Position numbers and translations under genes: made by a program. A stretch of DNA of 64,000 nt, taken from assembly GCF_964204645.1 (NCBI RefSeq), contig NC_134035.1, positions 11,812,451 to 11,876,450 of the forward strand, read 5' to 3'. Positions 1 to 64,000 of the stretch are shown piece after piece. The notes below the pieces were generated by a model. It did not search any database, was not told the origin of the DNA, and saw only the letters and a program-made list of their open reading frames with translations. The number at the start of each line of letters is the position of its first letter. The first letter of the stretch is position 1. Origin of the DNA: Tubulanus polymorphus. Lineage: Eukaryota > Animalia > Nemertea.

Positions 1-1079
<1,079 letters not shown>

Positions 1080-1602
1080 CTCAGAACGAATTAATAATAA
1101 TATTGTTTTGAGTTTAAGAAGAGTAAAAGACGGTGTTTTCTTCTTTGATATCTAAACTTCGAGCCAACTGTAGCGGCTTTTGACAGACATCCCGGGTATT
1201 TTTTTGTGACATTAATAGACCAATTGTCCTATCAGTATCACGATTAATCATGAATAATTATCGCTATTCATTAGTTACGGGAAAGATGGACTTTTGACTT
1301 AGACTTGAATACATGGAAATTGATGATCCGCAATAATTTTCATCTTTAGTCCTCATTTTTAGCGGAAATTGTATTACCACGTAAAATTCAATGCAGGAAG
1401 ATAATCCTTCACCGCCAGATGACAATATTTAACCTCCAACCAATTCGAATACCGCGATTCACCGAAGCCCGCATAAAACACTGCGGTCTGAATGGTCATA
1501 TCCGAGGATGTTCGAAGAAGGAAGTAAATACGGGTGATATCGTATAAAAAAGCCCGTTACCGAGAGATATCCCTTATTTGACGGTGTATTAGTATCACTG
1601 TA

Positions 1603-2830
1603 ATGATGAGGTTGATAGTAGCAGCAGTTTTTGCGCTCGTTGTACTGACTGCATCATGCGGTTCAAGTAAAGGTAAGCGATTTTAAGTTTATCGCAACAC
1701 TAAGGATAGAGGTTTATTGAAATTCTTCTATTAATGTAGATGAAATCTAATATTTCAACTTATTCTTATTCCCTACCTCGTATTTACAGTGCAGAAAAGC
1801 TGCATTGAATCTCGTAGAGGGGGTCTGGAGGCAACTCGTCGAGGTATGATGGGCGCTTTCGTTCCGAAATGTGACGCAGATGGATCTTTTTCAGCCGTTC
1901 AGCGCAGGGGATCCGCGTGAGTATATTCTAATACTTTTCCACATCGGAATCAAAATTTTACAAGTTATTTTCTAGTAAGGACCAACGATTTTTCTATCAT
2001 CTACGAAAAATATCCCCATTATCTTTAAAATCATATTGACACTGACCGAATATGTGAGTCGGTCGAATTTCACTGTGTCTCACTTACTTTACATATTGAA
2101 TAAGATTTGTATACTTCACATATACCATTGACGCATTAATCGAATGCATTTTTTGTTTATTTACAGATATTTCTGTGTGAGTCGGGAAGGTGAAACGATT
2201 CCCGGATACGGCGCACCAATTCATTTACACGCTGGAATGAACTGCAGTAGGTATCGCTTGAATGCGTATTGAAACCCATAAACTCGAGGCTCGTAGCGTG
2301 AAGAATTTGTGGATGAGTTCGTTTTTAATTTGGTCGGAACTGAATTGGGTACATTTCAATAATTCAATGCTCAGATATGGCCGCTTATAAAGGGTTTTCG
2401 TTGCTATGGTTTGAATAAATGCAAATATCAAATATATACATTTATAGTACACGTATCATGTTGTCATACTACGTGTCAACTGTCGAGTTATGCGGAACTA
2501 CTTTTTTCCGGGGGTCCCTTCGAGCCGATGATACGGTCTTATAAAGGTGCACTCTGTGAAATCGATCTCATTTTATATTCATTGCCAGGATGTGCTCGGG
2601 ACCAATTCCAGTGGCGTAAGAAGAAACTGCTCGGTTTGACGTTTCGGTGTTTGAAGAATGGTAATTACGCGCCGGTCCAGTGTCGCGGATCCGTCTGCTA
2701 CTGCGTCGACCCCCGAGGACGCAAGTCGGAGATCGAAGTGAGCATCGGACACATCAGACAACTCGTCTGTCCGTACGCCGTTGAAGACGATGTTTACGAA
2801 GAGTTCGAAGAGGAATTTCCAATTTTCTAA
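1603..2830 (+). CDS. Secreted protein with two thyroglobulin type-1 domains (thyropin-like), about 172 aa, acidic C-tail
   Basis: Exons 1603-1672, 1790-1916, 2167-2246, 2589-2830, all GT-AG and phase-consistent. Signal peptide MMRLIVAAVFALVVLTASCG. TY motifs FVPKCDADGSFSAVQ...YFCV and RCLKNGNYAPVQCRGSVCYCVD. Confidence 0.88.
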
Positions 2831-3685
2831 GCATAGCGCGTATCTTGTATAAAATAAATAACGTAACATGTGTTTATTGCCATAAAAGTTATTTTGCCGA
2901 TAAAATATTATGCTGTTTCTCCCGCTTGTGCTAGGATAATGAGGACACTGTAAAACAAATACGAAATCGTGGATCGTGAAATGTATGTATGCGTTACTCG
3001 GATGTTTTAATTTAGAAATAATAACCTCGTAATTCTATGTACCTGTCATCGTAAAGCTTCTTAAAAATTATGCAAATGAAATAAAACAACCACAAACTTG
3101 TTTCGCTGTTTGGCGTAGACTTTCAAAACAAGATTAGCTATAGTCTCGTCGTTCCAAAATGATGTGCAGCATTGAGGATGAATATGTATCCGTCTTTGAA
3201 TGGTACAAGTTTCTTTCAAATATAATAAAAATTTCTGAATCTAATCGAATGTACCGTTATTTTTACGTTATGATATTATATTTGTTTGTTTGTTTGTTTG
3301 TTTTCCTGTTCTCATTCGACTGGGGCGTGCATTGCTTACTTTCAGCTACTGCCCACATTTCAATTTATACTACTAAAGATAGGCCTACTTTTTGAATAAA
3401 TTGTAACGACCACTCAGATGGATTGATGTTTATTTCTATCTAATTCTCTGATGATTATCTAATTCGTTCATTTATCGAATGATTCGGTTTTTTTTTAACC
3501 TAAAGCCGCCAATTTTTTCCGTGTGCCAAGGACAAATTAAAGACTATTGAATATTTTAAGTAACATCCTATCACCTCCGATAAGCTTACTGTTGACGTAA
3601 TTCTGTATGCCGTATATAATACAATAGACTATTTTTACCACTTCTGTCTATCACAAATCTATCACAAATCAGTAGTCTTAATTGA

Positions 3686-3891
3686 TGTCACGCAGTACTA
3701 GCGTGTATTATGTAACGTGTTATATTTCACCGATCACAGTTTCACGGGTGATCAACCATGTATATTATTGTGTATATAAACCTTTTTCCTGCAATAAAGT
3801 GGGGTTCAGTTTTTCGTTTGTACCTAGCTGTGTTGGAGTTATTTTTCTGCCTTTGGAGGATCTACAGTCCCAGGTCATTTTCCGTATGACA
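3686..3891 (+). repeat. 5' LTR of a BEL/Pao retrotransposon (about 206 bp)
   Basis: Bounded by TGTCA...TGACA. Contains TATATAAA (3773-3780) and AATAAA (3793-3798). Followed by a PBS-like TGGTCCCTCGAGCCG (3895-3909) just before the gag ATG. Confidence 0.7.
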
Positions 3892-3928
3892 TTTTGGTCC
3901 CTCGAGCCGAGGAAATAGAAACAGCAAG

Positions 3929-6205
3929 ATGGACGAAGAAGATAAGAAAAAATTATACAACACGAGGAAAGGACATCGGAGTCACCTAACGAAATTATTT
4001 ACGAGAGGAAGAGACGCGGTATCTCAGGAGCAAAGCGTGCAAGGTATGTCCGTCGTATCGATGATAAAGGAAAAAATTCAAATGATGACCGATTTAGATT
4101 CAAACTTATTAGAATTTTATTCGAAAGAAAAAGAAATTTGCGACTTTATCGCCGAGTCTGAAGATTATTTGTCGGAACGAAAAATTGATTTGTCAGTGTT
4201 GGAGCATTCCGTACAAGCTCTTACGATTAATGTTCCTTCAAACCGTGATTTTACAACTCGTCCGAAAAGATTAACGCTCGAAAAATTAAAATTGCCGACA
4301 TTCTCAGGAAACCTCCTAGAATGGAAGTCATTCTGGGACTTATTTTGCGCAACAGTTGACGAGCAGTCGGATCTCTCGGGTATCGAAAAATTTAGTCATT
4401 TGATTACTCATTTGACAGGAGAAGCCAAAGAATGTCTTGAGGGCCTCCCGTTAACCGATGTGAATTATTTCGTTGCAAAAAAGTTATTGTGCGACCGATT
4501 CGGGCAAGCTCATAAAATCGCTGAGGTCTATATGACATCCTTGTTGAGTTTACCGGCACCCCGCTATGATCTAAAATCGTTAAGGTCATTTTACGATAAG
4601 TTAGAGAAATACATCAGGAGTTTAGATTCGATAGGGAAGCCTACTTCAAATTATGGCGCCATGTTAGTTCCGGTTCTGCGAACGAAATTACCATATGAAG
4701 TAAATTTGAGTATTTCTAAAGAGCATGGCAATAAAGACTGGGACCTCGACTCGTTGCGTACGGCTATAAAGAATGAAGTGTTAACTCTCGAGGCGTGTAA
4801 CACTTTGAGTTGTTCGAATTCAACTCAAGCCAAAAGTTCAACCGTGACGTCGTTGATTTCGACCGTAGATCGCGTGAATTATAATAGACCGGTTAAACAA
4901 CAACTACACCGTCCCAACAATTCGAACCGCGGTAAATGCGCGTATTGTTATTCTTCAAATCATTACGCGAACCAGTGCGAGATCATAACTGACCCTGAAA
5001 TTCGCTTCAGTATGATCAGAAATGCGAATTTATGTTATAGTTGTTTAGGGAAACACCGTTCTCGAGATTGTGGTTCTCAACAGCGGTGTAAATCGTGCGG
5101 CGGCAAGCATCATTCGAGTTTGTGCAGTGCTTCTTTTTTCAGGCGATCTCAACCTAAGGGTGTGCGTGCACATTTGGTCAGTTGTGAGCGTAGCGTTGAT
5201 GGTACTGCGCCTACACCTCAGTTAGTACCCGCGGCTCGCAATCCCACACCACAACAGCAGTCAACAATGAGTTTAATAAATGAATCCAATTCTTACGCAA
5301 AGTCAGAAACGTCTATAGAAAATGTTAACATTTCAGTAGCCGTTAATACGGTTCAAACGATTCCAGTTCATTTAAAAACTGCTGTTGGTAGGGTAACGGG
5401 ACCCGAGGAACATACCTTCGCCAACATCCTTTTCGATGATGGATCGCAAAGATCATTTGTTACGGAAGAGTTAGCAAATCTTCTAAAATTACAGATTATC
5501 AAAAATGCAGATTTGAATTTGTGTACTTTTGGGGTAACTTCGACTACGAACAGGAAGGTCGATATTGTAGAGATTAACATAATATGTACAGATGGATCTA
5601 CTTTAAAAGTCGAAGCAATAGTTGTACCGGCCATAACAAAACCATTACTTGTGCCTTCTGATATTGAAACAATTAATGAATTTAAAGGTCTTCAATTTGC
5701 ACAACCCATACATTACGCTTCAGATCACATCGACATTTCTGTATTAATCGGAAGTGATTATTACTACAATTTTATTGAGACTGAAGGCACAATACGGTCG
5801 AGCGATGGTCCAGTAGCGGTTCCAACTAAACTCGGTTATGTTATAACTGGGCCGAGGAAAAATGGTAGTTCTAGTAATGTTAGCATGTTACATGTAGTAT
5901 CGGAGCCTGATTCTTATAATCTTGGCCGATTCTGGTCGTTAGATATTTTAGGTATCACGCCTCCAGTCGACGAAACTTCCAATTTTTTAGAGGAATATCT
6001 AAATAGTTCTATTTCTAAAGAAGGAGGTATCTATCAGGCAAAACTCCCGTGGAGAGTGGGTTATGGTCCTTTACCATCAAATTACTCGGTAGCATACGGC
6101 CGTACAAGATCACTCGCTCGGCGCCTGTTTCAATCTTCGTTGTTAGAGAGTTATGACTCGAGTTGGAAGACATCTTACCGTGTGAAGAATAAAACCGTCA
6201 AATAA
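3929..6205 (+). CDS. BEL/Pao Gag (DUF1759-like), three zinc knuckles and aspartic protease (DUF1758-like) polyprotein fragment
   Basis: KLKLPTFSGNLLEWKSFWDLF; CAYCYSSNHYANQC, CYSCLGKHRSRDC, CKSCGGKHHSSLC; ILFDDGSQRSF; ISVLIGSDYY; TKLGYVITG; YQAKLPWR. Confidence 0.9.
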   Translation: MDEEDKKKLYNTRKGHRSHLTKLFTRGRDAVSQEQSVQGMSVVSMIKEKIQMMTDLDSNLLEFYSKEKEICDFIAESEDYLSERKIDLSVLEHSVQALTINVPSNRDFTTRPKRLTLEKLKLPTFSGNLLEWKSFWDLFCATVDEQSDLSGIEKFSHLITHLTGEAKECLEGLPLTDVNYFVAKKLLCDRFGQAHKIAEVYMTSLLSLPAPRYDLKSLRSFYDKLEKYIRSLDSIGKPTSNYGAMLVPVLRTKLPYEVNLSISKEHGNKDWDLDSLRTAIKNEVLTLEACNTLSCSNSTQAKSSTVTSLISTVDRVNYNRPVKQQLHRPNNSNRGKCAYCYSSNHYANQCEIITDPEIRFSMIRNANLCYSCLGKHRSRDCGSQQRCKSCGGKHHSSLCSASFFRRSQPKGVRAHLVSCERSVDGTAPTPQLVPAARNPTPQQQSTMSLINESNSYAKSETSIENVNISVAVNTVQTIPVHLKTAVGRVTGPEEHTFANILFDDGSQRSFVTEELANLLKLQIIKNADLNLCTFGVTSTTNRKVDIVEINIICTDGSTLKVEAIVVPAITKPLLVPSDIETINEFKGLQFAQPIHYASDHIDISVLIGSDYYYNFIETEGTIRSSDGPVAVPTKLGYVITGPRKNGSSSNVSMLHVVSEPDSYNLGRFWSLDILGITPPVDETSNFLEEYLNSSISKEGGIYQAKLPWRVGYGPLPSNYSVAYGRTRSLARRLFQSSLLESYDSSWKTSYRVKNKTVK

Positions 6206-6834
6206 TTTTCAATTGAAACTAACAATTCGTATGTACGAATAAATCGTTAAATTCATTCGTATCGAGCCGACTAGACATCTTATCCAAGGTATCTTATATA
6301 TTTTGTTGCCTAAACTCTGATATTTCGTTGGGGTATGGATTTGATAGTTTGACAAAAATGTTTGATCAAATATGATAGTTTGATATGGATGAATCTGATA
6401 TTTCTTTCTGGTAGAATATGATAGTTTGATACGTATAGAATATGATAGTTTGTATGGTAAGATATGATATTTTGTCTGGTTGAGTGAGTAGTCTGCAAGG
6501 TGACGGTTGAATATGAACTTTCAGTTTATAGATATTAAGAACGAGGATTGTCAGGCACCAAATAATGCTTTGACAAGTTTGTATATTATGCAGTTTTTGC
6601 TATCTTTATTCGAGTTTTTTTTTTCATTGGAGGAAAGCCGTTTTTTCTCTATAGAGACTATGTTATACATGTATTTAAAAAACGTCAGTCTAGAACTGAA
6701 GGTTATTTGAATTGACAAACGGATGAAGAAGGCGTAAACTTGTGAATATGTGTGAATATCATATAGCCAAGAATATAGTTTCAATGATAAGTGATATATA
6801 TGTAATTGAGAGCAAAGTCTGATCGGTCGACGAA

Positions 6835-7785
6835 ATGGCTTTAACTTCCATTCTTCATAACGGCACCAACCCAACTAATTTATACACAGCCGTTGTGCTT
6901 GCAGCAACTACGATTAACGAGACCTATCTCTGGTTTTACCTCGTATTCGCCAGTCTTTGTTATATCCTCGGATTCACCGGTAATCTTCTTATAGTAATAG
7001 TAATGCTGCAACGTAAACTATGGCGACGTTCTTTCAGTCGTATGTTCGTTCAACTAGCCGTCTGCGACACTTTGGTTCTTTTCTACGCTTATTTCTGTAA
7101 ATACATCAACGTCATATCTTATACATTTCACGGAAAGAAATTACTGGTTAAACCTTCAACACGAATTCAGTGTATATTTTTTGAGTTTTTCCTATCATGT
7201 GGCCTTTCGACCAGTCCGTGGACGCTGGTCCTTATAGCAACTGAGCGAATGTGTGTGGTTTGTTTCCCGTTTAGAGGTCCTCGTTTCTGGAGCCCTAAAA
7301 CTGCTTCTAAACTTTGCATTTCCGTAGTGTGTTTCGTATCGCTGGGCTATAGCTTTATACTTCTAGCTATCGATGTTAGTGACAACGGTTGTATCGTTAC
7401 GAATGTACCCACATTCACCAAGCCTTTGCTAACGTCAATTCTTATCTCTATCGGCCCGTTTTTTTCGTTAGCCATCATGTCGTCAATCACTTCTATCACT
7501 TTATTCAGAAGAAAAGGCAACTCAGAAACAACCCGAGCATCGAAATACTCAAATCAGGTAACCATGTTAGTTCTGTTACTATGCATCTTCTTCATGGTTA
7601 CAACATTCCCGACATCTTTATTTAGCCCTTTTATCTGGACAAATTCAGAATTAAAAAACATCTTCGCCGTTTTCAACGATATTATGATGGTAAATTATTC
7701 GTCTAATCTCTACTTGTATCTGATGACGGGAAAAGAAATCAGAATCGAATTGCGGAATTTAATCTTCGAAAGGAAATCGTCTTGA
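6835..7785 (+). CDS. Intronless class A (rhodopsin-like) GPCR, invertebrate peptide-receptor/chemoreceptor-like, copy 1 (316 aa)
   Basis: Seven hydrophobic segments; GN in TM1, LAVCD in TM2, ERM at the DRY position, FP in TM6, NYSSNLYLY in TM7; N-glycosylation sequons in the short N-terminus. Confidence 0.92.
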   Translation: MALTSILHNGTNPTNLYTAVVLAATTINETYLWFYLVFASLCYILGFTGNLLIVIVMLQRKLWRRSFSRMFVQLAVCDTLVLFYAYFCKYINVISYTFHGKKLLVKPSTRIQCIFFEFFLSCGLSTSPWTLVLIATERMCVVCFPFRGPRFWSPKTASKLCISVVCFVSLGYSFILLAIDVSDNGCIVTNVPTFTKPLLTSILISIGPFFSLAIMSSITSITLFRRKGNSETTRASKYSNQVTMLVLLLCIFFMVTTFPTSLFSPFIWTNSELKNIFAVFNDIMMVNYSSNLYLYLMTGKEIRIELRNLIFERKSS

Positions 7786-8307
7786 CCAGCCACAAAATGT
7801 TGCCGTCCTTCGAATTTGACAATCGACTTATAAATCCAATTAGCAAACATGAAACCAGTCCAACTTTTAACCGTGCGGGGCATTAATTCCTAGATGTGCT
7901 GACGACAACGAAAAAGATTCCACTCGTCCATCGCTCTTAAACTTACTGTTAAACTTCTAGTTCTAATCAATGATAATTTATAGTATCGAAAGAGTGATTA
8001 ATAATCAGAAAATACCGGCATTCAGAAACGATCCGCATCGGAATTCCAGTCGACAGACTATTTGGGTGCAGCTGTATTAACGTAATATTATGAAAGGAAG
8101 ATCACATTCGTTCAATTTGCAAAAAAAAAGTTTTTTCGTAATATTGAAATTTTATACCTTGTTTATTACAAGCTCTCTACCAACACGATGCGTGTATCGT
8201 ATTTTACCTCGATTCCTTTCCATTGACAATTCGTTAATGTCGTCTGGGGATGAAACTACGATTGCAAATGAACCCTTTGATTATCCTTCAAAAACAGCGA
8301 TTCGTTT

Positions 8308-8440
8308 AATCGGTCAATCTGATTACCTCGCAACTACTGACCCTACTTTCAATCGGTCAATCTGATTACCATTACCATACTGACCCAATTTTCAACTGGT
8401 CAATCGGATTATCTTGCACATACTGACCCTATTTTCAACC
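8308..8440. repeat. Degenerate tandem repeat, about 42-bp unit, 3-4 copies
   Basis: Recurrent ttttcaa(t/c)cggtcaatctgattacc...tactgacc(c)t. Confidence 0.6.
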
Positions 8441-9791
8441 GTTTAAGTTTATTGAAATTAGGAGATATTAACAAACTGCAACTAGCTTCCTTAATTTACA
8501 ACTTCGTATGATCAAAACTTCCCACAGCCTTCTCCGATTACTGGAATTTCGGTCATCACATACACATTATCGAAACACCCGGACAATGGATAACTTACGA
8601 TAATACCACATTGCAAAACTAACTTTAGACGATACACACTCTAAATATTTCTGGACCTTTTCTGTGGCATTCCAAAATCGATTCGTAAATTCCCCAGTCT
8701 ACAAGGTATTTGAAAGAAAATATTTAAAATTCATCTAAGCTTCGTGATTATGTATAACCCACTTATACATTGATTTGTGATGTATCATTAATTCTATCTC
8801 TTTAGATTATTATTATGAACTTCCTTGTTGTATTTCAATGTTTGAATGAATGCCTTTAACTGCATATAATCTGAAAAAGTGCATCCTTATTACCCAGCGT
8901 TCCATATATGACCTCAATTAATTGTCAGAAAACTTGCAAGCTACATTCTGGCCATGGGTCATGCGCTTGACCTTTTGGGTCAAAGAGGTAATCTCAGTTT
9001 CATGGTGCGTCACCTAGTTATTTTTCTATCTAGAAAAGTATATTTCACATATCTTATTTGCAAATATTCTCTATTCCTATGTTATCCATTATAAAAGCGA
9101 TTATAAATGTATGTCCACTTTGATACTGTTTTCCCTGTGTTTTGATGTTAACATTTTATTGCATATCATTTCCTATGTAACTTGTATATTATATGGAGCA
9201 ATAAAATTAAAGTTCAAGTTATCTACCAACAAGGGTCATAGAACATAGGGCTTTTAGGCAGCACTGATACTCTTCAACACAGGTAATAACCCTTCAGCCC
9301 CACTATCAAAAGTTCTTGAATCTATGACCTGCTGATTGAGTCCATAATTGACTACATGGGTTCTTTAGGGTACTAATAATAATAGTGATAATAATAACAA
9401 GAGTATTCCATAATTATGGGATATACACTTTCGTTCCTAGATACCCCAACTATTTACTATGTTTTACTAAGTGGCTCGTCATTTCGTAGTATGCTCCAGC
9501 TAAGTGGTGATCTCGTAAAGGGTCCTCCGTACAACTGTATCTAATATTTTGCACTTCGCAGAATGAAGAACTAACGATACTTTGTAAATGATATTTTTTT
9601 CGAATTCTGAAAGCCGTTGTTTCACTATAGAGACTACTGCGGTGAAGACCTAAGTCCGAAACTGAAGGTCATTTGAATTGACGAACAGACGAAGAAGGCG
9701 TATACATTAACGTACATCATAAAGCCGCCGAGAATATAGTTACAATGATTAGTGATATGTAATTGAGAGTATAGTCTGATTGGTTGAGGAA

Positions 9792-10742
9792 ATGGCTTCA
9801 ACTTCCATTCCTCAGAACCGCACGAACCCTACTAATATATACACAGCCGTTGTACTGGCTGCAACTACGATTAACGAGACCTATCTCTGGTTTTACCTCG
9901 TATTCGCCAGTCTTTGTTATATCCTCGGATTCACCGGTAATCTTCTTATAGTAATAGTAATGCTGCAACGTAAATTATGGCGACGTTCTTTCAGTCGTAT
10001 GTTCGTTCAACTAGCCGTCTGCGACACTTTGGTTCTCTTCTGCGCTTATTTCAGTAAATACGTCAACGTTATATCTTATACATTTCACGGTAAGAAATTA
10101 CTGGTTAAACCTTCAACACGAATTCAATGTATATGTTTTGAGTTTTTTCTATCACTTGGCCTTTCGACTAGTCCGTGGACGTTGGTCATCATAGCTACCG
10201 AGCGAATGTGCGTGGTTTGTTTCCCGTTCAGAGGTCCTCGTTTCTGGAACCCTAATACTGCTTCAAAATTATGCATTTCCGTAGTGTGTTTCGTATCGCT
10301 GGGCTATAGCTATTTGTTTTTAGCTATCGATGTTAGTGACAACGGTTGTATCGTTACGAATGTACCCACATTCACCAAGCCTTTGCTAACGTCTATTCTT
10401 ATCTCTATCGGCCCGTTTTTTTCGTTAGCCATCATGTCGTCAATCACTTCTATCACTTTATACAGAAGAAAAGGCAACTCAGAAACAACCCGAGCATCGA
10501 AATACTCAAACCAGGTAACCATGTTAGTTCTGTTACTATGCATCTTCTTCATGGTTACAACATTCCCGACATTTATATTTAGCCCTTTTGTCTGGACAAA
10601 TTCAGAATTAAAAAACATCTTCGCCGTTTTCACCGATATTTTAATGATTAACTATTCGTCTAATCTCTACTTGTATCTGATGACAGGTAAAGAAATCAGA
10701 ATCGAATTGCGGAATTTGATCTTCGAAAAGAAACCGCCATGA
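9792..10742 (+). CDS. Intronless class A GPCR, copy 2 (316 aa), tandem paralog of 6835-7785
   Basis: True ATG at 9792 (MASTSIPQNRT), same length as copy 1, 26 amino-acid differences by hand count. Flanks also homologous. Confidence 0.92.
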   Translation: MASTSIPQNRTNPTNIYTAVVLAATTINETYLWFYLVFASLCYILGFTGNLLIVIVMLQRKLWRRSFSRMFVQLAVCDTLVLFCAYFSKYVNVISYTFHGKKLLVKPSTRIQCICFEFFLSLGLSTSPWTLVIIATERMCVVCFPFRGPRFWNPNTASKLCISVVCFVSLGYSYLFLAIDVSDNGCIVTNVPTFTKPLLTSILISIGPFFSLAIMSSITSITLYRRKGNSETTRASKYSNQVTMLVLLLCIFFMVTTFPTFIFSPFVWTNSELKNIFAVFTDILMINYSSNLYLYLMTGKEIRIELRNLIFEKKPP

Positions 10743-12343
10743 GCTAAAATGCTGCCGTCCCTGTAATATATACATGTTCGGCAGTGTTCATTTAACCTTT
10801 GTGCTGTATACACATCTCTCGAATGGATATGATTTATTTAATCAATTAGGAGATCTTTATCCGCATAACTAGACTATTAACTCTCCATCTTTCTTTCCCC
10901 GTGTCTAATTTATCCAATTAGGAAACATTAAAACTTACTTACAATCGTACGGAGAATTTAATCATAGATCTGCTGACGAAGACTATGAAAAAATTTCCTC
11001 TCGTTCATCGCCCTTGAACTATTAAACTTCAAGTGATAATTTAGTATCGAAAGAATGATAAGTAATCAGAAAATCGGTATTCAGAAATTACCGGCATCGG
11101 AATTTCAGTCAGCGCTACAGCATAAATCCATACTTATCCTGCCACACTCTATCCGGCGCCGGGAACGAAGAGGGTTAGATATTGAAATCGGAATCGAAGT
11201 GCATTATGTTCTATCCCATCAAAATCATCAAGTAAAACAAAATTTTGTTTCAAACGTTATAATCATATCAACGCTCAAGCTTTATCAAACACTCGCAGAT
11301 ATACTAATATTAGTTCTTACATAATACCGCCAATGTAATATATAGGGGCAGCACTTACCGCTTTAAGATTTGTCACCAATCTTCTTACTGCGGCACGCGA
11401 GTACACTGAATCGGATTTTCGACGCAGATTGTAAAGCCGATTCCGTGTTTTTATTGCGCTTATCGCGACCCCGACTCCCTTGCGTCCTTCATTTACTTCC
11501 GTGTTTCTGTCAATTTTTTTCCGATTTTCGGGTCGAATTTTCAATCGGGGAAGGAAATTAACCGAACTGAAGTAATTGGAACCAGCTCAACAGCAAAATT
11601 AATCAGATTTTAATCGACCACACAGCAGCAAAAACGACGACATTTAAACTCAGTTTAACTTAAAAGTAAAGAGAACAGCTGTAGCGTAGTAGATTATTGT
11701 AGACTTCTTCCTCATTCACTCCCGACACTCAGCTCAGTCTCAGGCCGGTTAACAAATTAATTCAGACTTACTACAGTACCAGAGAGTACACCTGTCCAAC
11801 TTGAACTAGGCCTAGAGGGCTGGCTAAAGGCAATTGAATATGGGCTTTGATACTGGAAAAATAATTGATAATCCACTAGCGATTAGAACAGCTACAAAGA
11901 CGTACTAAAACTTAAAGTCTATTTATTATCTATTGTCCACGATCTTTTTGGGATATTTCGCTTAATTTTCGATGTGCATACCTCAAATAGGTCTTAATCG
12001 AATCAGTAGAGTTGTGCAGTCCAGATAAATCATTTCCAAGATTTTTTGGAATGTTCGGGAATATTTCTCTTAATCTTTTGAACACATACCTCAAATTGGG
12101 CTTAATACGGCACAGCAATCCCGCTGATACATTCTGGCATTTCCGACAGAACGCTCATAAGCTGTCTTTGGGTACCCTTTTGATTATTTGATATGCCCTA
12201 TTTTGGGGTGCACCCCTCTCTGAATCAGACCCTAGATCCGCCCCTGGTTTAGCTAGTGGATTACCAATTAACTATTTCCGGTATCAAAACCCATATTGAA
12301 GAGCCTGTGTTAATACGTCCATTTTCTCTCAGCGACTGTCGCG

Positions 12344-14345
12344 ATGAGTTGCACGATTGAGAAGATTTTGAACGACGCTAAACTTCTGGTGAACAGATTG
12401 AAGGATCACGATAATGCCGCCGACAGCCTCATCATACAGGCTCAGACATTGAACAAGAGGGTCGACGCTATGAAACAGGTAGATAATAATAGACGCCTAC
12501 AGATTTTACACTTCAGTCAATAGACCTGGCATTTAAAATTGAAGCGAGAAATTGATTTACTTTTTTGATCTTAAAATAGGGATTGACCCTGTTATTTATT
12601 TGATTGGTAGATTTCGTTTAATTTTCTGTTTCGGTGTCCCTTACAAATTAATTTCTTTTATTTAAATTAGTTTAAAAGAATGTGGATATTTTGCCGATGC
12701 GGCATCATTTTAGTAAACGCTATTTCGACCGACTCCTACAGCCGACTCCGCTCGAGTCGGATCATTTGAGAGCGTAAAAATGTGTCCGACATGAGTAATA
12801 TCTGAGTTGGGTGTATGTATTTCTTAAATAGTGTCATAAAAAATTTGCTGACATTGGAAGTTTTCCAATTGATGCTATCGAATGAAACACTCTCGCTCCA
12901 GCATCAACCTTCTTTGGGGTTTCACCCATCCTCCCTCTGCAGGGACTCGAACCTGATGGTATCGCTACACTCAGCCACGGCACGAACCCCTGCATCAGTA
13001 GACCGGGTGCGCAGTTATATGCGCAGCTATCCGAACGAAAACTGGCGGCACCAATCAGATTGCTCGTTGTATAATCGTTTCAAGGAAGAACTATAAATGG
13101 GAAAACCCGGGCTAGAATAAAACGGGATTTCTGATTGGCTAAAAATCACATCATCTGAACTGCGCATGTATCTGAGCACACGGTTGATTATGGCAGGGTT
13201 TCGTGCCTTGGCAATCTCGATGCCATCAGGTTCGAATCTCTGCCGGGGGAGGATGGGTTTCACCATTTTCAGTTGTTTGGGGGTTAACCACTTATGAAGT
13301 AGACTTTCTTAATGAAAATAGATTGCAGTAATCTTTCTCTATTTTGTATCTCTTTCAGTACGAAGAGGATCTGAACGAACTGAACGAGATCGCGCGTCAC
13401 AAACCGCGCGCGCAGCTCGTGCTCGGCATCGCGCAGGAAAACCGACAAATACGCGAACTACAACAGGAGAACAAAGAGTTGCGAATGTCGCTGGAGGAAC
13501 ATCAATCGGCGCTCGAGTTGATCATGAGTAAATACCGCGAGCAGATTCTGAAATTATTGACGGCGAATAAGATGGATATGTCAGTCATGAATAACGACAC
13601 GACTCCGGTAAGTTATTCCGCTTGCCTCGGATCTTATCGCTGGACCGATAGAGGCAGATGAATTTTAGGCCTTTCATAGCGATTATGGGTCATCATTAAC
13701 TGAATTGGATTTGTAAAAATATTTAAAAATTGCAGCAAGCAGAGTCTACTGAAATTTGTTGTGATTCTAGTTCTACAGGGCCGGAATTACTCGGAATTTG
13801 CATTTGCATCTTTTAGGATGTATTTCTTCAAAAATGCCTAAACACAGAGGATATTGCCCTGAGTGGCCTTTGATAGGCTGCTTAATCCGAGAAATACCTT
13901 TTCTTTTCTTTGGACCCCGCCCTTCCAATCTCTCTAGATCCTCGACGTGTTATTTCGGATCCTACCCAATTAATTCATCTCTAGGAATAAAAATTCAGTA
14001 TATACAACTCGTGGATGAGCAGAAACGTTAAACTGCGTTCTCGATCTTACGTTCCAGGAGATTCGTGAAAAAATCGACAAGATCTGCGAAATGGCGGCCG
14101 TCATGCAGAAAGCAGTCGCGATCGATGACAAAGTCTGCGGCGAAGACAAAGAACAAATCATACGTTTACAAATCGAAAACAAAGGACTGCGCGAGCTTTT
14201 GGAAATCAGCGCGACGATGGGCCGGTCGTTGCAGAAACCGGAGATGCACGAAGAAGAAGCGCAGACGGATATCGACGACGGCGCTTCGGCGGAAGATCTC
14301 AATAATACGGTGATCGAAGTATCGTCGGCGTCGAAATCTTCGTAG
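12344..14345 (+). CDS. FGFR1OP2: FGFR1 oncogene partner 2 / SIKE family coiled-coil protein (STRIPAK component), about 223 aa
   Basis: Exons 12344-12478, 13359-13607, 14058-14345, all phase 0 and [31 protein letters not shown]...[37 protein letters not shown]...[12 protein letters not shown]...[12 protein letters not shown] matches the family as recalled. Confidence 0.92.
12924..13258. repeat. Long imperfect palindrome (foldback/MITE-like) in an FGFR1OP2 intron; arms carry a Pol III B-box-like motif
   Basis: acccatcctccc...tcgaacctgatgg...ggcacgaa...tgcgcag mirrored by ctgcgca...ttcgtgcc...ccatcaggttcga...gggaggatgggt. Inner pair ccaatcaga/tctgattgg. Confidence 0.75.
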
Positions 14346-15330
14346 TCGACTGCGCCTTGTGTCGGGGAGCATCGTGAGTCGGGTTTACGAGTATGGATCA
14401 GTGTTGCAGCTGTTTCAGGCCCTTCCAGAAGCCTCCTAATACAAAGCCCCGATGATGTTACATTTTAGTAATTTTATCTAAAGACTTCCAGAAAACGTAA
14501 TTGAAGTGAGATCCTATCTACTAATACCAGTAGACAATTCGCTCGGTAATAATCTATCTCAGTCATAGGGACGTTTAGTACGTACAGTTGACTCATGTGC
14601 CGATAAATGAATATTCATAAGTTACAAGCCATTAGATTATCTCTGACGCGAGCGAATCAGAATGATGATAGGTCGTTGATTAACATCGCATGATGTATTG
14701 CAGTAGGAATTTTGTTTGGGCACGGGACAATAATCCGAGAAAATTGGCTCTGGCAAGCGGAGTCTACAGGACTCAGTTCTTCAGTTGTTGGTTTGGTTTA
14801 ACGTACATAAGAGTTTAAATTCAGTTGATTTCCAATGTTTCCGACTCAAGAGTCAACCGATACGGACCCGTAGCGTGGGGGTTCATTCTCCCACAAAAAA
14901 ATTGGTTCCGCTCATTGTTCCTCGCATAACGGGCTTGCAACAATGCTGAACTGGCTCCTGTAGTGATGTTCGATGAGCGAAAGGCTCTTATAGTGCTGTT
15001 ACAATGCATGTCAATGAAGTACTGTGGATTACTGTACATATGTAATTATAAAAAGAACTGTGTTCAGATTCTGTGGTTCATCTGTATGTGAACAGAGTGT
15101 GTTTCAGACATGAGCAAAATTCAGAATGGGATATTATTGAATACACAATATTACGTAATATCTTCAAAATATGCGTTTTCCTCATTCACAATCATTGTAT
15201 ATAAATATGTTATTACTGTGTATGTATTAGCCTATGTGGCTAACGTAATTGCATCAATAAGTTATGAATAAATTAAATGTTTCTTTTGGAATCCGTGAAT
15301 TGTTTTAATTCCCTGGTGAATTGTCTATAG

Positions 15331-16320
15331 CAGTAACTGTGTATCAGTCAGCTCTCCCTGGAGAGAAGTGATATTGGTATCATCACTCCTAGCCTATATC
15401 TGTAACTGTGTATCAGTCATCTCTCCCTGGAGAGAAGTGACATTGGTGTTGTTACCCCTAGCCTATATTTGTATCTGTGTATCAGTCATCTCTCCCTGGA
15501 GAGAAGTGACATTGGTGTTGTTACCCTTAGTCAATATCTGTAACTGTGTATCAGTCATCTCTCCCTGGAGAGAAGTGACATTGGTGTTGTTACCCTTAGT
15601 CAATATCTGTAACTGTGTATCAGTCATCTCTCCCTGGAGAGAAGTGACATTGGTGTTGTTACCCTTAGTCAATATCTGTAACTGTGTATCAGTCATCTAA
15701 CCCTGGAGAGAAGTGACATTGGTGTTGTTACCCCTAGCCTATATTTGTATCTGTGTATCAGTCATCTCTACCTGAAGAGAAGTGACATTGGTGTTGTTAC
15801 CCTTAGTCAATATCTGTAACTGTGTATCAGTCATCTCTCCCTGGAGAGAAGTGACATTGGTGTTGTTACCCTTAGTCAATATCTGTAACTGTGTATCAGT
15901 CATCTCTCCCTGGAGAGAAGTGACATTTGTATTATATCCCCTAGACTATATCCCTGTGTATCAGTCATCTCTCCCTGGAGAGAAGTGACATTGGTGTTGT
16001 TACCCTTAGTCAATATCTGTAACTGTGTATCAGTCATCTCTCCCTGGAGAGAAGTGACATTGGTGTTGTTACCCTTAGTCAATATCTGTAACTGTGTATC
16101 AGTCATCTCTCCCTGGAGAGAAGTGACATTTGTATTATATCCCCTAGACTATATCCCTGTGTAGGCTATCAGTCATCTCTGCGGTGAGAAGTGATATTGG
16201 TATTAATACCCCTAGCCTATATCTGTTACTGTGTATCAGTCATCTCCCTGGTGAGACCCCTAGACATCGGTATCGTTGCCCCTAGACTAATCGCTATATC
16301 TGGAACTGTGTATCAGTCAT
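15331..16320. repeat. 69-bp minisatellite, about 14 copies, with higher-order variant pattern
   Basis: Unit gtatcagtcatctctccctggagagaagtgacattggtgttgttacccttagtcaatatctgtaactgt; gives 23-aa periodic ORFs on both strands. Confidence 0.97.
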
Positions 16321-17625
16321 TTCTCTGTTCGTGGGCTAGAAGTCAAATTAGATTCAGGATCGATCAAAGCGTCTACCAAAGGTTATAGAAAAGCTGAACT
16401 GTAGATTGTTTCGTGGGGGTCTCAGAAAGTTGGATAGTCTTGGGGGCGGATCAAGGGGCATGTTGTGATCATGTTGACCGAATAAAAAGGGCATATATTC
16501 TTAATTTAGGATGGAAAGGCATATCAGAAAAATTTTTGAAATTTTACTAGAAAAGTCAAGAAGTTGGTATATATTTAGGAAAAATATCTATTGTGTATCT
16601 CAGGTGGTTACAACGGCAAATTTTGATACAGAGAAACGGTCCTGAGTCTTGTTGCCAAATTTACATTTGGAGGCACCGAATACATAGCGGTACATTTACT
16701 TCCTTCAGAGATTTGCGACAGATTCTCTCCTGCAGCATAGTACAAACAGCCATCGAAATGAGAGACAATTCATTAAAGATTTACATGCATTTTATTTGCT
16801 ATTTAGTACATAATATATATGAGTATGTTAACACTGCTTTAATATCAATACATATTCGAACCATGATTCTCGAGAAAAATATCTCTGCAAATGGTTAAAA
16901 TAAAGAACTGTTCATGAAAGCGATAAACACAATTTTCATTCTACAAAACGCGGTTAGTTCGAAAATAAAAAATAGAGAGATTTTCATCGATAGATAAACG
17001 TATCAACAGTACAAAAATAAAATGCAATTTCTTCCGAGATTTCAATCCAGTTCGATCTGACAATGAGTGATTTCCACAATGTAGCAAACATTTATACCCT
17101 TTTAGTAATTGTAAAGACAGTAATTAGCCTACACAGTTGCGAATGATTCAACAGCAAATTTGATACATTCATTCATAAGTGCTCTGTAAATAATAGTGAG
17201 CTGAATTCAACTGATTGGTTTAAAGCTTGATGTAGATTTTTCTACAAGCTTCAGTGTATAACGGTTTATTCTAGCTGTTCGAATCTGCCTTGATTGAAGT
17301 CTGTATAGAATAACAGCATTTCACAGGATTTGACCCGATAACCGACTTGAGAATCACTAAGTAATTGAAGGATTTTCTAAATACATTGAACGGTTTTACA
17401 GCGCAAGACAGCATCTACTGGTCAAAGTACAAGTTCATCATTTGATATCATCACATTTCCCTTTAATCCGTGTTAATCATTTAAATACACTTGATTTTAA
17501 AGTTTTCAATCACTAGACCGTCCTTTAAACGGCAGAGGCTATGACACGGTCATATACACGATTCAATAACAAATGCCCCAGTTGTACATTACATAAATAC
17601 AAAATAACAGCATCATTGATATACC

Positions 17626-17851
17626 CAGGGCTGCCAACCTCTGAAACGTGCTGTCAAGTGACAGATTGATTTTTTTTCAGTAAAATTGCATTGAAACATG
17701 ATGAAAGAAAATGTTCAGATTAATCAGTAATCAACAGTAAAATCCCCAGCAACATCTTTCATATTTCTGTATCCATCAAACAAATCAAATCAGTATTTCT
17801 CGTCATAGAATAGTAACAAATACTGAAAATCAGGAACCGTTGGCAGCTCTG
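17626..17851. mobile_element. MITE with terminal inverted repeats CAGGGCTGCCAAC / GTTGGCAGCTCTG
   Basis: TIR pair visible; no coding capacity. Confidence 0.6.
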
Positions 17852-18065
17852 TATACTGACCGAGACTGTTTTAAATACACGCACCCTACATACAGATTGA
17901 ATCATACGTCGAGTTGATATAAATAGTATAACATGATGCCCAGCAAAGACTTGGATTTAACTACATTAACTACAAACATTATCCCTCTTGTTTGTACGAG
18001 AGAATTCGTGAAGTTGCGTTAAGAATGCTACACTTCATATCTTATTATAACGAAAACAATCACAT

Positions 18066-18335
18066 CAGAGGTGGATCCAAACATTTTGAGTAGAGGGGTC
18101 GACTCAAGGCCAGTATTTTACCAGATATAATCTTATCTATATTTCAATGAAAAAAATGCATTCATAATTTAAATTTGTGCATCACCTACAGTAATTTCTG
18201 GCAGACGCCGAAACAGCAATCGATACAGATTTGAATTATTGTTAGTTTCATCATCGATATGATTGATATCACAATCAGAAAAGTTTCGAACACAGAGTAC
18301 GGGGTCAAGATCCCCGAAACCCCTCTCAATGTCCG
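18066..18335. mobile_element. Dispersed MITE-like repeat, copy of the element at 53078-53342
   Basis: Shared core acctacagtaatttctggcagacgccgaaacagcaatcgata...ttagtttcatcatcgatatgattg...tcacaatcagaaaagtttcgaa; CAG...GGATCC left end. Confidence 0.8.
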
Positions 18336-20276
18336 AGTAGTTCGGTCTCGGCTGCAACCACAGAATTTTAAAACAGAAAGATGAGATGAATGAGTTACAT
18401 GTCATATATTCATCTATAATACATTCGATTAAGACGACGTTAACCCTTTCACGTACAGAGCGTATAGGACAAACTACAGAGCCATCTGGTGACTCGAATT
18501 GAACCTAATGTCGATATACATGTATATGTTGGCTGTAAGAACATGGAACAAATATACGTCCCTCATAAATAGCGAAACAACCGACTAATTTTACATAATA
18601 CCGCTTATCTACGGTACATTATAAACTACAAACCAAGGCTAAGATACAAGTCATGGCTTACAAATAGATTTCAGGTTGATATTTCAGTAAAAATCTATGT
18701 TTTGGGCAGTGACTGAACTTCTGAGTCCATCAGTTGTAACTAACTTTCACTAATCAGATTCGGCGCACAGAATGAGTCGATTTAAAATTCAATGGCGAAG
18801 TACTTTGGAAAAACTTGCGAACTGAACATGCACCAGTAGCGTAAAGCATCAACCAATACTAAACATGCAAGACAAGGCAAACAACATCGAAGTCAAGTTT
18901 TAAAACCTTTTAGTTTTCATAAATGCTTCAAACAAACTCGGGTAGTATTATCACATTAAAAACCATCACCGCTAAGAGTTGCGTATAAATATCTTAAGTT
19001 AACTTATTTCTTATTTCTTTCAGTATAAATTTTCTAAGCATATATACCAGTATTCCATTGACACCTGAACATGAAATACACGAAATGGACACACAGGTAC
19101 ACACCGGCATAGGCATCACCAGAGGTCAGGATCTGATCGAAATCTGATGAAATTTTTTTCGCTGAAAACAGCTACTAAAATGCATCAAAATTCAATGATT
19201 TTCATAGTGGAGGCCACGACCCCAAAGTTCATATTTCTTCGAATATGAAATCATTAGATATTTGATGCCATTTCAAAAACTTCTGGTGACACCCATCGAG
19301 ACCGGACATTCCATTTGCGATACTTTGACAATCTACCAGGTAACTGGTGAACAAATAAACACCCATTGAAGTGAATTCAACGATCAAATCATCGCAGCAG
19401 GGATTGACATATGCTTCAAGCATGCAGAGAATAGCGTATACAAAACAAACAAGCCAAACAACTCCGGTTAAAGCTTCTCTTAAACTAGGATTGAGGGATT
19501 CATCGATAGCGAAGTCAGTATTCTCCGTCATCGGAAGTTTATTCCGTCAGATTTTCTGGGTTTCTCGCCGTAAAATTGTATGATAGGAGCGGCAGACTGC
19601 GAATATTGGGCGGGGTAAAATACGGGTACACCACCTACGGGCACGGGTGTGGTGGAGGATGGCGAAAATAAAAATCAGTTTTACTGATGATGCCGGTTGT
19701 GTCGCAATGTTTGAATTCAATGTTTAAGCGCGCAGAGCTGGGAAAACTAATAGCGAGGATACGGCTTATCGAGTTCCAGTAACCAGGGTGCTACATATTC
19801 TACTGCAGACTGCACGACTGACCGATAAACTGAACGTTGCCAAATTCGTTCATTTCTAATCGACTTCGAACTGGATTCAATAGGTTAACTTTCCTAATCA
19901 ATATAGTTTTCAATGATAACCGATTAACTTCAATTACGTAACAGAACGGTTGTTTGGATTTCAACCGAAATGTACAGGAACTGAGGAATCCTCACAGTGT
20001 TAACAAGCCCCGTGAATAATTTCTAAATGTAAATTTCATCAAAACATTAACAATTTCTTTATACTTGCTTGATGTCATTCGATGTACATTCAGTTTTAGG
20101 TTTAAAAACAGACATGAAATCTAAAATGTTACGTAAGAAGGTGATGTGAGTGCATTCCGTTAAAACAATATCTAAATTATAGAGTTAAAAATAACATCAG
20201 TCAGTAAACGACGTTATTCGGTAACAACGATGTTTAATAGGTAACAGGAAACGTAGGGTTAATATCGCTATCGGTA

Positions 20277-21299
20277 TTACTGCGGTTTAGGCGGTATACC
20301 GTCTGATTGATTGTAGCCAGGCGGATAGTCGGGGTTATAAGCGGGAGGAGCCGCCGATAGTTCGGGGTACACGCCACCAGGAGGAGCCGCTTGTGGAGGA
20401 TATTGGCCTGGGTAGGGATCGCCACCGTACGTGCCTGGTGGTGGTCCGTAACCAGCAGGTGGAGGCCCGGAATACTGCGCCGGGTAAGCCATATTTTGTT
20501 GTTGCGGGGGATATTGGACCCCGGGTTGGTGCTGCGGGGGATACTGAACCCCGGGTTGTTGCTGCGGGGGATAATGTATCCCAGGTTGTTGCTGTTGCGG
20601 GGGATACTGATACTGATACTGTATCGGGGCAGCTCCGACAGGCTGTTGTATAATGCGAACGGGCTGCGCGGTGTAAATGACACCCGTTTGCGGGGCTGAT
20701 TGTCTCGTACAGCAGACCGCGCGGCAGCTGATAGCCGATTGAATGATCGGTACTACAAACATCAAAATACTGACGATCAGATTGATAGCGTGCATCGCCA
20801 TACGCGCGCGGATCTGTGAGTCGCTCGACGGTTTCTGCCAAAATGTGTAGCACGACAGGTAACCGTGTCTGAGGTGGCCGTCCCAGTTTTCCATGCAGTA
20901 CTTCGCGCGTGAGTCGATGCCGAGACCGACGCACGCGAATATGAACACCATGAAACCGGCGATCGACGCGAATATCGACATCACCAGCGTACCAACGATC
21001 GGACATGAGCGTTTCGACTTGGCCGCCTGCACGCCGAGACCGCCGGCGATGAAGAAAATCACCGACACCCAGAAGCCGAAACCGATCATGTACAACGCGG
21101 CACGCGTCGGGATCATGACGATACCGGTGATCAGTATGACGAAACCGCAGACGATCTGTAAAATACCGCATCGACGCGACGAATCGTGCGCGAAGCCGCG
21201 TCGTTGTCCATCAGGTGGCGCTGCTGCTGTCATCGGTTGAACGGTCGGTTGAACGGTTGGAACGTAAATGGGACCTTGCTGCGTATTGACTTGGGCCAT
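20277..21299 (-). CDS. MS4A/CD20-like four-TM protein 1 (340 aa) with Cys-containing second loop and long Q/P/Y-rich C-tail
   Basis: Single-exon ORF; four TM segments; CD20-like motifs GILQIVCG, GFWVSVIFFIAGGLG, LVMSIFAS; juxtamembrane CRAVCC; YPPQQQPG repeats, YPEL and PPAY. Confidence 0.82.
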   Translation of the reverse strand: MAQVNTQQGPIYVPTVQPTVQPMTAAAPPDGQRRGFAHDSSRRCGILQIVCGFVILITGIVMIPTRAALYMIGFGFWVSVIFFIAGGLGVQAAKSKRSCPIVGTLVMSIFASIAGFMVFIFACVGLGIDSRAKYCMENWDGHLRHGYLSCYTFWQKPSSDSQIRARMAMHAINLIVSILMFVVPIIQSAISCRAVCCTRQSAPQTGVIYTAQPVRIIQQPVGAAPIQYQYQYPPQQQQPGIHYPPQQQPGVQYPPQHQPGVQYPPQQQNMAYPAQYSGPPPAGYGPPPGTYGGDPYPGQYPPQAAPPGGVYPELSAAPPAYNPDYPPGYNQSDGIPPKPQ

Positions 21300-21728
21300 C
21301 GTAAACTCGTGTCTAGACGTCGAGCATTAACAAACGACGCCGAACGACGACTTAAAAACGAACGCTTTTTTTTTACGGTAATTTCTTTTCTGAAATAAGC
21401 AAGAAATCGAAAGAAAACATTTAAAAAACGAAATACATTTTGGACGCAGAAAAAAAATCCAATTTCGATTTTCATCGTTTCAATTTTTTTTAAACCTGAA
21501 AATAAAAATACGGTGTCATCGTTAATGTTTTTTTTTTCGGTATTTTTTTTTTCGTTTATCTGGAAGAAACTAAAGATTAATAGATATCCGTATGAAAGAT
21601 TGCCTGAAATGAGATTCGTTTGTCGCCGAAATATCATCGAAAAATAATTTCAATTCAATCAGAGGGAAGGAATGTACGTTTTGGAGCAGAAAAATGCAAC
21701 ATAATCAAAATATTATCGATAACGAATT

Positions 21729-22643
21729 CTACTGCGGCATGTTAGGATAGAGGAGCTCGCGACCGGCGATCAACGGCTGGTCGTCTTCGGCCGCGAAATC
21801 CCTCGCCTGCGCTTGCGGCGCTTTTTTAATCGGATTAGGTCTCGGGATGACGGGCGAGCCGGCGATCGGGCGCGACCTCGCGATCTGCGGGCTGTACGCG
21901 CCGCGCGTCACCTGAGGGGAACCGTTCGAGACCCCGCGTGTCGTCTTAGCGACGCGCGGACTCGGCAACGACGTTAAAACATTCGTCAGTTTGCCGTCGA
22001 TGTAGCAATGGTCACCTTGGGAAACGGGTTTTATCCGATTGTTGTAGTTTTCGACTTTGAGGGCAAGCGATTCGTCTTTCGTCGCCACCGTATAGACGAC
22101 GCGGTCCTGCGGCTGTTGGTGTATCCGACAGCAGACTGTACGACTGCTGACGACGACCTGGATAACGGACACGACGAACACGACGGAAGCTACGAGAACA
22201 TTGATCAAATGCATGGCGATACCGGCGTCGGATTGCGCGTACAAGCTGGCGGCGCCGCCGACGAGGAAGGGTAGGAACACCAACACGACGATGAAACACG
22301 ACACGACAGACAACACCAAACAGCCGATAATGCCGCACGTTCGCTTCTGGTGCGACGCGTGCACGCCGGCGCCTCCGGCGCCGATGAAGACCAACGCGGC
22401 GATCAGACCGACCGACGGCAACGCCGTCCACGTCGTCGCCATGATCACGATCGTCGTGATGATCACCGCGGCGCCGCTGATGATCTGCACGACGCCGCAG
22501 CGCCGCGCCGACACGTGCGAGTAACCGTAACGTTGACGACGGTGTTGTTGGTGTTGGTGCTGTTGTTTTTTCCACGGTAACGGTTGAACGGTCGGTGCAT
22601 AAACTGGTGCCGTGTGCAAAACGACGATGTCGGCGTCCGTCAT
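21729..22643 (-). CDS. MS4A/CD20-like four-TM protein 2 (304 aa)
   Basis: Paralog of 20277-21299: RRCGVVQIISG, FIGAGGAGV, GCLVLSVVS, AMHLINV, SRTVCC; shared N-terminal PVYAPTVQP. Confidence 0.8.
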   Translation of the reverse strand: MTDADIVVLHTAPVYAPTVQPLPWKKQQHQHQQHRRQRYGYSHVSARRCGVVQIISGAAVIITTIVIMATTWTALPSVGLIAALVFIGAGGAGVHASHQKRTCGIIGCLVLSVVSCFIVVLVFLPFLVGGAASLYAQSDAGIAMHLINVLVASVVFVVSVIQVVVSSRTVCCRIHQQPQDRVVYTVATKDESLALKVENYNNRIKPVSQGDHCYIDGKLTNVLTSLPSPRVAKTTRGVSNGSPQVTRGAYSPQIARSRPIAGSPVIPRPNPIKKAPQAQARDFAAEDDQPLIAGRELLYPNMPQ

Positions 22644-22981
22644 GATTTGCGTTTCAGCGCGAACAATCGCGCGATCGACTACATAGATTTTGTGTGCTGT
22701 TTAATGATTGGTGGTTTTGGTGGCGTCTGAAAAATTGGAAACAAACAATTTATACAATGAATAATGTTACGTATAGTAACAGTAAACTCAGCTGCAGTCC
22801 GATAACCTTTATTCTCGGAATGGTTGATCATATGCACACAAATGAGGGAAACAGGGAATAAAACATGTTTGATTTCGGAAAACATGTTTCTCGTTTCTCG
22901 TAAACGCGCATGATACAGGGAAACACTTGGAAACATGTTTCCATCTCCTGTTTCTCTTCATCGTGTGCATTGGGCCTAATG

Positions 22982-23159
22982 TACAGTCAAACCTGCTCAA
23001 TTTGCATCAGTTCAATCCGGAAATTCATCTCATCCCGATATTGTTTACGGTTCATTTATACGTAATTACATGAAAAAATGAAGTTGGATTGAGATTTCTT
23101 AAATACCTCATAGATTAAATGAATCTCAACTGATCTGGATTAAACGGGTTCGACTTTAT
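22982..23159. mobile_element. Tc1/mariner-pogo-type MITE (TA|CAGTCAAACC ... GGTTCGACTT|TA)
   Basis: Imperfect TIRs starting CAGT flanked by TA. Confidence 0.5.
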
Positions 23160-23927
23160 AATCCAATTCGGATATCACTCCTCACGCTCAAAAATATCAG
23201 ACTCCAGCCGAGTCTACTGTACTTAGGCCTTCATTATGTTTCAGCATAGAACATTCGCCAATAGTAACATGTAACTAGTGAGCACTGAAAGGGTTCTAAC
23301 CGAGTTCGTAAAACTGATATCCTGCGGAGAAATGTTTCGTATGAGTTCTCGCTCGAGTCAACGAATCCAAAATAGTTGAACCTAATTTCACGGCAAGCAA
23401 AAAATTATACACAAAGAGATAGATTAAAAAGAAACAAGAAAAATTGAATACGGATTCGACGCTTTCAAAAAAAGATTTACGTAAAATTTTGTTAAGTGTA
23501 GAATATTCTAAAATGTGAAGCATGTGGCAATAGATGGGAAACATCTGCTATAGTTTCAATGGTCTAAAAACGGGAGCCGTTGAAATACGTTATTCCAACT
23601 AGCGTTGTGCTGCGGTGCGCCGTGTGCATATCCAGCCTCCAGCCTCTTATTCCGACTAACGCATCATCTTCATGTAAGCAGATTCCACATTTTTCACTAT
23701 TCTTAGGGTGAAATTCGATCTCGAGGTGACACCCGGATGTCCAGATAACGCTCATAGTTGAAGACGACTATATCCGATATAGATCAGAAATAGTATCATG
23801 TGGTAATCTGGACTAGCCTCAAATTCATGTAGCACACCTAAGTTCACTTCGATGGTATTTTGTTGTTTTTCAAGTCATCACAGCAACCGATTATGAAGTT
23901 GGGGGGGATTCGCATCAGTTGTCGCAT

Positions 23928-24752
23928 TCAAGTGGTGATTGCGAGTGAATACGGAGGTGGAGGTGTATCCGGTGGTATATATTCATTCGTATCCGGCTGC
24001 TGTAAAATGGTGTTATCATCGACAGCTGTATCGCCGTTACTATCATCAACAGACGCGATCCGTAACGACTCCGAACACGACGACGGCTGACGGAGATTTT
24101 CTCGTCGCTGCGGGGATTCCGGGACGTTTCTCACGTTATCCCCGACGTCTCGTACATTAGTGTCCGGTTTGGGGAAACACTTCGCGGTGGTCGCGACGAC
24201 GACGTACGCGGGAGGCCGATCGACGACGTCCGCCAATTCGAACTCGGACGACGCGACGACCGAAACGTCCGTCCGTCGACAAAACAGAGTTTGCGCGCAC
24301 AACGAAGCCAACGCCAACGAAACTAAACACGGAATAAGAACCAACGCGGACACGACGCTTCTCAACGCGACGTCGCCGGCGGCGAATACGTACGAATGAG
24401 CGTAGAATATGACGAAGTGCAAACCGGCGAAAAACGATACGATCGCCGCGATCAGAGTTCCGTTGATCATACACGTCAGTTTGGTGCGTGTGGTTTGAAC
24501 GGCGAACCCGCCCGTCGCGATGAACAACGCGCCCGATACGTAGCTGAATCCGTTTACGAACTCGACGCCGATCACGAGACCGACGATCAGTAGCGTAGAC
24601 GTCGATATCGCGCCGCAAAATATCAGCAGAATTCCGGCGCGCCACACGTACGCGTCCGGGAAACCGGGTCGTCTGTCGCCGCGAGGCGGGCCTTCTCGCA
24701 GCGGCCCAGCGTACAACGGCGCCGAAACTCGTCTCGCCGGAAGAGCTTCCAT
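23928..24752 (-). CDS. MS4A/CD20-like four-TM protein 3 (274 aa), more diverged
   Basis: Four TM segments; AGILLIFCG, GALFIATGGFAV, TCMINGTLIAAIVS, CAQTLFC; C-tail PPAY and PPPPY. Confidence 0.75.
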   Translation of the reverse strand: MEALPARRVSAPLYAGPLREGPPRGDRRPGFPDAYVWRAGILLIFCGAISTSTLLIVGLVIGVEFVNGFSYVSGALFIATGGFAVQTTRTKLTCMINGTLIAAIVSFFAGLHFVIFYAHSYVFAAGDVALRSVVSALVLIPCLVSLALASLCAQTLFCRRTDVSVVASSEFELADVVDRPPAYVVVATTAKCFPKPDTNVRDVGDNVRNVPESPQRRENLRQPSSCSESLRIASVDDSNGDTAVDDNTILQQPDTNEYIPPDTPPPPYSLAITT

Positions 24753-26110
24753 TCCGTTTTGCTTTTTTTTGCGGTTGTTGCACCAGACGTAATTCTGAAA
24801 TTACCATACAACTGAAAATTTCATAGCACCTGCGCGCAATTTCTCTAAAGAGGTATCGAGTTGAAGTCGGTTTATTAGCAGGATCCGAGATACAAGTGTC
24901 TAGATACGTAGCTTGCCCTCGACTGTTTTACGAAGAAAAATTAAAATTGTTTTTCGGATTAGTTTTGATCGTTACGACGTGATTATCAAAATGATTAGTT
25001 TTAGTGAGAGTGAATTTGTTATTGAAAAGAAAGTTTTCATTATTCCATTGTTGAAAATTGAAATTTCAAAAAATTGAATTGTCGAACATGCTACAATTCA
25101 ATTCAATTCTCATCGACATATGATGTACCCAAGCATCAATCAATTAAACCCAGCATTTCTCAGGCCATACCTACTAGCAATGGAAATCATGAATACAGTT
25201 GATAGCTCTGAGATCAACTGATGGGATTGTGGCAGGCCTGAATAATGCTGGGAAGGTCCACAGGATGAGACAATCTTGAAAAGCACCCGTTTTGTATCCC
25301 TGACACGCGGGAGATCAGAAGAGGCTCGATACACGAACCAGAGGGCAGGCAGTTCTAGCACCAGACAATCTCTAAGTCATATTCGGTGCATCAATAGGGC
25401 TTTAGGCTGATTCAGGATTGAGTTGAATGTGTGCTTTTTGAGTTCATAGCTTCTGAACTGTATTTGTCCCCGAATAACTCAGCCACTGCAATGAACTCTC
25501 CCTTTGCAGTCAGTTTGAAAATACATTACCTCAGCCTTATGAGTAGTCGTGGAGTTGAAGGTCTACCACAGCTTCATCTGACAAACTCATAGGTGAAGGC
25601 CTAGTACTGAAACAGAAAAATGCAGAAAAATTGTTACAGTAAAAACTAGACAAGATATCAAGAGCGGGAATATTTTCTAAATAACAGGGGTGGGAAGCAA
25701 TTTTTCATTGCTGCGGCCAAATACCAATTTTGGACAGGTTCTAAATATTGCCGCGGCAAATTTACTTAATTTCTTCAAGAAAAAAGATGTCATTCACTTC
25801 AGTAAATTATTGCCGCGACTTCCAACGCCACTGAATTAAGTGTTGAACAGACTTTTGATCAATAGTATGTCACATGCGTGAGGTGGGGGGTCAGGTTGAT
25901 GACTTTACTGTAGCTTAGTTATAGACTAGACCGCTGTCAAGTTAAGCTAGGCTGATTTTCCTGCCTCCTGCTGTCATGATGGGTGGAGTCAGAAGAGTAC
26001 CGCGTAAAAAACCACTCAACACTCACAGTGACGTCGTCAGTCTGGTTTATAAATAAATACTGACTCTGACTGACGAGACGACGAGAAAAAAATATGCCTT
26101 GCCTACTTAC

Positions 26111-26280
26111 GTTAGGATTGTGTATTTTTCTAATCGTAAATCAGTGCCAGGCCTTTCTGAATGGTTCTGTATGCTGGATATCTATTCAGAGACGAAGATT
26201 GACGGTTCAGATTTGTTTTGAAGCGAGAGTTCAGGCCGGGATTCTCGATCGTACGAGGAACGACCGACGCGGATAACGAA
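26111..26280 (-). other. Putative non-coding first exon for the MS4A-like cluster, head-to-head with DIABLO
   Basis: CpG-containing, ATG-free segment ending in a consensus donor (minus strand aac|GTAAGT at 26110). Upstream boundary approximate. Confidence 0.4.
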
Positions 26281-26487
26281 TAAATTACACAATTTCTAAT
26301 TCAGTTATCGATGAAATGGTCTTCATTTCATGATTTTTTATTATCTTATCATTCGAAATAAACATTTCTGTGGTCATAAGTGAATATTTTTATTCACAAT
26401 TCAATCTTAGAGATAGATTTTTGCGTTTTGGGCTTAAATATTTATTGATTTGATTTTAATATGCGTTTGCGTTTTAGATATTTCAAA

Positions 26488-29400
26488 ATGGCGGCGCCCA
26501 TGAAAATTTTAAATCTCGCTAATTTTGCCCGAAAATGCTCTCTAAAGTGGCGATACGTTCAAAGAATCGGCTCCAATTGCAATCGTATGCGTAGAGTAGT
26601 TACGGCGGCTCCTTTCGGAGTTTTGATCGCCGCCACACCGGTCGTGGCTAAGTCAGAAAAAGATGACGAAATGGTGAGTAGATTTTTCCCCTGACCCATA
26701 TGCCATGGCAATGCCAATGGCATCGTATGATAAAGATATTTTGAATTGAATTGAATAGCCTAATAGAGGCCTAATTAAATCGGCGATCAAGGCTAACTAA
26801 ACGGTCCAGATTCAAGAATCTAAATTATCGTAGTTGTTACTGTAGCGATCTTTCAAGCTAGATACTAGATAATGATATAGTGGTCTTGTGGATTGTGAAA
26901 ATATCCGATCGTGAAACTAAACCACAGACAAGTTACTGACTAGGCCCAACCATAACCTGAAACAACACTAGCGCCTCCTCTGGATCCGCCCCTGTCAAGG
27001 TAGATTTGAAAATGAACATTCAGTTCATTTCTGACATTCCAGCTGATCGATTATTAACACTGTACAAGATAGATATATTCTGACATGGATCTGTCTTATT
27101 ATCTTATTAAGGCAGATGATTTTTTACGAAATTTTTGCCCACTTTTATTCTATTTTCAGCAATTAGCGCTCAGTAACAAGAGACTGATACAAAACGCTGC
27201 ATTAGCGACAGTTGATGCGTCTTCTGCGATGTTAAACCAAGCTGTGATGGCGTTGATTTTAGTGGAAGATGAATACACTAAAGTAAGAATGTACATACAT
27301 TGTTTAACCACGGCAGGTTTAATAGTTGAATGTACATTGTTTAACCACGGCAGGTTTAATAGTTGAATGTACATTGTTTAACCACAGCAGGTTTAATAGT
27401 TGAATGTACATTGTTTAACCACAGCAGGTTTAATACTTGAATGTACATTGTTTAACCACGGCAGGTTTAATATTTGAATGTACATTGTTTAACCACGGCA
27501 GATTTAATAGTTGAATGTACATTGTTTAACCACGGCAGGTTTAATACTTGAATGTACATTGTTTAACCACGGCAGGTTTAATAGTTGAATGTACATTGTT
27601 TAACCACGGCAGGTTTAATACTTGAATGTACATTGTTTAACCACGGCAGGTTTAATAGTTGAATGTACATTGTTTAACCACGGCAGGTTTAATAGTTGAA
27701 TGTACATTGTTTAACCACGGCAGGTTTAATAGTTGAATGTACATTGTTTAACCACGGCAGGTTTAATAGTTGAATGTACATTGTTTAATAGTTGAATGTA
27801 CATTGTTTAACCACGGCAGGTTTAATGGTTGAATGTACATTTTTTAACCACGGCAGGTTTAATAGTTGAATGTACATTGTTTAACCACGGCAGGTTTAAT
27901 ATTTGAATGTACAATTTTTAACCACGGCAGGTTTAATAGTTGAATATGTACATTGTTTAACCACGGCAGGTTTAATATTTGAATGTACATTTTTTAACCA
28001 CGGCAGGTTAAATAGTTGAATGTACGTTGTTTAACCACGGCAGGTTTAATAGTTGAATGTACATTGTTTAACCATGGCAGGTTTAACAGTTGAATGTACA
28101 TTGTTTAACCACGGCAGGTTTAATAGTTGAATGTACGTTGTTTAACCACGGCAGGTTTAATAGTTGAATGTACATTGTTTAACCACGGCAGGTAGCTAAA
28201 GAGCTCACCGCGACAATCGATTACAGTTTACAAAACTTGGACAATGAATTCGCTCGAATGAAGGCGTGGAATAAAATCAATGATTTTCGAGACACGTTGT
28301 CCGATCTAAAAATCAAACGCGAGGTAGGGGTTGTTTTCTGTTTTTCGTGTTCTCGGTTTTCGTGTCGGGCTTGTTAGTAGAGTCGTCAGTGATTTTGATT
28401 GCCCTAAATGAGTAAAATTTTGATTGGCATTAGATTTGAAATGTTTCGATTCGGCGCATGGATCCTAAACCGGAGGGATCTGTAAAATCCTGCTCGAATC
28501 TTGAAGATGTAGAAATTAGCTTTTTGTGCCACAATGATTTTAACCGAAAGATATAAAACATCAAAAGAATTATTAAACATTGTTGGTTTTCAACTTCAAA
28601 TTTCTTATTTTAAAATCAAACCCCATTTCGTTTCTGGTAAGTGTGGTGGATTTACAAGTTACACCGAACCACATCTGCAAATCAGATAAATAAAACGGGG
28701 ACAATCCCCATTTCAAGGTCTAAAATCTTTCAGGTTTGTTTTGTTGTGCGTGAGACGCTTATCAGCGAAAAGTTAATCTAATCTGGATATATGCTTGAAT
28801 GTATGCAGGTTTTTATTGCACAGCGAACTCAGCTTAATCTGGATCATTCGGGACTGATGAACCCAATCCGGTTTATAAATGAAAAATCCAGATTTGTCCG
28901 GAACAAATCGGGTTTACTGCGAATATTTTAGATCGGGGATCAAAATTACTAAGTGACGGATGGGCTGTAAAAAACCCACTACAAAATAAATATAAACAAC
29001 TGTTATTGTTGTTTCCTTGCGTTTCAGGTGGAATCATTCCACCCATCTTCAGAGTTTATTAGAAATGTAAGGAAAAAACAAAAGCTGTTGCTTAGATTTT
29101 GTATTGTGTGTTTTCCCGCACGGAGAGACTATCCATCACTGTAATTACTAATAACTACTATAAGCGACTCTGTGTAATTTACTGATAATTGAATATACAA
29201 AGACCGCCGCCGCGACACGGAATTCGAGGGCATTTTCGAGTTGTTGTTTCAGCTTTCTTTTTTTTTGTTTTTTACCGTTCGTTGTTAGGCGTTAACGAAA
29301 CTTGTAGCGCTCTTAGAGAAACGCATACAGTGCCTCGGCAACGAGTTCGCGCAGCAGGAAATTTGGGATGAAATTATCGAGGCCCGTAGCGCGGTTAACG

Positions 29401-32096
29401 AGGGTAAAACGAAGAAATCGGTATGTACTAATTATATGCGTGGTGAATTCCGGTTGACAGAGTGAGGTCTCAGGTGGAGCGTTCAAAAAGTATGTACCCC
29501 ATAATTTTCCGACTTCCCCTCCACCTCTACTTACTTTGTGCATTAAGTTTCCTTACTTCCCTCTGAGATACGCACATACCATGTCATTAATCCCCTTCCT
29601 GTCAGTATTCAATCTTGACAATCACTAACCTGTTTTGATTTTTTTAAAATCAAGGACAAAATTTTCTTTCCAAAAGTACTTTCATTAGGCTACACTGCAT
29701 TAACACAAGAAGTGGTGATTTGTATTTGAGTATTTGGTGCATTGAGTAGAATCCAGATTGATTCAATCGGTACCCCATGATGATTATGTATTTTTTCTGC
29801 TTCAAACCCCCAAACCTCCCACTCCTGTGTACCTTGTTTGGTTCTGAAAATTCAAACCCTCGCCCCCATAGTGGTACATACTTGACGAACGCTCCTTTAT
29901 TTTAAGTAGCTGATTCGGGCCGTTCGTAGAATATCCTGCAACTTTAAGAATTAGTGCAACAGAATAAAACAGATTTACCTAGAATTTGTTCGCTTACTTT
30001 AATTCCGTTGTGGTCAAACAAGAGTTTCTTGATTTGGTACCAACACACTTTCATTTTAGCGCACTCGTCAAAAGTGGATTTTCATTTCCAAACTTAATTT
30101 TGGCACGCTCAAACAAAGGACCATCTATTTTGGCACCTGTACTTAAAACCCGTTTTCATCTTAACATCTGCGGCAAAAAGGAATTTTCATTACCGTGAGA
30201 GCACCAAAATTGATGAGGATTTTTTGTGCGGCAAATCACATTTTTGGTAGCCAAAATGAATGTCTGTTTTGATGGTTGTCGAAAATGGATATTCTTTGTC
30301 TTATGAAACAGATTCTTCTTAAAAGAAAGTTCCAGGCATTTTGTGTGGCTTACAATTGCATGTGGGATATTTTCTATTTTGAGGCGTGAATCAGCGACCA
30401 TCGTCAATAAAAACCACTACTTCTACATCAAACCACGTTTCAACTCATCTCTTCTGTATTGTGTTGATGCACTGTGTTCATATATTTTTAGATATTTTGT
30501 GAATAAATTCAATTTTTCCACGATCTCTCTTAATCATACACATACCAAACTGCTGTATACTACTTTATTGTACATTTTGACATGTTTTCATTCCTGTTGT
30601 ATGCGACGAGGTCAGCTGTACTGCGAAGTATTCTTTAGGAGTTACTACATTTTAGTTAGTCGCGCTACACCCCTCCCCCCTTCATTTGAAACCTCATTCA
30701 ACAACAGATTTACTATGACAGTAACACTAAACAAGTCTAATAAAGCGTAAAATGGATTCCTAGTCTTATTTTTGGTGAGCTTAAAAAACTGGCCGCCTAT
30801 TTACCCTGTACATTAATTACTTTAGAATCATGATCAAGCTAACACAGTAACAGACAGGGGCGGATCCAAATGCCAATTTTGAAGGATTAACACCAAAAAA
30901 ATGGGCCCTTTGATGTCCAAAAGGGCAATTTGGTGTACTGCCACCACTGAAATGATGCACCAATTATCTTTTTTGACAAAATGAAAAAAGGCACTCAAAA
31001 ACATTTGAAGACATTTGTACAAGTCCCACTGGATCCGCCCCTGTCGGACAGAAAGAACTGATTACAAATTGATAAGGAAATAAATATCATTGAATAAGAA
31101 GAGATTTTTTGTAAAACAATCTCATTGAATTCATTGATCACAGTTTTATCATTGGCCGTATCAAAATCATGGTTACTTGAACTTGTTGAATGAGGTTTCG
31201 ATGTATTTATTCAAGCACCTTCTTCGCTTTGCTTTTGTGGGTTATTCATTCAGCTTTGTTTATGTGCTTTTGTATAATATATCTATCTACGTAAACTTCC
31301 ATTTATTATTGAATTAATGAAATACTCAGTAGTTACATCTACGAGCAATCATCTGAATGGTGAGCTGAGATGATTTCCGTACACTATACTATGGGCAGGA
31401 TAGGCGAATTAAGAAGTGTTTTCAAAAACCGATGATTATTCTTTCAGCATTATGAACAGATAGTTGAACACGCCGAAAAACTGCTCAATACGGCTGCAGA
31501 GGCTGCTTTTGTATCAGGTTTGTAGTATTACTTGTCGTTATTGATACCTGTCGTCGACCATTTTCCTTTTGAAAATGATACCTTATTGACCTGGCCTTAT
31601 CGACAGGGGCGGACCTAGGGTTAAGACCTGAGGATTACCGATTTTTTTAGGGCAATATGAGTTTGAAAAAAGGACCTGTAGCAACTGAGTTGTGAGTTAA
31701 AGTCAAACTCTGAAATAAAATTCGTTCATTTTCAACGAGTTAACTATATCGAGTGAAATTTTAATTAGGAACTGGTTCCAGGCACTTTGATATTGACAGG
31801 AAGAATACACGCTGTTCAAGAATTCTCCACACAATTCTGCCTTCGTTTGAAGGGTGCCCTTTTCACATGTTCTTTTCGACGAAATTGTCTAAATATTGCC
31901 TGAATATTTTTGTTCGTACGTAGGTTCCGAATACGCTAGCACGGTGGCCGGCGAGCACCTGTACAGCGCGCAAGTAAAAAAGGAAATTCAACGCCGCGAA
32001 ACGGAACGCGCCGAACGCGAACTGCAAGCGATGGAAGTAAAAAGTATCAAAATGACGAGTAAACACGCGGAGAAACAGACGAAACAGCGAGGATGA
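26488..32096 (+). CDS. DIABLO: Smac/DIABLO homolog (mitochondrial IAP antagonist), about 227 aa with one exon 3
   Basis: Exons 26488-26673, 27160-27282, 28192-28323 (3a) or 29289-29420 (3b), 31448-31517, 31924-32096. Arg/Lys-rich presequence, then GVLIA|ATPV (IAP-binding-motif-like, cf. human GVTLC|AVPI); ALILVEDEYTK, IWDEIIEAR, AAEAAFVSG match Smac as recalled. Confidence 0.88.
27283..28191 (+). repeat. 37-bp minisatellite (about 24 units) forming the whole intron between DIABLO exon 2 and exon 3a
   Basis: Unit gtttaatagttgaatgtacattgtttaaccacggcag. The array starts at the GTAAGA donor and its last CAG is the exon-3a acceptor. Confidence 0.97.
28192..28323 (+). CDS. DIABLO: DIABLO alternative exon 3a (132 nt, phase 0/0)
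   Basis: VAKELTATIDYSLQNLDNEFARMKAWNKINDFRDTLSDLKIKRE; cag|...gag|gtaggg. Confidence 0.7.
29289..29420 (+). CDS. DIABLO: DIABLO alternative exon 3b (132 nt, phase 0/0)
   Basis: ALTKLVALLEKRIQCLGNEFAQQEIWDEIIEARSAVNEGKTKKS; long pyrimidine tract, then ttgttag|, and donor tcg|gtatgt. Confidence 0.82.
30853..31045. mobile_element. MITE with TIR GACAGGGGCGGATCCA / TGGATCCGCCCCTGTC
   Basis: Matching TIR pair; related half-ends near 12235, 26981 and 31603. Confidence 0.75.
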
Positions 32097-32403
32097 GAAC
32101 GAGCGATTTTAGTTTAATTAGCTCGAATAATGTATATACGATGATGTAGTCAATTTTGTACACTTTCCAATGATTCGATGTATATCGATTATTAGTCGCG
32201 ATTTTATGTGATTTGAAGTCGTTTTCCACGGCGCGATACGCGTAACGGCAGAAAACGACGTTATAATCTTCGACATTTCTTTATTACAGTAGACTCCATT
32301 TGATCTTGGAGTAATCATTTGACCTCCAAGGTTTAACCCTGGGATTCTACTGCCTCGTACTAACGCGTGCTCCAGGTGATGTGTGGATAAAAGTTCATCG
32401 GGG

Positions 32404-32576
32404 TACAGTAGAACTCGCTGTAATTCAGATGACTACGGAAAAATGCCCAGATTTCTCCGAATTAAGCATAATCTGAATAATAGTTTACACGGTTCCAGAT
32501 AAAATGGACCAAATATTTCATCCGAATTAAGTGAAAAAGCAGATTGAGAAATCCGAATGAAGCCGGTTCTACTGTA
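32404..32576. mobile_element. Tc1/mariner-pogo-type MITE (TA|CAGTAGAAC ... GTTCTACTG|TA)
   Basis: TIRs and flanking TA visible. Confidence 0.7.
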
Positions 32577-32633
32577 ATTGTCGGACCTGCTCTGACTGTC
32601 CCGGAATTGACTTGGTCCCGCGAGATATGAGCC

Positions 32634-32788
32634 TACAGCGCCGATCTACTTTATTGCCCTTCTTATAAAAACCGATTAAAGTAAGTTTCGATGTTTGCTC
32701 GGGATCACATGATTACCTGTTAATAAAGCCATCCTCTTTCAGGGATGAGAACCGGGGTTACATGTATCTAAAGCGGGGATCTACTGTA
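32634..32788. mobile_element. Degenerate Tc1/pogo-type MITE
   Basis: tacagcgccgatctacttta ... taaagcggggatctactgta, imperfect inverted ends with TA flanks. Confidence 0.45.
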
Positions 32789-32930
32789 CACATCTTTCTG
32801 GTCAAGTTGAATAGTGTCTGTAGCGGTAGCTATTAATGTTATGTATTTCTTATCAACACGACAAAATGACCTCGTTAATCTAGTGTCCTAGAAATGCATT
32901 TACGTTTAGTTTAGATAGTAGATATTACTG

Positions 32931-33178
32931 TACACGAAAACCTCGTCTAACCTCGGCCGAACTGGGACCGGGTAGGGATAGAAAAACACGCCAGGGTCCA
33001 GTTCCACAGTTCCGAGTTAAGATTTGACTCTGAACTAACTCATTGAAAATGAACTAACTCTAACTCAGAGTTAACTCTAACTCACAACTGTGGAACTGGA
33101 CCCTGGATGTCAGTAAATCATCTCATTTTCAAGAACTCCCGAGTTTTCCATATTGGGAGTAAGGCGAGGTTTACTGTA
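32931..33178. mobile_element. Tc1/pogo-type MITE carrying a nested second MITE
   Basis: tacacgaaaacctcg ... cgaggtttactgta ends enclosing 32991-33106. Confidence 0.55.
32991..33106. mobile_element. MITE with 21-bp perfect TIR CCAGGGTCCAGTTCCACAGTT (possibly PIF/Harbinger-derived)
   Basis: Perfect TIR. Inverted copy at 59031-59143; same TIR with another interior at 51825-52016; degenerate copy near 31672-31782. Superfamily is inference. Confidence 0.85.
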
Positions 33179-34646
33179 CGGGATAGATCAGCCGTCTATT
33201 CACAACAACAGACGTATTTATAGTAAACACCTCGAACAGGTTCATCGAGAACCATTGGAGGTTCATCCACTGAGGCAACACTTTGGAAGAACCATTTGTG
33301 ATGATCGTATACGTTTCGTCATCAACCAACGCTATGTTGCAGAAGCATTGGTCGATAACGATACGAATTTACAACGATTAACTCGAAGTTGCTATTTGAA
33401 TGAACTTGATCTATAGCCGCGATCACACGAGCGTTTTGGCGCGACCAAAAACGTCGGGCCTGACCTGAGCCAAATTTTAGCACGAAACAAATGATTGTTT
33501 TGAATTGCAACTGCTTCTGGAAATACTCACTTCGCTTTGTTCGAGTGGTTTACGTGTGAGCGCACTCTCTCGATTAGCCACCGACCTGATCCGTGCCAGC
33601 CTGATCCGTGCCAATTTGGCCCGGGCCAAATCATGCCCTTGTGATCGCGGCTTATGCCATGCTGCCCGTCGTCTCGGGGATTGAGACGTAATTGTTGTTG
33701 TTTGTTGTTTTTCTGTAATTCTATGTGAACGATCATTAGATAGATTTGACACGCATTTAATTATCGATATAAAACGGTTAATTTATACTCGAATGATGAA
33801 TAAATAAATGAATAAAACTGGACGCTTTCTGTCTTTATTGACTGCCACGATGCTCAAAAATGGTGTAGAACAGTCGTCTCATTTTTCAAAGCAAATGTGG
33901 AAGCTGAATGAAGTGATGCGGATTCTAGTCAGTTTCTGTTCGTCTATAAAAGGCCAAATACCATTAATCGGGGGCGGAACGAGGACTGTAGAGGGCAGCA
34001 GTGGTGCAGCAGGAAATGTAAATATGGCATTCTCGCTGTTAACCCTTCGATGGATAATCAAATGAAATACATTCTAATTGCTCCTTTACACTTACCAAGA
34101 AACATAAGAACATTTAGGAAAGCAATGAACCTGCTTAGTAATAAATCGAAGCCGTGTAGAAGAAGTTCAATTGTTTTGACGTCACTTCCGAGAACACGAC
34201 ATTGAGTGTAAATAAAGATTAGTGAAATTCCTAATTTTCGATAATCTACAAAACTGAGGTAGTTTGCGTTGTAGTGGGGAGGGGGATATACGTTCGAATT
34301 TACCAATCTCGGATTCCACTTGTGGCGAGCGCGAGGATCCACCAGGTTGCGAGCCGTGAGGATCCACCAGGTTCGCTAGTGTGCATTCGGAAAACGATGT
34401 CACGATTTCTTCTCAAATTGATGAAACTCTATGCCTAATATTCCAAACTCTGCGAATGATGACTAAAACTCACGCTGTGATTATATGAACTCTATAGATC
34501 AAGCTCTGAGTTCATCGTGATTTGTCTAATGGTTTATTGCTTTTAACTTTATGTATCTTGATTGAGATCGTTTATTGATACACACGCCATCTGGCGGATA
34601 AGCCGGTGACACGGGTCCTCATTGGTAGGAGTCTCTATACATCGTT

Positions 34647-35618
34647 CTAACGCGACACGATAAATAGTTTATAGATTTCCTGGCGTACTTCGCCGCCTGA
34701 CAAGAGATAAAGGAAAAAGTTGATCGAATAATTGGTTACGTACATCAAAGATAATATTTCGTAAGCGGCCTGTACGCTATCGGTCATAGTACCGCGAGGA
34801 GCGATCACTTGGATGAGCCAGTGAGGCAGGGATAATCCCAAAAACGAAAACGTCAGAGTTAACATCATTACGGTTACGCGATTTACTTTCCGCTCGCCTT
34901 TTTCGTCGTGACTGCCGCCGCTGACCGATCGCGACTGTCTGACCAGAATTACCACGATTAACGCGTTCAAAATCATAATCGAACCGGCCGGTAAGTAGAC
35001 GACGGTGAAGCTGAAAAACTGAGCGGCTCGTTTCAATCGTTTGGCGTTGAAATAACAAGCGCCGTTATCGTGATACAACTGCCTGTTGTTCAGAGCGGCC
35101 AATAAACAAATCAGCACCAACGATACGGTGATGATTCCGGCGAATTTCAGCCGCAGAAATCGCCGCGCGAAAAACGGAAAAGCTACCGAAACGAACCGCT
35201 CCGAGGCGATGACCACCATGAACCAGGCGGACACGTGCTGGCTTACCGTCGGCAAAGAGTTCATTACGATACACTGGACGTCAGTGGTGATGACGATGAC
35301 CAATCGCCGTCCGAATTTCAACGAAAGAAAGTTCACCCAGTACAAGAAATGCGCGCACAAGACAACAGTGTCGGAAACAGCAATGGCGGTTAGATACAGC
35401 GCGTAGGTACGACGTCGAAGGACGGTGACGTTCATCACGACGACGATGAGAAAGTTACCCGAAAATCCGACGAAAATTATCACCGGTAAAACAGCCACCT
35501 CCATCCAGAATTTACTGGCGCCCATCTTAGCGAAATTTGTATATCTATTCATAACCTTGGATGGCCAATAGCCGGCGTATCTTTCGACAACGGTCACATT
35601 GTTCATCACCGAAATCAT
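34647..35618 (-). CDS. Intronless class A GPCR (323 aa), same broad subfamily as the tandem pair but distant
   Basis: GFSGN, IAVSD, QC before TM3, ERF at the DRY position, LP in TM6, NYSINFFLY in TM7. Confidence 0.92.
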   Translation of the reverse strand: MISVMNNVTVVERYAGYWPSKVMNRYTNFAKMGASKFWMEVAVLPVIIFVGFSGNFLIVVVMNVTVLRRRTYALYLTAIAVSDTVVLCAHFLYWVNFLSLKFGRRLVIVITTDVQCIVMNSLPTVSQHVSAWFMVVIASERFVSVAFPFFARRFLRLKFAGIITVSLVLICLLAALNNRQLYHDNGACYFNAKRLKRAAQFFSFTVVYLPAGSIMILNALIVVILVRQSRSVSGGSHDEKGERKVNRVTVMMLTLTFSFLGLSLPHWLIQVIAPRGTMTDSVQAAYEILSLMYVTNYSINFFLYLLSGGEVRQEIYKLFIVSR

Positions 35619-36378
35619 CGATATGAATGAACTTGGACAAGCGCCCGTTTATCCTGTGGCGAAAGGAAACTGGTGCTCTCTTATTCTGGTTATCTTCGGG
35701 TTGACTTCGGCTGTAGAAAATATATGTTGCACACGTCCCGCAAGTTCCACGCCCAAGAACCGCACGGTGTAGTCGTAAAAAACATAGACCAAATAAAGAT
35801 ACTGATATGTGTACGTATATTGTTTACTTAAAAATTGGATCGTTACTGAACTATAAATCAATCTCTACTAGAAATTGATTAAGACGATTGTGATTGTTAT
35901 GATATCCAATCAGAATCACGATAGTAGATAAAAAAAGAATTCAACATTTTATCAATTAATGTTTTATTCGTGTAAAAACATATTTTGGAACAATATACAC
36001 ATCATCGATCAAGTAATAATTGTAGACGTATCTCTGTATATTCTAAACGTGAATGAAAAGTAATTTGATAGACAATATTTCAGAACAATCTACATTATGT
36101 AAACTACGATTTCTCGATATATCGGTAAATCTATATATTGTGCATAGATTGGATTTTCGAATATATATGTACATAAAAATCACCTCACAATTTCTTATCG
36201 AATCCACGATCAAATCTACTACAATTTATCACATTCTGGTCGGCCTCATTTGATGCAGGCTCGAAGTTAGATACCGGACTAGTACGTGAAAAATTGGAAT
36301 TGAAAGAAAACATGGAACCCAGATTCGAGCTTTAACGAGATACAGTAGTGACGTACAATTATTTATGCTATTCACAAT

Positions 36379-36542
<164 letters not shown>

Positions 36543-36631
36543 TACGATAAATACACTTATAATCATTGCAGATAAAATTACATCGATATAAAATCTATAG
36601 ATGATGGAATTCTGGTGAGCGAATTGTTCTG

Positions 36632-38438
36632 CTAGAATGCAAGGCACTTGAAGATAATTGTGCTTATGATTACGACGGCTAAAGTGGTACTGATTCTCGT
36701 CCAGGAAGCCGCGTTGCAGCCATCATGACCGGTACAGTCGGTACACATCATACCGTCTGAGGTTCTCGACTTGCATTCCGGGTCACCGTTAAACAGGCAT
36801 TCTCTAATCACGCGACCATTTTTTCCGGCTTCGAGAAGAAAAGAACAAAACAAATACAATACGTACATTCGATATCGTATCTGTAGTTAATGCACAGTTA
36901 ATTGTCAAATATATGTCCTAAGAAATGTAGTTCAAGGCAACTTTTTAAGGAACACTAATTATTGATGTCTGTTACATGAACAATCAATAACAACAAGCCT
37001 CGTTACGGTTTCCATGCAAGATTTCCTATACCGGCATATAGTTCGCCGAATATCGATTCGAAGTTCGAAAATCCTTTCCTAGTTTTTTCAAAAATTGACG
37101 AAAATTTCTTGCATTCAGTTTAAAAGTAGGTTGAAATAAACGTACATATCGATTCGTTTTGATGTTTAATAAATTTGCGATGAACCTTAAGTTTTTCTGA
37201 AAGATTTTCTCTTCGTTCACGATTTAAAGATCTAAGACTTAAGGTTTTAGAAATATATACGTATATATCTCTATATGTACTACATTTTTCTATTTTATTC
37301 TTGTCATTTTACTACCTTGTTTGAGCTTTCGGCAGCCAGTCGACATTTTTCCACCTCCGTAACAAAAGCTGATCGACATTGTCAGGTTGTCAAACGGATC
37401 GGCGCATAATTTATTGGTATTCGTATCGCAGACGTAACATCGAATGGAAACCACTAAACGGAAGTGAACGAGAAAACTAACTTCAAAGTTTATTGACGCC
37501 TCAAGAAATAACGAGTATATACCTTGATATTGTCGACAGTATGATATAAAAGTGGATCAATAAAGTTATGTTGAATTTGAATATATCGATTATTGAATTG
37601 AATTGACCGGAAACCAGTCTAGCCCCGTTATATTGATGACGTAGTGCACATCTTTTCAAGAATGATGATTATGAAACATAAAATAAGAGTTATGAAATAT
37701 ATTTGTGATTACAAAATAATTGCCAAAATTCACGATTGTAATTGTTATTTTGAAACGCCAGTATTGATGACGTAGTGCACATCGTCTCACGCAGAATCCC
37801 TAAAATAACGCATTCTAGTATAATGTTTAATTTATAAAACAAATAACGGCGAAAAAAGACAGTTCAATTTCAGATTATTTTCTTCAAACCTTTAGCCGTT
37901 TTAACGTGAGAATTTTCGCGTTAAAATGACTTTTCCCGTTTCAAATGGTGTGATAAAACAAATATCCTGTGAACACGTATTGATACGACTATTCGATTTT
38001 TTATGGTTTTATTGAACAAAATTGCTACGCGTGGCGTGATTTTTCATATATAACCCGAATCAGCCACCATTGGTCTGGTGCCCACCCAAATCAATAAGTG
38101 ATTTTCAAGTCGTAATAAAACTTCGATAATCAGTTTTAACGCCGAGATAACCAGTTTATTCGAAGTAAGTAAATTTGGAATAAACCTCAAAAATCCTTTT
38201 TAACACAGAAAACCAGTTATTCCGTGTCTGTTCACGATGTTGGAAAACTACGTTTATTCCCGGTTACAAACTAGAAATGAACATTGAATCTATATTCTAC
38301 AGATATACCCAATTTAACTGTGTATCAAATATTTTTCATTTCAATTAATTCAGGTTTATGTATGTATGACTTACCGCTCTCTACGTGAAGATACAAAACT
38401 AATGCGATGGACGTCGCGACGAAGGCCAGACGATTCAT
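36632..38438 (-). CDS. Ly6/uPAR three-finger (quiver/sleepless-like) protein, probably GPI-anchored, about 132 aa
   Basis: Exons 38438-38375, 37453-37316, 36828-36632, phase 1/1. Signal peptide MNRLAFVATSIALVLYLHVES; IRCYVC...LCADPF...CRK...VIREC...CTDCTGHDGCN (10 Cys); hydrophobic C-terminus. Confidence 0.9.
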
Positions 38439-39449
38439 TTTGAAATATGTACGGTTTTTTTTCGATAACTGACTGCTGTGATTCCTTATCGAGACTCACT
38501 CGTCGATCGTGTCGTTATCGCCCTCCGGTAGCGGGTGACTGTGCGTTACGCGTGTTTAATTCTTGATTTTTTCCCGTAAAAATTCAGGACACCAAGTAGG
38601 CCTATAGGCCAGTGTCGTAATTAGTCAAATCTGCGTATACTAGTAATGACACATAATCGCTGAACAATTTGCTTTTTTAGCGGTTTATTATATTATATTA
38701 GACTAGTATAGTATTGACCTCACTTGTCATCGGATTGCGGGAAATTGCTTATTTCTTTGTGCATTTACTTCACAATCAGCTCTGACTAGAATTTACGAGT
38801 TAATGTGGGGTACCGTAAATCCGTTACGATAAACAACAGCGCGTCAAAAACGCGCGCTAGTCAGCTACTTGTACCCAGTGCAAATTTTGATTTCATTTAT
38901 TTTCTTTTAATTAATTTTTCCATTAACCATCGGAACAGTGGGTTTTATAGTTATAATCTGTTCTACATGTCTGTGTCTGCTCTATAACTATGCATATACA
39001 AACCTGGTCCCATCGACAGGCATATATTCTAAAACGTCACGGGGAGAGAGAGGCCAGCTAATTATATACAATAATTCCCACTTTACTCGGTTATTTTTGG
39101 ACTGCAAATATTTCATCGAGTTGAGAATCGGGATATTTCTTTGTAAAATACACCGACTTGAGAGTGATTTACTGACTTCACCGGTACCGAGTAAAGCCGA
39201 GTCTAGAAGTATACGCGAAACAACAAATTATCGATAAGGCGTTTGAATGGAGATATAGTCCTAATAATAACTGCCCGTTGAAATATAACAGCACGTTCAT
39301 TTTGTATCAAATTACCTGTACTTTCATCTATTGAAATGTATACGTGTATTTTTATATGGAAATAAAAGAAAATGTCGATGCAAAACGAGAGACTGAGCTG
39401 GGCGCAAGCGTCAGGGGCCAGTTGCGTATAGTCACGGCTAAGATTAAAG

Positions 39450-39700
39450 AATAATAATAATAATAATAATAATATTTATTTCTTATATACCGCGCTCCGT
39501 ATACATTTCAGCGCGGTTTACAAATATAAAAAGGCTATAAAAACAATTTAGAACAGTCAATTAGAATATTTAAGTCAATTTAAAGTAACTACGTCGCTGC
39601 AGGATCTTATTCTAAAAGGTAAAGCATTCCATAAGATTGGAGCTGCTGAAGCAAAGGTGCGGTGGCCGTAAAATTGGATGTTAAATGAGACAGAATTTAG
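39450..39700 (-). mobile_element. 3' fragment of a non-LTR retrotransposon (CR1/L2-like)
   Basis: YGHRTFASAAPILWNALPFRIR resembles the ORF2 C-terminal motif of CR1/L2 elements; short 3' UTR and (TTA)n tail on the minus strand. Confidence 0.7.
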
Positions 39701-41531
39701 TAAAATCGTATTAGTTTGATTTGATTTGAACACTTTATTTTTCAAATATAATTTACAGCATAGTGTACAAAGCATAATACAAAATACAGTAAATTAGACC
39801 CGGAGGGGCCTGTAGAAACTAAGGAATAGTTTGTATAAAACAGGTCCCTCAAAAGAGAAAAGAAAAAAAGAGAAATGCAATAAAGAAAATAATATGCTCA
39901 CAGTCAACCCTTAACACACAAAATGCAATCAAAGTAAACTATGATAACAGCTTGATTAAGATATAATCATTTAATAAGCCAGTTATTTTCTGAAATATTC
40001 CAAAAACAATAATTTTAGTTCGAATAACTGTATGATAAAATCAAGCACAAAGTTGCTTTCTATAATTTCTTAGGAACAGTTTAGAATTTTCCATGTTTTT
40101 TAGATTTTCACTGATGTTATTCCAAAGTAAAGGGCGGGATACTTTTACTGAAAATTTTCTTCTTAGACTATTGAAAGAAAGTGTTTGTAAATCTTGACGT
40201 CGCCGAGTGGATCGTAAGGATCTGGTAGGATCGTAAGGATCTGGTAGGAGTATATAATGTGATTAGATCACTGACTGTCTTTAAAGACCTGTCTATAAGA
40301 CCAACTTCGTTCAATACCGTATAGTCAATCTACTTCTTAATCAGTCTTAAGATTAAAGAATACCTCAAACTTAGGTCACCACTAGATATACATCTTAATG
40401 ATAGATGTTGAAAGAAGCCAAAGACCACCGATAAAACGAAGCATGAACGGGAAAATTTGCTTTTCATTCTGTTGATGTTTCTTCTTTTTATTATCCCTCT
40501 TGTAAATATATATATGATATTTCAATACATACTAACGTATATGGTATATAATTATACGGTATATGACAAAGTACTTTGTCGACACAGATTTTCATGGATA
40601 CAATTTCAGATACGAGTCAAGAGGTATTTTTTCATTATAGTGAAGTTTTGTTTACCAGTGAAGAGCCGGCATCAGGCATCGGTAGGAAAAAAATCTCCGA
40701 ATTTAGCCCTACAGCATTCCCGAGGCGCACAAACAAATAATGACGCTAATGATCGCCGATTATCCATACATGAAATTATTTGTCACAAATAGTATTTGTT
40801 TATATAGAAACAATGATTACCTAGAAATAGGGTTCGAGTGTTTTTAAGGTTAGAAGGATAAACATATACGTTTATGTATGGTATGATTATTATTTAGAGC
40901 CTTTTTCCTTTTTTGTGGTCGTATATATGACATCGGGCAAGGGAAATCTAAGCCGCATTGTTATACATCAGAAAAGTATACAATAACCTAATATTCTACC
41001 CCCGCGCACGAAAAAATGATTTTGATTTTTTTGCTATTTTCAACACGGATTGTTCCAATAAATATGTATTTCTTTTGAAAATGGCTCATGTTGTACCTTT
41101 TATATCTTATCTTTTGTTTGCGAGTTGTTCCTAAGAATTATCAATCCGTACCTGCGGCTGATTGTAACTGATTAGCCAAATCACTGCCGCTGAAGATCCA
41201 GTCAATGTCAGGGGTAAAATCCGGTGACTAAAAAGACAGTTTGAATAGGACTCTGAAAGTTCCTATAGACAGAAAGTTTGTATTTACTTATCCGAACAGA
41301 TAGCCGAATATACATCGATAGTAGCGAAATGTGCGACATATAAAAATGATAAATTACTACTTGACAAACTACCAAAAAGTTTCCAGATGTTACAAAGTTC
41401 TTTTAAATACGATTTAATCCACTAGCTGATTTTGTTTGTCGATATGTTGTTTACATACAAGGAAAGAACATATTTTTCTTGACTGAATATTTGTTCCATC
41501 TATTCATGAAAATTTCGTAAAATCTTTCTTA

Positions 41532-41645
<114 letters not shown>

Positions 41646-42192
41646 CTAAAACAATATAAGAAGATATCACTCGTCTATTGTGTCATCGATTCACATTTTT
41701 TTCAATAGTTCTTTAAAGATAGATTTTGTCGTACAGTTGTTTCATTTCCGGGATTACGAGTTGTTTTTCATCATAACCAAAAGTTACATGATTGCCGATG
41801 AAAAATGGACAAAAATAGTGAAGAGTCAACAGAAAATGAAACAAAAGATACCGAGAAAAAATGTATAGGCCTATATTATATTATCGCATTTTGAATATCT
41901 ACATATAATCTACGTATTTCATTAGCACTTATAATTGCCAAATTAAATTCAATCTTTGAGTCTTGCATTTATTCCAAGCTTAGATATTTAGTATCTCATC
42001 TCCCAAATGAAAGTTGGAATGGAGAACCTCCAACGATGCTGTGGCAATCGAAGATTTCAAGTAAAGCAAAGCAAAGATCCCTTATGTTCTAGTTACTCGG
42101 TCTTCTACGTTCGATGTCTTCAATTAGAATCGACTGAACTTTTTACAATAAAACAATCGTTAAATCAATTGATATCTATACCTAATTTTTTA

Positions 42193-42357
<165 letters not shown>

Positions 42358-44898
42358 CTACAGAATATACAATGCAGGACTATTATTGTTATTTTGTTGT
42401 ATATAAGGTTTTCTTGGTTTGATTTCTATCCTTAGGAGTCTATTACCTTTCTTTGTTTTTTGTAAGGCTGAAAAAGATACATCAATAATAATACATAATC
42501 ATCATTTCAGAAGAACTTTATACAGTCTTCACCCACTTTCTATACCCATTCCAAATATCCAGACAGTTTGTTGTCTGTACCCACTCCCTCGGACTATGCT
42601 TTCTGTACCCACCCCGTTCAGTAATTTCGAGTATCCATCAAAAACGGATTGTCAAGACTCCCAAGGTCTCCTGCCTGAAGCCGAAGCATTTGTTTTAAGA
42701 ATGGAATGAACAATTTTACATGGCCCATATTATACATATATACTCACCGTGCATGGAGAATCACATCGTACATCATGATTGTCTGAGGGTGGAGGTGGAT
42801 GGAGGTTTTAAGGATATGGGTTTACAGGCAGTCTGCATCAATTCGTTCGAATAAATCGCCTCAATGAAGTGACAAAAAACCATTGTTTTAACAATTTGAG
42901 ATTGTAATGATTATTCTATCCTAAAAACTTACCATTCTAATCGCGTTTGGCTGGAAGTTAAGTCGATGTGTGACGGCACCCTTTCGCTTTGTTTCCTAAT
43001 ACGAAGTACAAGAAATCCCCAATACCACGCACTGCCCGGAAACAGGAAATCGACAAAGCAAGCGCATGTATTTCGCCGTAAATGTATTTCTCCGGTACCT
43101 CGACATGGCGGTCAGTCATATGCCTATTGCTGATAAAAGATGTCGATGTGCAAGAATTTTCGAAGCAAGCTTTAAAGCAGTCATTACCAACGACTATGTA
43201 ATTACTTGGTGATAATTATCGTCGTCTTACCAGAAAGGAAGTTCGTACGTTGGACCGGACTCTCGTCGTCCCACTCGGAGCCATCCGCTCGATGGCTGTA
43301 TTATCGTGATTTGGATATTCAAGGAACAGTCCTTTTAGAAAAGACAATAACTTGGATCACGCAATCACTTCATGAAGACAATCGAACCTTGGAGTAATCG
43401 TTTATAATAGAAATAATACTCCAATATCGAACCGACGAATCTGTAAATTTCTTTTCACACGTACATTTCGACCTCCTAACGAACCCGGTATTTGCGTATA
43501 CTTATTAGGCCGTTTTCTATTATAATTCTGATTACGGATTTGATGGACTTGAAATAATGGCGGAGGCGGAAAAAAATTTTTTTTTAATATTTTTTCTTTT
43601 AACTTTGAATTCATAACTATTTAAGTGATTTGAAAAAAATAAACAAATTTGGAGGTCGTTTTGGATAATAATTCTCTTTAATATAATTGCCTACACATAT
43701 ATGACGCCGCCATTTTTGCAAGTGACGCTATTTACTGAACGAACCCGACAGATTTATCCATTAGGACACCCATTGTCCAACGCGAGTTTTTGGTTGTATT
43801 GTCAAAGGATAATGTGGCTGCAGTACAAAAAATTATAAACGTTTATTTTTATTTCCATATCTACGCTTAGAAATATATATATATATAGGGGGCCTATACA
43901 ATATATAGAATCGGAAAAGTTCGGCGGCGGATTCCAACTGATAATAAAAAACGGCTTAACCACGAAGATCGTATATATATGCAAGGTTTCAATTGAACGT
44001 ATTCCAGTTTAAGAATAGCAAATCCGGATACTGACTCTTTCTGGCCGCTTTTATCCGGTTTACAGATAATGGCTATTGCGGAATAAGTATAAACGAGAGT
44101 AGAATCAGAAATTTGACCAAACGAAACCTGCCAAAGCACTAATACTGGTCGCATTCTATGAGGTTTATATATTCAAAAAAAATATCTAACTGTCATTTTG
44201 AATGAACTCTGAATAACGGAGATAAAATTCTTCTAGAAACGTCAGGAAAACAGAATTTATACAGGCCTATTATATATTGTTTTGTTTCATCGCTATTGTT
44301 GGTGTTTTGAAATATAGTTTGACTTGTGTGGATGAAACACATATAGATGCATTTGATGGCTGTAACGTGTACTAACCAGTCCATCAATAATGTGTATTGA
44401 CAGTTTTTTCAAGGAATACCTGCGTCGGAATTCAAAAGTCGTGACAGATAACAAACATCCTCGACTGACTCGGTTAATGGTTGCACGACATGTATCGGCA
44501 GCAACCGGAGGGCTGAGCGCGTTATACGCAGAAAGCCGGTCGGGTCTAGTCGTTTATCAGTTCACAGTTATTTTCCGCTCGATTGTGATACGGGCTTTGA
44601 TATCGCGTTAGATGATTTAAACTATGGCGATATTTCCATAAATTTCAAGATCATCGGACTATCTATGAAATAACGAACTCCAATAGAAAAAGATGTCTCT
44701 CGAAAATGCTTGTTGCGCATCATCGAAATTCACTAACAACGCTATATGATCACGTGCAGAATCGCGTCGTATTAAGTTTGTAAAGAAACCGCACCAGATT
44801 TCCGCTGCCACCACCTCGCACAGGAAAAAAAACTACTGAACGATCATTTATAGGATATATAATACGGAAAATCATTTTAAGTTCGTAGGGAAAAAACA

Positions 44899-47800
44899 AT
44901 GCTTGAATTCAAATCGTCGGCTAAACCAAACCTACTACACTTACTAGCAGTTTTTGTGTTTTTCTTCAATTTGCTCTGCCAAGGAGCCGCCGCAGGTAAA
45001 TTTTATTACTTTCTTCGAATTTACTTTTACCGCTATCAACAATCCGAGCAAACTAAACACATAACGCGCCTTTAAACGGCGAACAGTTCCGTAAATTGAA
45101 ACAAACCGATTACAGTTAGACTCATTATACGTTTCGACGTGAACGTTTTACATCTTGTTTCTAAATTGAAAAGATTCTCGACTTTTGTCACTCGACAAAA
45201 AATCGTTTTTACCACTGCAATCGTTTCAGCACTTTACGTATCATCATGAAATCATACCACATTACTGATGACTGGGCTTAAAGGCACAAAATGTGAATCG
45301 AAAATAGAGATCTTAGCTTTCTTCAGATACAATCTAATTTACGTCTACAATTCTGAAATCAGGGGCCGTTCATTGATTACGCCAGATTTTTGCGAATGTA
45401 ATTGATGGATGGTCCCTTAGCATCCAATCTCTTCATCGTCGTCTTTTGGGTAACAACGGGGTTAAATGGCGTCCTCATTAACCAGGGGCAGTTGCTCAAT
45501 AGTTGGTTAGAGTTAACCAGTGGATAGTTGACGCCCAACGCACCGGGAAACGCTCGGTAACATGTTTCTGTCTCCTGGTTGGGCTAAAACGAAACCTAAA
45601 AGTCCATTATTATCACGGTATTCGCGTGGATGACCTTCTGATGACTTTTGAGCAACTGGCCTCAGAAATAATCAGATTGTATAGTTCACACATTTACTCA
45701 TAGGCCTATCGTTATGATACCCATACTACGTAATTAAGTCTATTACTACTAGTTATATTAACAATGAATATAATATGCGTGTATGTATTATGATTATATG
45801 TCTTCGCGATTTGGAATATTGGATAAAATATGGTGAGTTGTCACGTGAGCTGTGCGTTCAGATCAACCATATATCGAATGTCTGATATAGTGTTTAAGTT
45901 GGTAACAAATTGTCGCATGCAGTAGACTCTGTTAGTATCTCTAGAACGTCCTTGTAACCCGTCTTTTTCCTTGTTTTTATGTTCCGCCGTATGTTTTTTT
46001 TTTTCAAATGTACGTATTACGTTGCGCCGCCGCCGTGTCCTTCCCCGGCAACCAGTTCAGTTTGGTCGTAGTTACGCCGTAAACTCTGTTGTGTGCATTT
46101 AAAAGCAATTCATGAATTATTCAGCAACCGAAATCTTATCAAATCTTGCTACCGTATAATCGTCAATACAGCGCAAAATGATTATGATCTGATAACGGGG
46201 TTTAGGTTTTCCTGAATGCTCGTTGACCACATTCGTATTAGTTTTATGAACTGGGCCCGGTTTCATGGACTGAGTATCAAAGTTATCCCTAGGGGTAAAA
46301 CGTCAATTTGGGTGACAACCATCATAGTAACAATGAGAAACCATGGTTGTAACTGACAAATTTCAAAATATTCCCTGGGACTATTTTTCTTCCACATCTG
46401 TGAAACCCAGCCCTGGAGTTTTTCTCACAATGCTACGCCAAATGATGACACAAAATGTATATAGCTATGTGGCAACTTAAGTAGACTCTTAATTGAAAAA
46501 GGGACGAGCGATTTTTGAATCGATTCTTACTTCTGGTCACCTTTTCTCTAGGATAGGCCTCAATACAAACGGTCCCGGATGGCGCGACCGAAGAAGCATT
46601 CTAATGCCTATGGTATTGTTAAAATGCAATCGGGAAAAGTCAGGATATCCACTAAAAATCAGAGATCATTCCTGGCAACGGCACGAAAATCGAGACTTCG
46701 CTGAATCTAAACTAATAAACAAGTCCTATGAAAAATATACACAATCAGAATGTGCATGGCACGGGGCGTATATATGTTTTCCTTATTATTTGACTTTTTT
46801 TATGGCGTCATACTTTGCATATACAATACCGCAATACGAATCGCTTATGAATAATACATTAACCAATACCATAAACTCGGTATATACACGTATATGAAGT
46901 GGTCCGGTTTCGTTATTGTTTTAGCATCATTTAGTAACATGTATAACACTTATTATTTTGTTATATCGTTACACACGATAAAGTTTACGGGGCATCGAGT
47001 TGCGAGTTTGAACTTAACGGTCGTAATTGAATCGTAATTGGCCAATCAGCGAATGGATCACTGCTTTCTGTTAGTATAATATGGGACAGCATCTGGGCCC
47101 CGGAGGGGGCCGAGAAACCCTGAATAAGTGCAGTTACCTTGAGTCAAACTCTAATATGACGATTCTTTTTATGGGTCCTAACAAAAGCTCCTCTTTGGTC
47201 TATTATTATGACAAAATATTCGTCATTCTCAAGTGACTGAATTTCAATACAGATAGATTTTTAAAAAGGACACAAGTTGTTGCAAAAAGGCGCTTTTACC
47301 AAAATTTCTTAGGGGACAACTCCCCTGTCCATATTTATAACTGCCATCCTCATATCTTTCGTAACTTACAAACTGCACAATTATTCAGTCTTGGACTCAT
47401 GGACCAAGTTCCATAGGTCGCGATTGATATTTGACTCATTCGAAAAATTCTAACTAACCAAAATGTGGCGAAAATCCAATATATATGTTCGCATTTAGCG
47501 TGAATAAGCGTATTCAATGCTCAAATTAAACTAGACTAGCTACATTTAATGACGCATTCCATTTAGGAAAAAACACGTCTAATGCCATGTTGAAAATAAC
47601 CGAATTAAACCGACATATATCTGTCAGTTATGCCCTGTATATGCACATGCACCGCGACATTTTATTGGCGAAAAATATCGACGATATCACAAAGGTCCCA
47701 TTGATTTTGTTTAATGGGCTTCCATCGGATTCGATACGTATATGTGCGTGGATTTTTTTTTCAACGCCATGTCCCGCGAACACTCGTGCATATATACATA

Positions 47801-50800
47801 CGTCCCGTGCGCGTGCGCGTTTCGTTAGGTACTCGGCTAAATTGCATCAAGTGGGTGGCAATGGCGCGATGAAGAATAGTTTCCATAGTAATAAAGTACT
47901 CACGCCACGACTGAAATGCCGAACACCGATTACTAAACTCTCGCCGCGTCACCTCTCGTTTACTCGCTGCGACTAGAGAGAGGGCTAATCCACTATACGT
48001 TGAATAACGACTTAATACAACACACACACAAAAATATTTCAACCTTTTTATGTCAAACGCCGATACGTCGGCTTTATTTGCATATATGAAATGATGCAAA
48101 AAATGATTTTTTGATTCCATGGTGCACATGTGAAAACGATGTTGATGATAGAACGCGCGGCCATTTTGCTATAATTCAACAGATATGTACGATGGCCATT
48201 CGATATTCTTTTATGAAAACAACTTGTGTCGGAAGACGCGCAAGACAAAGCTATTTTCAGCAACCAACTCCAGGCAACGAAACAAGAAAATAATTGTATT
48301 GTATTGTAGCACCACGCCAAAACAACCATTTTTGTGCCAATAACAACGTTTCGTGGAGCTAGTTTCAACAGGCGCACACAAGCGGCATTCGCTGCTATGT
48401 TACTTTGTATAATGTATTTTTCACTCATAATGTCTAAATTGTAGACGTTGAGTTTGTCAAATAAATTGAAAAAGAAACTGAAACCACACTGAAACCACAC
48501 ACAGATTTTTTTTTTCTGGCAAGAATTTCGAACTGCCTTTTCCATCTAATACACAGATTATAAAACTGAAACTGAAACCACACACTGAAACCACATACAG
48601 ATTTTTTTTTCTGGCAAGAATTTCGAACTGCCTTTTCCATCCATACACAGATTATACAACTAGCAGTTTGAAGGATTAGTTTTGCATGCAGTTATACGAC
48701 CAGCGTCTGGTGAATTACAGACATTTCAATCGTCGTTCACTCGCTGCGCAGCCGTTAATCATTTCGCAATTTCGTTTACGCTTTGTGCCGCTTGATTTAT
48801 TCGATTTAGCCGTCCTTAATATCTCTGACTTTTCAGTTTTAAAATTCAACGTCTCGCATGAAATGCCTGAGCTGAGCACGGCAGTCAAATTCAATTGCGT
48901 GCCACGACCTGGAACGCATCGATGTTCCCTACGCCCTCCAGAGAAAAAGAGATATCCTAAAAACTCTTGATAATAGCACAGGTTTTCCATTTATTTGCCA
49001 AAGCAGCAGCGGATTAGCTATTAACATTATCTGTAAACGTTTTAGCATGAACAGCAATATGATTCCGATCGTTTAGCATGAGCAAATATATAATTCCGTA
49101 CAAAGAAAAATGTTTTTGAAACAGCAATTAAATATTCTAAGCCTGAGCTCTAAACTTTCGATGAAATAAATTTTGTAAAATATCTTAATATCTACTTATC
49201 TATCTAAAAAATCTAAATTTTTACATATATTCGTTCGAACAGGACCGGACCGTCGATGTTTCTACGACTGGCGCAAAGACGAGACCGTTCCCGGGAACTA
49301 CGTCAACTGTAAGACCGCCGCTCAGAAAAAGACAGGCGCCACGACGTGTTGCTGGCGCGGTGGGAAAATTATCTGCTGCACCCCGGCCGATGTGTACGTA
49401 TTGTAGAGAAATCGAGATCTTACTGAAAAATGAATTATTCATTCCGTGCATAATCTAGAAAAAAATGCACTTGAAAAAAGTCCACAAAATTATTTCTGAA
49501 AGGTTCTGCATTTAGCAGAATCCAACTAGTACGCTATTCGCCATATCAGCTTTCATATATTCATTTTCACTGGCCAAAAAATCAACCCAAACATTGTTAA
49601 TTCTGGGAAACAAATAATCGAGGATCGCATGAGCTTCAGACTGTATCCGAAAAAAACATCGTTTAATCTATCTAAATCATACGTAATGTGTAAAGTCCAC
49701 GTATCTAAATTGGAGGATGGCGGGCGGGTTTTACACAGACTACAATGAGCGTAATTCAATTACATCGCGTGAGTAACGAAATCAATCACGAGACATTAAT
49801 GTTGAAGAGCAGGGAATGAAAAATTAATCATGACCCCAGCAAGATATAAATAGATAGAACGGTTCATTTTTATCGCATTCGATAGATAAATCACGACCTC
49901 TGAAAATGAATTACTTTAATCTTAATCCTTTAATCTTAATCATTTGTCATATTCTTGTATAAATGCAAATAAAAAAATACAGTACGCCTGATGATGGCTA
50001 ACAGTTGTTAGCCGAAACGTCGCTCCTCAAATATAATCATTCTGATCTAGAATTTTTCAATCTTGGCTTCGTTATTGTGGGATTGTCTCTCGTTATCATC
50101 ATATTATCTTCTCGACTTACCTTTGAAAAGCCTTCGATATCGATGAATTGATTTTTGTTGATCGTTTCGTTTTGAACAGCGCCCGTGAAGCGTTGCCGGT
50201 CTGGCTGTCTATCGGTATCATCTCGTTCGTTTTGGCCGTTATCGTGTTCGTGTACAACTGGTGCGACGTAGAGACGTTTCCGTGCATGGAAAAACACATA
50301 ACCAAAGCCGAAAAAATAAAGGGAAAACTGAAAGAGGAATGTTCGTAAGTGTTTGCTTCAGTCGTATCGATAGTATACTATACAGGAGTTTCAATGATTC
50401 AACTCGATGATTAGCATTCCGAAAGAGCTCATAAAAAGCTACAAAGAGCCTTTTTTAATATGATATGTGATTATCGAATCAGCGCGGTCGATTGAAATAT
50501 GACATCCATGGTGTATGTTGGTTATCACGATTTATCGGTTATCGAGGAAATTGATTAAGCCTGAACTACTGTACAGTCCATAAGGCTCTCATTGGCGCTA
50601 CCTTCGTTTACTGTTCAATTTTTCCGCTATCAATATTCATGTAGATTCAGGTAGATTTTGAGTTAATTGAAAAATTAATACCATAAAAATAACTATAAAT
50701 TGTCTGAAAATTGTAAACCATTTTTGGCGCCAACGCTAACAAAACCATTCATTAAGCGCAGGCTTGATGATAGCGTGATTATGAAGGTAGGTAGCCCTTT

Positions 50801-50961
50801 ATTTTAAAAATGTTTCTCTCTTTGTATTTGTTCGTAGATGCTGCAAAAGTAAACCGGAAGACGAAGACGACGAGACGGCTGAACCACGTGACAATACGGC
50901 ATTCGACACGTGGCAAGGTCGGGACGATACGGCCGTCTACAACAGCCACGATGTTTATTGA
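44899..50961 (+). CDS. Small type I membrane protein with C-C-CC-CC ectodomain (Shisa-like/WBP1/VOPP1-type architecture), about 178 aa
   Basis: Exons 44899-44995, 49243-49393, 50180-50344, 50838-50961, phases 1/2/2 consistent. Signal peptide; RCFYDW...NCKT...TTCCW...IICCTP; TM WLSIGIISFVLAVIVFVYNW; Cys-rich then acidic tail ending DVY*. Confidence 0.78.
46251..46395. mobile_element. MITE with GGCCCGGTTTCA-like TIR flanked by CTG on both sides
   Basis: ctg|ggcccggtttcat ... tgtgaaacccagcc|ctg. Confidence 0.5.
48475..48656. repeat. Direct tandem duplication, about 96-bp unit x2, intronic
   Basis: ctgaaaccac...ttctggcaagaatttcgaactgccttttccatc...tacacagattata present twice. Confidence 0.9.
49986..50023 (+). 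ncRNA. Minimal type I hammerhead ribozyme motif (Penelope-like-element type), stem I weak
   Basis: CTGATGA-t-GGCTAAC-agtt-GTTAGCC-GAAA-C-GTC. Confidence 0.6.
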
Positions 50962-51096
50962 ATCTTGTACAGTTTTTATAAAACTTATATATATATATAT
51001 ATTATATTTTCACGTTTTTTTTCATTTTATCAATATCTGATATTCATTACTTTTGATTCAAGAGATATATCATTCCATACTCCCGTCAAACGTATA

Positions 51097-51282
51097 TAGT
51101 CAAAGTTCGTTATAATGCCATCCTTTTCAATGCCACTGCTAACATAACGCCAACATTTTCAGAGAACATATTTGCTCAACTCAAATTTAATGAAAATACA
51201 TTCTTTATAACGCTGCCGAATCCGTTATAACGCTTTATTTTCCATCGGTCTCAACAGTTGCATTATGAAGGACTTTGACTAT
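51097..51282. mobile_element. Tc1/pogo-type MITE
   Basis: atagtcaaagttcgttataatgc ... gcattatgaaggactttgactat inverted ends. Confidence 0.65.
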
Positions 51283-51824
51283 CGTTCAAAAGTCTCAACC
51301 TGAGTCGACCTGGTGTTCCAAATATTTGGTTTCACAATATCATCATAATATTTCCATGTTTTTTTTTCTATTTTGAACTATCTAAGGTACTTTGTACACG
51401 CGGTATGAAGCGAAAATGGTTTTATCGATTAACTGTGATATAATGTACTTTCATCGTTTCATACTTTTAAAGCATCCAAAAACGCTTTATATATCGCAGT
51501 ACTATGCCAGCGCCGATTATCTGTGGTGCAGTCAAAATCTCAAATACGATGGTTAACAAAGAGAAATATTTGAATATTGGGTTCATTTCGAAGTCGAGGT
51601 TTTAACCCACGCCCAATAAAAACAACGGCTGTACGACCAGTTCTTCGAGTTGAGTTAAATTGTCCCCTCGTCAAATTTGTTGATTCTCTGTTAGAAAAAA
51701 AGTTAAATTGTGCTTACAAATTTAAGAAATCACGTTTAAACAAGCCATTAAAGGCAAATGCAACATTCACTTCCACGTGACTACATATTATTCGATGTTA
51801 AGTGGTTGTGGACATGTCGTTTTA

Positions 51825-52016
51825 GTCCCCAGTTCCACAGTCATTGCTATTGACTATATCAGTTATTCATATTCAAGTACGTACGCTTAAGGTTTGGTTC
51901 AGGAAAAAGGTGCAATTGTTAGTTAGATATCACTCGAAATTAGTATATTTTCAATTGATAATTTTCTATTCGTCAAAAGAAAGGCGCTTTCTAAAGTCAC
52001 TACTGTGGAACTGGAC
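51825..52016. mobile_element. MITE sharing the CCAGTTCCACAGT TIR with 32991-33106
   Basis: ccagttccacagt ... actgtggaactgg. Confidence 0.65.
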
Positions 52017-52868
52017 GTAAGGTATCTCGAATAAGGATTCGGTGATAAACAAAAAAAGATAACATCATTCGCATTGTGGGGAGCGACTCCGAGCCAGCCC
52101 AGAGATCGATATTCTTTATTGACTTAATACAATGACGTAATACGAATTTCATCGAATTTCACAGAATATATTCTTATCGTAAATATCACTAATAATGATA
52201 ATAATCATTATCCAAATGATAATGACATTCAACATACAATTCTCTCATTTGTAAATACTTATATTATACGTTTTACTGAATAAAAACATAACGAATCGTA
52301 AATTTCTGACGAGCCATCATGTCTTAATTATGCAAAGGATCAATAGAAATATTCATTCTCGGTGAAGAACGATCAGTCATCTTTGTTTTTTGGACGATAG
52401 GCTGCCGCATCACTCGATTCAAAGGTTTTAAGGTATTATGCTATAAACACTCTCCACGTACAGTGTTTTAACATACCACGAACCATTGATATTTCTGATC
52501 CACTCCTGGTAATGGTTTATCACTGTTTCGGCTATTTCGGTGTAGAATAAACTTTTTTAATGGCAAAAAAGCTTTAACCCTGAGTCTTATTTATGTAAAG
52601 ATCCCAGTCAGGATATGATGGCGTATATTTATTTATTTATTTCAATTAACGGGGAGCCCCTTTCTCCGTTCTCGCTCAGCCACGCCGCCGTAAATTTCGA
52701 AGTGGAAAGGAAACCCTCAGGCGATGGTATAAATACATGTAAGCCTATATACGCGCCTCACGCTTAATCGCGGCGTGCTTGTCCGGCGCGAAATGCTGTT
52801 CCGGTACGTATGCAGAGTTTGTCCGCGCGAAATGGTATTCCGGTGCGTATTCCGAACGTCACGTATTA

Positions 52869-55800
52869 TCAGCTAGGAGTCGAAGAGATCGACGTTGACG
52901 CCGATGATTTACTGCAACAACACGTAGTCACGACACCGTTCTGTTGACGAGCGGCGTCGGTGAACGAATACATTTTACTGGCTTCACTCGGCGGCGGTGA
53001 ATGTAACAAACAACCAGTCTGTGAGTCTGGTCTGTGTAACAGAAAAATCAGTTGATTACATTATAAACATACAAAGTCAGGCCCGGATCCAGATTTGAGC
53101 AGAGGGGGGGGGGTCAGGCACAGCGTTTTTCCAGATTTTTTCAAATATTTCAATGGAAAATGCATTCAAGAAAATGCGTGCACCACCTACAGTAATTTCT
53201 GGCAGACGCCGAAACAGCAATCGATATAGATTTGAATTGTGGTTAGTTTCATCATCGATATGATTGCTCAATCACAATCAGAAAAGTTTCGAAGACGGAG
53301 CATCGGGTCATGATCCCCTAAAACCCTTTTGTGTTCGCCCCTTCATAAATGCATTCATTCCGTTATCTTTAATTCGGGGTAATTACTTAAAATTCAGTCA
53401 AAGTAATTGAATTGTAATTGAATGATTGAATAAATTTGTTGCACCGGGGGAAAATGCGATTGACGAACACGATTCATCAAAAATCCTAGATTGCGAAATT
53501 CAGTTCCCCTGCTGCAGTTCCGATCTTATTCTGTAGATATTTATGGTATTTGAAGAAATTGAAAAATCAAAAATAATATGTCACGTATCTCAAAAGTACG
53601 GCAGTATGTCACTTAGTTCAGCGGAAGCAACATTGCGGTGATGCCCCACTAAAAGTGCGATGCTGCTTGGGGATTTCCTTAGAGTTTCATCATTATTATG
53701 TATTTATGACTGATGGATCCGCTGTAAAAGTTGTGTTTCAGTGAAACGGGCAATGTGAAGATGAGCAAAATCACTTACGTGTTTTTATGAATGTGAGAAT
53801 GCTGTTGGCGGAGTTCTTGCACGACGAAATCAATGTTCGGGTCGGATTTACGGCCTGCAAGCCAGTAGGTTTTCATTTCACCTTTACCCTGAAAAAAAAC
53901 CGATTTTGAATTGGTAGTAGATAGCGAGACATTGGATAGACTTGAAGTGATATCAAACAACAAAGGTGCGAATCTTCCGCGGTTTCCGGACGTAAACATC
54001 GCTGAACCTTGTAAACCTTTCGAGCGATTCTACAATATTCCAGTTCGAACGAAAACACCAACGCATAACTCCCGACATCCGGCTGAATAACGGTTATACG
54101 CGTATCACTAATGGAGGAAGAACGCGTAAATAAGTAAGACGTTCCAGGGTAAATCCATAAACTTAATTCTTATCATTAAACACAGACAGACAGTGTTGTA
54201 ATACAAGGTGAAGATATACACAAAGCTAGACGTATTCCACCTTCGCTTTTTGTTTTAGAACGTAAAAACATAGATAAGGCAGTCAGTTTATATTGGTACC
54301 TTTTCCACGCTGAAGGTATCGCTTCTTCGGGTGGACGAAATTGGGATTAAACTTTTTCCTGAAAGTTCAAATGGACTATCGGTCATAAAGTATTCAAGGT
54401 AGGACCAATAAACAATCGTCTCTGATCGTTAACCTTAAATGGCGACGTAATTTGGAAATATAAATAAAACGAAATTCTTACGATATTCGATTTATTGCCT
54501 CGGCGCAGGTTTGTCTAACACCGAAACAAAAGAAATTACGGTCACCACCGACAGAAACATGTACAAAATACGCGAAGATTAAGAAGACAAGATACGATCT
54601 ATTCAGACATATAAGCTGTAGTGGTATCGCTTTGTAAGTAAGTAAGTGAAGTGCTCCTAGATGAAAGATAAACATGTTGACATTCGATTTGAAAAAAAAA
54701 TGTTCTAGCGTCAACTCGACTGGAACCTGACGATAAAATCGATATTATTGCTTGTGTCGGGTGATGTCGAAGCTGCGCTAATGTGGCCACAAACAAAAAC
54801 ATCGAAAGAAATGAGAAATTAGAAAAACATCGATTGCTAAAACCGAATGAACACGATGCAAAGAAACAGGGAAAGGCGAAAACACAGCACAGAATTAATC
54901 ATGTTCGATCTCAAAAACATTGTTTCCCGAAACCGTGTTTCTCATTTGTTCGTACAACACACCAGACGCATGGAAACGCTCGGAAACATATTTCTGTCTC
55001 CTGTTTTCTTGTTTCTTTGCGTCGTTTTTTTATATGCCTAACGTGTCGTCCTCAATATTCCCGCGTACTGCTTTCAGATTTTGAACGTAATTTTACACGA
55101 TGGTGGACAAACGAACGCTTCTGCTGGTGTCGTTCGTTATTTTATCGATGAACACAGGCTGGACTTTCACGAGCATTTGTCGAACGACGAATTTCCGCAG
55201 CCTGCCGTTGAACCTTCAAGGCGAACACATGTGTCATCTGTTCGAATTGATCGAGAACGACGTTCGTAACACGCGCATGGACGCCGAACACCTTTATGGA
55301 GAGCTATTCACGTACGTACAGCGATTAAGTTTCACATCACCAGCTTTTACAGTTAATAATTACCGATCATTCACTCTATCTTCGTAGTTAGTTACTTCTT
55401 GACAGGTTTACGTGCTGCCAGGCACGACGCGGCGCTCTTCTGATTTACCGCAGCCCGACCGGCTGCAAATAGTTCGTGTAAATAAAGCTATTGTTCATCG
55501 CGGTTTTCTCGCTTAAGGTTCTAGTACAGTGTTTCAGAAACTGTTTTTCTAGAAAGTACCGGGTGCGGAGCCAATTTTAACTTAACCAAGAGATGAACGG
55601 AAAAAATAGCCGCGAAAAAAAATGGCCAAGGAAAATTAGATAAAAAATTAACTACCATTTCATGAACAAATTGAATGCATAGATCTTTTAACATGTAACT
55701 TCTTGAGATTACTAGATCAATTCCTGAATTAGTTAAGGTATTTTAGATCTGTTAAACCCTGGAATAGTTGATGAAAAAAGTTATTTCGCTTGGAATGAAG

Positions 55801-58800
55801 AACTTTTTCATCGAGTTCTAACAATGTGGAGTTTTAACGATTTCATTTTCAGCAAATTGAATGCATTTGAGAGTAAAATGGACAAGTTGGTGATGTACAA
55901 ACCGCGAGAAAAAGAGGATTTCAGTTCGGCAAGACGTCTGCCCGAGGATGTGATCAGCTTCCAATCGACAAGAGACATACCGTTAGCCGAAGGTGCGTTA
56001 ATAAAAATGACTACTAGGGCCACAGTTTTAACTTGAAACTGACCCACTATCATAAGACAAAGACCAGTGTTGAGATTTAAACACACTTTTGTACTTGAGT
56101 TTAAAGATACGTTTATTATTATTAACGATTTAAAATATGTTCACATGAAACGTTGCTATGGTATGGTGATAAGGTAGTAAGTAGATGTCGCAATCCTAAA
56201 CAGTTTCCGCTTACAAAACGTGATGATTGCTGCGAACCAGCCACTTCCAAGATTGAATGAAGCTACCTGTATAATCCTCGTTGTCACTTCGGGCAAATTA
56301 TCATTTTCGTCGCATTTTCAGATTGCGCCGAGCTGTACAACCACGGCGTTATCAAATCGGGAGTTTATCCACTGCGTATACTAGGAGGCGATATCGTGGT
56401 GGCGTACTGCGACATGAACACCGCCGGTGGAGGTTGGACGGTCTTACAGAGACGCGTCGACGGCTCGGTGAATTTCACTCGTAACTGGGACGAGTACGCG
56501 CGTGGCTTCGGCAACCCGAATCACGAGTACTGGCTCGGCAACATTCACGTCAACCGGATGACCACGCGTAGAAACTACACTTTACGCATCGACCTCACCG
56601 ACTGGGACGATATCACCGGATACGCCGAGTACACGCTGTTTAAATTGGGCGGCGAGCGACAGAGTTTTCAACTGTCCATAGGCGGATATACGGGTACGAT
56701 AGGCGACTCGATGACGAAATACCACCACGGGATGAGATTCAGCACGATGGACAGCGATAACGACGAATGGTCGAGAAGCTGCGCGAAAAAGGACAAAGCT
56801 GGCTGGTGGTATAAAGCGTGCGGGTACGCCCAGCTGAACGGTGAATATCACCGCAATTCGGGCATCATCGAACTAACGCCCGACGGTATAATCCACCGTG
56901 GCGTGCTCTGGTACCATTGGAAACAAAGTTACCTCTACTCGCTGAGAAAAGTCGAAATGAAGATACGTCCGTTTAAGAAAGCCGTTTAAAGGTAGCGAAC
57001 GGCCGCCGGACGGTTATCTATATTAAAATATGTGTCTACCATTGGGTGTATATCTAATAAAAATTACTAAAACCCTATAATCAGATGAAGTCACGATTTA
57101 GTCGATGATTCGAGTCTGAGAGGAGAAATGAAACATAGATCTTACCTTTATGTTAACAGTTCCGCGGTAGACGACGACGAAGTCCGATCCATGCAAACAA
57201 CGATTGCAAGTCTCGCTTACATGAACTTTGCCAGCCTTTAAGTGGAAATGGAGAAATCTGTAAAACATCTAACATTTTCGATAGATCGACAGGGTATAGG
57301 GGCTACTCACGATACTATAAGATTGCATTCGCGAAGCGGTATTTACAGTGTCTCCAAACAAACAATACTGAGGCATTTTCTGGCCAACTACTCCAGCTAC
57401 CACAGAACCCGTATGCATACCTAGAATATAGAAGTTTTTACTTAGGGAAATGATGATGGATTATTATCTTAAGTTTTATTCTATGATTTTTAGGACGACC
57501 TAACGAGCCATTGCGTCCAAACTGACGTCAGCACTTCGGATATAGGTTCCGGTCACTAAAATCATTTGAAACTCATGCATTTACCAACGCACTATAGGCT
57601 AGACAAAAAATCATACAGAAATGTCGGAAAATACTTAATCGAAAATCTTATACGAGTTTTGCATTACGAAATGAAGTGAAAAGGAATTTAAATTTAACAT
57701 AATTTGAATAAATGCAAGAATGTGAATACCTATTCTAACTGAGAGTGATGTTTGTCCAGACGTCGACGGGTCCTTTAGTTTATCGATAGCAGTTACGAGT
57801 TCTAAGGCTAGACCGGCCACTTCTGACGCGTGAGTCGGAGTCCAATCGGGTACACCGCCTGCAACCATGTATACAGCATCCCCTAGAGTCTCGACCTTTA
57901 CGAATGCAAAAAATGCTATGTAGCTACAGTAACAGGGAATTTGTATGTAGAAATGATAAGAACTACTGCAATAAAATATCATTTTTTGGTGTAGTTCACT
58001 AGCTGATCATCAGTGGTTATTTCTAATTCGTTAAAAAACAAATCAACATCAATAATAGCATAATCAGTAATGATATTTTCAACTATTTAAACTTACTTTG
58101 AAGACGTCGTATCTATCGGAAACTGTATCAAACAAACTAAACATTGAGCTGATCACTTCAACAGCCGACATCGGGTTCACTTTGGCGCAGATTTCCGTAA
58201 ATCCGACCAAATAACTAAACATAATAGTCACCTCTTTCAGCAACTACAAAATATCAGGCAATTCGATGAGACATTTCGATGACTTCCGTTTGGACGTGTG
58301 ACGTCATTGAAAGCTCGAGGAACACGGGAAGCGAGTACCTTGCAAGTATTGATCGAACTCTGACCAGATTTTAGACTGACAGCGACCGATTTCGGAATCA
58401 TCGAGTATAATAGCGATTCGCTCTTTTTCTTCCATTCGTCGAGTTGCGATAAATGTTCGGAAATCTGTTTGCATTTCTCCACTTGCTAAACGTGTAGATA
58501 ATTGATACTACTACATTAAATCGATTTCATAGGAAAGAGAAGAACTGAAGCAATATACCCGATAGCGCGGTCGGACACGAGATATGCGCAATATTTCAAT
58601 TTCTAGCGATTCTGATGGGTGTTTTATTTTTACCTTTTCTATCGAATATTCCAGTGTAGAAGCGTGCTGCCATCCGGCTAGCACCATATCACGGCTGTTA
58701 TCGTGCATATTCAAATCATTTATGTACAAACCGACTTCTTGCATTTCCTGAATGTTCGCCAGCCTATTTTAGAAATAAGAATAACACCATACAGGTTGGC

Positions 58801-61792
58801 TAAATCGAGAAGATACACAATGTCCGCGTGTACGATGAATATACGAGGGCAATCACTCAATAAATCAGCGAAAGATGAACAGTGTTAAAGTAAAAGAGTC
58901 TATATTTAGAGCTAAGTTTCGGCTAAAGACTAATCGCCATCATTAGTGAATTACCTAATCATTTGTTCGGCGATTTATTCGGCCAATCCGTCTTCGCGCC
59001 GAATTCGCCTTAATGTGTCAACCTCCTGGAGGACCCAGTTCCACAGTGTTTTGAGTTAGAGTTAACTCTGAGTTAAAGCTAGTTCATTTTCAATGAGTTT
59101 CTCAGAGTTGAATCTTAACTCGGAACTGTGGAACTGGACCCTGAATTCGATCGCAGAAGAAATATGCGGCGAATAATCTGCCGAAGCAACTCGCCTAGTC
59201 ACGAGCCTGTTACAAGCTGAAGAAGGCGGACACGAAGCAGCGAAAACGAAAACTTACAGTGGATTACATAGAAAAGCCATGGAATTCCATTGATGGATGA
59301 ATTTCATTTGACCTCTGAGTAGAAGATGGTATTTCTGACGCGATTTTTTCTGCGTAGACTTCGACGTTTTGTTATTATACGTCGACATATCGCGCAACGT
59401 TTCCATTTCGAATACAACTCGTTGCAAACAAAATATCTGAAAGCAAAAAAAGAAAAAAATTTTTTTCCTGAAAAATTCGATAGAATAAAAGAATAGAATA
59501 ATAAAAATGAAGTATTCAGTAAGCTTTTACATGCGATTAACTAAAAGTAAAAAGGATTATTAGAACACACACTTTTTAAATACTTTTTAAATACTTTTTA
59601 TTCATTCAACATGCAAAGAAGCATTCTGTGGGATTAGGAGCCTTTTGTGGGTTTTGTGGGAAAATATTTCCCTATTTGGACAGGTATCGGTGAAGCGCAG
59701 AGTAGTGAACCTTAATGATAATAGTATATCTATTTTCGTAAACGTTAATACATAAATTCAAATGAACAATCAATACTTTTTAATCACTTACGTGATACGG
59801 GTATGATGGTAACCTTTAAAACATTCGCCATAACGTGTGGCACTTATCGTATCTGCTTTCTATAGACTTAAAGCAATGTAATCATTCTTTAAGCGTTATT
59901 ACGTACGTTTTCCCAAGTGAACTCCATTCTTGGACGGCGTAAATGAAATGTATCCCTGATATCGGTTCCCGCGAGTTCGCTGGACTCTGTCGAGAGCAGC
60001 ATGTGAAGATTTTGGCCGACTTTTCTGATAACCATGTCGTCCTTGAATACTATTATGAACGGGAATATCTGAAATTCGTGAAGTGGATAATGGATTAATC
60101 CTAGCTCAACATAGCGCGACCAGGTTGATAGTAGTCGTTCCTGAATGAATTCGCATTTTCGTGAGAACTTCGGTTAATTTATCTTCCAAACCTCACCAAT
60201 CGCCCAGTGTTCTACTTGGCAATTTTTCATCTTTGCTCAGATATACATAACATGAACATTCAATATAACTCAAACTAATGAGACAAGCACCCCGCCCATC
60301 CCCCCTCCCCGTTACAAAAAGAAAGGATTGTCTCTTAAAACGATTGAATATTTTTTCAATAATTCTGATTATTCCAAGTCGATATAAGGATTCAATCGAG
60401 TTATTGAGGATTATTTTCTCATCTCTAGTAAATAAGTTTTGTCGGTATTCAACCAATATGTAGGGACCCAAAGACAAGCAAAAATATACATACATAATCG
60501 AAAAGCACTTATACAAAATGAAAGACAAAAGAAAGGGTTAATAACTTAGTAAAAATGGTGGCCATGAACCCGAAATCGATAAATTTAACCGTCACGACGT
60601 GACGTGACTATACTTCCCCAAAAAAACCTCGCGAAACCTCATTATTACCCGTTAATGTAGTTTATTGAGAAGAAACAGAAGAAACTAATCAAGCACGGGT
60701 TCACGTTGGATACGTTACCCATGAAATGAATAGCCGGTAATTTGTGTTAGCTATACGTCGTCGATAATTACATTGCTATGTATCTCTCTAAAGCTCATTA
60801 AAACCCATCTATACACTGATCAATAGTTTTGCGGGAATAACACGAAGTTTGTTCAGGGGGTTCCGCCGTCTGCGCTCTCACGAGACGAGCGCGATATAAC
60901 TAACAAACATTGCTATTATACTAATATTTTGCAACTTATCTATATACGTAAAATGATTAATTCGTTTTTGACACGCGGGGATGATTAATGACTTTATCGC
61001 TATTTGCCAATAATTCTTCGAGATTTCGATGTACGGAATTCGACGTTCTAGAAATTAATGTTTCTATCTCTCCCCCAGGTAAACCAACGTATCGTCTGAT
61101 GAGCTCGATCTAAAAAAGACAGATCGCTCCTGAGAACTTACTTTGAAAAATGTGTCTATTGGAATGGGCGAGAAGCGCGAAGCGGCGCTGATCAATTTCA
61201 AGTCCTGTTTCGGCGGCGTATACGCGTCGTTGTCGAAGTCCAGACGATAAACTACGTGGCAGGAATTCTCAGTCGAATGCTCGTCCAGAATGGCCACTTC
61301 GACGTCGACGTCGTAAAACACCTTCCCGCACGCCTTCAACTGCCCGATGACGTAGTGCGCGAATCCGACTCGTTTCGAGCGGTAGTGTAAAATACATCCC
61401 TTCTCGTCTTCGCGTTCGACAAAAAACGACGGACTTTTCAGTTTCGGGTAACTGAAGCGCATCGTCTCGTGCAGGTTGTCGATACCCTGCAGAAAGTCCC
61501 GATAATGCCGGCCGGAGATGCGCATGATTTTGTCGTAACCGTAATGCCGGAAAAAGTTGACGAAGCAGTCGCCGAAAAAAGACATGTAATCGTTGAAAGA
61601 CGTTTTGGCGTCGTCTTTGATGACTTTCGTGCAGGCTTCGGCGATTTTAGTCATATACTCGTTCGGGTATTGTCCGTGCGTGGTGAATTCTCGTTCCTTG
61701 GCGCCGATCACGTCGAGAATCTGAAGCCAAGTATCCTCGCCGTAAAGAGTTCGCATGTAGTGCTCGATACTCTCCAGCAGTATTCCGTACAT
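52869..61792 (-). CDS. Atypical soluble guanylate cyclase (H-NOX, PAS/H-NOBA, coiled coil, cyclase; Gyc-88E/89D-like), about 684 aa
   Basis: 11 phase-consistent exons: 61792-61142, 60068-59907, 59436-59258, 58763-58634, 58485-58339, 58243-58097, 57895-57730, 57420-57311, 57235-57146, 53888-53779, 53031-52869. Motifs [63 protein letters not shown]. Confidence 0.95.
53078..53342. mobile_element. MITE-like repeat, copy of 18066-18335, in the last sGC intron
   Basis: Near-identical internal segment to the 18066 copy. Confidence 0.8.
54855..55025. repeat. Palindromic dispersed repeat related to about 22833-22970
   Basis: Shared gaaacagggaa...catgtt...ggaaacacttgg/ggaaacgctcggaaacat...tctcctgttt. 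Confidence 0.5.
55100..56989 (+). CDS. Secreted fibrinogen-related domain protein (FReD; tachylectin-5/angiopoietin-like), about 339 aa, nested antisense in sGC intron 9
   Basis: Exons 55100-55311, 55853-55992, 56322-56989, phases 2/1. Signal peptide; DCAELY...YCDM...[20 protein letters not shown]...EYWLG...FST.D.DND...WWY..C...LNG; AATAAA at 57056-57061. Confidence 0.93.
59031..59143. mobile_element. MITE, inverted copy of 32991-33106, in sGC intron 3
   Basis: ccagttccacagt...gagttagagttaactctgagtta...cttaactcggaactgtggaactggaccctg. Confidence 0.85.
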
Positions 61793-61914
61793 GGTGGAAC
61801 ACGAACTTTTGTCCGACCAACGCAATTGCTGAAAAATAGAAATACAACAAAATAGATATTAATACATCGATCCGGGTATCTTTTTGCGAACCGAAAGCAG
61901 CCGGAATTCGTAGG

Positions 61915-62199
61915 TAAGTCGATTAATGGTCGGAGCTATTAATTGAACGCACTATATTTCGGACAGTGTCGGCCATCTTGGAACTAGGTCCGAACAACAG
62001 CGATCGTGCTTATTTGCGCGGTTGACCATTGACATTCAGTTTCGTTTAGTTCGCAAATAGTCGACTAACTCTGATAACCGAAGTTCGCCGGGATGGTCGC
62101 AGTAGTTCGGACCTAGTTCCAAGATGGCCGACATTGTGAAATGCGTTACGACCGAACTATAGCGCGTTCGGTTATTAGCTCCAACCACTAAGCGACTAA
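61915..62199. repeat. About 285-bp foldback with a perfect 29-bp inverted core
   Basis: tgtcggccatcttggaactaggtccgaac (61967-61995) is the exact reverse complement of 62105-62133; imperfect pairing extends outwards. Confidence 0.9.
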
Positions 62200-62385
62200 G
62201 AAAACCAAAATTCGCCCTGGAGTGACTGGAGAGATAGCATGCAAGATATCAATGTTATCAGTGGTTATTGGTAGAATAGCTACAATCAAACGTGAAGAGA
62301 GACGATACAATAAAAACCCACCATTTACAGATTAAAAGTATTAAAAACCGATAATTCATTGAATCAAAAAATATCAAATTGAAAT

Positions 62386-62516
62386 ACACGACGTTTCGAT
62401 CTCACCCCAGAGATCATCGTCAGGTGTGAGATTAAGTGTTAAAACGAGGGGTACATATAGAATTAATCTCACACGAAGACGTTTCGATCTCAACCTAGTA
62501 TAGAGATCATCGTCAA
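62386..62516 (-). ncRNA. Tandem pair of minimal type I hammerhead ribozyme motifs (Penelope-like-element type)
   Basis: Minus strand 62427-62386: ACAC-CTGACGA-t-GATCTC-tggggt-GAGATC-GAAA-C-GTC-GTGT. Second core 62516-62478: tTGACGA-t-GATCTC...GAGATC-GAAACGTC, with the first core C changed to T. Confidence 0.7.
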
Positions 62517-64000
62517 TTTAATAGCGGTATTTTACTGCGGCCGCGAATATCGCTTGTACCTCGAGGCTTTAATTACATTTCATAACGGTTCATCAAATTC
62601 ATAATGTATGATTTCGCGGATGTTTTGACGATCCGAGCCGTTCTTCTCGTCGGTTTGATGTCGGTTGACATGTCAGAAAGATGTGTCACTCTTGACTGAA
62701 CTATCGATGGTTCGATTCAATTTCTAACGGTATAATTGCGTAATCAATCTGAATCAATTTCATCTAATCGGCGTCGACTGGACAAATTGAACGAATCTAC
62801 ATTCTCTATCAAAGCCTAAAAATAGATTCCCTAAATCACTCAACTCAGTAGAAAGAATAGTCTTAAAAAGTATAGGTCGATCCCTTAATCTATTTTGGAT
62901 ATACGTTAGCGTTATTTCCTTTTCTACAAATTGATTCTGAAGTTTTATTTCGATGTGTGTAAATGAGAGACAACTTCTGGGGTAAATTCAATAAACTAAA
63001 GAAAAAAAAAAAAAAACGTCCCTTCGATAGCGCACGTAATATCTCATTTTAGCAAACGTTTCAAAGAATTAACTTACGCGTATTTATTCGACGAAAATGC
63101 TTAATTAGCTTTATCGAAAGAGATGTAAAGTTATTCGGTTCGGTAAATACCAACTCTGTTTCGTAGTTATGTTAATTCATTTTTAACTTTTCTAACGCTT
63201 CTGAGACCGAGATTCATTACATAGTTCTCATAGCTATAATGAATAGATAATACTGTGAAAAAATACTGATGTAATCTTTACTATCGTCCGCAGTGAAACA
63301 AGGGATGCAACATGCGAACATGAATATGAATTCATTTTCACTTCAAATATCAATTATAATATTGCATGCTTGTTGATTGAACACCTTTCACACTCCGCCT
63401 AACGTATTGACAAACATATATGCCGACAAATATGTAAGTTTCATAAGAATATGAGGATGATGATGTATTCTGTGTATACATGAGCAATCCTTACATGCGA
63501 ATAATATGACATCCTAACACGAAATTCCTTAGCGAGTCTAGATCCAACCCCAAAGGGCTCGTATGGGTACTTCAAAAACGATAATGTGTCAAATGCGTGT
63601 ATAAATTAGTATCTTAATAGTGTCTATAGATACATAAGAAAATATTTATTTCATTAGACGCTGGATTCAATAGATTATCGTTTTTGCAGTACCAACAACT
63701 CCTGCCCCTGTGATCCCAATTCGTATCGTCGCGATTCCATCTACGAAAAAAAAGATGTCCCGACAGTCTGACGTATATTCAGACGCATTAAGCCGATCGC
63801 CGAGCTATCAGTCGACAGAATTACCAATTCTACTCACCGACAACGATTCAACTGGTATAGACAAAATCAATTCACTAGCATCGTTTGTAAATCAAAGATC
63901 AAATCCATCATCGGACGACGGGCAACTTTTTTCCAGGCAAACGACGGGCGTGTGTGAACCCTGGTTCGTCTGCTATCGATGTTATAAGGGATACCGCATA

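Follow-up and report, generated by a model that had tools for sequence, protein, structure and literature searches.

In the 64,000-nt stretch of Tubulanus polymorphus DNA analyzed here (the window), the Smac/DIABLO gene carries two versions of its third exon, which raises the questions of whether both are used, what keeps them out of the same mRNA, and what the choice between them changes in the protein. The exons all lie on the forward strand. Coding exon 1 (26488–26673) encodes a presequence-like N-terminus and the candidate IAP-binding motif ATPV (residues 49–52). Exon 2 (27160–27282, 123 nt) encodes helix 1 and corresponds to residues 12–50 of human mature Smac in the alignment to PDB 1FEW. 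It is followed by exon 3a (28192–28323), exon 3b (29289–29420), exon 4 (31448–31517, 70 nt, phase 0/1), and the coding part of exon 5 (31924–32096, from the gene model and a spliced run), which supplies helix 3 and the stop. The exon 2-3a-4-5 and 2-3b-4-5 models are each open and give 227-residue proteins, identical to RefSeq XP_074660209.1 (isoform X2) and XP_074660208.1 (isoform X1), respectively. These diablo homolog entries are automatic annotation only, and a literature search found no paper on the two isoforms; hence the forms are annotated but, within that search, undescribed. The statement of an earlier note on this DNA that it knew of no described duplicated-exon switch in Smac holds for the papers found, but both isoforms were already modelled in RefSeq.

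The family assignment made in that note is borne out by Pfam PF09057 (curated cut-off 25 bits), which the 3a form exceeds with 62.2 bits and the 3b form with 89.7 bits. Exon 2 alone matches Smac_DIABLO (E = 0.0014), and neither 3a nor 3b as a single exon has a Smac match in Pfam or PDB. A single Smac/DIABLO gene is detected in the 268-Mb genome, with no second Smac match, and 3a and 3b lie in that one gene, which rules out an assembly haplotig or a second gene. The candidate motif ATPV is in register with human AVPI, A49 corresponding to human A1 because K55 aligns with K7 of the human mature protein. We infer the cleavage site of the presequence, and ATPV fits the published IAP-binding motif (PMC7810383). 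Beyond this species, a protein search with exon 2 returned the species' own protein and one low-complexity false match only. Word searches gave nothing for exon 2 and only the T. polymorphus isoforms for two further queries, blanks that reflect the reach of the search and not absence. The Atlas gave only chordate-dominated Smac clusters, without sequences, and scans of viral, bacterial, and metagenome data for the gene yielded no match, which is what one expects when the gene is an animal one.

Exons 3a and 3b are adjacent and homologous, have the same length (132 nt, 44 codons), and are both in phase 0/0. Aligned without gaps, they share 13 of 44 residues with a BLOSUM62 score of 66, which none of 20,000 shuffles reached. 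In a six-frame search of the genome, each is the best non-self match of the other (E of 0.6–0.7 when taken alone), and the introns of the Smac gene contain no third copy. Synonymous sites are saturated (pS 0.85, against pN 0.46), and different codons are used at 9 of the 13 shared residues. When neutral decay is simulated, frame, length, and splice ends survive together in at most 0.12% of cases with indels and at most 3.3% without. The two copies have not diverged equally. The 3b form scores 27.5 bits above the 3a form on the Pfam profile, and a hand count of identities to human residues 51–96 in the same register gives 12 for 3b and 7 for 3a. The earlier note had read an old duplication under selection from these exons, with 3b as the copy nearer to vertebrate Smac. 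Both points stand, as do its exon coordinates, open frames, and AG/GT ends, and realignment reproduces its identity count. We regard it as probable that exon 3 of Smac was duplicated in tandem long ago and that the two copies have been retained as mutually exclusive exons.

Usage of the two exons was followed in one informative run (X3) from one study, whose kind is not on record and which we take to be RNA by inference; its joints cover exons 3a/3b to exon 5, exon 2 lying beyond the covered stretch. Joints link 3a to exon 4 (28323–31448) at a depth of 25.4 and 3b to exon 4 (29420–31448) at 27.6, both with GT..AG ends, and there are two intact 190-nt bubble contigs, each composed of 29+132+29 nt. 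Together the two depths make 53.0, versus 53.7 for the joint of exon 4 to exon 5 (31517–31924). In this run, 3a and 3b are used about 1:1, each mRNA form joining one of them to exon 4. Both junctions to exon 4 sought by the earlier note, which had proposed that both exons are used, are therefore present. The 3a-3b junction (28323–29289) is absent from the X3 contigs, which drop rare forms such as low-level double inclusion or skipping. The RefSeq isoforms are not independent support, as they were probably built from the same reads.

What might prevent double inclusion? A frameshift leading to NMD is ruled out, 3a and 3b being 132 nt each, and so is U2/U12 incompatibility, every donor being U2-type in the sequence. 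The earlier note had held that the spacing of the exons leaves joint inclusion sterically possible. Here the analysis departs from it: a predicted 21-bp stem with four G-U pairs joins both ends of the 965-nt intron and would loop out about 880 nt, leaving about 82 nt, so that a steric route to exclusion may be open despite the spacing. The 5′ arm (28349–28370, + strand; pair probabilities 0.7–1.0) begins 25 nt past the 3a donor, and the 3′ arm (29209–29231, + strand), which is unique in the genome, ends 57 nt upstream of exon 3b. The stem energy is −45.7 kcal/mol, against −28.7 ± 3.9 in shuffles, none of 1000 being as stable; among same-geometry window pairs in the 64 kb, chosen after the stem had been seen, 2 of 573 are equally stable. 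The stem would bring the 3a donor close to the 3b branch point, the shortened distance being about 45 nt for candidate A29251 and 68 nt for candidate A29274. The steric limit is given as about 50–60 nt in PMC7969005 and PMC13762713; A29274, the sole good branch-point consensus 3′ of the stem, exceeds it. The 3a donor may also be partly hidden in a predicted local hairpin (28319–28348, + strand), in which 28319–28324 pairs with 28343–28348 (pair probabilities 0.6–0.8), and it is mostly paired in the prediction with or without the far stem arm. On these models, a block on double inclusion by RNA structure has about an even chance of being right.

The strongest competitor, which we rate somewhat below that, is exclusion driven by splicing factors or different RNA pairings, the intron stem being due to chance or a mere aid to splicing. 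GU-rich arms pair readily, the gene contains several more duplexes of −32 to −39 kcal/mol, and Drosophila Rdl exon 3 has been published as factor-driven without structure (PMC13762713). Against this, the stem sits exactly at both intron ends with a pair probability of about 1 in a 1-kb fold, and is not a repeat; none of the gene's remaining four introns shows anything of comparable strength. An origin from transposon terminal repeats is ruled out, as the arms are unique in the genome and include the G-U pairs. A match to a known RNA family was sought in Rfam and not found. In Dscam exon 6 and 14-3-3zeta, a docker pairs with competing selectors. An all-against-all duplex scan of the worm gene gave no clear case of a docker with two competing selectors; it did give a weaker alternative partner of the 5′ arm at 29380–29419. 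The closest parallel to structure-assisted exclusion is Drosophila Dscam 17.1/17.2, attributed to steric hindrance together with RNA structure in the papers that cite it (PMC7969005, PMC13762713). As these describe it, that system is also a two-exon choice in which intron structure is proposed to act with the donor-to-branch-point distance; the Smac stem is known from prediction and its branch points are candidates only.

The candidate motif ATPV in exon 1 is common to the two isoforms, in line with the earlier claim of a shared IAP-binding N-terminus. Both forms also share the presequence, the dimer-forming start of helix 1, and helix 3, whereas the swapped part (human mature 51–96) appears to run from the last portion of helix 1 through the turn to the middle of helix 2. 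Dimers of the A/A, A/B, and B/B kinds are all expected to be possible, and the swap likely spares peptide binding to BIR domains. A single-sequence model of the 3a form, Smac being within the predictor's training range, is an elongated three-helix bundle (helices 9–69, 74–121, and 125–178; pLDDT 88.8), whose top 11 PDB matches are all Smac (Foldseek TM 0.84 to 8e2i). The model of the 3b form is poor (pLDDT 58.5). The charge pattern is reciprocal: at exon positions 19–33, 3b has a net charge of −4 and 3a of +2, and at positions 1–18, 3b has +2 and 3a −2. With the hydrophobic pattern kept and charge redistributed, the swap probably affects either stability or a secondary surface that contacts partners electrostatically. 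An acidic surface accounts for part of the binding of Smac to BIRC6 (bioRxiv 10.1101/2022.08.30.505823).

The isoforms could instead be near-equivalent in function, both exons being used and 3a having drifted under relaxed selection on a surface remote from the working end; the duplicate would then be retained because each copy must fold. The lower family score and fewer human identities of 3a agree with this, as do the common motif and the finding that the mature forms have equal net charge and pI. However, a redundant copy whose acceptor is weak ought to vanish well before synonymous saturation, and neither the almost equal use of the exons nor their reciprocal charges would be expected. We consider near-equivalence unlikely. 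Still less probable is an allele-specific origin of the 1:1 ratio, with 3a spliced from one haplotype and 3b from the other, for instance because the haplotypes differ in the length of the minisatellite at the 3a acceptor. The depths are indeed near parity, and the intron upstream of 3a (27283–28191, + strand) is filled by a 37-nt unit repeated about 24 times, an unstable tandem array whose last unit forms the 3a acceptor. Yet a divergent haplotype (run X1) carries 3a, 3b, and the two stem arms without change, and long joint survival requires selection on both exons. That 3a is dead or noisy, as its acceptor without a polypyrimidine tract and its lack of a Pfam match alone might suggest, is very improbable and largely refuted by a joint to exon 4 that is as deep as that of 3b, the decay simulation, and the Smac fold of its form.

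The type of splicing is well known. Human Smac3 arises by exon deletion and, unlike worm 3a/3b, not by a swap of homologous exons. Among 236 human tandem-duplicated mutually exclusive exon events (PMC9741552), PKM and OGDH 4a/4b resemble Smac 3a/3b in having neighbouring homologous exons in the same phase, of which an mRNA takes one or the other, and in swapping a surface segment within one fold. DIABLO is absent from the available portion of that event list and from the supplements of PMC5740500. Human Smac/DIABLO, of the same family and fold as the worm gene, is alternatively spliced (PMC5085631, PMC11887678); in the event at its exon 2, the exon is skipped, with an effect on the targeting sequence, and there is no swap of homologous exons. 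Smac is usually seen as a scaffold for its four-residue motif, but its helical body binds too, as is evident from structures with BIRC6. A natural pair with the same motif and a charge-reversed hairpin, known here from one species and already in RefSeq, offers a ready means to ask what the Smac body contributes. The predicted intron stem likewise offers a compact example, open to test, in which RNA structure would assist exon exclusion in an animal that is neither arthropod nor vertebrate. It is a long shot that ribbon worms or spiralians in general have kept the pair as a regulated switch. In that reading, the stem would enforce a choice between forms of opposite charge on the helix 1–2 hairpin, whose hold on BIRC6 or other IAPs would differ and thereby tune the threshold for apoptosis between tissues or stages. 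If true, the locus would serve as a natural experiment on the role of the Smac scaffold beyond presenting four residues.

Two repeats accompany these exons. The loop of the stem contains a MITE-like dispersed repeat, hairpin-shaped with inverted arms (28968–29115, no strand assigned), which matches at least 50 other places in the genome; as far as shown, it is no part of the mechanism. The 37-nt minisatellite unit was not found elsewhere in a genome-wide search. Hairpin masking of its decoy acceptors proved uninformative, folding being about −6 kcal/mol for decoys and true site alike. The 3a acceptor recurs at the end of every unit, and the frame is open from the last AG only.

Both profile and fold place the gene in the Smac/DIABLO family, and this locus is the only match of the Pfam Smac profile in the genome. 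It comprises exon 1 (26488-26673), exon 2 (27160-27282), two versions of exon 3, exon 4 (31448-31517), and exon 5 (31924-32096). The two versions, 3a (28192-28323) and 3b (29289-29420), lie where the earlier note had placed them; each has 132 nt, phase 0/0, an AG before, a GT after, and an open frame. Database searches used single exons as queries, and the joined forms were built for translation and comparison. The 3a form and the 3b form each translate to 227 aa. The exon 2 query led to a database protein that equals the 3a form, and a search with this protein led to one that equals the 3b form; these are the RefSeq entries XP_074660209.1 (isoform X2) and XP_074660208.1 (isoform X1) of Tubulanus polymorphus. 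Joint inclusion would keep the frame (271 aa), as had been anticipated, and skipping of both copies is also in frame (183 aa).

Exons 3a and 3b work as a tandem-duplicated, probably mutually exclusive pair. The gapless alignment with 13/44 identities reported earlier was recovered, with a score (66) reached by 0 of 20,000 shuffles. In a search of the 268-Mb genome, the best nonself match of 3a is 3b, and vice versa; no third copy of exon 3 was found in the introns of the gene. The nucleotide sequences are identical at 61/132 positions, with 21, 26, and 14 matches (each out of 44) at codon positions 1, 2, and 3. Synonymous sites are saturated (pS 0.85; pN 0.46, dN ~0.70), and 9 of the 13 shared residues use different codons. 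In simulations of neutral decay, frame, length, and both splice ends survive together in at most 0.12% of cases with indels and 3.3% without, in agreement with the earlier proposal of an old duplication under selection. The 3b form scores higher with Pfam Smac (89.7 bits versus 62.2 for the 3a form, both above the cut-off) and matches human Smac better (E 4e-11 versus 1e-6). The family-like copy is hence 3b, already suspected to be closer to vertebrate Smac, and 3a is derived. Sequence searches retrieved no relative, which reflects the reach of these searches.

Expression was assessed by comparing 28160-33000 with four runs of unrecorded kind from a single study (run names are distinct from the RefSeq isoform labels). 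Run X3 behaves as RNA, since GT..AG joints are present. Among the joints by which the earlier note would have judged the pair, 28323-31448 (3a to exon 4, depth 25.4) and 29420-31448 (3b to exon 4, depth 27.6) occur in this run, no 3a-3b joint (28323-29289) was seen in its contigs, and those of exon 2, like the minisatellite intron, lie outside the stretch compared. The joint of exons 4 and 5 (31517-31924) has depth 53.7. Each exon 3 lies in a contig of 190 nt, in which the 132 nt are preceded by 29 letters unlike the upstream intron and followed by 29 of exon 4; a two-branch bubble with common flanks would have this layout. Because a contig can reveal that a form is present but not that it is lacking, and because depth measures only roughly, the safe reading is that one sample contains 3a and 3b at comparable levels and that double inclusion is uncommon. 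Strict exclusivity is likely. The RefSeq models probably share reads with these runs and hence bring no independent support.

How might exclusion be enforced? Nonsense-mediated decay is rejected because both exons have 132 nt, and U2/U12 incompatibility because every donor is U2-type. The 965-nt intron between the exons contains a predicted stem pairing 28349-28370 with 29209-29231 (21 pairs, four of them G-U, one mismatch, and one bulge; pair probabilities of 0.7-1.0 when 1,050 nt are folded), which leaves 25 + 57 nt of the intron outside; its arms are not repeats. Pairing of the first 60 with the last 110 nt of the intron is computed at -45.7 kcal/mol, and shuffles give -28.7 +/- 3.9 (0/1000 as stable); across the window, 2/573 pairs of the same geometry equal it in stability. 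Because these test windows were picked after the stem was seen, the significance is weaker than computed; by our own estimate, it may lie between 1 in 50 and 1 in 100. Two candidate branch adenines follow the stem, A29251 (weak consensus) and A29274 (good consensus, just 15 nt from the exon); A29151 and A29185, inside the loop, also have good consensus. By drawing the intron ends together, the stem would place the 3a donor at an effective ~45 nt (A29251) or ~68 nt (A29274) from the 3b branch point, near the steric limit of ~50 nt (PMC7969005) or 60 nt (PMC13762713). For Dscam 17.1/17.2, both structure and the position of the branch point have been implicated (PMC7969005). We give such stem-assisted steric exclusion about an even chance. 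The prediction also places a local hairpin over the 3a donor. In run X1, which differs from the assembly, a contig carries 24 substitutions across 29448-30571 and none across 29176-29447, a stretch that spans exon 3b with its acceptor and the 3' arm of the predicted stem; the 1 difference in 717 nt around 3a is too few to be informative. Use of a CAG that lies 36 nt before the 3b acceptor would add an in-frame stretch (29253-29288) with a TAG stop at its end, and such transcripts would be lost to decay. Inverted-repeat pairs occur in introns at 28968-29115, 29476-29895, 30688-31199, and 30853-31045, at least one being dispersed and MITE-like.

The intron before 3a (27283-28191) consists wholly of a 37-nt array absent elsewhere in the genome, which looks like a local, recent expansion. 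Every unit starts with GT and has a copy of the 3a acceptor at its end. An open exon results only from the last AG, the one used in run X3; each AG upstream of it leads to a stop or shifts the frame. Exon 3a itself starts with GTAG, so the AG/GT junctions could, speculatively, permit recursive splicing through the units.

The model of the mature 3a form (pLDDT 88.8) consists of three helices (9-69, 74-121, and 125-178), and its eleven best PDB matches are all Smac (TM 0.84); the 3b model was poor and left unused, so the fold result concerns the 3a form alone. The next-best match is the helical bundle dimer of MIC60 (mitofilin; PDB 9qwr / Atlas; TM 0.74-0.89, 10% identity), likewise an intermembrane-space protein, which may be mere helical-bundle similarity. 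The candidate IAP-binding motif ATPV (residues 49-52) aligns with human AVPI and is consistent with the published motif (PMC7810383). The swapped 44 residues (mature 56-99, human mature 51-96) extend from the end of helix 1 through the turn and across the first half of helix 2. By hand count, 3a, 3b, and human have six residues in common (L, L, N, W, I, and R); the hydrophobic pattern is kept at 35/44. Total charge is equal and its distribution reversed: -2 (3a) and +2 (3b) at exon positions 1-18, +2 and -4 at 19-33. Human Smac contacts BIRC6 through its N-terminus, an acidic surface facing arginine loops, and a helical contact (bioRxiv 10.1101/2022.08.30.505823, 10.1101/2022.08.30.505748, 10.1101/2022.08.19.504532). 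We hypothesize that the swap may alter such surfaces.

Automatic RefSeq annotation had already recorded both forms, and the pair is real and expressed. Literature searches found no description of it, DIABLO is absent from the searchable human catalogues of such exon pairs, and, unlike 3a/3b, none of the human Smac/DIABLO splice variants in the literature examined is a swap of homologous exons. The RNA-structure mechanism predicted for the exclusion is testable.

In run X3, a GT..AG skip of 123 nt in the 3′ UTR (32376-32499, +/- 5 nt) has depth 49.7, and an unspliced contig accompanies it at depth 57.4. As the stretch falls in a dispersed repeat, the skip may represent a UTR intron well beyond the stop codon, a deletion in one haplotype, or a different copy of the repeat. 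Elsewhere in the window, a 758-aa ORF (3929-6205) with DUF1759 and DUF1758 is typical of the gag-protease region of BEL/Pao-type retrotransposons. Two near-identical single-exon GPCR-like ORFs lie in tandem at 6835-10742, with a third at 34647-35618. On the minus strand, 20277-24752 holds three tandem single-exon membrane-protein ORFs, the first with a CD20-like (MS4A) Pfam match and a tail rich in Pro/Gln/Tyr.
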